Position numbers and translations under genes: made by a program
The notes under the pieces: generated by a model
The model's database searches: none
What the model saw: only the letters and a program-made list of their open reading frames with translations
Told to the model about the DNA's origin: nothing
Shown here: piece after piece, positions 1 to 39,413 of the stretch
Layout: the number at the start of each line of letters is the position of its first letter
How positions within the stretch are numbered: the first letter of the stretch is position 1
Source: a virus
Lineage: Duplodnaviria > Caudoviricetes
Length of the DNA stretch: 39,413 nt
Strand: one strand, 5' to 3'
Virus record (IMG/VR): IMGVR_UViG_3300035180_000319
Location: 1-39,413 of that record

Positions 1-71
1 CGATTCTCCATATTTTGGCCGGGTTAGGAATTTTGGGATTTCGCTGGCCGTTTCGTCATCCCATGAAAAAC

Positions 72-100
72 ATTATACAGGGTTTAATTCATTTTTGCAA
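72..100 (-). promoter_or_regulatory. sigma70 promoter (early, leftward), duplicate copy A
   Basis: Minus strand TTGCAA(100-95)-17 bp-TATAAT(77-72); an A24 tract lies directly upstream on the minus strand. Confidence 0.75.
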
Positions 101-144
101 GTATTTTTTTTTTTTTTTTTTTTTTTTGTTATCTTATGAAAAAC

Positions 145-173
145 ATTATATAGGATTTAATTCATTTTTGCAA
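145..173 (-). promoter_or_regulatory. sigma70 promoter (early, leftward), duplicate copy B
   Basis: Minus strand TTGCAA(173-168)-17 bp-TATAAT(150-145); overlaps the 3' end of ORF 157-366. Confidence 0.7.
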
Positions 174-366
174 GTTTTTCTTTGAAATATTTAGCTTTTT
201 TTCCACAACCAAAAAATAAAGCGTTTCTTTCAGCCATGCAGTATTCAGCATCCTGTTCAATCTTAATCTTTTCGCCAGAAACAGGGCTGATATAATAAGT
301 AGGTTCCTTTAGTTTTCTGGTGCAGTAACCAGCATTAAAAAACTGGCAATCTTTGCAAAGTTTCAT
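157..366 (-). CDS. Small Cys-rich hypothetical protein (possible Zn-binding)
   Basis: 69 aa, CxxC..C..C..C pattern; AAGGA RBS; ATGA overlap with the upstream ORF. Confidence 0.75.
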   Translation of the reverse strand: MKLCKDCQFFNAGYCTRKLKEPTYYISPVSGEKIKIEQDAEYCMAERNALFFGCGKKAKYFKEKLAKMN

Positions 367-530
367 TTTGTCAATTCCTTTTTAGTCTTAATCAACAAAT
401 TCATGGCTTCCTTTTCAGGCATATAAAGCGCCAGCATATTAAACGAAGCGGAAAAGCTAAACTCCATAGCCTTAAACATGGCAAGAATATATGAAACCTT
501 TGCATTGTTATTGCTATTTACTGTTTCCAT
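363..530 (-). CDS. Hypothetical protein, 55 aa (not in ORF track)
   Basis: Manual translation METVNSNNNAKVSYILAMFKAMEFSFSASFNMLALYMPEKEAMNLLIKTKKELTK; AAGGGG RBS; its TGA overlaps the next ATG; TATAAT on the minus strand at 569-564. Confidence 0.7.
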   Translation of the reverse strand: METVNSNNNAKVSYILAMFKAMEFSFSASFNMLALYMPEKEAMNLLIKTKKELTK

Positions 531-636
531 TTTTAACCCCTTATTTGTTTACCTGATAAGCTTATTATACATGAAATCACAAAAAAGTGTACGATTATTT
601 TTATGGCGTTATAAATAAAATTAGTGCAAAAAGCGC

Positions 637-672
637 TTGACAATTTTTTGACGGCATGGTAAAATTGGCGCG
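637..672 (+). promoter_or_regulatory. Repeated antisense sigma70 promoter, copy 1
   Basis: TTGACA(637-642)-17 bp-TAAAAT(660-665) with extended -10 TG and downstream TGGCGCG. Confidence 0.85.
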
Positions 673-674
673 GC

Positions 675-726
675 CAAGTCATTGATTTTAATAGCTTTTT
701 TATTTTCCTTTATAATCAATGGCTTG
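675..726. promoter_or_regulatory. Inverted pair of IHF consensus sites
   Basis: 675-687 on the minus strand reads AATCAA-TGAC-TTG; 714-726 on the plus strand reads AATCAA-TGGC-TTG; both fit WATCAA-N4-TTR exactly. Confidence 0.65.
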
Positions 727-744
727 CGAAAAATTAAGGGTAAA

Positions 745-771
745 ACAAAACCCGGATTTACCGGGTTTTGT
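745..771. terminator. Intrinsic terminator, probably bidirectional
   Basis: ACAAAACCCGG-ATTTA-CCGGGTTTTGT 11-bp stem just after the exonuclease stop. Confidence 0.8.
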
Positions 772-780
772 CAAGGGTTT

Positions 781-1467
781 TTATTTTGCAACGAATGCAT
801 CTTTTAGTTGACATTCTCGCCAATTATAAGGCCGCATTTTTTTACGCCAATTTTTACTTTTCAAAACATTAACCAAAATATGCCGCTCAAAATCTTTGCA
901 ATCTGCTAACGCTGTGTGCTGTTCTTCAGCCTTTATGCCAGTAACATAATGGCTCATTACTTCAGCATTGGTTTGATAAGTGGCATTCCCTAAATCAGTA
1001 ACATTATTAAAATAATGGTTATCAAGTACGAATTGGCGATATTTTTTAGTTTGACCATGCAGGCCGTATGCTATCTGCCACAAACAAAGATATTCATTAA
1101 ACCGGCTGAAATCAATCCCTGATTTCTGCAATTTATCTTTATCAAAAGCGGCATTATAGGATACGGCTATAACTTCGGGATATTTTGCTATAACGCGATC
1201 AAGCCAGCGATTAACGCCCTGAACCGATGATATCATAATCGAACCATTTTCCAGCATATTAGCATATTTTTGCTGGCGTAGTTTCAGATTCCAAAGCGTG
1301 CTTTGGTTATCATGAAATAATGGCTCATTAGCAAAATCCTTAAGAATAACTGAACATTCCGATTCGATAGTGCCATGCCGATCACACAAAACTGCACCAA
1401 AATCGTAAACGTGATCCTGCATTGTGGTTTCTGTGTCAATTATCAAAAACATCTGTTTTTTTGCCAT
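781..1467 (-). CDS. DEDDh-family 3'-5' exonuclease (DnaQ-like)
   Basis: ExoI IDTETT, ExoII YNAAFD, ExoIII HTALAD; start moved to MAKKQ at 1467, behind an AGGA RBS and a promoter. Confidence 0.85.
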   Translation of the reverse strand: MAKKQMFLIIDTETTMQDHVYDFGAVLCDRHGTIESECSVILKDFANEPLFHDNQSTLWNLKLRQQKYANMLENGSIMISSVQGVNRWLDRVIAKYPEVIAVSYNAAFDKDKLQKSGIDFSRFNEYLCLWQIAYGLHGQTKKYRQFVLDNHYFNNVTDLGNATYQTNAEVMSHYVTGIKAEEQHTALADCKDFERHILVNVLKSKNWRKKMRPYNWRECQLKDAFVAK

Positions 1468-1531
1468 TTTCTTTTTTCCTATTTTACCGTTTTGCAATAT
1501 GCTGGTACGGACAATCAACCATGAAGCGCTT

Positions 1532-1561
1532 ATTATACAGCATTTTTAATAAAAAATGCAA
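1532..1561 (-). promoter_or_regulatory. sigma70 promoter for the exonuclease
   Basis: Minus strand TTGCAT-18 bp-TATAAT. Confidence 0.55.
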
Positions 1562-1564
1562 ATT

Positions 1565-2047
1565 TTAATGGCCTTGTTTGGAAGGAATATAAACCCCTTT
1601 AATATTAAACTTATCGCAAACAGCCTTTAGGTAACTGGTATTATCCTCAAAAAATACGGCATTATTGCAGGCTGTTCTAAAATTTTTAAGATTAAAAAAT
1701 TTTTGCAGACCTTTAATTTTCAGAGTAGCACCAGATTGGCTATCGCCTTCCTTTCTGCTGATAAAGTAGTCTGGCTTACCTAGTTTTTCATTAACAAATT
1801 TCCAGTCCTGCTCGCCCATTACTCTAGCAGTCGCAATTATAACGTAAGTTTCGTTATCTGCCAAATCCGCTTTATATTGTTCTGCTAATGGCAGCAATGA
1901 ATCGTTAAAAGCTTTATGGCTGTTATTGCGCCAATAGTCTAAATCAATAACTTCCTTACCATTTTTTTCTATCGTCTTATAACGATGCAAGCTACAAACT
2001 ATCGTACCATCCATATCATATATTGCCAATTTTTTAATCATTTCCAT
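1565..2047 (-). CDS. HAD-superfamily phosphatase (possible nucleotidase, analogous in context to T5 dmp)
   Basis: Motif I YDMDGT, motif II ATAR, motif III K, motif IV FFEDN; early-region location. Confidence 0.8.
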   Translation of the reverse strand: MEMIKKLAIYDMDGTIVCSLHRYKTIEKNGKEVIDLDYWRNNSHKAFNDSLLPLAEQYKADLADNETYVIIATARVMGEQDWKFVNEKLGKPDYFISRKEGDSQSGATLKIKGLQKFFNLKNFRTACNNAVFFEDNTSYLKAVCDKFNIKGVYIPSKQGH

Positions 2048-2071
2048 TTCCTTGTTTACCTAGTGAAAATA

Positions 2072-2099
2072 ATTATATATGAACAAATAAAAAATGCAA
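2072..2099 (-). promoter_or_regulatory. sigma70 promoter for the HAD gene
   Basis: Minus strand TTGCAT-16 bp-TATAAT; AT-rich upstream tract shared with plus-strand copy 2. Confidence 0.55.
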
Positions 2100-2154
2100 G
2101 ATAATTTTTATATTTTCTAGGCTAAATATATTTTTATATTTTTACAGGAAACGC

Positions 2155-2190
2155 TTGACACGTACAATTTTACATGGTAAAATTGGCGCG
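2155..2190 (+). promoter_or_regulatory. Repeated antisense sigma70 promoter, copy 2
   Basis: TTGACA(2155-2160)-17 bp-TAAAAT(2178-2183), extended -10 TG, then TGGCGCG. Confidence 0.85.
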
Positions 2191-2221
2191 CCCAAATGAT
2201 AATCATTCTCATTTGGGTTTT
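2191..2221. promoter_or_regulatory. Fur box embedded in a terminator-like hairpin
   Basis: CCCAAATGA-TAATCATTC-TCATTTGGG then TTTT; 2197-2211 TGATAAT-C-ATTCTCA matches 13/14 of the 7-1-7 Fur consensus. Confidence 0.75.
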
Positions 2222-2230
2222 GTCAGTGTA

Positions 2231-2479
2231 TTATGCTGGATTTACAACAAAGACAATCTTGTCCGGAATCCGTGAAGGATATTCATTAGAAAAAGTTAAG
2301 TATTTAATTTTAGGATTAGATACAAGCAATTCTGGGCTGTAAGCAGGGAAATATTTATAATTCAAATATTCTAACGCTTTCCTAATAATTGCCTTTTCGT
2401 CAAAATATGCGCCAAATTCATTTTTTGGAATTTGGCTGATATCCTCATATAACTCCATGATATCTATAGTAAGTTTCAT
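2231..2479 (-). CDS. Hypothetical protein
   Basis: ORF from track; start moved to MKLTID at 2479, which forms an ATGA overlap with the upstream small ORF. Confidence 0.7.
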   Translation of the reverse strand: MKLTIDIMELYEDISQIPKNEFGAYFDEKAIIRKALEYLNYKYFPAYSPELLVSNPKIKYLTFSNEYPSRIPDKIVFVVNPA

Positions 2480-2610
2480 TTTCTCATTCTCCAATCATAA
2501 TATACTGAAATCAACAAGAGGATTAAAATACCCATTAAATCATATGCTTTTACTTCCATAAAAGCATAGAAAAGTAGGGAAAGAAGCATCGCAACAGCGT
2601 ATTTTAGCAT
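2476..2610 (-). CDS. Small membrane protein, 44 aa (not in ORF track)
   Basis: Manual translation MLKYAVAMLLSLLFYAFMEVKAYDLMGILILLLISVYYDWRMRK; fills the gap and overlaps both neighbours. Confidence 0.65.
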   Translation of the reverse strand: MLKYAVAMLLSLLFYAFMEVKAYDLMGILILLLISVYYDWRMRK

Positions 2611-2966
2611 AACCCGGCCTTTTTCCTTTGATTCAGCGTTATAAGTGGGTGGTATACATCAGGGGACAATCCCATTTTAACCATTGTTTCCTTCCAATGC
2701 TTCCCATGTTTAGCATCCCCCGTCAAACGATATGCAATATGGTGGCATAATTCATGCGGAATAATAACCTTGTAAAAATATTCCTCATTGTGTGCCATTA
2801 GATATACGCTTAAATCTATTTTATTAGAATCAAGCCATGCCCGGCCAGCAGTGGACGTTAGGCGGTTATTCATAACAATAATCGGCATTTTTCCTATTTT
2901 ATCCCCAAAAATGCAAATTGCATAATTCCACCATCCCGTGGCGTTCCTTTGTGCTTTAGCTAACAT
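2604..2966 (-). CDS. SprT-like zinc metalloprotease
   Basis: RLTSTAGRA, IPHELCHH, HGKHWK..M motifs typical of the SprT family. Confidence 0.8.
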   Translation of the reverse strand: MLAKAQRNATGWWNYAICIFGDKIGKMPIIVMNNRLTSTAGRAWLDSNKIDLSVYLMAHNEEYFYKVIIPHELCHHIAYRLTGDAKHGKHWKETMVKMGLSPDVYHPLITLNQRKKAGLC

Positions 2967-3168
2967 AATTTACAATCCCCCACAAATTAACGCAAGAAAA
3001 AAATCCCCATTGCACAATTCCGGCCTTATCTCGCACGTCAACAGAAGCATAAAGCCATGCAACAGAACCAGTTAAAAATGCAATATAGCCGTAAACTTGC
3101 AAGCCAGAATTGGCAGCAACCAGAACCGAGCCGACAATTCCTGCAATAGTACCAATCCATTTGAACAT
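2956..3168 (-). CDS. Small multi-pass membrane protein
   Basis: 70 aa with three hydrophobic segments; AAGGA RBS. Confidence 0.75.
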   Translation of the reverse strand: MFKWIGTIAGIVGSVLVAANSGLQVYGYIAFLTGSVAWLYASVDVRDKAGIVQWGFFSCVNLWGIVNYVS

Positions 3169-3240
3169 TTTAATTTATCCTTAGTTGATGGAATAATTAT
3201 CCTATATTAAAAATAGTTTGCATATAACCCTGATGGGGTA

Positions 3241-3276
3241 TTGACAAGTTACGGATTATGGAGTAAAATTGGCGCG
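3241..3276 (+). promoter_or_regulatory. Repeated antisense sigma70 promoter, copy 3
   Basis: TTGACA(3241-3246)-17 bp-TAAAAT(3264-3269), then TGGCGCG. Confidence 0.85.
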
Positions 3277-3278
3277 GC

Positions 3279-3304
3279 CAAGCCATTGAAAACAATGGCT
3301 TTTT
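3279..3304. terminator. Hairpin plus T tract containing an IHF-like site
   Basis: AAGCCATTG-AAAA-CAATGGCTT-TTT; minus strand 3291-3279 TTTCAA-TGGC-TTG has one mismatch to the IHF consensus. Confidence 0.6.
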
Positions 3305-3315
3305 ATTATCAAGGG

Positions 3316-3648
3316 TTAGTCTACATTATACCCGATGCTTTCAAAATACTTCACCCAGTTATGAAAACTTAAGCCATGACCTACTTCTTCCTTATTTTCT
3401 AGCTGCCAAGCGTGGATCAATTCATGCAAAATTGTTTCCTCAATTGCTTTAGCTGTCATATTAAGAACAGTGGAAATTTTAATATTATGATATTCCTTCA
3501 TATCCTTGCCTAGTTTGGATTCATAGTATCCAAAGGTCTTATTTGATGAGCTTGGCTTAACTTTAATCCTATATTGTAGATTGAAGCCATAATACGTATT
3601 AAATGCGTTAGCTTTTTCCTCAAGGTACGCTTTAATTAACTTTTTCAT
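3316..3648 (-). CDS. Second SprT-like zinc metalloprotease
   Basis: ETILHELIHAWQ...GHGLSF motif; start moved to MKKLIK behind an AAGGA RBS. Confidence 0.75.
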   Translation of the reverse strand: MKKLIKAYLEEKANAFNTYYGFNLQYRIKVKPSSSNKTFGYYESKLGKDMKEYHNIKISTVLNMTAKAIEETILHELIHAWQLENKEEVGHGLSFHNWVKYFESIGYNVD

Positions 3649-3650
3649 GA

Positions 3651-3782
3651 TTAAAATCCTTTCCATTGAACATAACGCAATGTTACCATAAGCAGTGTAA
3701 AAAGTACAGCAAGAGGCAAAGAAGCGGCAGAAATTAATGCCATAATCATGCCCAAGGTAATGCCTTTTAATAGTGCGCCCAT
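3651..3782 (-). CDS. Small membrane protein, 43 aa
   Basis: MGALLKGITLGMIMALISAASLPLAVLFTLLMVTLRYVQWKGF with GGAG RBS; the longer track ORF runs through promoter DNA. Confidence 0.65.
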   Translation of the reverse strand: MGALLKGITLGMIMALISAASLPLAVLFTLLMVTLRYVQWKGF

Positions 3783-3818
3783 TTTGTTAGCTCCATTCAT
3801 TGTGTTATTTGATGATTC

Positions 3819-3847
3819 ATTATTGCATAGTGAGCACAATTTTGCAA
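3819..3847 (-). promoter_or_regulatory. sigma70-like promoter (leftward)
   Basis: Minus strand TTGCAA-17 bp-AATAAT. Confidence 0.5.
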
Positions 3848-3880
3848 CATATTTATTTATATTTATTTTTGATTTACCTA

Positions 3881-3916
3881 TTGACACCGACAGTTTTACA
3901 TGGTAAAATTGGCGCC
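3881..3916 (+). promoter_or_regulatory. Repeated antisense sigma70 promoter, copy 4
   Basis: TTGACA(3881-3886)-17 bp-TAAAAT(3904-3909), extended -10 TG, then TGGCGCC. Confidence 0.85.
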
Positions 3917-3922
3917 GCCAGA

Positions 3923-3937
3923 TGCTAATGATTCTCA
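3923..3937. promoter_or_regulatory. Fur-box-like site
   Basis: TGCTAAT-G-ATTCTCA matches 12/14 of the 7-1-7 Fur consensus; similar position relative to the promoter as in copy 2. Confidence 0.55.
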
Positions 3938-3951
3938 TTCGCTATACAGTA

Positions 3952-3999
3952 GAACATCAAGCTGGCATGATCTTTGCTTATCATGCCAGCTTGATGTTC
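3952..3999. repeat. Perfect 20-bp inverted repeat containing a sigma54 -24/-12 motif
   Basis: GAACATCAAGCTGGCATGAT-CTTTGCTT-ATCATGCCAGCTTGATGTTC; TGGCAT-N5-TTGCT at 3963-3978. Confidence 0.85.
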
Positions 4000-4321
4000 A
4001 TTCAGCTTTAATGGCTTTCAGAAGTTTAGCAAGTACAGTCCTATTTGCTTTAGACAAGGAAGCGCATTCTGCTTCAGTAGCGCAGACCAGAAACCCGACC
4101 TGATAAGCCAGATCATCCTTTTTAACAGTAGCCTTATCAGACTGTGCATTTTTGACCTTGGCTTTGTAACAGCCTTCCCTGCTAAGTTTAGCAACAACAG
4201 ACCTAACGCTCTTACCCATGCGCTTCGCCAGTACCTCCACAGTGACGCCCTCGTTAGTATATGCCTCAATCATTGCGGCAGTTTGTTCAGCAGTATAGTT
4301 TACTTGTTTAGTGGTTGCCAT
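3998..4321 (-). CDS. A2: T5 A2-like DNA-binding protein
   Basis: NYT..., LAKRMGKSVRSVVAKLSREGCYK, KDDL, SLSKAN..L pattern recalls T5 A2; consensus promoter and AAGGAG RBS. Confidence 0.65.
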   Translation of the reverse strand: MATTKQVNYTAEQTAAMIEAYTNEGVTVEVLAKRMGKSVRSVVAKLSREGCYKAKVKNAQSDKATVKKDDLAYQVGFLVCATEAECASLSKANRTVLAKLLKAIKAE

Positions 4322-4361
4322 TTTTTGATTCTCCTTAGTTTTTACTGCATTGAAAGATTAT

Positions 4362-4390
4362 ATTATATTAGAGTTAAGCATAGCTGTCAA
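4362..4390 (-). promoter_or_regulatory. Consensus sigma70 promoter for the A2-like gene
   Basis: Minus strand TTGACA(4390-4385)-17 bp-TATAAT(4367-4362). Confidence 0.85.
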
Positions 4391-4434
4391 GGATTATTTT
4401 ACTAATATTATATTTATTTTTTATTTGTTATCTA

Positions 4435-4463
4435 TTGCATTCTACTGTATAGTATGATATACT
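4435..4463 (+). promoter_or_regulatory. Rightward sigma70 promoter reading into the GC-rich junction element
   Basis: TTGCAT-17 bp-TATACT with extended -10 TG. Confidence 0.6.
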
Positions 4464-4556
4464 AGGGCAGGGCGGTTATTAGACTCGCTATTTTTCAACC
4501 GCTCGCCGACCCACCCACACGTAAAACTTTATAAGGCCCCATCAAAAGTCAATTAG

Positions 4557-4617
4557 GCGATAATTGCGATAATTGCGATAATTGCGATAATTGCGATAAT
4601 TGCGATAATTGCGATAA
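4557..4617. repeat. Tandem 9-bp repeat (GCGATAATT) x6 plus a 7-bp partial unit
   Basis: Directly visible perfect units, no spacers. Confidence 0.95.
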
Positions 4618-4635
4618 GCATAAAAAATTTTTAAC

Positions 4636-4664
4636 TTGACATAACTTCCTTAAGCTGTTATAAT
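4636..4664 (+). promoter_or_regulatory. Late-operon sigma70 promoter
   Basis: AAAAAATTTTT-AAC-TTGACA-17 bp-TATAAT with extended -10 TG. Confidence 0.85.
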
Positions 4665-4692
4665 ATCTATATTATCATAATTATAATATAAC

Positions 4693-5172
4693 ATGAGCCT
4701 ACCTATTACTCCACCTGCACAAGCAGTACAAATCTCTCCAGAAGCATTGGAAGTAGCTAATCTCTATTTACAATGCCAAAATATGCAAACTGTATCGCTA
4801 GAATTAGATATACCAATAGAGGAAGTATCTGCAATACTATCGCGCCGAGAGGTAAGAGCCTATATTGACCAAGTATTCCAAGATGTTGGGTTTAATAATA
4901 GATTTAGGATGAGAGGTGTAATGGATACTCTAATCCAAAAGAAACTTAAAGAGTTAGACGAAGCCGATATAGGATCATCAAAAGATATTGCAGATCTATT
5001 AGCCCTTAGTCATAAAATGACTATGGAAGTCTTAGATAGAGAGATTAAATTAGAGACAGCAAGGGCTAATAATACAAAAGTCCAAACTCAAGTTAATATG
5101 CAAGTTAATGATTTTGGGGATGGCAGTAAGTACGGAGACCTTATTAATAAATTGTTATCAGAAGGTAAATGA
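4693..5172 (+). CDS. terS: Terminase small subunit (T5-like)
   Basis: ISPE.LEV...YLQ, EV.AYID.VF.D.GF.NR, KKL.ELDE..IGSSKDI, HKM.ME motifs resemble T5 TerS; position upstream of TerL. Confidence 0.85.
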   Translation: MSLPITPPAQAVQISPEALEVANLYLQCQNMQTVSLELDIPIEEVSAILSRREVRAYIDQVFQDVGFNNRFRMRGVMDTLIQKKLKELDEADIGSSKDIADLLALSHKMTMEVLDREIKLETARANNTKVQTQVNMQVNDFGDGSKYGDLINKLLSEGK

Positions 5173-6387
5173 ATGTTAGACGTTATTACGCACGAATATA
5201 ATAAATCTGTAGCGTATCTTAACAAGGGTAACTATAAGAAAGCTCTTGCAATACTTAAAAAGTGTCTTAGCCAGGTAGAATTTAAGGAAGCGTATCTAAA
5301 TATTGGAAACTGTTATAGGATGCTAGGTCAGGATACTAAAATGATCGAATCCTATAAAAAAGCCTGCTCACCTAAAATAACTTTTCTTGATGGTCATACT
5401 GTAGAGGAGTACCCAGCTGGTCTAAATAATCTAGGTCTTGCCTACTATATGTGTGGATATGATGATCTAGCTATTGAGTGCTACGAGAGAGCAATGGCTG
5501 TGGAGCCTAAATTCTGGGACGCTTGGTGGAATTGCAGTACAGCAGTATTACGTAAAGCCTCTTCGGGACAACTTGAGTTATTCCCGAGAGGATGGATGAT
5601 GTATGATGCTAGGTTCCTAAAAACACCACCCATTAAAATGAAGAATACTAAAGCTTCTCTAGTTTATTGGGATAGAGTATCTTCAGGTACAGCAATAATT
5701 GTCTTAGCAGAACAAGGTATTGGTGATGCTATTATGTGGGGCCGCTACTTACCCCTATTGGCGGAAAAGTTCTCCGAAGTATATGTACAGTGTGATGCAG
5801 AGTTAGAACCCGTATTTTCCGACTATAAATGTGTTAGAGATGCATCTGAGTGCCCAGCTGAATTAGCTATTCCAATGTGCACGCTTTCTAGGTGTTTTGA
5901 TACTATTCCTTCTGGAGATTGGTTACGTGATAAATTTTCTGCATTTGATTTTGGCACCTCTGAGAGGCTTAATGTGGGTATTGTACATCGTGGTTCAGCT
6001 ACTCATGCTAATGATCGTAATAGGAGTGTTCCTATACACCGTTTTCATTTCCTTAGTAAGTATGTTAATCTTTACAGTCTTGTACCGGGGTTTAATACTA
6101 CTAAACATGTTACTGGGTTGGATATCCACTCATGGGAAGATACGGCAAAATACATTAATGGACTCGATCTTGTCATCTCTGTCGATACGTCGGTAGCTCA
6201 TATGGCGGGATCTCTTGGAGCCAAAACATGGCTCCTACAACCATTAAAAGAAACAGATTTTAGATGGGGTAATAACGTTTCTTCTAGCGTATGGTATGAC
6301 TCTATACAAATTTTTAATAATCCCAACTCTTGGGAGCATGTATTCTCCCAAGTAGAGGATGCAATAAAGTCGGAGTTATATTTATAG
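5173..6387 (+). CDS. TPR-repeat protein with GT-B (GT9-like) glycosyltransferase domain
   Basis: N-terminal TPRs (AYLNIGNCY, NNLGLAYY..A...YERA); EQGIGD, H.NDRNRS, DLVISVDTSVAHMAGSLG, DFRWG..WYDS motifs. Confidence 0.8.
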   Translation: MLDVITHEYNKSVAYLNKGNYKKALAILKKCLSQVEFKEAYLNIGNCYRMLGQDTKMIESYKKACSPKITFLDGHTVEEYPAGLNNLGLAYYMCGYDDLAIECYERAMAVEPKFWDAWWNCSTAVLRKASSGQLELFPRGWMMYDARFLKTPPIKMKNTKASLVYWDRVSSGTAIIVLAEQGIGDAIMWGRYLPLLAEKFSEVYVQCDAELEPVFSDYKCVRDASECPAELAIPMCTLSRCFDTIPSGDWLRDKFSAFDFGTSERLNVGIVHRGSATHANDRNRSVPIHRFHFLSKYVNLYSLVPGFNTTKHVTGLDIHSWEDTAKYINGLDLVISVDTSVAHMAGSLGAKTWLLQPLKETDFRWGNNVSSSVWYDSIQIFNNPNSWEHVFSQVEDAIKSELYL

Positions 6388-6388
6388 T

Positions 6389-7702
6389 ATGTTACTTATT
6401 AGTCGTCCAGACATAGAATCAGAGTATATTCAGGAGTTTGATGTATCTGAGCGTTTCATCAAGCTCCCTGTAGCAAAGTATTTAGAATTATTACCTACTA
6501 AGGTTGATGGTAGGTCTAGTAATGTATTGGAAGAGATAAATAGACCTCAAATTGCATTAATCAACGCAATCAACTCACCCAAATATAGATTTGTATGTGC
6601 TGCACTAGCACGACGACTAGGTAAAACCTATATTGCTAATATTATTGCACAACTTGTAGTATTAGTACCTGGTTGCAATGTACTAATTATGTCTCCAAAC
6701 TACTCACTTAGTTCTATTAGTTTCGAGTTACAGCGTAAGTTAATGGGAACTTTTGATCTTGAAATAGCTCGTGATAACTTGAAGGATAAGATTATTGAAC
6801 TATCTAATGGATCAACCGTTAGAATGGGTTCTATTAATCAAGTAGATTCATCAGTTGGTAGGTCATACACTCTAATTCTATTTGACGAAGCAGCTCTATC
6901 ACGAGATGGTGAAGCGGCTTTTAACGTTAGCTTACGACCAACTCTAGACCTGCCCAATAGTAAAGCTATATTTATTTCAACACCTCGTGGTAAGAAGAAC
7001 TGGTTTAGCCGCTTCTACGCCAGAGGATTTAGTTCAGAGTTTCCTGAGTGGGCTTCAATTACAGCTGACTATACCGAGAATAGTCGTATGAGCGAGAAGG
7101 ATGTTCAAGAAGCTCGTATGTCTATGACGCCAGCCGAATTTGAGCAAGAGTATCTCGCCTCATTTAATACCTATGAGGGACAGATATACACTCTTAGCGA
7201 AGAAAACATTGTTGATGAACTACCAGAGGGCAAATATGAGTACTTTGGGGGAATTGACCCCGGCTACAAAGACCCAACTGCAGTAGTAATCATAGCCTAT
7301 GATATAGAGAATAACATATACTATATTATTGAAGATTATTTAGAGGCACAGAAAACCACTGCACAACACGCTGAACATATTAGAGAGATGCTATCTAGGA
7401 ATGATGTAGAAGTGCTATTTATTGACTCAGCAGCTGCGCAATTTGCAGGCGACCTAGCGTATAGCTATGACATTGCTACAATTAAAGCTAAGAAGGCAGT
7501 GCTTGAAGGAATCGCATACGTTCAGACCTTAGTACAGAGAGATCAATTAAAAGTATTAAGAAGTTGCAACCATGTATTAGATGCTATGGATCAGTATCAG
7601 TGGGACCCTAACGAAAACTTAACAAAAGAAAAACCTGCTCACAATGAAGCATCCCACATAGCAGATGCTATTAGGTACGCTTTATACTCCTTTACTCTAT
7701 AA
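6389..7702 (+). CDS. terL: Terminase large subunit (T5-like)
   Basis: Walker A ARRLGKT, Walker B ILFDEAA, coupling motif ISTP, nuclease GIDPG and C-terminal HIADAIRY. Confidence 0.95.
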   Translation: MLLISRPDIESEYIQEFDVSERFIKLPVAKYLELLPTKVDGRSSNVLEEINRPQIALINAINSPKYRFVCAALARRLGKTYIANIIAQLVVLVPGCNVLIMSPNYSLSSISFELQRKLMGTFDLEIARDNLKDKIIELSNGSTVRMGSINQVDSSVGRSYTLILFDEAALSRDGEAAFNVSLRPTLDLPNSKAIFISTPRGKKNWFSRFYARGFSSEFPEWASITADYTENSRMSEKDVQEARMSMTPAEFEQEYLASFNTYEGQIYTLSEENIVDELPEGKYEYFGGIDPGYKDPTAVVIIAYDIENNIYYIIEDYLEAQKTTAQHAEHIREMLSRNDVEVLFIDSAAAQFAGDLAYSYDIATIKAKKAVLEGIAYVQTLVQRDQLKVLRSCNHVLDAMDQYQWDPNENLTKEKPAHNEASHIADAIRYALYSFTL

Positions 7703-7714
7703 GAAAAACATAAA

Positions 7715-8278
7715 ATGAACTCTGGAATCTATAAACTAACATTTAAAAGTGGCAAGTACTATATTGGCAAAAGTAATAATATAGATCGTAGGTGGAAAGA
7801 ACACCACGATAAATTTAATCGTGGGAAAGCTGCTACTCGTATGCAGCAAGAGTTTAATAGGTATGGTATGCCTAAAGGAGAGGTTTTACTATATTGCCAC
7901 GAAGATCATATAGATATTATGGAAGCTTTGTACATTCATAGTAATTGGGGACCAAATATACTAAATAGTACCCACCCTATTACAGTTAGCCAGAGTGATT
8001 ATAATGCTTTAGTTAAACACCCAGAGCTACTAAACTATAGTACTGCCTCACACTGTCTAACCATTTATAATAATGCAATAGAGATACGCGATTTAAAGAA
8101 AGAATTAGAAAATACTAATAGAGAGTATAAGAGAAAAATAGCAAATATAGTGCCAGGCACAGCATTACAAGAATCTGAAGATCTAGTATCAGAACTTGAA
8201 TCAGAAGTACTAGATCTAAAGAGAGAGTTACGTAAACTTAAATCACGTAACTGGTTTGAACGTCTTTTTAACTTATAG
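7715..8278 (+). CDS. GIY-YIG endonuclease with C-terminal coiled coil
   Basis: SGIYKL...YYIGKS.NIDRRWKEH, later E and N; heptad-rich C-terminus. Confidence 0.85.
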   Translation: MNSGIYKLTFKSGKYYIGKSNNIDRRWKEHHDKFNRGKAATRMQQEFNRYGMPKGEVLLYCHEDHIDIMEALYIHSNWGPNILNSTHPITVSQSDYNALVKHPELLNYSTASHCLTIYNNAIEIRDLKKELENTNREYKRKIANIVPGTALQESEDLVSELESEVLDLKRELRKLKSRNWFERLFNL

Positions 8279-8287
8279 GAAAAATAT

Positions 8288-8341
8288 ATGGCATGTAGAC
8301 CAAAACCAGATAAGAATCCAACTCCTAAGCCTAAGAAGTAA
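8288..8341 (+). CDS. Possible 17-aa basic Pro/Lys peptide
   Basis: AGGA RBS then MACRPKPDKNPTPKPKK*, ending just before the terminator. Confidence 0.4.
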   Translation: MACRPKPDKNPTPKPKK

Positions 8342-8344
8342 ATG

Positions 8345-8376
8345 AAAACCGCTAACTATTAATAGTTAGCGGTTTT
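8345..8376. terminator. Bidirectional terminator, perfect 32-bp palindrome
   Basis: AAAACCGCTAACTATT|AATAGTTAGCGGTTTT between convergent genes. Confidence 0.85.
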
Positions 8377-9822
8377 TTATTTTAATACCCAAACATCATT
8401 ACCACAGTCAAATACTCTATAGTATCCAGCCTCTTTCATTATCTCTACTTCAGTCATCTCCTCCTTATATACCTCAGGAAATAGTTCCTTTAATTTATGT
8501 TTTTGACACTGATACCTAGACAAGGATTTAAGTCCTCTATAGTACCTATAGTTAGGAGCAGAAGTGTGTAGGTACTCAAATCCTAGTTTTTTATATAGGG
8601 CCCCAGTACTCCAGCGCCTATCACTATAGCTAATAATAGATCCTTTATGCCCCTTAATAAAGTACTTTAGTAGCTTAGAAGCCCCACCTACTACAGTTAT
8701 ATCTAGTAAAGAACAATAACGAACTAATTCATAGTCGTACCCTTTAGTAAACTTGGGAGTACTAAAGGTCATGACTGCAACTAATTCATCATAGTAAAAT
8801 AGTCCCAAATTTATAGAAGAGGGAGAGCCAGCACCCTGTATATGGTTAGCCTCTAAAAACTCTCGGGGAAATCCAATTTCTTTTACTATGCATTTACGTG
8901 CACCTATCTGATCTGTACTACCTAGTATAGATTTAATTCGGGACTTTACTATATCTTGTTTATTAATCCATTCATCTTCATTAATATGAATTAATTGGTA
9001 TCCAAAATTCTCTACACCTATAGTCTTATCAAGATGATACCTACTGCCTTTAATTTCCTCTCTATGATGGTATACCCCATTAAACTCAAAAGCCAACCCA
9101 AGATCTGGCAGAACAATATCTATCTCTTTACCTTCTAAGATATCTCTATCCCCCGAAATCACCCATCCAGAGTATATTGACTTTATATAGGTAAGTAACT
9201 CAAGTTCCTTATTAGAAGTATTAGGATTACACTGAGGGCATATACTAGAGTCACCCCGTTCTAGTATATTATTAGGGCGTACCTGTGTAGTATGATCACA
9301 GGTAGTATACCCTATCTGAATAAGCTCCCTACTATGGGTATACTCAGATAGCACTTTAACAGTGGGGTATAGTAAAGATAAATCTGCTATAAATTGTTCA
9401 GTACTCTTCTTTCTAGTTATAGCTGGTGTACATTTTCTACAAATACTGCCTATTTTCTGAGTAAGAAAATTATCAGGGATTATACTCCAAGTATTATGAC
9501 AGTCATTACATTCAACAAGTATTGAAGTTTTAGCATTTATATACTTACCTACCACTTTAATATTGGGGGTAATAGTAGCTACTTCTTGCTCAAATTGTTC
9601 CTGCGTTTTCTTATTATAAACCTGAACTGGATTACATATCCTACATGTACTTCCAGTACCCTTACTTTTTAATCTATCTGGCACTATCTCCCACTCATGA
9701 CCACAAGCCCCTTTAACTAACACTTTACTTTTAGCATTAATATATTCCCCTACTACTAATAAGGTAGGATGAGTTATACGCATATACTCCTTAAATTTAT
9801 TGCTATTTATACTTGTAATCAT
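8377..9822 (-). CDS. Hef-like homing endonuclease: Zn-ribbon repeats, Vsr-like/PD-(D/E)XK nuclease and Mom-like GNAT-type C-terminal domain
   Basis: Three C/H..CxxC repeats; EIDIVLPDLGLAFEFNGVYHH; ARKC..NHIQG..YELVRYC..GGASKL..SYSDRRW..DCGN; own promoter and AGGAG RBS at 9822. Confidence 0.75.
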   Translation of the reverse strand: MITSINSNKFKEYMRITHPTLLVVGEYINAKSKVLVKGACGHEWEIVPDRLKSKGTGSTCRICNPVQVYNKKTQEQFEQEVATITPNIKVVGKYINAKTSILVECNDCHNTWSIIPDNFLTQKIGSICRKCTPAITRKKSTEQFIADLSLLYPTVKVLSEYTHSRELIQIGYTTCDHTTQVRPNNILERGDSSICPQCNPNTSNKELELLTYIKSIYSGWVISGDRDILEGKEIDIVLPDLGLAFEFNGVYHHREEIKGSRYHLDKTIGVENFGYQLIHINEDEWINKQDIVKSRIKSILGSTDQIGARKCIVKEIGFPREFLEANHIQGAGSPSSINLGLFYYDELVAVMTFSTPKFTKGYDYELVRYCSLLDITVVGGASKLLKYFIKGHKGSIISYSDRRWSTGALYKKLGFEYLHTSAPNYRYYRGLKSLSRYQCQKHKLKELFPEVYKEEMTEVEIMKEAGYYRVFDCGNDVWVLK

Positions 9823-9843
9823 ATTTATTCTCCTATTTATATT

Positions 9844-9872
9844 ATTATAAAATAAAAACAAGTAAAAGTCAA
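9844..9872 (-). promoter_or_regulatory. sigma70 promoter for the Hef-like gene
   Basis: Minus strand TTGACT-17 bp-TATAAT. Confidence 0.75.
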
Positions 9873-9909
9873 GACTAAATTTTATGGCCCAGCATAAAAA
9901 ATTTTATCC

Positions 9910-9938
9910 TTGACTTATGCTTGCATCTATGAGATAAT
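9910..9938 (+). promoter_or_regulatory. Late promoter for the head operon
   Basis: AAAAAATTTTATCC-TTGACT-17 bp-GATAAT with extended -10 TG. Confidence 0.7.
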
Positions 9939-9968
9939 ATCCTATAAATCAAAGATAAGAGCTTAAAA

Positions 9969-10394
9969 ATGGCATCTAATACAGGAGCTAACAAACGTAT
10001 TCCGGTGAAGTGGATTAGAGACGGAGCTAAAGCCGCTTATATTAAGCAACCAGCCTGCCAAATATGCGGGTCAACAGAAGATTTAGAGCTGCATCATACT
10101 AATTCAGTAACTCTAATGCTAGAAGCATGGGTAAAGAAAACTGGGTATAGTATTGAAACAGACGAGGATGTGCTAGCAATTAGAGACGAGTTTATAAACA
10201 CCCATTACTCACAAATGTACGATCAAGTGTACACCCTTTGCAATACTTGCCATGTTAAATTACATGGAGTATTTGGAAAGGCACCGCCGCTTAATACGGC
10301 ATCTAGGCAGAGTAGATGGATTAGTTTACAAAAGGATAAGTTCTCAGGTGTAGCACCCGAAAAGAAGGCCGGAGCCTTTAGCAATTTCTACTAA
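9969..10394 (+). CDS. T5-like HNH nicking endonuclease
   Basis: RDG.K..Y.K...CQICGS.EDLELHH, TLCNTCH..LH..F.K.PPL; sits between TerL and portal as in T5. Confidence 0.8.
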   Translation: MASNTGANKRIPVKWIRDGAKAAYIKQPACQICGSTEDLELHHTNSVTLMLEAWVKKTGYSIETDEDVLAIRDEFINTHYSQMYDQVYTLCNTCHVKLHGVFGKAPPLNTASRQSRWISLQKDKFSGVAPEKKAGAFSNFY

Positions 10395-10403
10395 AGGAAT
10401 ACT

Positions 10404-11594
10404 ATGAGTTGGTGGAATCCAATCAGCTGGGTTAAATCTAATCCCGCTCAAGAAATTATTGCATGGTCAGAAGGTAGTAATGTACCTTCTGACTCAAGTG
10501 TTACATACGCGCAGGCACACGATAAATTAGAAAGTGTTAACCGAGCCGTTAATATGGTAGTTAGTGCCTGCGCTAGCTTAGACTATGATGTTAAGGATAA
10601 AGCAGTAGATGGAATAGTAGCAGGTGTAAAACAAAAAACCCTAGTTAATCTATTAAACTTTAGACCTAACCCGCATCAATCAACACAAGAATTCAGAACG
10701 CACATATTCACAGACTTCATTTTAGAAGGTAATATATTTATCTACTACGATGGAGTCTACATGTATCATCTACCAGCTAATAAAATGGTAGTACTACCAG
10801 ACCCTAAGACATTTGTTAAAGGTTATACATATAATAATATAACTAATTTTAAGCCCGATGAAATTATACATATTAAGGAGATTAGTAGTACTTCCGTGTA
10901 TAGAGGTTCTAGTAGATTAATGGCGGCTGATAGAACAGTTAAAACCCTTTATCGTATGCAAGCTTTTCAGGATCAGTTCTTTGAGAATGGAGCTGTAGCA
11001 GGTCTAGTAATTGAAACTGATAATACTCTTAGCCAGATTGCTAAGGATAGAACAATCCAGAATTGGATCTCTAAATATAGTGTAAAGAATGGTGCTAGAC
11101 GCCCCATGATACTTGATAGTGGGTTAAAACTAAAGAATATTGGCGAAGCTAATTTTAAAGATATGGACTTCGACAACTCTATTAGAACTCACGATATTAA
11201 AATTTTATTAGCCCTAGGAGTACCTGAGGTACTTATCTATGGTGGAAATAATGCCAATATCTCCCCAAATTTAAGGCTATTCTATTTAGAAACAGTCTTA
11301 CCAATTGCACGTAAATTAGTATCTGGAGTTGAAAGATATTTTGGATATGATGTTGAAGTAGTAACTACAACAGTATCAGCGTTACAGCCAGATATCAAAG
11401 ATATTGCAGCGTATCATAGCTCTTTAGTAAATGGAGGTATTGAAACACCGGCAGAAGCTAGAGAAGCATTACGCCTAGAAAAACTCGCGGGTACAGATGA
11501 GATAAGAATCCCAGCTAATATAGCCGGTTCAGCAGTAAATCCAGGAGTTGGTGGTGCACCTCCTAGTTCTAATGAAGACGACTCAGCACCGTAA
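10404..11594 (+). CDS. Portal protein (HK97 family, T5-like)
   Basis: LLNFRPNPHQS, FFENGA, ILDSGLK, ALGVP, TPAEARE motifs. Confidence 0.92.
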   Translation: MSWWNPISWVKSNPAQEIIAWSEGSNVPSDSSVTYAQAHDKLESVNRAVNMVVSACASLDYDVKDKAVDGIVAGVKQKTLVNLLNFRPNPHQSTQEFRTHIFTDFILEGNIFIYYDGVYMYHLPANKMVVLPDPKTFVKGYTYNNITNFKPDEIIHIKEISSTSVYRGSSRLMAADRTVKTLYRMQAFQDQFFENGAVAGLVIETDNTLSQIAKDRTIQNWISKYSVKNGARRPMILDSGLKLKNIGEANFKDMDFDNSIRTHDIKILLALGVPEVLIYGGNNANISPNLRLFYLETVLPIARKLVSGVERYFGYDVEVVTTTVSALQPDIKDIAAYHSSLVNGGIETPAEAREALRLEKLAGTDEIRIPANIAGSAVNPGVGGAPPSSNEDDSAP

Positions 11595-11603
11595 AGGAGT
11601 ATT

Positions 11604-13538
11604 ATGAAGGTAACTGATAAGATTTTATATCTTACCTCTCAGTTTAAGAAGGATATGCCTCTGCCAAAAGCAGGAGACACCATTGATTCTATCAATATCG
11701 AAGGGTACGCAAATACTACTAGTGTAGATAGAACTGGCGATATTATCCCAATGCCTGCTTGGAATACAGCACTTGAAAACTACTTAAAAAATCCTATTAT
11801 TTTGGCTTATCATGATCACGATGAGCCAATTGGTAGAATGGTAGATTATAGAGTGGATGAGCAGGGTTTATGGGTTAAGGCACGTATTTCAGCAGCTGCT
11901 GAGGATGTTTTTAACTTAATAAAAGATGGTGTACTAACCGCATTTAGTGTTGGATTCATCATTAAAGATGCTATGTATGATTCTGTAACAGACTTATTTA
12001 TTATCAAAGAGCTAGAACTTCTAGAGATCTCGGTAGTATCAGTCCCAGCAAATCAAGATAGTATATTTAGTCTTTCCAAGTCATTTGAAACTGACGAGGA
12101 TTATAGTAAATTTAAAAGTCAATTTGCAGCGAAAAGCGAATCAGCTAAAAGGCTAGAGTCCTCAGAGCCAAGCAAAATTGACCCAATTAAAAAGGAATGG
12201 AATATGGATCCAAAAGAATTAGAATTAATGCTAGCTAAAGCCGCAGAAGATGCTGCAACCAAAGCAGTAGCTGCTGTAACTGAAAAAGCATTGGCTGAAA
12301 AAGCAGCTGCTGAAAAAGCAGCTAAAGAAGAAAAAGAAATAAGTGATAAGATTGCTGCTGCTGTTAAAGTGGGCCAATCAGGTGCAGAAAAGCTTCTTAC
12401 AGATATCGAAGCACGTATTGCTGCACAAGAGCAAGCATCCAAAGATGCCCTAGCTGGTCTTGAAGCAACAATTCGTGAAAAGACAGAAGAACTTGCCGCT
12501 ATCCAAAAAAGCAAGATGAACTTCTCTGATAAAGATGCTGGCCAAGCTACTACATATGAAGAACGTGAAAAGGCAGTTCTTGCTGCAAAAATCATGGGTA
12601 AATCATTGGATGGTACTAAGTTTGGTCGTAGTATTATTGAAAAAACCGGTGCTCATGAAGCTTCTGCAACATGGGAACTAGAAGTTTCTCTAGCAATGGA
12701 ATCGGAAATTCGCCGTCGTTTAGTTATTGCTCCTCTGGTCCGTCAGATCGCAATGCAAACCAACGTTATGACTATCCCAGTTAATCCAGAAGCAGGTCTA
12801 GCAACTTGGATGGCTAATAGCTCATTCGGTACTACTGCATCTGCTGGTGTTGCTCAAGTTCACCAACTAAAAGAAATTACATTGAATGCATATAAAGTTG
12901 CTACAATGGAATATCTGGCATACGAAGAAGAAGAAGATTCACTACTTATACTGCTACCAATCATCCGTGATGCAATGATTCGTCGTGTAGCCCGTGCCGT
13001 GGATAAGGCATTTGCTCTAGGTGCAGGTTCTGGTGCTGATCCAGTTAAAGGTATGGCTCTATATGACGCAACCTCAGTTGTAACTCCTACCAGTACTGGT
13101 GCAGCAACTATTGCTAACCTACGTGCACTACGTAAAGATCTAGGATATTGGGGTCTTGATCCAGCCGAATTAGTTTATGTCGTTTCTACTGAAGTGTACT
13201 ATGATCTTCTTGATGATACTTCATTCCAGACAATGAATCAGGTCGGTGTTCAAGCAACTCTACTAACAGGTCAAGTAGGTTCAATTGGTAATACTCCAGT
13301 TCTAGTTTCTGACGCTTTCCCATCCAAAACTGGTGGTACTGCATCCGCAACTACTAATATTGGTGCTTTCTGTATTGCTCCAGCAAACTTTATCGCAGGA
13401 AATCAGCGTGGTCTACGTTTCGATACACAAGATCTAGTTGAAACCCAACGTAAAGTTTTAGTAGCTTCTCTACGTACTGGTATGACTCAATTGTCTACAG
13501 TCAATGGTATGGGTATTTCTACTCTACGCTGGTCATAA
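11604..13538 (+). CDS. Prohead protease fused to scaffold and major capsid protein (HK97 fold)
   Basis: N-terminal IEGYANT..DR.GD, AYHD, FSVGF, LLEISVVSVPANQ protease; central coiled coil; C-terminal T5 pb8-like capsid. Confidence 0.92.
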   Translation: MKVTDKILYLTSQFKKDMPLPKAGDTIDSINIEGYANTTSVDRTGDIIPMPAWNTALENYLKNPIILAYHDHDEPIGRMVDYRVDEQGLWVKARISAAAEDVFNLIKDGVLTAFSVGFIIKDAMYDSVTDLFIIKELELLEISVVSVPANQDSIFSLSKSFETDEDYSKFKSQFAAKSESAKRLESSEPSKIDPIKKEWNMDPKELELMLAKAAEDAATKAVAAVTEKALAEKAAAEKAAKEEKEISDKIAAAVKVGQSGAEKLLTDIEARIAAQEQASKDALAGLEATIREKTEELAAIQKSKMNFSDKDAGQATTYEEREKAVLAAKIMGKSLDGTKFGRSIIEKTGAHEASATWELEVSLAMESEIRRRLVIAPLVRQIAMQTNVMTIPVNPEAGLATWMANSSFGTTASAGVAQVHQLKEITLNAYKVATMEYLAYEEEEDSLLILLPIIRDAMIRRVARAVDKAFALGAGSGADPVKGMALYDATSVVTPTSTGAATIANLRALRKDLGYWGLDPAELVYVVSTEVYYDLLDDTSFQTMNQVGVQATLLTGQVGSIGNTPVLVSDAFPSKTGGTASATTNIGAFCIAPANFIAGNQRGLRFDTQDLVETQRKVLVASLRTGMTQLSTVNGMGISTLRWS

Positions 13539-13550
13539 GTAATAAAAGTT

Positions 13551-13603
13551 GAGGGCCTAGGCCCTCTTCTTTTATAAGGGTTTAATGAACCCTTATAAAA
13601 GAA
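13551..13603 (+). terminator. Tandem hairpins after the capsid gene
   Basis: GAGGGCCTAGGCCCTC followed by TTCTTTT, which is also the left arm of a 16-bp inverted repeat at 13567-13603. Confidence 0.75.
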
Positions 13604-13618
13604 TATAAGGAGTAATAC

Positions 13619-14191
13619 ATGGGATTAAATCTATTTACTCTAGCTGAGTATAAGGTATACGCAGGAATAGTAAGTACAACACAAGATGTCCAAATTAATA
13701 CTTTAATTCCAAAAGTTAGCCAGTTAGCAAAAACTATATGTGCTAGAGCATTTAATGATTATGTAGATGATGCAAAAGTAGAGGTGTATGCTGGAGGTAC
13801 TACTAAACTAGTAATGTCTGAATACCCTCTAATTGCACTATCTAGTGTAGAGTACTCAGATGACTATGGGGCTACATATACACCACTTATAGAATTTATT
13901 GATTTTGTAGTTGATTCAGAAGATGGGCATATAACATCTGTAGCACCAACTGGATTTCCAAAAAAGATTAATGGATATAAAGTTACATATACTGCTGGGT
14001 TTGATCCAATACCAGAAGATTTAAAAGTTGCAGTAATGGACCTGTTATCTTACTACTTAAAGAATGATATGGCAGTTAAATCTCAACGTAATGTTGGTGC
14101 TAATACCGTTCAAATAGAGTATATTACTAAAAATACTCTACCATCACATATCTCACGTGTATTTGATCTTTATAAGTCTACGGTGAACTAA
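13619..14191 (+). CDS. Head completion / head-tail connector protein
   Basis: TLAEYK..., YKVTYTAG...IPEDLK.A, P.HI.RV.DLYK; synteny. Confidence 0.8.
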   Translation: MGLNLFTLAEYKVYAGIVSTTQDVQINTLIPKVSQLAKTICARAFNDYVDDAKVEVYAGGTTKLVMSEYPLIALSSVEYSDDYGATYTPLIEFIDFVVDSEDGHITSVAPTGFPKKINGYKVTYTAGFDPIPEDLKVAVMDLLSYYLKNDMAVKSQRNVGANTVQIEYITKNTLPSHISRVFDLYKSTVN

Positions 14192-14192
14192 G

Positions 14193-15560
14193 ATGGGGGA
14201 AAAAGTTGATTTAAAAGATCTAATACGTAGTAAGTCTAAAGAGTTCTTTGATGCGCTATATGCTAATTATAGGCCTGAACTAGATGCAAGTATAACAATA
14301 TTAGACTTATCGTACGAATCTCTAAAAGTAAATGTTTATTTGGGCGATAAATTAAGTAATGCCCAAGCGGAAGTATATGATAGAGTATACGATACTTTAT
14401 ACACTGTCGTAAAAGAGAAAATGCCCAGTAATAGAACCTTCTACTCTTTAGAAGATCCCAGGGTAGAAGAATATTTAAAAACAAGGGATGGAAAGTGGTA
14501 TATATTTCTTGTAGATGGGGGAAAGAATCATTTCTTTTTAGTAGGAAAGAGTTTCAATTCTATAAGAAAGTTTATAAGTGATAGTGTATCCCCAGATCCA
14601 AGACTATCTAATACTAGATTCGGTTCAACAAAACTATTTAAAGAAATACTTAATAGTGATGATACCTCTACTGGGGATTATAAAGTCACCACTAGATCCA
14701 AAGTAGATATAGGACATATCCCCTCAGAAGATAACGATAATTTGGTATCACCACTAGAAAAGAAGATACAGGCAGTATTAGATCTAGCATATAATACTGG
14801 TAATAGTAGAATAGAGCAACAGGCACGTAAGGCACTACAAGACTTATATGATGTTCAAGCATCTTTTGCTTATAGCTTTAAAAATACTTCCCAAGAGGAT
14901 ATCGACACAGCCCGTAGAGTACTAGGTAAAGGCTATGTAGTAGTTACATTACATACCAGAAATAAAAATGCTAAATTCTCTAAGGAAGAATTTAGAATAT
15001 TTAATAAGCTAGCTCATGAAATAGCTCTAAGTCTCCCTAATACATCTGGTTCTAACACTATAATACAAGATTTAACCGCAGAAATAGTTAGTAACCTAAC
15101 TGGAGAAAAAAAGAAAGTAAGTGCACATGGAGAGCATGCTGGCACAGTAACTGCAAATCTTAGTAAAAAAGTAGGTGTAACCTCTAATACTACTAGTATT
15201 AACATAAGGGCTAGAAACAAATTAGGTCAATTCACCAGCCTTGCTAATTTACAGACGTTGCTGAATCAGGCCCTCGCAAAACAAATTAGAAGTAATATGG
15301 GCACTGGAAGTTCACGTAATGTATTAAATAATAGAACTGGTAGATTATCAGAATCAGCTAAGGTAGAAAGACTATCCTTGTCTAGAGATGGTTTAATTAC
15401 AGCATTTTATTCATATATGAAGTATCCATATGCTACATTCTCAGAAGGTGGAAGGCAAGAATTACCACGCTCAAGAGACCCCAAACTACTAATATCAAAG
15501 AGTATTAGGGAGTTAGCAGCAACCCTAGTGTTAAATAGAATGAGGGCAGTAAACATATGA
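14193..15560 (+). CDS. Tail completion/neck protein (T5 p143-like C-terminus) with long N-terminal region
   Basis: C-terminal LNNRTGRL, YMKYPYATF, RDP.LLISKSIRELA; synteny. Confidence 0.6.
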   Translation: MGEKVDLKDLIRSKSKEFFDALYANYRPELDASITILDLSYESLKVNVYLGDKLSNAQAEVYDRVYDTLYTVVKEKMPSNRTFYSLEDPRVEEYLKTRDGKWYIFLVDGGKNHFFLVGKSFNSIRKFISDSVSPDPRLSNTRFGSTKLFKEILNSDDTSTGDYKVTTRSKVDIGHIPSEDNDNLVSPLEKKIQAVLDLAYNTGNSRIEQQARKALQDLYDVQASFAYSFKNTSQEDIDTARRVLGKGYVVVTLHTRNKNAKFSKEEFRIFNKLAHEIALSLPNTSGSNTIIQDLTAEIVSNLTGEKKKVSAHGEHAGTVTANLSKKVGVTSNTTSINIRARNKLGQFTSLANLQTLLNQALAKQIRSNMGTGSSRNVLNNRTGRLSESAKVERLSLSRDGLITAFYSYMKYPYATFSEGGRQELPRSRDPKLLISKSIRELAATLVLNRMRAVNI

Positions 15561-15997
15561 GTGTACGTACCTCAATTGTAAAAGCATTATCTGAAAAATT
15601 AAAGTCAATAGATGGTACTGGTATCTATAAAACCAATATATTTAATAATGCGTATCCTAAGCTAGTATTCTGGGATGAATGTAAGGACTTTCCATCTATT
15701 TATATATCCACAGGCTCAGAAACTAGAGAATATTTACCAGGTAACTTCAAATGGGCATTTCTTGTAGTCTCTCTTAAGTTATATGTAAAGGGTGAAGATT
15801 CAGCGCAACAACTAGAAGATTTACTAGAAGATGTAGAGAAGTGTATTGACCTTAACCGCAATTTAGTTTATGATCCACTAACAGCAGGTGCACAAACTAC
15901 CGAGATACTAATTAATAGTATTATAACAGATGAGGGGCTTCTGGCACCTTATGGAGTAGGAGAGATTAATCTTGTTCTACAGTACCAAGTGATGTAA
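15557..15997 (+). CDS. Tail terminator protein (T5 p142-like)
   Basis: RTSI..AL, FWDE..DFP, ETREYLP, TDEGLLAPYG.GEI. Confidence 0.8.
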   Translation: MSVRTSIVKALSEKLKSIDGTGIYKTNIFNNAYPKLVFWDECKDFPSIYISTGSETREYLPGNFKWAFLVVSLKLYVKGEDSAQQLEDLLEDVEKCIDLNRNLVYDPLTAGAQTTEILINSIITDEGLLAPYGVGEINLVLQYQVM

Positions 15998-16077
15998 CCC
16001 GTATATTAGCATATCATGTACAGATAAATATCTAGTCAGTATATGACTAATATGCACAATTATATAAAGGAAATAAT

Positions 16078-17559
16078 ATGGCCTATAATTTAGCCCGTAA
16101 TTCACGCGTGTTTGTTACTACAAACTTAAACACCGCTACTGGGGCAGTTCTAACAACTGGTCTTAGTACTACCAATACTTGGGAAGTTCAAGTATTAGAT
16201 GGTTTTAAGTTTGCTCAGGCAACAAACTCTGCAAATATTCAAATCAAAGAAGGTGGAAATACACCTATTCGTGGTCAGCGTGCATTTAATACTGCTCTTA
16301 ATCCGGTAGATATTACATTCTCTACATATATGCGTCCACGTTTAAGTGGTGGACTAGTAACTGCTGAAGAACGCGTATTGTGGAATGCCCTAATGGGGGC
16401 AGTTGGTATTGACGGAACGGTTCAAAATGGTACAGCAGTAGCTGGTGTAACAGTAACTGGTACTACTTTAACTGCACTTACTCGTTCTTCTACAACTTCA
16501 TCTGTAGTTACTATGGCAGGTGCAACAATTACTGCAACTGGTCTAGCACTTAATGAAGTTGTAAGTATTACTGGTATGACTGGTACAGGTGCTTCTTACT
16601 GGAACCAACCCGCTAAAGTTACTTCAATTGCTGCAGGTGCAATTGTATTTACATATATTACAGCTCCAGATGCTGCTGCAGGCACTACTTCTGCTGGTGT
16701 ACCTGCTTCAGGTCAGATAATTCTGAAACGTGGTGCATGGGTTGAATACCCAACTGCAACTGGTGTACCTACATCATACGCGCAACTTACAAGTGGTACA
16801 TCTAATAAGAACCAAATGCAACCAATCGGTTTTATCTTTATTGTAGATAGTACAGCATATACTGTAGATAACTGCGCTATTGATCAAGCTCAAATTGACT
16901 TTGGTCTTGACGCTATTGCAACGATAGCATGGACTATTAAAGGTACTAAGCTTAATCAGATAGCTATGCCAGTACTGTCAGCAACAGCCGATCCTGTATT
17001 TAGTGGTTCCTTAACAGGTACTGCAACAGGTAAGATCACTACAGCTAACTATATTACTAATAAGCTATCAACTGTTTCTCTACAAAGCAACCTTGGTGGT
17101 ATTGGTGGTACGGTATATGCAGTAGTTATTACCGGTGGTAGCATGACCATTGCAAATAACGTTACTTATGTAACACCTGCAAATATTGGTGTACTAAATA
17201 CTCCAATTGGTTATTTTACTGGTACTCGTGCAATCTCCGGCAACGTAACAGCATATCTGAAGTCTGGCTCAGGTTCACATACTGGTACGCTACTGAATGA
17301 TATCCTAGTATCATCTGCAACTAATACTGATACTAAATATCATATGCAAATAGAGGTTGGTGGTGCAACTGCGGGTACTCGTGTAGAACTAGAAATGGAT
17401 GGTGCTATGCTTGGTATCCCTTCTGTAGATATTGCAGATGTTGTATCTACAAGTATTACGTTTACTGCACAGGCTGCACAATCTGATATCGGTGCAGCAA
17501 ATGCCCAATACGATATTGAGAATACAAACGAACTATTAGTTCGCTACTACTCTCTGTAA
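16078..17559 (+). CDS. Major tail tube protein (T5 pb6-like)
   Basis: L.RNSRVFV, WEVQVLDG..F.Q, RG...FNTALNP...FSTY.RP, NN.TY.TP..IG..N.PIG.FTGTR.ISG; strong RBS and terminator. Confidence 0.88.
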   Translation: MAYNLARNSRVFVTTNLNTATGAVLTTGLSTTNTWEVQVLDGFKFAQATNSANIQIKEGGNTPIRGQRAFNTALNPVDITFSTYMRPRLSGGLVTAEERVLWNALMGAVGIDGTVQNGTAVAGVTVTGTTLTALTRSSTTSSVVTMAGATITATGLALNEVVSITGMTGTGASYWNQPAKVTSIAAGAIVFTYITAPDAAAGTTSAGVPASGQIILKRGAWVEYPTATGVPTSYAQLTSGTSNKNQMQPIGFIFIVDSTAYTVDNCAIDQAQIDFGLDAIATIAWTIKGTKLNQIAMPVLSATADPVFSGSLTGTATGKITTANYITNKLSTVSLQSNLGGIGGTVYAVVITGGSMTIANNVTYVTPANIGVLNTPIGYFTGTRAISGNVTAYLKSGSGSHTGTLLNDILVSSATNTDTKYHMQIEVGGATAGTRVELEMDGAMLGIPSVDIADVVSTSITFTAQAAQSDIGAANAQYDIENTNELLVRYYSL

Positions 17560-17568
17560 TTGTTTCAC

Positions 17569-17600
17569 AGGGTGGGGATTGATCCCCCCACTCTCTTTTT
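17569..17600 (+). terminator. Intrinsic terminator after the tail tube gene
   Basis: AGGGTGGGGA-TTGA-TCCCCCACTCT followed by a T tract. Confidence 0.75.
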
Positions 17601-17624
17601 CTTTAATTATAATAAGGTATTAAA

Positions 17625-18062
17625 ATGTCAAATACAACTGTAAGTCTAAAAAGTCTCCTAGTTCCTACCAAAACGGTAGAAGTTGAATACCCAGGTATGG
17701 AAGGATTCAAGCTTAATCTGTGTTTTCTATCTCGTGAAGAACTGATGAAAATCAGAAAGAAAGCAACTAAAATGGAGTATAAGAATCGCCAACCAGTAGA
17801 AACATTGAATGATGAATTATTTTTGCAGCTATATGTAGATGCAAGTATTAAAGGTTGGAAAGGGTTGAAATTCTCCTATTTAGAAACACTCGCTCCAGTT
17901 GATATCACAGGACTAAAAGAGGATGATTGTATAGAGTACTCTCGTGAGAATGCACTATATTTAATGAAGTCCAGTGCTAATTTTGATTCCTTTATTAGTG
18001 AAACGGTGACAGATTTAGCAAATTTTCAGCAGACCAGTGGGACACAGTCTACCGTCAAATAA
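17625..18062 (+). CDS. Tail assembly chaperone (gpG-like)
   Basis: Position between tail tube and tape measure; slippery site near the 3' end. Confidence 0.75.
   Translation: MSNTTVSLKSLLVPTKTVEVEYPGMEGFKLNLCFLSREELMKIRKKATKMEYKNRQPVETLNDELFLQLYVDASIKGWKGLKFSYLETLAPVDITGLKEDDCIEYSRENALYLMKSSANFDSFISETVTDLANFQQTSGTQSTVK
18020..18026 (+). other. -1 programmed ribosomal frameshift site A-AAT-TTT
   Basis: X XXY YYZ heptamer in the gpG frame; the -1 frame is open from 18002 to 18394. Confidence 0.7.
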
Positions 18063-18091
18063 AGTCATATTATCAGAACTCGCAAGTAAAT

Positions 18092-18394
18092 ATGAGCAGA
18101 GACTCATATTTTGAAATGTGCGAAATGATGGGGACTGAGCCAGTAGAGGAGGAGATACCAGTAGAATTATCTGATCTATATGAAGAAGTTCAGGAAGCTC
18201 TTCTTGTATATAATATGCTACAAGATAATTGGGACTCTATGAATGGTATTTATATTGGTAAAAACTTCGCGGGCATATCTGATATTTTAGAAATGCAAGA
18301 AGTAGAGGATAAGAAAACCTGTTATCTAATTCTTAGGATGCTAGATAGTAGACGAAGAAAAATTCTTAACTCAAAAAATAAGTCTACTAGTTAA
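18092..18394 (+). CDS. Tail assembly chaperone, second part (gpT-like), probably made as a G-T fusion
   Basis: In the -1 frame relative to the upstream gene, no good RBS, open back to the slippery site. Confidence 0.7.
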   Translation: MSRDSYFEMCEMMGTEPVEEEIPVELSDLYEEVQEALLVYNMLQDNWDSMNGIYIGKNFAGISDILEMQEVEDKKTCYLILRMLDSRRRKILNSKNKSTS

Positions 18395-18415
18395 CCGCTG
18401 GAGTAGGAATAAACT

Positions 18416-18447
18416 AAGCTCACTATATAAATATAGTGAGCTTTTTT
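18416..18447 (+). terminator. Intrinsic terminator
   Basis: AAGCTCACTATA-TAAA-TATAGTGAGCTT then TTTT. Confidence 0.8.
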
Positions 18448-18469
18448 ATTGCCTATACAAAAATTATCC

Positions 18470-18498
18470 TTGACATTTGCATGCTCTAATGTTATAAT
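18470..18498 (+). promoter_or_regulatory. Late promoter for the tape measure operon
   Basis: AAAAATTATCC-TTGACA-17 bp-TATAAT with extended -10 TG. Confidence 0.85.
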
Positions 18499-18543
18499 GG
18501 ACTATAAAATGTTGTATGTACGAATATAAGAGAGGTATCAAGT

Positions 18544-21500
18544 ATGTCAGAAACAGTAAGAGTTAATATAGACGTAGGCGATAATGGGACTACTGCTAAG
18601 CTTAATGTAGAGGCGGCAAAATTACGCAGTAATTATGAGGGAGCACAACGTGCAGCCTCTAATACAAAGGCTTTTACTAGCTCGGCAGCTGCTCGTCCAG
18701 CTTCTTCAGCACTGAGCCAAGCGTCAGAGGACTCTAATCTGTCTCGTGGTGTTAGTGGCGTAACTGGTGCTGCAGGTAGGGACTTTGCTGCTCAAGCCCA
18801 AGGTCTTGGCGGTCTAGTGCACGTATATGCTACATTTGCGGCTAATCTATTTGCTGTAACTGCAGCATTCGAAGCGCTATCAAAAGCTGCTGACGTAACT
18901 AATATGGTAAAAGGCTTAGATCAACTAGGTGCCGTATCAGGACAAGCTCTTGGCTCAATGGCTAAGCATATTACAACACTCACTGATGGTGCAATCTCTT
19001 TAAAAGATGCAATGACTGCAACGGCTCAAGCTACTTCAGGCGGCCTTTCTAGCGAACAGATAAATCGTCTTACAACAGTTGCAAAGAATGCTAGTCAGGC
19101 TCTTGGTAGAGATATGCCTGATGCACTCTCTCGTTTAACCCGTGGTATCGTAAAAATTGAACCAGAATTGTTAGATGAACTAGGTATTATGGCTAAGGTA
19201 ATACCATCTCAACAGGCGTATGCTCGTGAGGTGGGTAAATCTGTGTCTGCTCTTACTGACTTTGAGAAACGTCAAGCGTACGCTATTGCCGTTATTACTG
19301 AAGGTGAAAAGAAATTTGGAGCAATCCAAATAGATGCTAATCCATACTCAAAGCTACTAGCATCAATGACTAACTTAGCTTTAGCTGGTGCAGAATTAGC
19401 CAATAAAGTTTTGGGACCAATTGCCAAAATACTTGCGGAGAGCCCAACAGCTCTGGGTGCAATAATGGCAGGTATTGCAGGTATGTTATTAAGTAAAGCA
19501 ATACCAGCCCTTACCCAATATAAACAGGTTATGTTAGATAGTGCCATTGCTTCTGGTAAGTTAGCTAAAAGTCAAAAGGATGCGGCAGAGAACTTTGATA
19601 TTGAAGGTAAGTTAGCGGCTGGAGAGAAAGCTGCTAATAAGTTCAGACTAGCTTCCGCGGCTGCAGCTGCAGAAGCTCAGCATATACTGCAGACAGGTGG
19701 AAAAAATAAATTAGCTAATATATTTAATCAAGATGACTTTAAAGTAACAGAAAGTACATTACAAAGCATAGATAATGAGTACAATAAAGTAACAGAAAGA
19801 CATATGCTTGCACAGGCAGCATATGTTAAAGCAGTTGAAGAAGGAGATAAAAAGGAGGCAGCATTAGCAGCAAGAAGAGCAAGTAATGCTGCAGAACAGG
19901 CTAAAGCAATAAGTCTGGCCAGAAGTAAAGCTGTGGACTCCATGATACAGAGTAAAGAGGCAGATAATGCTAGAGAAAGAGCGGCAGATGAGGTAGAGAA
20001 AAATTTTAGTAGATTATCTGTAGGTGGAGCACTAGTTAAAAAAGCAGAGGATGCAGAAAAAGCTTTCTCCAAAATGGCAGTACAAGCTAATGTAGCTGGA
20101 AACGTTAAGCTAGGTGGGCTATCATATGCATTAAAAGAACTGAAAAAAGACATAGAGGCTACTACTATTGAATTAAAAAATGCTGATGGTACAACACAAT
20201 CATTTTCCAAAGTTAAATTAGATCCAATAGAGGCAGGGTTTGCTAGGTTAAAAGGTGTAATAACTGCCGCAGGCACTGCTGTGGCTATAGTCGCAAGTTC
20301 TTTCCAAGCAGTATTAGTATATATAGGAATAGTCGTAGCAACTTTTCAAATATTAGATAGTATTTTTAGTAGCAATGAAAAGCAGGCTACCAATTATTCA
20401 ACTGCGATAGATACTCTAACAGAATCCTTTGATAATATAGACAGAACCCTAGCAGCTATTGAAAATAAAAAACCCTTAGAGCAAATTAACGCTATAAGTA
20501 TCCAAGCAAGTGCTATGGCTCTAAAAGAGCTATCTGATAGTCTTATTAACGTAACACAGAGTTTTAAAGATTTAAATAAATATTCTAGTGGGTGGGATAA
20601 AGCCTGGGACTGGATAAAGGGTATATTTGGCAAGGGTTCTCAAGATAAATTAGCAGAAGGTATGGGCAAATCAGTAGATAAAGCTCTACTTACCATTAGT
20701 GATCCAAAACGTAAAGAAGAAGCAACTAAAAGTATACAAAGTCTATTTGGTGGAGAAGGCGTAGATATATCCGGAACAAATATTAAAAAAATGATGCAAA
20801 GCTTAAGTGAGTCTGATGCTTTAGCAGTAGCAGAGAAGATTACCGAAGAGTTAAAGAATATATCTATGGAAAGCTCTAATGCAGCCTCTAGACAAGCTGA
20901 ATTTACTGATGCAATGAAAAAAGGTGCTAGAGCAGCAGCTGATTTATCTAATTCATATATACCAACAGATAAGGTATCTCAAGTGATAATAGCTCAAGTG
21001 GAAAGCCTAGGCAAATTAGCCTTAGCTTCTGCTAGTAGTAAAGGTGCAGTTACAGCGCTTACAGAAGCTGTAAGTTCCTTTAGTAACCTTAGTGCATTTC
21101 CACCAGAAATGGCTACTGCACTACTAGATCATAAAAATGATATTGAGAAAATTGGTGAGCAATATGCTACTGCAAAAGCCGAAGCCTCTTTATATACAAA
21201 AACTTTAACAGAATTAATAGCAAAACAAAAACAACTTGAAGAAAGAAAGAGCCAATTAAATAGTAATGGAAGATCTGCAGCATTTATAGATATGGATTCC
21301 TCTTTACAAGCGGAGGAAAATAAACTAAAAGCTCAGATTGCTACCATGGAAAGAGCTAAAAGTGATGCAAATAAAAATGCACAAAAAGCAGAAGAAGATA
21401 TGCAAGAGATTTCATCAAAGTTTACCCCTTTAATAAGTAAGTCATTACTAGATGCATTTAATGTAGTAAATAAACTAGTAGATCAGGCAGGGGAAAAAGC

Positions 21501-24500
21501 AAGTATTAACTTTTCAAAAGCTATAAATGACTTGATCCCAGGTGGGGGATCAGTAGAAGAAGCTACTAGGCTAGCACAGGAAGAAATCTCAGTGCAGGAG
21601 AAAATGCTAGAAATAGATAGAGCAATGATTATTGCAATGGATACTCTTGGAGCAAAATATGCTCTGGCTACAGCAGAAAGTGATATTAAGAAGTATGAGG
21701 GAAATAAAAATTCTCCTGAGTATAAAGCAGCACTAGCTTCAAGAGATGCTGCCTTAGGTACTAAAAACCTAGTAGGAATGAGTTCTGCAGAGTTAAAAGC
21801 CTTTATAGACGCAAAGAAGGATGAGAAAGATCAAGACCAAGCTTCTTTAGCTATACAAAAAGAAGCATTTCAACTATATCAAAAGCAAGTTAATTTAGAG
21901 GTAAAAAGTGTAGAATTAGCTGGACAGCATAATGTTATAAGTTTACAAGGGGCTATAAACTTATTAAAACAGCAAGAATCCAATATTGCTGCTGATATGG
22001 AAGCTAGTAAAAATAGACAAGTAGCTGATCTAAATTCATTAGATATGCTAACTTCGTATTCATCTCTTTATAATGAAGTACTAGAGAAAGAAAAATTATC
22101 TTTAAGATTACAAATAAATAGAACAGAAGAAACGAAAGCTCAGCTAGCTTATGATAGTGCTAGACAGCAACTAATTACACTAGAAAATGCTGGTGCATCC
22201 TCTTCTAGTATACAACAAGGTCGTATACGCCTAAGTGTACTAGAACAGCAGCTCAATACAGCCAAACAAATTAGAATATTAGAAGATACTAAAGCAAATC
22301 AAGAAAATGATAGAGCTAGACTAGCCTCTCTAAAGTTTATAAGAGATGAAGATGCTAAAATAGCTGATTTTCAATTAAGTATTGAGAATTCAAATATAGA
22401 TTTAGATAGAAAGCGTTTAGATTCTGCAAATTCCTTATACACTTTAAATCAAGAAATGTATAATGCAGAATTAAGGGCTTTGGATATTAAAGCTGAAAAA
22501 TTACGTTATAATAATGAACTAATGAAGTTAGAAAATCGCAAAGCGGACGTAATAGATCCAAAACAACAACAATTAGATAGACTAGACGCATCTATAAAAG
22601 CTGGGACAGAAGAGGTAGGGTCTCAATCTCCAGAATTTATGGCACAGCAAATTTCTGAAGCCAGCATTTTACGTACAGAGATTAGTAAACTAACTGATAC
22701 ATATAATGCAGATGCAGAGGCCTTATCCATTTCTAATAAAAATAAGCTAACTAGTATAGGAATAGATTATAAGGCAAAAGAAGAAGTAAGAGCCCTAAAT
22801 GATCTATTAGCGGCTCAGACGGGAATTGTAGAAGGTTTAAGTGCAGTATTTGGTACTTTAGGCACTTCTATAGGTAACGTGGTAGATGCCTTCTTTAAGA
22901 TGAGTAACGCACAAGATAAATTAGATAAAGGCAAAGCACATGATGATGAAGAATTACGTAAAAAAGCAGCTGCTAATGAGTTTAAAACTAAAGAGGAAGA
23001 AATAAAAGCATTTGAAAAAGTAGAGACTAAGTATAGAACAGACTCTATTAAGAATGAATTAACAGGGTATGCAAAAATAGCTGAAGGGGTAAAAGGGTTA
23101 TTTAGTGAAAAAACAGCAGCATATAAGGTATTTAATGCATTTGAAGTAGGTCTGCATGTAGCTAAACTTGGAATGGATATAGCTGAAATTACTTCTGCAT
23201 GGGCTAAGGCAAGCCAAGAAAATGCTGCAACTCTATCAACAATACCAGTTAATGCGCAAGGAGCATTAACTAAGGCGTTAAACAATGTATTCCCGTATAA
23301 CTTAATAGCCTTTGCTGTAGTAGCTGCAATGTTAGCTTCAATAGGAAGTATGTCTGGAGGAGGTGGGGCAGCCCCAGCAATCCCACAAGAAGCAACAGCT
23401 CAATATAGACAGGAACAGCAAGGTACTGGCACAGTTTTGGGAGATTCAACAGCGCACTCTAACTCAATTGCTAAAGGTATTGATATACTTTCAGCCCATA
23501 GTTTCGAAATGCTTGACTATACTCATGGTATGCTAACTGCATTAAAGAGTATTGATAAGGGTATGAGTGGATTAGCAAATGCACTAGTTAAAGTCGGAGG
23601 TATTACTGGAGTTAATGGAAAATCAGCATTTGGTACAGTAGAATCATCTAGTTCAAGTCCAGGATTTCTCGGTATTGGAGCAAGTAGTAGTAGTACTTCT
23701 ATTACTGATACTGGTATACAACTACAAGGTACCGTTAAGCAGTTATCTGAAATGAATGGTATAATCAAACAGTATGAAACTACTGTTACTCAATGGACAA
23801 AAAGTGGCTTCTTGGGTATTGGTTCTAGTAGTGGTACTAGTGTTAATACACAGTTTAAAGATATAATAGATAACGGTACTAAGAAACAAGTTAGTATGAT
23901 ATTCTCTGGTATGCGTGAGTCTATTGTAGAAGGTATGAAATTACTCTCCTTCTCCTCTAAAGATATTGCAGATTTATTAAGTAGAGTTGATGCTATTAAC
24001 TTTGTTGGGGATGCTCTGAGTGTATCACTGAAGGGTCTTTCTGGTGATGATATTAAAAATGCCCTTAATGGTGTATTTAGTGCTGCATTTGATAAAATGG
24101 TTGGAACAGTAGCGCCGTGGGCTGTTAAATTCCAAAAAGTTGGAGAAGGGTTAGGAGAAACATTCATACGTCTAGCCTCGGATGCTCGTACTCTTAATAT
24201 GTCATTAGAAGCTGCTGGTATGGGTGTAAATAGTTTTAACATCCAATTTGAGAAAGGACACCCTAAAGATACTGTAAAGTATGCAAGTCAAGCACAATTA
24301 ACAGAACTAGATAGTGCTAGTACAGAACATGCTGCATTAGAAGCCAAAGTTAAGAAACTTAAAGAAGGTGGGCTATTCTCACTTCGTGGTATTGTTGATG
24401 TAACCGATGATAGTGTACTTACAGAGTATAATAGTGTACTGGCTAAGGCACAAGATGACCTTGCGAAGTCCGACGCTAGACTAGCAGCGGCCCAAAAGGC

Positions 24501-26034
24501 TGTAGGGGATGCTACCACATCATGGGCTGAGGATCTGACAAAAGCCCAGCAGTACTTATTAAACGGTGCAGGCGGAGCGGATGCTTTTAATAGTAAGTTA
24601 CAGTTTATCACAGATAACTTTATGACAAGTGAGCAAAAATTAGCTCCAGTATCTGCAAGAGTTAGAAATGCTTTTGCTGATATGACACCTAAAACATCAG
24701 AAATAGGCTCAGTAGCAGGATTAGGAGCTCAACTACAATCTATGGGTCTAGCAGTACCTAACACTAGAGCTGAGTTTACTAACTTACTAACTACACTTAG
24801 TGATCCTAATAATGCTCTTGGTATTACTACAGAGAAAGGAGCAGATTTATTTAATGCATTATTAGATATTGCACCAGCCTTCGACGCTGTCGCGACGGCC
24901 CTAGAAGGAATAGCCAAAACAGTTGCTGATATTGTAACTCGTGGTCAAGATATGATCTTCAATATGAAGATGGATGTTGCAAACCCAGAGCAAAAATATT
25001 CTTTAGTAGATCAGAAAGCTAATGATTATAATAAAATCATGCATGATTCTACAAAAACGTTCTCTGAACAAGCAATTGCGGCCAATAGACTATTAGATAC
25101 AATAAATCAAGGCTGGGGACTGCTCAATGATGACCAAAAGAAAGAAGGACTAGCTCAGTATACTGCTAAAGTAACTGAGATCATGGCCTTTATGGAAAAA
25201 CAGGGTATGTCAGCTATGGTTGATATGACTCCTGATGGTATTGGTATCATTGGAGCTGTTAATTCCTCTAGGGATGCTATAGTATCTGCCATAAAGTCCA
25301 TAGACCCGAGTTATAACCCTAAAAATGATCCAACTTTAGCACACGCTACAGCAGATGTAATAGCTCAACATAGTATTGATAAAATCGCATCAAGTACACT
25401 AGACTTAGCAAAGATAGCAAAAAATACATCAGTTACACCGGAGGCTGAAAAGTTACCCGAGATAGTAAAATCAGTATCTGAACAAGATCTAGCAGGTATT
25501 GATAGTATAGCTACTAAAATGGGGGAAAAATTATCCACTAGTGTTAGTTCCGCAATTGCTACTAATCCACAAATCTCGGCAGCATTAAAAAATTCTACTG
25601 ATGTTGGTGCTAGAGCAGATGGTATGACATCAGAAAAACTACCAGCAGAGGTGGCAGGTATACTAGATCATATTAATACTTACTCATCTGCGACAATAGC
25701 TGACATTAACTCAATGGTGTCTATGTTTAGTGGTTTAGAAAAGGATATAGCTAAAGTACCTAGTAGCCCAGAGGTTGAGGCTTTCAAGCAAGATTTAGCA
25801 AGTAATAAGCAAGCACTAAAAGACCAGGAATCTACAATTGAAGCATCTAAAGCTGCAGCAACTGCTGCAGTAGCAAATTTAGCCGCAGGCACTGGAAGTT
25901 TAGCAAATGTTACTGCCGCACTACAAGGACTAATTAGTAGTTTAGCAGCAGTAGCTAAAGAGCCTGCAAATGTAAATGTCTCTGTAAGTGTATCAGCACC
26001 TGCGGGTTCTGAGGTAGGTACTGGAGTTCACTAA
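18544..26034 (+). CDS. Tape measure protein, 2,496 aa
   Basis: Long Ala-rich helical protein after the chaperones; N-terminal RDFAAQAQGLGGLVHVYATFAAN and KIEPELLDELGI resemble T5 pb2; internal hydrophobic segments. Confidence 0.9.
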   Translation: MSETVRVNIDVGDNGTTAKLNVEAAKLRSNYEGAQRAASNTKAFTSSAAARPASSALSQASEDSNLSRGVSGVTGAAGRDFAAQAQGLGGLVHVYATFAANLFAVTAAFEALSKAADVTNMVKGLDQLGAVSGQALGSMAKHITTLTDGAISLKDAMTATAQATSGGLSSEQINRLTTVAKNASQALGRDMPDALSRLTRGIVKIEPELLDELGIMAKVIPSQQAYAREVGKSVSALTDFEKRQAYAIAVITEGEKKFGAIQIDANPYSKLLASMTNLALAGAELANKVLGPIAKILAESPTALGAIMAGIAGMLLSKAIPALTQYKQVMLDSAIASGKLAKSQKDAAENFDIEGKLAAGEKAANKFRLASAAAAAEAQHILQTGGKNKLANIFNQDDFKVTESTLQSIDNEYNKVTERHMLAQAAYVKAVEEGDKKEAALAARRASNAAEQAKAISLARSKAVDSMIQSKEADNARERAADEVEKNFSRLSVGGALVKKAEDAEKAFSKMAVQANVAGNVKLGGLSYALKELKKDIEATTIELKNADGTTQSFSKVKLDPIEAGFARLKGVITAAGTAVAIVASSFQAVLVYIGIVVATFQILDSIFSSNEKQATNYSTAIDTLTESFDNIDRTLAAIENKKPLEQINAISIQASAMALKELSDSLINVTQSFKDLNKYSSGWDKAWDWIKGIFGKGSQDKLAEGMGKSVDKALLTISDPKRKEEATKSIQSLFGGEGVDISGTNIKKMMQSLSESDALAVAEKITEELKNISMESSNAASRQAEFTDAMKKGARAAADLSNSYIPTDKVSQVIIAQVESLGKLALASASSKGAVTALTEAVSSFSNLSAFPPEMATALLDHKNDIEKIGEQYATAKAEASLYTKTLTELIAKQKQLEERKSQLNSNGRSAAFIDMDSSLQAEENKLKAQIATMERAKSDANKNAQKAEEDMQEISSKFTPLISKSLLDAFNVVNKLVDQAGEKASINFSKAINDLIPGGGSVEEATRLAQEEISVQEKMLEIDRAMIIAMDTLGAKYALATAESDIKKYEGNKNSPEYKAALASRDAALGTKNLVGMSSAELKAFIDAKKDEKDQDQASLAIQKEAFQLYQKQVNLEVKSVELAGQHNVISLQGAINLLKQQESNIAADMEASKNRQVADLNSLDMLTSYSSLYNEVLEKEKLSLRLQINRTEETKAQLAYDSARQQLITLENAGASSSSIQQGRIRLSVLEQQLNTAKQIRILEDTKANQENDRARLASLKFIRDEDAKIADFQLSIENSNIDLDRKRLDSANSLYTLNQEMYNAELRALDIKAEKLRYNNELMKLENRKADVIDPKQQQLDRLDASIKAGTEEVGSQSPEFMAQQISEASILRTEISKLTDTYNADAEALSISNKNKLTSIGIDYKAKEEVRALNDLLAAQTGIVEGLSAVFGTLGTSIGNVVDAFFKMSNAQDKLDKGKAHDDEELRKKAAANEFKTKEEEIKAFEKVETKYRTDSIKNELTGYAKIAEGVKGLFSEKTAAYKVFNAFEVGLHVAKLGMDIAEITSAWAKASQENAATLSTIPVNAQGALTKALNNVFPYNLIAFAVVAAMLASIGSMSGGGGAAPAIPQEATAQYRQEQQGTGTVLGDSTAHSNSIAKGIDILSAHSFEMLDYTHGMLTALKSIDKGMSGLANALVKVGGITGVNGKSAFGTVESSSSSPGFLGIGASSSSTSITDTGIQLQGTVKQLSEMNGIIKQYETTVTQWTKSGFLGIGSSSGTSVNTQFKDIIDNGTKKQVSMIFSGMRESIVEGMKLLSFSSKDIADLLSRVDAINFVGDALSVSLKGLSGDDIKNALNGVFSAAFDKMVGTVAPWAVKFQKVGEGLGETFIRLASDARTLNMSLEAAGMGVNSFNIQFEKGHPKDTVKYASQAQLTELDSASTEHAALEAKVKKLKEGGLFSLRGIVDVTDDSVLTEYNSVLAKAQDDLAKSDARLAAAQKAVGDATTSWAEDLTKAQQYLLNGAGGADAFNSKLQFITDNFMTSEQKLAPVSARVRNAFADMTPKTSEIGSVAGLGAQLQSMGLAVPNTRAEFTNLLTTLSDPNNALGITTEKGADLFNALLDIAPAFDAVATALEGIAKTVADIVTRGQDMIFNMKMDVANPEQKYSLVDQKANDYNKIMHDSTKTFSEQAIAANRLLDTINQGWGLLNDDQKKEGLAQYTAKVTEIMAFMEKQGMSAMVDMTPDGIGIIGAVNSSRDAIVSAIKSIDPSYNPKNDPTLAHATADVIAQHSIDKIASSTLDLAKIAKNTSVTPEAEKLPEIVKSVSEQDLAGIDSIATKMGEKLSTSVSSAIATNPQISAALKNSTDVGARADGMTSEKLPAEVAGILDHINTYSSATIADINSMVSMFSGLEKDIAKVPSSPEVEAFKQDLASNKQALKDQESTIEASKAAATAAVANLAAGTGSLANVTAALQGLISSLAAVAKEPANVNVSVSVSAPAGSEVGTGVH

Positions 26035-26585
26035 TGAAAACACTAACAACTGCATATTCATCTGTAGTTACTGCAACAAAAACTCTACCAGGATATTTAG
26101 TAGAGATTATAATGCCTACTACCTATTTAAGATTTTCCTCAATAGGTGATGTTACCTGGAAAGGAAATTATTTTATAGGTAGTAGTATAAAGGTTTCTGG
26201 AATTTCTTCAAATCCTGGTGGAAATTCCACCGGAAACCTTTCTCTTAGCCCAGATCCCTCAGACCCAAATATACTAGTAGGGTACGCTCTCAACTCTAAT
26301 GAGGGATTTATGGGTAGAGAGATTAGGATTTGGTCATTTGATAGTACTCTAGTAGGTAGTACTACTACTGGAGTACTAGAAACGGCTGATGCCATACCTA
26401 TATTTTCAGGAATAGGGGATAATGTAAGTATAGATAAGCTAGAAATTAATATTAGCCTATCATCTAGTAGTATTACATATCTATATGCCCCTAGAGTTAA
26501 GATATGTAAAGCAAGTGGTTTCAATTTTATTCAACCTAAAGGTCTACGTATTCCTTGGGGTAACGAAGTATTTGTATTGGAGTAA
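26034..26585 (+). CDS. Minor tail / tail-tip protein
   Basis: Coupled to the tape measure stop; beta-rich; position. Confidence 0.55.
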   Translation: MKTLTTAYSSVVTATKTLPGYLVEIIMPTTYLRFSSIGDVTWKGNYFIGSSIKVSGISSNPGGNSTGNLSLSPDPSDPNILVGYALNSNEGFMGREIRIWSFDSTLVGSTTTGVLETADAIPIFSGIGDNVSIDKLEINISLSSSSITYLYAPRVKICKASGFNFIQPKGLRIPWGNEVFVLE

Positions 26586-26588
26586 TCA

Positions 26589-26915
26589 ATGGCAGTCTAC
26601 CCAACATTTGGACAGGATATTAGTTCAACAGAAACACTACTAGATGATATTCAAGTAGACCGTGCCTCTAATGGGCGCATACGTTTACGTGGGTTTTATG
26701 CCTCATCAGTAAAAGAGTATACAGTAGTACATACATTAACAACAACTGATAAGGATATACTGGAAACTTTCTATAATACGAATAGAAATACTAGTTTTAC
26801 TTTTACTTGGGTACCTGATAATAGTTCTCATACTTGTATGTTTAGTGGAGCACCTGCATATACTATAATTGGCCCAGGTTTCTGGACTGTTACTACTAAA
26901 TTGGTGGTGGTATAA
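26589..26915 (+). CDS. Distal tail protein (lambda gpM-like)
   Basis: 108 aa with LETFY..N...SFTFTW and WTVT..L pattern; precedes the J-like gene. Confidence 0.55.
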   Translation: MAVYPTFGQDISSTETLLDDIQVDRASNGRIRLRGFYASSVKEYTVVHTLTTTDKDILETFYNTNRNTSFTFTWVPDNSSHTCMFSGAPAYTIIGPGFWTVTTKLVVV

Positions 26916-26916
26916 T

Positions 26917-29514
26917 ATGTTATATTTACCAAGCGTAAGTTGGGCTACAACAAATAAAGATGTACCATCAAAAGATACAGTAAATTCTACTGCTACAGAT
27001 CCTAATGATACTCAATTAACAGTAGCTGCTGCAAATGCACCTATTCCTATTATATATGGCACTGTACGATTAGGTCCTAAAATTGCATATGTAGCTCCAA
27101 AGGATTCAAGTCTAGTAATACTTGCGGTATGGGGGCATGGAGAAACAGACAGTAGTATAGCACCCACGTTCACTGTAGATGATAAACCTTTACCAGCAGG
27201 TATAAGTATATCACACTATTATGGAACTCAAACACAATCAGTTGATACTAATATGGCATCAGCTTTAGCTGGGTATACAGATACACTACCTGGTATAACT
27301 TATTCAGTTATAACTGTACCCTCTGGCACAAGTGCTGGATTTCCAAGAATCAATGCACTAATTAGAGGGCAAAAGGTATATGATCCTAGACTAGATAGTA
27401 CAAATGGAGGCAGTGGGCCTCAAAGAGCTAATACTCCTAGTACTTGGGCCTATTCAGATAATCCAGCACTCTGTTTAGCTGATTTTATAACTAATAGTAC
27501 CTATGGGGTGGGACTTCAAGTAGATTGGGCAAGTGTAATACTTACTGCTAATTTTAATGATACTATGGTTGGAACCCCAGCGGAAAAATCTAGAACGTTA
27601 AATTTAGCTATAGAATCCCCACAAACGTGTGAAGCTTGGTTAGAAACCCTTAGACTATATGCTAGTTGCTGGTTAGTACGTTCTGGAGATGTTATTAAAC
27701 TAGTACCGGATATGCCAGGCTCTTCAGTATATACTTTTGATCATGATAGTGGCAATATTAAAGATATACTTAATATCAAAAAACGTGGTATACTAAATAC
27801 TCCTAACGTAATGATAATAAATTATACTGATACTACTACTATACCGTATAAAAGCAATGATGTAACTATAGATAATAGTGGATTAGCAGGCAGAAAAGAA
27901 AGTTCAATAAGTCTACCTGGTATCAATAGGTATTCACAGGGGTATAGAGAAGCAGTTGAACGGTATAATAAGCTTACTCTAAATGATCTGACTTTCGATC
28001 TTGATGTCTTTGATGTAGGTATTCAATTTGAGATAGGTGATATAGTTGGAGTTAAGCATCCAATTGGTATTGCAGATCAGTCTGGTAATGCTAAATTAAT
28101 GCGCATAATGGGCATTAACTCTAATAGTGCAGGTAGATATACCTTAAATTTAACTGAGTATGATCCGGCTGTTTATTCTAATATAGTTAATCCAGAACCT
28201 ACTTGGGATGATACTTCTTTTATAGACCCTACTAATCCTCCCGCAGTAACTGGACTTACTGCGGTAGAAGAGGTATATCAACTAGAGAATGGTACTTGGG
28301 CTAGTCGTATAAAGGCAACTTGGGCATCAGCAATAAATTATCCCTATTTATCAACTTATTTAGTAGAGTTAACTCAAGCAGGCGAGTTAATAGATACAAA
28401 AAGAATTAGAGAACAAACCTATAGATCTGCTACACTTAAAGAGGGTCTTGAATACGTCATTAAAGTAGCTATTATTAGTAGTATTGGTAGTATTGGTACT
28501 TGGGCTCAGTATAATGTAATTGCCAAAGGTAAATACTTAATACCTAGTAATGTACCTAGTGTATCTGCATTTGAAGCCGGTGGTACTGTATATATCTCAT
28601 GGACACCGGCAATTGACATAGACATCTGGCGGTACGAGGTACGCTATGGAGCTATCGGAGTAGCTTGGGAATCAACATTGCTTATTGATCGCGTCGATGC
28701 CTTGCGCCTTACGTCAGATCAGATACCTGTTGGCACGTGGACGATCCACGTCAAAGCAGTGGATTCGGTGGGGCAGTACAGCACAACAGCAGCTACCGCA
28801 AATGTTACCGTCACTAGCGATGCAGCAGCATTTCTAGTTGCCAGTTATGATCATACCAATCCGACATTAACTAATATGGCTAGTTACACTATTAACCCAA
28901 CAGACACAAATAGTTACGCAGTAACGGAAGATGGAGTGATGGCATCCACCAAGTTTCCAAATACGGCAAGTAGCTATGGAAATATTGCAGCTACTTACCA
29001 TAATAGTGTGACAAGCACATGGCTTGGTGAAGCAGAGGACTTCGGCTTGGTGCTTAGTGGACAGTGGACTGGAACGGCTACGGTAGCTGATATTTCTGGA
29101 TCGCATATTAGTTATCTTGGAAACTCACTTGACAACTCGACATGGAATTATCCAGCTGGGCTAAGCCAGAAACTCAATGCCAGATTCGCCAAGATGAAGC
29201 ATGAGTCTCTGACCACCAGCACCCTAAAAGTCACAATACCAACTCAGAATATCCGAGTAGATGCCGTCCCGCGCGAAGAAGTAGGCACAGGCACTAGTAG
29301 CTCATCTGGCCCGGTAACTATCACACTAGCGAATCAATACGTGGCGGTGAAAAAAATTACTATAACCCCACAGGGAACAACTGCAAGATCATCTACCTAT
29401 GATAACATTATCATCGGCGGGAGCGCAGGAGCAACAACTTTTGACGTTTACGTCTTTGACCAATCCGGGGCAAAAATAGCCTCACCGTTCCGCTATGAAT
29501 GGCAGGGAGTATAA
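26917..29514 (+). CDS. Central tail tip / host-specificity protein (lambda gpJ-like, FN3 repeats)
   Basis: PIPIIYG, RG.KVYDPR, AYSDNPALCLADF, EIGDIV.V.H, EYDPAVY, PP.VTGL FN3 motifs; start moved to ATG 26917. Confidence 0.85.
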   Translation: MLYLPSVSWATTNKDVPSKDTVNSTATDPNDTQLTVAAANAPIPIIYGTVRLGPKIAYVAPKDSSLVILAVWGHGETDSSIAPTFTVDDKPLPAGISISHYYGTQTQSVDTNMASALAGYTDTLPGITYSVITVPSGTSAGFPRINALIRGQKVYDPRLDSTNGGSGPQRANTPSTWAYSDNPALCLADFITNSTYGVGLQVDWASVILTANFNDTMVGTPAEKSRTLNLAIESPQTCEAWLETLRLYASCWLVRSGDVIKLVPDMPGSSVYTFDHDSGNIKDILNIKKRGILNTPNVMIINYTDTTTIPYKSNDVTIDNSGLAGRKESSISLPGINRYSQGYREAVERYNKLTLNDLTFDLDVFDVGIQFEIGDIVGVKHPIGIADQSGNAKLMRIMGINSNSAGRYTLNLTEYDPAVYSNIVNPEPTWDDTSFIDPTNPPAVTGLTAVEEVYQLENGTWASRIKATWASAINYPYLSTYLVELTQAGELIDTKRIREQTYRSATLKEGLEYVIKVAIISSIGSIGTWAQYNVIAKGKYLIPSNVPSVSAFEAGGTVYISWTPAIDIDIWRYEVRYGAIGVAWESTLLIDRVDALRLTSDQIPVGTWTIHVKAVDSVGQYSTTAATANVTVTSDAAAFLVASYDHTNPTLTNMASYTINPTDTNSYAVTEDGVMASTKFPNTASSYGNIAATYHNSVTSTWLGEAEDFGLVLSGQWTGTATVADISGSHISYLGNSLDNSTWNYPAGLSQKLNARFAKMKHESLTTSTLKVTIPTQNIRVDAVPREEVGTGTSSSSGPVTITLANQYVAVKKITITPQGTTARSSTYDNIIIGGSAGATTFDVYVFDQSGAKIASPFRYEWQGV

Positions 29515-29883
29515 ATGGCATACACACTTTTCGATCCAACTACCCCAGATGCGACAACCCAGACGCTCACGCAGATGGGGCAATCCGAGAGGAATAATCT
29601 CAAGGCAGTACGTGACGCCTGCATCATGGGTGGGGGGTTTTATGGATTCAACCTTGCCGTATCTGGCGGCACGGCTGACCAGCCTGCACTGCTCACCTAT
29701 ACAAAAGGCACTGAGAAGATCAAGGCCGCGCTGACGTGGGGCACAACAGGAGGTGAAGCCGGGAGTGTAACTGTGGCAGTTTATAGTTACTCGTCGGATT
29801 CCGGCAACACGTGGGCAACGATTGGCACAAAGACAATCACCTATGATGCTAACGCAAACGTAACAGCAACAACTTGGAGTTAA
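29515..29883 (+). CDS. Putative tail-tip accessory protein
   Basis: 122 aa, Thr/Gly-rich, coupled to the J-like gene. Confidence 0.6.
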   Translation: MAYTLFDPTTPDATTQTLTQMGQSERNNLKAVRDACIMGGGFYGFNLAVSGGTADQPALLTYTKGTEKIKAALTWGTTGGEAGSVTVAVYSYSSDSGNTWATIGTKTITYDANANVTATTWS

Positions 29884-29886
29884 TAA

Positions 29887-30324
29887 ATGATTGATTTTCT
29901 ATTAGGCGTACCCGGCAAACTCGCCACCATCATCGGATGGTTTACTAACTACTGGACGGCGGCGCGGGCAGCGAAGATTGATTATCTTGATGCCACTATC
30001 AGTAGTCGCGCACCAGCATCAACAGCAGTCAGTAATGCAAATTACACTGCTGGAAGGGCCGCTTTGCTGGATGGAATTATCCAGAATAGTGTAATAAATT
30101 CGATTCAAACAGGCACAACCATTGTTAAGACGGCAGCCGGCATTGGCTATACTGTTGACTTGACCATATCGGCTGTAAATGTCAGCAAGTGTTTTGTCTT
30201 TGTCCAAGGACAATCAAGTCAGGCATGGGGATATATGTCGAGCACAACAAACTTGCACATAGAAAGTATAACTGCTGTTAATACCACAGGTGGATTGCGC
30301 TGGTGGGTAGTGGAGTTTAAATAA
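29887..30324 (+). CDS. Putative short tail fibre / receptor-binding subunit
   Basis: AAKIDYLDATISSRA repeat-like stalk; C-terminal INSIQTG..ISAVN.SK..W.VVEF beta domain. Confidence 0.55.
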   Translation: MIDFLLGVPGKLATIIGWFTNYWTAARAAKIDYLDATISSRAPASTAVSNANYTAGRAALLDGIIQNSVINSIQTGTTIVKTAAGIGYTVDLTISAVNVSKCFVFVQGQSSQAWGYMSSTTNLHIESITAVNTTGGLRWWVVEFK

Positions 30325-30420
30325 ATGACTAAGTATCAAATTATCCAATCAGGCGGCATATTTGATTTTGAAACCAGTACACTTATCCAACTAGATCATA
30401 CTACATTGGAGTTCAAATAA
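30325..30420 (+). pseudogene. 31-aa remnant resembling the N-terminus of the next gene
   Basis: MTKYQIIQSGGIFDFETSTLI versus MGPYQLLDEGVFDLSSKTII; bounded by repeated TGGAGTT(T/C)AAATAA. Confidence 0.5.
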
Positions 30421-30986
30421 TGGGGCCATATCAATTATTAGATGAAGGTGTATTCGACCTATCATCAAAAACTATAATAAAAAGAGGCCAGCCAGGATGG
30501 TCAGATTACCAGACCTGGCTGACTCAAGGAGGAGTCCTTCTACCGAAGGACTCCCTTGGTCAGCTAGATCTAGTAACTGCTAAAGCCAATAGGACTGCTG
30601 AGATTGATTCATACGCTGCATCACTAAGAAATAAAATCATTGCTGGGCGTAGTGCGGGGGAAATGGCTGCTTGGACAATTAAACTATTCGATGCAATGGC
30701 AGTACTAGCTGCTCAACCTAGCCCATTTACTCCAATCTTAGCAACTCTGCGAACTACTTTAGGTTTACCAGTAACACCTAATAGTTATAATCATGCTATT
30801 GCCATGATTAGAGGTATTACAGAAACTGAACATGCTACCAAAGTTGTAACTCAAGCAGTGCCATTCCTAGCAGCCGAAGCCGCAATTGATGGTACTAGAG
30901 GTAAGCACAATGATGCAATTAATGCAATGTTAACAGTACCAGAAATAATTACTTATGATTGGTCTGTAGGATGGCCAGCTTTATGA
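30420..30986 (+). CDS. Tail fibre assembly/chaperone-like protein
   Basis: W.DYQ.WL..GG N-terminal motif, helical body, YDWS.GWP C-terminus. Confidence 0.55.
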   Translation: MGPYQLLDEGVFDLSSKTIIKRGQPGWSDYQTWLTQGGVLLPKDSLGQLDLVTAKANRTAEIDSYAASLRNKIIAGRSAGEMAAWTIKLFDAMAVLAAQPSPFTPILATLRTTLGLPVTPNSYNHAIAMIRGITETEHATKVVTQAVPFLAAEAAIDGTRGKHNDAINAMLTVPEIITYDWSVGWPAL

Positions 30987-31474
30987 AATATATAGAGTAT
31001 AGATCTAAAATTAAATCAGGTGACTTGCTAGCTTGGAGTCATAGATCTTGGAAAACTTGGTACGATATTAAAATACAACTAGTACGTATCTTTACTCAAT
31101 CCGAGTATAGCCACGTAGGAGTTGCATGGGTATATCAAGATAGAGTATTTGTTATTGAGTCTGTTACCCCATTTGTACGCATTGTACCACTTAGTAATTT
31201 ACTACCATGCTATGTTATTAGCATGAACTTAGCATGGAGTAAAGAAACAGAAAACTTAGCTGTGGGGATGGTGGGCAAAGCCGGGTATTCACAGTTAGAA
31301 GCAATAAAAGCTTATTTTGGTAAAAATAAAGACCCTAATGCTTGGGAGTGCGCTGAGTTTGTACAAAAAATATACCATTCAGAAAATATTAATCTAGATT
31401 GTAGAGATGTACCAGCTGATCTAGTATTAGCAGCCCAGAAAAGGTTTGGTCCCACTGTATACTTAGAGGAATAG
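30983..31474 (+). CDS. Permuted papain-like NlpC/P60 (YiiX/YaeF-type) amidase
   Basis: KSGDLL, SEYSHVG (His first), CAEFV (Cys later); start moved to ATG 30983. Confidence 0.75.
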   Translation: MKYIEYRSKIKSGDLLAWSHRSWKTWYDIKIQLVRIFTQSEYSHVGVAWVYQDRVFVIESVTPFVRIVPLSNLLPCYVISMNLAWSKETENLAVGMVGKAGYSQLEAIKAYFGKNKDPNAWECAEFVQKIYHSENINLDCRDVPADLVLAAQKRFGPTVYLEE

Positions 31475-31475
31475 C

Positions 31476-31958
31476 ATGATAGAGCGAAGAAAACATAATC
31501 GTATGTTAAAAGTAGTTAAGTATAGGTGGAATCAGTTACTTTGGCATACAGATTTAATGGCAGTAAGATTTATACTTGCTATAGGAGCCATTTCCTGGGG
31601 CTTAGCAATGTTATGTAACCCTAACACATTGGTAATATCTAATATGTTAGTAATAATGCCATCATTTGCTTGGGCTATATTATGGATATTACAGGGGTCT
31701 ATCATGCTCTGGTCATTAATCTGGGATAAAAGGCCCAGATTAACGCTATGGGTAGATGCAGTATTAGGTACACTATTATGGTCTGTATCTACTATAGCCT
31801 GCTTACTATATCAATACCCAGAAGTAGTAACACTAGAAACAATTATGGAGTACTATAGAGTACCTCCTAGTCTTGTACCTAATATAGGACTAGCTTTAGC
31901 GTCCTGGTGGGTATTAGTTAGGCACTATACGAAAGGAGATACTGATGCCAACTTTTGA
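31476..31958 (+). CDS. Multi-pass membrane protein, possible holin
   Basis: Four hydrophobic segments, basic N-terminus, near the end of the tail operon. Confidence 0.5.
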   Translation: MIERRKHNRMLKVVKYRWNQLLWHTDLMAVRFILAIGAISWGLAMLCNPNTLVISNMLVIMPSFAWAILWILQGSIMLWSLIWDKRPRLTLWVDAVLGTLLWSVSTIACLLYQYPEVVTLETIMEYYRVPPSLVPNIGLALASWWVLVRHYTKGDTDANF

Positions 31959-32331
31959 AACCCTTATAAGTTCAGGTGTATTAGCAGGAGGCGGAGGAGG
32001 CATATTAGTAATAATAGCCTTGTTCATTAGGAGACTTGTGTCTGATACAACTAAAAGCACTGCAAAAAGTAGTGCTGAGGTAGATATTTTAGCCATGTGG
32101 AAAATGGAGAGAGATACTCTTAAGAAGTTGACTGAAGAACTACAGGCTGAAAGACTAAGTTTAATAAGTAAGCTTTCCGCTATGGAAGGGCAATTAAAAG
32201 CTGTGCAAGCACAACTACAAACTCTTATAGAAGATAAAAAGGGCTTAATGATTGAGGTAGAAGAGTATAACAAAAAATGTTTTGAGTGCAAATATAGAAC
32301 AGGGCAACAAGAAATTTCATCCTTGACATAA
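31945..32331 (+). CDS. Membrane-anchored coiled-coil protein (holin/antiholin/spanin-like)
   Basis: Single N-terminal TM segment, then heptad repeats and a CxxC tail. Confidence 0.45.
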   Translation: MPTFETLISSGVLAGGGGGILVIIALFIRRLVSDTTKSTAKSSAEVDILAMWKMERDTLKKLTEELQAERLSLISKLSAMEGQLKAVQAQLQTLIEDKKGLMIEVEEYNKKCFECKYRTGQQEISSLT

Positions 32332-32351
32332 GGTTGGCCCCATGGTATAAT
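32323..32351 (+). promoter_or_regulatory. Late promoter for the second tail-appendage operon
   Basis: AAATTTCATCC-TTGACA-17 bp-TATAAT with extended -10 TG. Confidence 0.85.
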
Positions 32352-32394
32352 AGGGGTATAATTTTAAAAGATTTAAAATAAAAGGATACTTCCT

Positions 32395-32991
32395 ATGGCT
32401 GCACCAGCAAAGATTAACTTCTCTATGTACCAGGGTAGTACCTTTAATGAGGTACTACGCTGGGAATCAAGCAGAAAGATATATAAACCTATTACTAATA
32501 TCACCCAGGCCGCGCCATGTGTAGTAACCGCTACTGCACATGATATTCCTGACGGATGGCGTGTGAAGATTACTAATGTAGGCGGAATGAAAGAAATTAA
32601 TTCCACTGATGTATATCATGTTATCACTAGATTAACAGATGATGATATAGAACTAAATGCTATTAATTCTATATCATATACTCCATATACTTCAGGAGGT
32701 ATTGTAGAGTATAATGAGCCCGTGCCTTTAACCGGGTATACTGCTAGAATGCAGTTACGTACTAAGATAGATGATGTAACTCCTATTGATGAATATACCA
32801 CAGTTAATGGCAAACTAATTATATCTTATACTCCTGGCAAGGTAGCAACTATCCAAATTCTAGTGCCAGCAACGGATACTGCACTATATACTTTTAAAAC
32901 AGCAGTATATAGTTTAGAATTAATTAATGATACTACGGTAGTACCATTTGCTAATGGTACAATTACTCTAGTAAAAGAAGTTACACGCTAG
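32395..32991 (+). CDS. Fibre-attachment (collar/BppU-like) protein with inserted FCCH-like beta domain
   Basis: YQGSTF....W and P.PLTGYTARMQLR..AVYSLEL..G.ITL..EVTR frame an ITNITQAAPCVVT..H...G..V.IT.VGGM..IN..YTSGG insert. Confidence 0.6.
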   Translation: MAAPAKINFSMYQGSTFNEVLRWESSRKIYKPITNITQAAPCVVTATAHDIPDGWRVKITNVGGMKEINSTDVYHVITRLTDDDIELNAINSISYTPYTSGGIVEYNEPVPLTGYTARMQLRTKIDDVTPIDEYTTVNGKLIISYTPGKVATIQILVPATDTALYTFKTAVYSLELINDTTVVPFANGTITLVKEVTR

Positions 32992-33449
32992 TGGATACGG
33001 TTATAGATTCCGTAGTAGAGTCTATTGTAGTACAGTCTAATAATACAGATACAGTAGTATCAGATGCATTAACTGCAACTATTAGTAATACTAATATTCA
33101 GAATGTGATAGCCAATACTACTAATACTACTAATGTAGGCACTACTAAAATACAAAATGTATTGGTAGAAATACCAGTACATACAGTAATAACAAGCGGA
33201 TTAACTGGTATACAGGGCCCTCCTGGAATAAATGAGGAAGATATAGTGTATTCAAAACGCACTGATTTTATTGGTGAAGATGTTATATACAAAGGAGAGG
33301 CTGAAGTAGGTTCTTTAACCTCTGCAGCAAGCTGGAGAATAAGAAAGCTCACTATATCTCCTGATGGCGATGTATCAGAGACTTGGGCATCTGGAAATGC
33401 AAACTTTGATAAAATTTGGGATAATAGAGCTTCTCTAGTATACTCATAA
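32991..33449 (+). CDS. Virion structural / fibre-associated protein
   Basis: GTG start coupled to the upstream stop; short G-x-x stretch GLTGIQGPPG; C-terminal YKGEA..G..WRIRK..WA.G..FD..WD.R motif. Confidence 0.6.
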   Translation: MDTVIDSVVESIVVQSNNTDTVVSDALTATISNTNIQNVIANTTNTTNVGTTKIQNVLVEIPVHTVITSGLTGIQGPPGINEEDIVYSKRTDFIGEDVIYKGEAEVGSLTSAASWRIRKLTISPDGDVSETWASGNANFDKIWDNRASLVYS

Positions 33450-33459
33450 AGGAATTGAA

Positions 33460-33672
33460 ATGATTTTAGCACAAAGTAGTTTGACAATGATTGGCCTTAA
33501 TACCACTACACCCCAAGTATTTTGGAAGGGACAATTAGTCGCAGGTATTACTAGTATTAGAGTGGATTGGGAAAATGATGAGCAGCGCGTTACTTTACGT
33601 GTTAATACTAGTAACCCAGAACTTTATACAGAAATGAGTGCAGCAGGTATAAAAATTAGGGAACTAAAATGA
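33460..33672 (+). CDS. Hypothetical protein
   Basis: AAGGA RBS, in operon. Confidence 0.7.
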   Translation: MILAQSSLTMIGLNTTTPQVFWKGQLVAGITSIRVDWENDEQRVTLRVNTSNPELYTEMSAAGIKIRELK

Positions 33673-33887
33673 GTGAGTTTTTGTTAGTCATCCCAGAAGG
33701 TTGGATACAGCTTGACTGGGATTATATCACCAATAATATACAAGGTATGAGTGCGGATAACGTAAATGGAGCACCGCTATCAGTTATCGAGGAGAACTTG
33801 AAACTAGGCGGAATTATTGCACCGGAATCTTCATTAGTAGAGTTTAAATTAATAGATAATACCTATTTTATTATTAGACTTGGTTAA
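33669..33887 (+). CDS. Hypothetical protein
   Basis: ATGA overlap with the upstream gene. Confidence 0.7.
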   Translation: MSEFLLVIPEGWIQLDWDYITNNIQGMSADNVNGAPLSVIEENLKLGGIIAPESSLVEFKLIDNTYFIIRLG

Positions 33888-33893
33888 TACGAG

Positions 33894-36482
33894 ATGACTG
33901 CCTACGTTTTAGCAAATAATGCTACTTTAAGAGATATTGGTAATGCTGCTATCTGGGGTGTAACGACGGCTCGTGGCACATCGGGTGATACGATAGATAC
34001 CAATGGATTCAACTTCACGCAGGATCAGGACAATCGCTACGGACTAAGTGGCAATACCAGCGCGATCTGGTCAACCCTGACAATTAATGCAACTAAAGGT
34101 GGGCAGCTTAATTTCGATGGTCGTTATGTACGTATGATACCGTTCGACACGGGTAGTGGTACTATCACACTTGGTGCATCGATCACAGTAGGCTCGGCCA
34201 CAGCCAATGTAATTGGCATATATACCTCACTTACCACAGCGCCAGCGACCACAGGAACATCCGGCTGGATTAAGGTAACTAACTGGAATAGTGTAGCTTT
34301 TCCAACGTCTGGAACTTACACACAGGCAGGCTTCACCTTCAATATTACGGGCCCATCTATAGTCGGCTTTATCGAGGTGAATGGACTAGAGTCCTCCACC
34401 GTTAACGCCAATCGGCTAGGCTCGGTCAATATCACGGGCGAGTGGTTTGAAGTCGGCCTGACCAACGGCACGTCCAATCAGACGATGCAGATACCAAACA
34501 ATGGGCTAACGTGCTGGCATCCAGGTGTATTCATTGAGACAACCGCAGGCTCTGGCGTATTCGAGTTTTATCCGAATAATGGTACTAATACCACCACCGG
34601 AACGGAAGCCACTCGCGGTAAGGTGGTATGGATTGACAACACTGGATTGGTGCGTATCGGAAACTCCGGCTCAGCTACTAACGGCTATACACCCGTTGCT
34701 GGCCTGCGCGTAGTGATCGGCAACGTGTTCTTCAACAACGTAGGATCGACACTTACTGCTAATACCATCCCGAATGCCACCTTAGCCACGCGCCATAGCT
34801 TCACTACTACCGGTGGCGGCGTAATTAATATCGACAAGTGTTCGATGGGATGGTACTTATCCTGCTCACAGGCGTACTCGGTAGCATTGAGCAACAGTTG
34901 CTTCTCTGACGCGATACTGCTGTCTGAAGTAGCATCACCAATGACTGTTACTAAAGTCGGCGTTGGTAATAAACCTACTACAGCACTAATAACAACAGCC
35001 CTGACGCTGCAATATTGCTATGCAGGAGGAACTTTTACTGATTGTGTGTGGCAAAAAGCATCTGGTGCTTCTGCGGGTAACGTAGTTGCCATTACCGATA
35101 TTGCTGGATTTACCTTCGTGCGGGATAAGGTTCAGTCCATGGTTATTATGGGTAACGTAGGAGCACTATCGCACAGTGTCACCCGTGCCAAGAACTGTAC
35201 CTGGACAACTCCCACAGTAATTCTAGGTGGGATGTCCTTTATCACCTGCGATACTATCAACGTCACCGATATGATCTACTGCGGTGCGCCATCAGGAACC
35301 ACGGTCACAACCTATGCTACTTATGCATGGTACATGTCACTGAATAGCACCAATATTACGCTCTCTGGCCTGACGTGGCCGGTGACTAATACGCACCCTT
35401 ATGCCGGAATAATGTCAGCAGCTACAGGTTGCTCTAAGATCAGATTACGCAACATTGGTACTTATAGTGCTCCGCTCACGATGGGCAGCACAAATAGCTG
35501 TGGCATCATCTATTCATTGGCTACCAATTGCTCTGACATTAAAATCCAACGTGTCTATGTGTCAGCAACTCGTACCGGCATTATGAGTGGTGATAACTCT
35601 AACCATGAAGTCACTGAGGAAAACGTATGGGGGGACTATGCTGATGCAGTGGACATTATGGCCGTACTTAATATGAAGCGCAAGGGCATGGGTGGCACAG
35701 GTGCATTGACGGCTCAGGTGTCTGTCTACGGTACGCACTGGTGCGATAGCCATACAAGCACTACAGGAGGACGTATCGCCATTCTGATGAACGAGGCTAC
35801 CGCGCTAACCGCCCCACAAGTGACATTGACAGGAGGTGCGGCCTTCACTTCAGCAGGTGGTTTATACATGCCGGTAGTAGGCCAAACAGCCACATTCGAG
35901 ATGCCGGAATACATAATAGGGCATACTGGCTTTGCTAACTCTGCACTAGTGATGGCCGGCGGCACGGCGACTAACTATACCTATGAATACGCTATAGATA
36001 AAAACGATGGTAATGGTTTTAGTCCCCTGACCGCTGTTGGTCAGAATGACTACACAGCAACCACCCTCGGAACAGCGCTGAATGGGATTACAGGTATTGA
36101 TGCTAGCAAGGGATTTAAGCTCAAGCTCAAGATCACTACCGGTACGGCTAACACCTCGGCAATTACTAGCGTCTATATGCTCACGACCAGCACAACGACG
36201 ACGCAGGCATATCAGTACCCATTAGACCTTATTACATTGACCCTAACTGGTCTAGTTACAGGATCTGATATTGTAGTTCTTAACGCCGGAACTACAACTG
36301 AACGTATTAACGTAGATGCAAATCCTGGCTCAACTTACTCCTACGTTTACTCAACTACAGGAAATGTGGATATTGGAATATTTAAAGCAGGGTATGTTCC
36401 ATTTTATATTCGTAACTACCCTCTTGGTGCTACTGCTGCATCCTTACCAGTAGCACAGGTTGTTGATAGGAACTATGCATAA
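33894..36482 (+). CDS. Large tailspike/fibre-like protein with probable beta-helix
   Basis: 862 aa, Thr/Gly/Asn-rich, central repeating beta pattern with Cys/Asn, Ig-like C-terminus. Confidence 0.6.
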   Translation: MTAYVLANNATLRDIGNAAIWGVTTARGTSGDTIDTNGFNFTQDQDNRYGLSGNTSAIWSTLTINATKGGQLNFDGRYVRMIPFDTGSGTITLGASITVGSATANVIGIYTSLTTAPATTGTSGWIKVTNWNSVAFPTSGTYTQAGFTFNITGPSIVGFIEVNGLESSTVNANRLGSVNITGEWFEVGLTNGTSNQTMQIPNNGLTCWHPGVFIETTAGSGVFEFYPNNGTNTTTGTEATRGKVVWIDNTGLVRIGNSGSATNGYTPVAGLRVVIGNVFFNNVGSTLTANTIPNATLATRHSFTTTGGGVINIDKCSMGWYLSCSQAYSVALSNSCFSDAILLSEVASPMTVTKVGVGNKPTTALITTALTLQYCYAGGTFTDCVWQKASGASAGNVVAITDIAGFTFVRDKVQSMVIMGNVGALSHSVTRAKNCTWTTPTVILGGMSFITCDTINVTDMIYCGAPSGTTVTTYATYAWYMSLNSTNITLSGLTWPVTNTHPYAGIMSAATGCSKIRLRNIGTYSAPLTMGSTNSCGIIYSLATNCSDIKIQRVYVSATRTGIMSGDNSNHEVTEENVWGDYADAVDIMAVLNMKRKGMGGTGALTAQVSVYGTHWCDSHTSTTGGRIAILMNEATALTAPQVTLTGGAAFTSAGGLYMPVVGQTATFEMPEYIIGHTGFANSALVMAGGTATNYTYEYAIDKNDGNGFSPLTAVGQNDYTATTLGTALNGITGIDASKGFKLKLKITTGTANTSAITSVYMLTTSTTTTQAYQYPLDLITLTLTGLVTGSDIVVLNAGTTTERINVDANPGSTYSYVYSTTGNVDIGIFKAGYVPFYIRNYPLGATAASLPVAQVVDRNYA

Positions 36483-36661
36483 TGAATTTACAGATAATTT
36501 CCTCTACAGATGGTAAGTTCCTAATGAAACTTATTACTGATACCATACCAATTTTATTGGGAGATTATGAATTTATCCCCGATTATCCCCCAATTCCTCT
36601 TGCAGATAAAGAGTGGAGATTTTACAATTCAAATTATTCAATAGATGTTAGAGAGGTATAA
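36482..36661 (+). CDS. Hypothetical protein, 59 aa (not in ORF track)
   Basis: Manual translation MNLQIISSTDGKFLMKLITD...NYSIDVREV; TAATG overlap; fills the gap. Confidence 0.7.
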   Translation: MNLQIISSTDGKFLMKLITDTIPILLGDYEFIPDYPPIPLADKEWRFYNSNYSIDVREV

Positions 36662-36664
36662 GGC

Positions 36665-38302
36665 ATGGCAAAAATTACCAGTAAAACTGGCTTAGTTGTA
36701 GGTACGGAACTTACTGTAAATACAACAACAAAGAAAATTACACTTAATGTAGCAGGTAATCTAGTAGCAAAAGACGGTGTATCATGGCAGGCACTGTACT
36801 CAAAGATGGTAGATCTATGGACTACTTCAGCATATAACGATTTCCCATTCCCATTTTATGCATTGGACGTATTATCTGGTCAATACTTAATGGGTACAGA
36901 TGGTGCTACGTATAATGGCTGGACGTTCTCTGATGATGCTTCTCGTGGGTATCTACGAGACGGTGGTTGGTCTGAGTATAATGCTAGTGGTGTTCTAGCA
37001 CGTCAATATGCTGGTATGATATCTCTTGGTACTGTATCAGCAGGATCTCAATTATACTACCAAACTACCCCTACAGGTGCTGCAACTAACTTCTTATATA
37101 CTGATGCAGTAAACCAAGGTGTTCAAGTTTACGGGGATAATACGGCGGATTCAACTACAACAACCTTTAATACTCGTACATTCTTCAAAGGATTTGTACG
37201 TGAGTATGCTAAAAAGTATAAGGACTCTGTATTAGCAGATACTGGTAAAACAGGTACTGGTGCTAATATTGTTAACTTACTACTAGCTAATGAAACTGAT
37301 CTAGATATTACTGTTGCTGATGCTGGTATTACTGCATTACCATACTCAGAAATTAATGTAAAGTATTTCCCTACTAGTTTTAATAAAGATATTGATACCT
37401 CTGGAAGTCCTAGAGCATTTGGTATTGTAATAGATGTTGGTACGCACTCAGGTGTTGATGGAACTGGAGCTAGTGGAGCTAGTGCATTGACTAGTGCTGC
37501 TGCTGGTATTAATATTTCTACCTATTATGGTGGTACTCTTACTATACATAATGGAGCAGCTAAGGGTATATATACTATTGCTGGCACCGGAGGCTCAGCT
37601 ACAAGTATTCCAATCACGACTACACTATCAGGTGCCGCCAGCAACGCGTCTTTTACGTTACAACGTGCTGCTCCAGTATCTGCATCATTACAGCAAATCT
37701 ATACTAAGATTCAGTATCAATTACGCCAAAATAGTAATATTAACGGACTTGCTTCTGCTGGAGCAGTGACTGGTAAAACAGGTTCACTACTACTTAACTT
37801 CGTGGGCCCTGCACTGAAAGCTGGCTTCTACGCTCCTACTAATCCTAATGGCGGCGGTAGTGGTGTAACAATTATGGGTTATGCTTCTTCTGATGTTAAT
37901 AGCTTTACATCATATGATAATACAGGTGCAACTCGTGATTATCCATACGCTTCGGCTGGTGCTTTAAATTTTAATGCTAACCTTACAAATGGGGGTACTG
38001 GTTACTACCGTATGTACTTTACTACTAATCCTGCTGGTAACTATGGTACTGCTTCTGCTGTAACAGTAAATGATGCTTCTGGTAGCCCAATTACTGGTAC
38101 TATTACTGGTAGTACTATCAACTTTACCTTTGATTATACAGGTAATGTACAAGGTGGAAGAACTGGTGGTACTGATGCTAATGTTACAGTAGTTGCTGGT
38201 AATGCATCACATGCTAAACCAGTAGTAGCTACAGGAACTATCAGTGCTTCTAAATCGATCTCAATATCATTAGTTGCTGAGACTGACCGCGCTTACGCGT
38301 AA
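36665..38302 (+). CDS. Abundant virion structural / appendage protein
   Basis: 545 aa Thr/Gly/Ala-rich; GAGG RBS; codon usage resembles the capsid and tail tube genes; terminator follows. Confidence 0.6.
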   Translation: MAKITSKTGLVVGTELTVNTTTKKITLNVAGNLVAKDGVSWQALYSKMVDLWTTSAYNDFPFPFYALDVLSGQYLMGTDGATYNGWTFSDDASRGYLRDGGWSEYNASGVLARQYAGMISLGTVSAGSQLYYQTTPTGAATNFLYTDAVNQGVQVYGDNTADSTTTTFNTRTFFKGFVREYAKKYKDSVLADTGKTGTGANIVNLLLANETDLDITVADAGITALPYSEINVKYFPTSFNKDIDTSGSPRAFGIVIDVGTHSGVDGTGASGASALTSAAAGINISTYYGGTLTIHNGAAKGIYTIAGTGGSATSIPITTTLSGAASNASFTLQRAAPVSASLQQIYTKIQYQLRQNSNINGLASAGAVTGKTGSLLLNFVGPALKAGFYAPTNPNGGGSGVTIMGYASSDVNSFTSYDNTGATRDYPYASAGALNFNANLTNGGTGYYRMYFTTNPAGNYGTASAVTVNDASGSPITGTITGSTINFTFDYTGNVQGGRTGGTDANVTVVAGNASHAKPVVATGTISASKSISISLVAETDRAYA

Positions 38303-38308
38303 TAAAAT

Positions 38309-38340
38309 AAACTAAAGCACTTCATAGTGCTTTAGTTTTT
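38309..38340 (+). terminator. Intrinsic terminator
   Basis: AAACTAAAGCACT-TCAT-AGTGCTTTAGTTT then TT. Confidence 0.8.
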
Positions 38341-38355
38341 AATTAAAGGAAAAAT

Positions 38356-39413
38356 ATGTCGGAGCATCACTTAAGATTTCCACCAGATAGTACAGGTAAA
38401 CGTGTAGGACATAGTGTCTACGTGGATGTTGACTTCAATAATGGAACAATTCCATTTATTAGAGGTGAAAGGATATCTTCACCCATTTCATTAGTTAGTG
38501 GCACAATTATTAAAGTTGATGGTAACACACAGAATGGATCAATTTATGTTCTATTGGACAGTGAGTCTCCAGAAACTTTTAGTATTGGTGAAGCCATTCA
38601 GGTCGGAGGCGTAACAAAGGCACTTGCATCTAGTGCCGGTATTCCAATTTATAACCAAATAGTAACAATAGCTGGACAAAATAACCCAAAATCTGGGTTG
38701 CATGTTGATTTTAAAGGGGCAGCATCTGTTCGATTTACAGAAGGCGAACCACAATTTGATGCGTATGGCAGAATGGGTATTTCTGCTCCAGAAACTGTAG
38801 CAGAATATACTCTAAGGTACGATGATCTTGCTAATAAATTTACAACATTATTGACTGGTGGTGGAACATCTACATTTAACGCAACTCAGCACTCTATAGT
38901 ACTTTCTTGCGGTACAGCAAGTGGTGATAAAGTTATTCGTAGATCAAATATATGGCATAAAAACCAAACAGGTATTTCCCAATTAGTCGAAATGTCTGTT
39001 TTGGTGGGCGATTCGGGCAAAACTGGTGTTCGTAGATCTTGGGGGTATTATGATGATAATTCAGGCATTCGTTTTGAATTAGTAAATGATATACTTTATG
39101 CAGTGTGGAGATCAAAAACCTCGGGAAGTTTGCTTGAGATTCGTGTCCCTCAAACTGAATGGAACTTTGATAGACTAGATGGGTCTTTGGGTGAATTTAA
39201 CTTATCGGGTCAAACATTAGACTTGACTAAAATCAATAATTTCTGGGTTGACTTGATGTGCTCGGCCGGGACAGCTCGATGTGGTGTTATTATTGATAAT
39301 GTGCGTATTATTTGTCATAAGTTTGCTATTGGAAATGTATATTCAACAGAGCATTTAATAGTTGGAACTCTTCCTCTTACATGGGAACAGGAAAATATTA
39401 GTTCAACTTCTTC
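38356..39413 (+). CDS. Partial virion structural protein (runs off the window; not in ORF track)
   Basis: AAGGA RBS, MSEHHLRFPPDSTGKRV..., DAYGRMGIS motif, beta-rich; no stop codon seen before the window end. Confidence 0.75.
   Translation, partial: MSEHHLRFPPDSTGKRVGHSVYVDVDFNNGTIPFIRGERISSPISLVSGTIIKVDGNTQNGSIYVLLDSESPETFSIGEAIQVGGVTKALASSAGIPIYNQIVTIAGQNNPKSGLHVDFKGAASVRFTEGEPQFDAYGRMGISAPETVAEYTLRYDDLANKFTTLLTGGGTSTFNATQHSIVLSCGTASGDKVIRRSNIWHKNQTGISQLVEMSVLVGDSGKTGVRRSWGYYDDNSGIRFELVNDILYAVWRSKTSGSLLEIRVPQTEWNFDRLDGSLGEFNLSGQTLDLTKINNFWVDLMCSAGTARCGVIIDNVRIICHKFAIGNVYSTEHLIVGTLPLTWEQENISSTS

Follow-up and report, generated by a model that had tools for sequence, protein, structure and literature searches.

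Repeated gene-less antisense promoters with operator-like palindromes beside terS of an uncultured T5-like phage: a candidate docking array

Results

Promoter Units and Genes at the Locus

The window, the whole 39,413-nt stretch of viral DNA that was analyzed, contains a module of minus-strand genes beside the terminase small subunit gene (terS). The gaps between these genes hold four exact plus-strand copies of the unit TTGACA-N17-TAAAAT-TGGCGC (Table 1). All four copies are intergenic; each faces the 3' end of a minus-strand ORF and adjoins, back-to-back, the region that holds the promoter of the following minus-strand gene. None of the four copies in the window was seen to be followed by an ORF with a ribosome-binding site on its own strand, and neither tRNA nor Rfam genes were found behind the promoters. 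A look-up of expression over 130-6000 of the window listed no RNA record, which speaks neither for nor against transcription. The four gene-less promoters directed against the genes that the earlier note had described were thus recovered by the window scan, although the count of four applies to exact copies and a fifth, weaker unit is present besides.

When up to one mismatch was allowed, the two-hexamer pattern matched eight times in the window against a mean of 0.72 in shuffled sequences, and eight matches were reached in none of 100 shuffles. These counts, together with the recurrence of the unit across relatives, ruled out a chance origin. The 17-bp spacer, previously regarded as fixed, holds for the four window copies but is not invariant: a 97% relative has four orthologous copies, and the spacer of three of them is 18 bp long. 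In this relative, the promoter boxes are kept with a spacer identity of only 35/68, and the spacers of copies 3 and 4 are alike, which suggests gene conversion between them. A role as late promoters serving terS is unlikely because terS is provided with a consensus promoter of its own at 4636.

Table 1. Positions of promoters, cassettes, genes, and end-related elements in the window.
Feature	Positions	Strand	Remarks
Outward sigma70-type promoter, copy 1	637-671	+	-35, 17 bp, -10, GC-rich discriminator; AT-rich upstream
Outward promoter, copy 2	2155-2189	+	pattern scan
Outward promoter, copy 3	3241-3275	+	pattern scan
Outward promoter, copy 4	3881-3915	+	pattern scan
Fifth related promoter, weaker	823-850	-	poor -35, similar discriminator; inside 3' end of 781-1464 gene; converges on copy 1
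Copy 1 cassette	673-727		two inverted IHF-like cores, 675-687 (-) and 714-726 (+); T-run 696-701 is the upstream A-tract of the minus core
GC-rich hairpin, 11 bp, terminator-like	745-771		common to outward unit and incoming exonuclease-like gene
Copy 2 cassette	2190-2222		Fur-like box 2194-2212 within GC-clamped inverted repeat, then T-run on +
Copy 3 cassette	3280-3308	+	degenerate IHF-like site, also a 9-bp hairpin and T-run
Copy 4 Fur-like box	3921-3939		15-mer core 3923-3937, 2 mismatches to consensus
Copy 4 inverted repeat, perfect 20-bp arms	3952-3999		contains sigma54-like site 3963-3978; touches stop codon of D5/A2-like gene
Facing gene of copy 1, exonuclease-like	781-1464	-	PHROG 192 (weak), PHROG 20187
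Gene back-to-back with copy 2, polynucleotide kinase/phosphatase-like	1565-2047	-	PHROG 415
Facing gene of copy 2	2231-2494	-	no family match
Facing gene of copy 3, SprT-like	3316-3648	-	second SprT-like gene at 2604-2966
Small D5/A2-family putative DNA-binding protein	3998-4321	-	two three-helix domains predicted
Inward (sense) consensus promoter for D5/A2-like gene	4362-4390	-	plain discriminator, not GC-rich
T5-family left-end element	4463-4484	-	15/22 identical to T5 positions 29-50
9-bp tandem repeat, 6.8 copies	4557-4617		at depth step
Terminase small subunit (terS)	4693-5172	+	first gene outside module

The earlier note had also placed an A2-like DNA-transfer gene beside the units, namely that at 3998-4321. 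All 33 members of its protein family match the D5-like PHROG 323 and 27 of the 33 match PHROG 1725, the family containing T5 A2, but pairwise and profile comparisons were not significant, which leaves a remote A2/D5 likeness. The predicted fold (pLDDT 82) had only weak helix-turn-helix neighbors, and no PDB match was obtained at E ≤ 0.001. Relatives carry at least three to four paralogues of this gene per genome.

Operator-Like Sites in the Cassettes

Each promoter is followed by a palindromic cassette, in which the earlier note had named IHF, Fur, and sigma54 sites. Sites in the window were scored against consensus motifs (Fur 15-mer, IHF core, and sigma54) and are named by their likeness to these motifs. 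The Fur 15-mer matched with one mismatch at 2197 and with two at 3923, and two more two-mismatch matches lay elsewhere in the window. Exact IHF cores were located at 675 (-) and 714 (+), and the core matched twice more elsewhere in the window; both the consensus and the A-tract are given in bioRxiv 10.1101/382655. The sigma54 motif matched at 3963 with one mismatch, and this site is not individually significant because the window contains three other matches, one of them exact. All four cassettes fold better than shuffled sequences on both strands (z from -2.7 to -7.3). In copies 2 and 3, the cassette closes with a hairpin and T-run within about 35 nt, and the copy 3 cassette shows one compensatory pair change in the 97% relative.

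Distribution among Relatives

The earlier note had proposed that the unit be sought in related phage genomes, and it was present in 33 of 42 relative clusters, which had been selected by protein. All 82 unit matches in relatives (82/82) are antisense to the D5-like gene, in agreement with the orientation in the window. The unit is confined to a module of 7-12 kb beside terS; in the three near-complete genomes, all matches fall within a span of 9.2 kb or less, and in two of them these matches were mapped to the terS-side module. An estimated 560 or so IMG/VR stretches carry the family. Ordinary gene promoters were ruled out, since a same-strand ORF with a purine-rich leader follows only 4 of 251 unique units. 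Two loci (L015 and L019) resemble unrelated ordinary promoters caught by the pattern.

No close cultured relative was found, terL identity being below 60% in all 908 records. Against cultured phages, the D5-like gene gave only weak Vibrio D5 matches and the exonuclease-like gene only distant ones. A host scan of genome contigs returned 14 loci, most of them on short contigs mis-binned with unrelated MAGs, which gives no basis for naming a host.

Enrichment of Sites behind the Promoter

The enrichment analysis covered the three site types of the window (Fur, IHF, and sigma54). Fur-like sites occurred in 24 of 243 cassettes, compared with 6/1004 other intergenic tiles, 0/800 coding tiles, and 1/1215 shuffled sequences. 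Within the same loci, they occupied 24/242 bins just downstream of the promoter and 5/631 bins upstream. In 19 of the 24 cases, the site starts 3-7 bases past the discriminator core. Palindromes in general begin near +1, and half of the strong repeats (26/52) start no more than 2 bases from the core. IHF-like and sigma54-like sites recur in relatives as well, but enrichment behind the promoter was absent for both (5/243 cassettes against 8/1004 intergenic tiles in each case). The site naming and the expected enrichment thus stood for Fur, whereas for IHF and sigma54 only the recurrence did.

Several unrelated motif families are found among the cassettes, the Fur-like one accounting for about one tenth. 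NtrC-, Pho-, parS-, HexR-, and LexA-like sites were presumptively named by eye in the cassettes of relatives. Most cassettes hold palindromes matching no named site, which the D5/A2 paralogues of the phage itself might bind. A parS-like 16-bp palindrome is present in the cassettes of three loci (L045, L074, and L103), and an arm variant of it is listed in PMC5961200. The genes faced by Fur-like cassettes belong to 17 different clusters (25 cases), and those lying back-to-back with them likewise to 17 (22 cases); the site type is untied to the facing or the back-to-back gene.

At gene junctions with an outward promoter, a sense promoter was present in 33 of 42, compared with 62 of 121 junctions without one (p 0.002). 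The -10 boxes of many co-occurring outward and sense promoters are 62-123 bp apart. A possible helical phasing of the back-to-back promoters was also noticed.

Terminal Repeat and Genome End

Contig depth, which is not copy number, was about 1.3-3x higher left of 4587 in all four runs (4/4), and X1 may be the source sample in this comparison. The T5 left-end element was recognized by eye upstream of terS at 42 of 45 uncultured loci and is present there in 4/4 cultured ones. The depth step and this element indicate that the module is likely a direct terminal repeat with a physical end near 4510, and hence that the promoters point outward. By analogy with T5, this end would enter the cell first.

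Comparison with Known Systems

The module resembles T5 Repeat Regions 2 and 3 with the injection stop signal in belonging to a T5-like phage, in its terminal repeat next to terS, and in the left-end element; in both, non-coding palindromes match host-protein sites. DnaA boxes in T5 terminal-repeat regions are described by Davison (bioRxiv 10.1101/866236); in T5 they are paired, in a long non-coding block at the inner end of the repeat. Perfect DnaA boxes numbered zero in the window, which stops short of the inner end of the repeat. Our own motif scans of T5 detected Fur-like boxes at 9551-9715 and LexA-like palindromes, among them those at 6213 and 9411: the repeats around the calculated shear point (9618) resemble Fur boxes, and the spacers hold LexA-like boxes. 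Fur-like sites are retained in T5 and four cultured relatives, where they occupy non-coding stretches of the repeat regions; functional studies are lacking according to the BF23 paper (PMC10644984). In T5, the sites are clustered in long non-coding blocks, whereas here they are dispersed, one cassette per gap behind an outward promoter. The outward unit was found in 0/5 repeat-containing cultured stretches, a count that leaves out the AhSzq-1 stretch, which covers early genes and not the repeat. The T5 repeat has the A1 gene, whereas no A1 homologue was found in 3/3 near-complete relatives (a search run without a positive-control genome), so T5-style two-step entry may not apply.

The PeSL promoter-stem-loop cassettes of T4-like phages (PMC2839356; PMC4122927) share a repeated intergenic sigma70 promoter, an AT-rich upstream region, a stem-loop, and a hypervariable early region. 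According to PMC2839356, however, a PeSL has a ribosome-binding site and start codon at its end and drives the gene that follows, whereas the present units oppose the genes, have no ORF, and contain operator-like cores. CtrA-site arrays, linked to "lytic deferment" in alphaproteobacterial phages in PMC9437464, likewise concentrate host regulator sites in promoter regions within one section of the genome of a lytic phage; they involve one regulator with binding shown, whereas many putative site types stand here behind gene-less antisense promoters. In E. coli, head-on collisions together with a stem-loop terminate convergent genes (bioRxiv 10.1101/2022.10.23.513370). The convergent geometry meeting at a stem-loop is alike, but both partners there are genes and one partner here is an empty promoter.

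Discussion

The units may constitute a docking array that loads host RNA polymerase and DNA-binding proteins onto the DNA likely to enter first, a reading to which we assign a probability of about 0.4. The operator would overlap the start site, so that in most host states either polymerase or a host regulator would sit on each unit. The purpose would be bulk occupancy and not control of one neighboring gene: entering DNA could be gripped or ratcheted, or nucleases working inward from the free end blocked, and such transcripts as arise would be short by-products. Docking is supported by the repetition and conservation of the unit, by its lack of a gene and its antisense orientation, by its confinement to the terS side, and by its Fur-like site at about +1, and it is further favored because the parS-like palindrome is a loading site and not a sensor. 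The loading or anchor array suggested by the earlier note thus gains from the likely terminal repeat to near 4510, the parS-like sites, and the Fur-like clusters in the repeats of cultured T5 relatives. Pulling by polymerase in the manner of T7 has the wrong orientation if the T5-type end enters first; an outward-moving polymerase would not pull DNA in, and the sites are rather few to make up a ratchet. Docking is also weakened by the lack of IHF-like and sigma54-like enrichment behind the promoter, by the many cassettes whose palindromes match no named site, and by the failure to find an A1 homologue in the near-complete relatives. Repressed promoters classically carry their operator at +1, a layout that fits sensing at least as well as docking.

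A collective sensor of host state, which we regard as doubtful, would consist of outward promoters repressed by different host regulators, their sum tuning or deferring early infection; on derepression, convergent transcription would dampen the facing early gene or the unit would compete with the back-to-back promoter for polymerase. The placement of the Fur-like sites, the co-occurrence with sense promoters, and the CtrA precedent agree with it, as do the iron, nitrogen, phosphate, and growth signals that the sites, if presumptively named correctly, report. A strict promoter-strand terminator is found in just 10 of 77 cassettes, which leaves room for read-through into the facing gene, although transcripts from window copies 2 and 3 may terminate early at their hairpins and T-runs. 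Against sensing, no regulator is paired with a gene, parS-like and IHF-like sites make poor sensors, and the logic is mixed: a GC-rich discriminator would switch off in starvation, whereas Fur repression lifts in iron starvation. The gene-specific sensor and the hairpin RNAs of the earlier note are both weakened because the cassette type is untied to the neighboring gene and folding lacks strand bias. Functional hairpin RNAs of 30-110 nt, acting as decoys or antisense regulators, are accordingly unlikely. Their folding (z < -2 in the first 45 nt of 45/77 cassettes), the start of strong repeats next to the core, GC clamps reaching beyond the protein sites, and the compensatory change in copy 3 are in keeping with RNA, but in a test of low power the promoter strand was the more stable in only 28/77, internal mismatches (G/T 4, A/C 9, other 12) showed no G-U bias, and terminator-like ends were equal by strand (10 vs 10). 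Moreover, no Rfam 15 match reached the gathering score in the window, the cassettes have no RNA fold in common, and their cores are double-stranded DNA operator sequences.

Collision or roadblock termination, in which a head-on polymerase from the outward promoter would stop the incoming early transcript once it reaches the palindrome and would thereby insulate strong single-gene units, is no more probable than the hairpin RNAs. The convergent geometry, with a stem-loop within a median gap of 82 nt between promoter and facing stop codon, matches the E. coli case, and in copy 4 the 20-bp repeat reaches the facing stop codon and has no U-run; however, ordinary terminators were not rarer at outward-promoter junctions (9/33 vs 20/62, p 0.65), and the Fur-box identity of the palindromes is left unexplained. 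Least probable is a PeSL-like recombination cassette, a repeat retained so that early genes can be reshuffled by crossing over there, with the operators as passengers. Gene order and cassette content do differ among relatives, and the like spacers of copies 3 and 4 in the 97% relative would suit conversion between units, but the copies have no more than about 18 fixed bases in common, set around a free spacer, PeSLs drive the next gene, and the strict polarity and the Fur enrichment go unexplained.

Returning to the docking array and its relation to sensing, it is rather unlikely, though conceivable, that the gene-less promoters, each repressed by the host, form a modular panel on first-entering DNA, which would read iron, nitrogen, phosphate, chromosome proteins, and ppGpp together, with the number of opposing polymerases setting the speed of genome entry or of early-gene expression. 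If such a panel were true, the T5 injection-stop region would be a clustered, promoter-less form of the same device. Why T5-like phages retain elaborate non-coding palindromes in the repeats at their ends, and how DNA entry is halted and resumed, have been questions for decades. In the present family, palindromes appear as interchangeable candidate host-protein sites, each tied to a polymerase site under selection, and the Fur-like and LexA-like boxes in the T5 repeats make the idea testable in a laboratory phage. The units are thus a possible clue to how T5-like phages handle the entry of their DNA.

Promoter units in the window

The window covers part of a T5-like genome, with the terS, terL, portal and capsid genes lying from 4693 onward, and its terL is less than 60% identical to those of cultured phages. 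The four promoter copies (TTGACA-N17-TAAAAT-TGGCGC) described in the earlier note are present and exceed chance, since the pattern with at most one mismatch had 8 matches in the window versus a shuffle mean of 0.72. They occupy gaps between minus-strand ORFs, each pointing at a stop codon, and the rear of each abuts the region that holds the following gene's promoter.

Features located in the window
Feature	Position	Strand	Remark
Two tandem inward promoters	63-200		From a 73-bp duplication; 24-T run there may be an assembly artefact
Copy 1	starts 637	+	
Fifth, weaker unit	850-823	-	Converges on copy 1
Copy 2	starts 2155	+	
SprT-like metalloprotease gene	2604-2966	-	Terminal module; recurs in relatives
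Copy 3	starts 3241	+	
SprT-like metalloprotease gene	3316-3648	-	Terminal module; recurs in relatives
Copy 4	starts 3881	+	
D5-like gene	3998-4321	-	
Left-end element	4463-4484	-	15/22 bases identical to T5 positions 29-50
9-bp tandem repeat, 6.8 copies	4557-4617		Just outside the inferred end
TPR-repeat protein gene	5173-6387	+	Weak glycosyltransferase-9 match; an insertion separating terS from terL; shared by some relatives but missing from L026 and L027

The cassettes were scanned with consensus motifs of Fur, IHF and sigma54. Copy 2 contains what we take to be a Fur 15-mer (1 mismatch), copy 4 a presumed Fur 15-mer (2 mismatches) and a presumed sigma54-like site (1 mismatch), and copy 1 two presumed IHF cores in inverted orientation, both exact. 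The A-tract beside one of these cores is placed as bioRxiv 10.1101/382655 describes for IHF sites. Single matches prove little, because each motif has 2-3 further matches elsewhere in the 39 kb.

Conservation among relatives

The exact promoter pattern was found in 19 loci and a relaxed one in 169, giving an estimate of about 560 IMG/VR stretches with the promoter. To avoid choosing by motif, relatives were also selected by the D5-like protein, and the best 80 of 535 stretches encoding it yielded 78 loci in 42 clusters. The promoter is repeated, of one polarity and confined: it was present in 33 of the 42 clusters, all 82 matches were antisense to the D5-like gene, and the matches spanned at most 9.2 kb in each of three near-complete genomes, being placed in the terS-adjoining module in two of them. 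Of 251 unique units, just 4 lead into an ORF on their own strand that has a purine-rich leader. A nearby gene linked 82 of 183 promoter-bearing loci to the family, and most of the others were short.

In a 97% relative, the two boxes and the discriminator are unchanged except for one -35 base in copy 2, whereas the spacers, of length 17 or 18, are identical at 35/68, as expected under selection of the boxes for polymerase recognition. Five loci (L002 3001-3085, L116, L135, L010 and L017) carry paired copies of the promoter, in tandem or facing each other, separated by 50-90 bp that hold no gene. At junctions in 37 clusters, back-to-back -10 box distances peak at 62-63, 79-82, 89-95, 103-106, 114 and 123 bp, possibly through helical phasing or shared descent.

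The D5-like gene family comprises at least 809 proteins; its 33 aligned members all match the D5-like PHROG, and 27 match PHROG 1725, the family of T5 A2. The window protein itself matched T5 A2 neither pairwise nor in a profile comparison (probability 1.2%). T5 A1 was not found in the three near-complete relatives by a search run without a positive control. At least 3-4 paralogues of the small D5/A2-like protein are present per terminal module in three relatives (L021, L028 and L030), where a convergent pair of them closes the module's inner side.

Palindromes and host-protein-like sites in the cassettes

A perfect arm of at least 7 bases lies within the first 45 nt of 52 of 77 unique cassettes versus 28 of 385 shuffles, and 26 of the 52 palindromes begin at most 2 bases from the discriminator core. 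De novo word counts recovered several unnamed palindrome families and a Fur-like one, the latter present in 32 of 251 cassettes.

The proposal that host-regulator sites stand behind the promoters held for the Fur-like site, and IHF-like and sigma54-like enrichment was not obtained. With the copy 2 site as the query and the window and the 97% relative excluded, matches were found in 24/243 cassettes versus 6/1004 other intergenic tiles, 0/800 coding tiles and 1/1215 shuffles; 19 of the 24 start 3-7 bases past the discriminator core, an enrichment at +1. The intergenic and coding controls came from protein-selected loci only, and the test was therefore repeated within loci, giving 24/242 directly downstream versus 5/631 in three upstream bins, with 11/237 and 7/234 in bins further downstream. 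The IHF-like core was not enriched in cassettes over other intergenic tiles (13/243 vs 47/1004), nor was core plus tract (5/243 vs 8/1004); about half of the core matches carry an A-tract, although it is absent from the query. Sigma54-like sites mark the region and not the unit, because cassettes (5/243) and other intergenic tiles (8/1004) have similar counts, against 3/1000 coding tiles.

By eye, we presume NtrC-like sites in L008 and L037, a Pho-like site in L074 and parS-like sites in L045, L074 and L103. The parS-like arm is one of the ParB-bound variants in PMC5961200. An unnamed 18-bp quasi-palindrome is very common, often with 2-3 copies per cassette (L071, L072, L088, L100, L102, L106, L110 and others), and may be bound by a host or a phage protein. 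Well-formed intergenic sigma54-like sites, at most four per locus, also lie in the module away from outward promoters (L037 9580-13420, L071, L084 and L109).

Probable genome end and relation to T5

Long contigs were deeper left of 4587 than right of it in all four sequencing runs (580-764 vs 371-399 in X1, 387-529 vs 232-251 in X2, 392-702 vs 222-307 in X3 and 136-228 vs 79-112 in X4), contig depth being different from copy number and X1 possibly being the source sample of the window. The score at which the left-end element matches T5 is reached by 2 of 92 T5 tiles. In a survey that located terS in 49 of 52 loci, the element recurred ahead of terS with its orientation kept, in 42 of 45 uncultured loci by visual count and in all 4 cultured loci. 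It is a candidate terminase recognition site and genome-end marker. Together these observations make a terminal repeat ending near 4510 probable. The promoters would then be directed outward, facing the end that in T5 is the first to enter (Davison, bioRxiv 10.1101/866236). In some relatives, tandem repeats of 9-10 bp and other sequence stand where the window has its 9-bp tandem repeat.

Clusters of sites resembling the window's Fur-like box were found in repeat regions of T5, Klebsiella phi1_146058 and Vibrio vspsw1, single copies in those of Vibrio D252 and Ceto, and a LexA-like palindrome in T5, phi1_146058 and Ceto. In T5 (NC_005859), tandem Fur-like boxes at 9551-9715 span the calculated first-step shear point 9618, and two identical LexA-like palindromes lie at 6213 and 9411, in Repeat Regions 2 and 3. 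The antisense GC-discriminator promoter was found in 0 of these 5 stretches. The available part of Davison's main text (bioRxiv 10.1101/866236) names DnaA boxes in T5 repeats, mentions IHF and FIS as possibilities only, and contains none of 'Fur box', 'SOS box', 'promoter' and 'sigma'.

Interpretation

We favour, at a probability of roughly 0.4, a dispersed docking array for host polymerase and host proteins. Its main rival, a collective sensor of host state, seems less likely to us. Gene-specific sensing, as in the sensor panel of the earlier note, predicts fixed regulator-gene pairs and is weakened by the lack of such pairing: the genes faced by Fur-like cassettes belong to 17 clusters (25 cases), those behind them likewise to 17 (22 cases), and many cassette types face one gene family, e.g., SprT-like.

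Tiny hairpin RNAs, also suggested in that note, would predict a folding bias on the promoter strand. In the window, a hairpin plus T-run can be read in copies 2 and 3, but no such bias was seen in 77 cassettes: the promoter strand was more stable in just 28, internal mismatches were 4 G/T vs 9 A/C, and terminator-like ends were 10 vs 10 by strand; this speaks against RNAs weakly, because the palindromes are perfect. Collision termination at convergent junctions predicts fewer ordinary terminators, yet these were lacking at 9/33 junctions with the promoter vs 20/62 without. Shuffling of the kind seen in promoter-stem-loop (PeSL) cassettes of T4-like phages accounts for the variability but leaves polarity and operators unexplained.

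The literature searched, which misses most subscription papers, including older T5 sequence papers, yielded no account of outward-facing promoter-operator units that lack a gene in the terminal repeats of phages. The units are real and family-wide, and probably represent a new form of host-site array in T5-like terminal repeats. In the docking array, each unit would present polymerase with a strong site whose start is overlapped by a site for a host protein, and the DNA that likely enters first would thus be protein-coated under most host states. Such a coat of putative binders could grip the entering DNA or shield it against end-loading nucleases.
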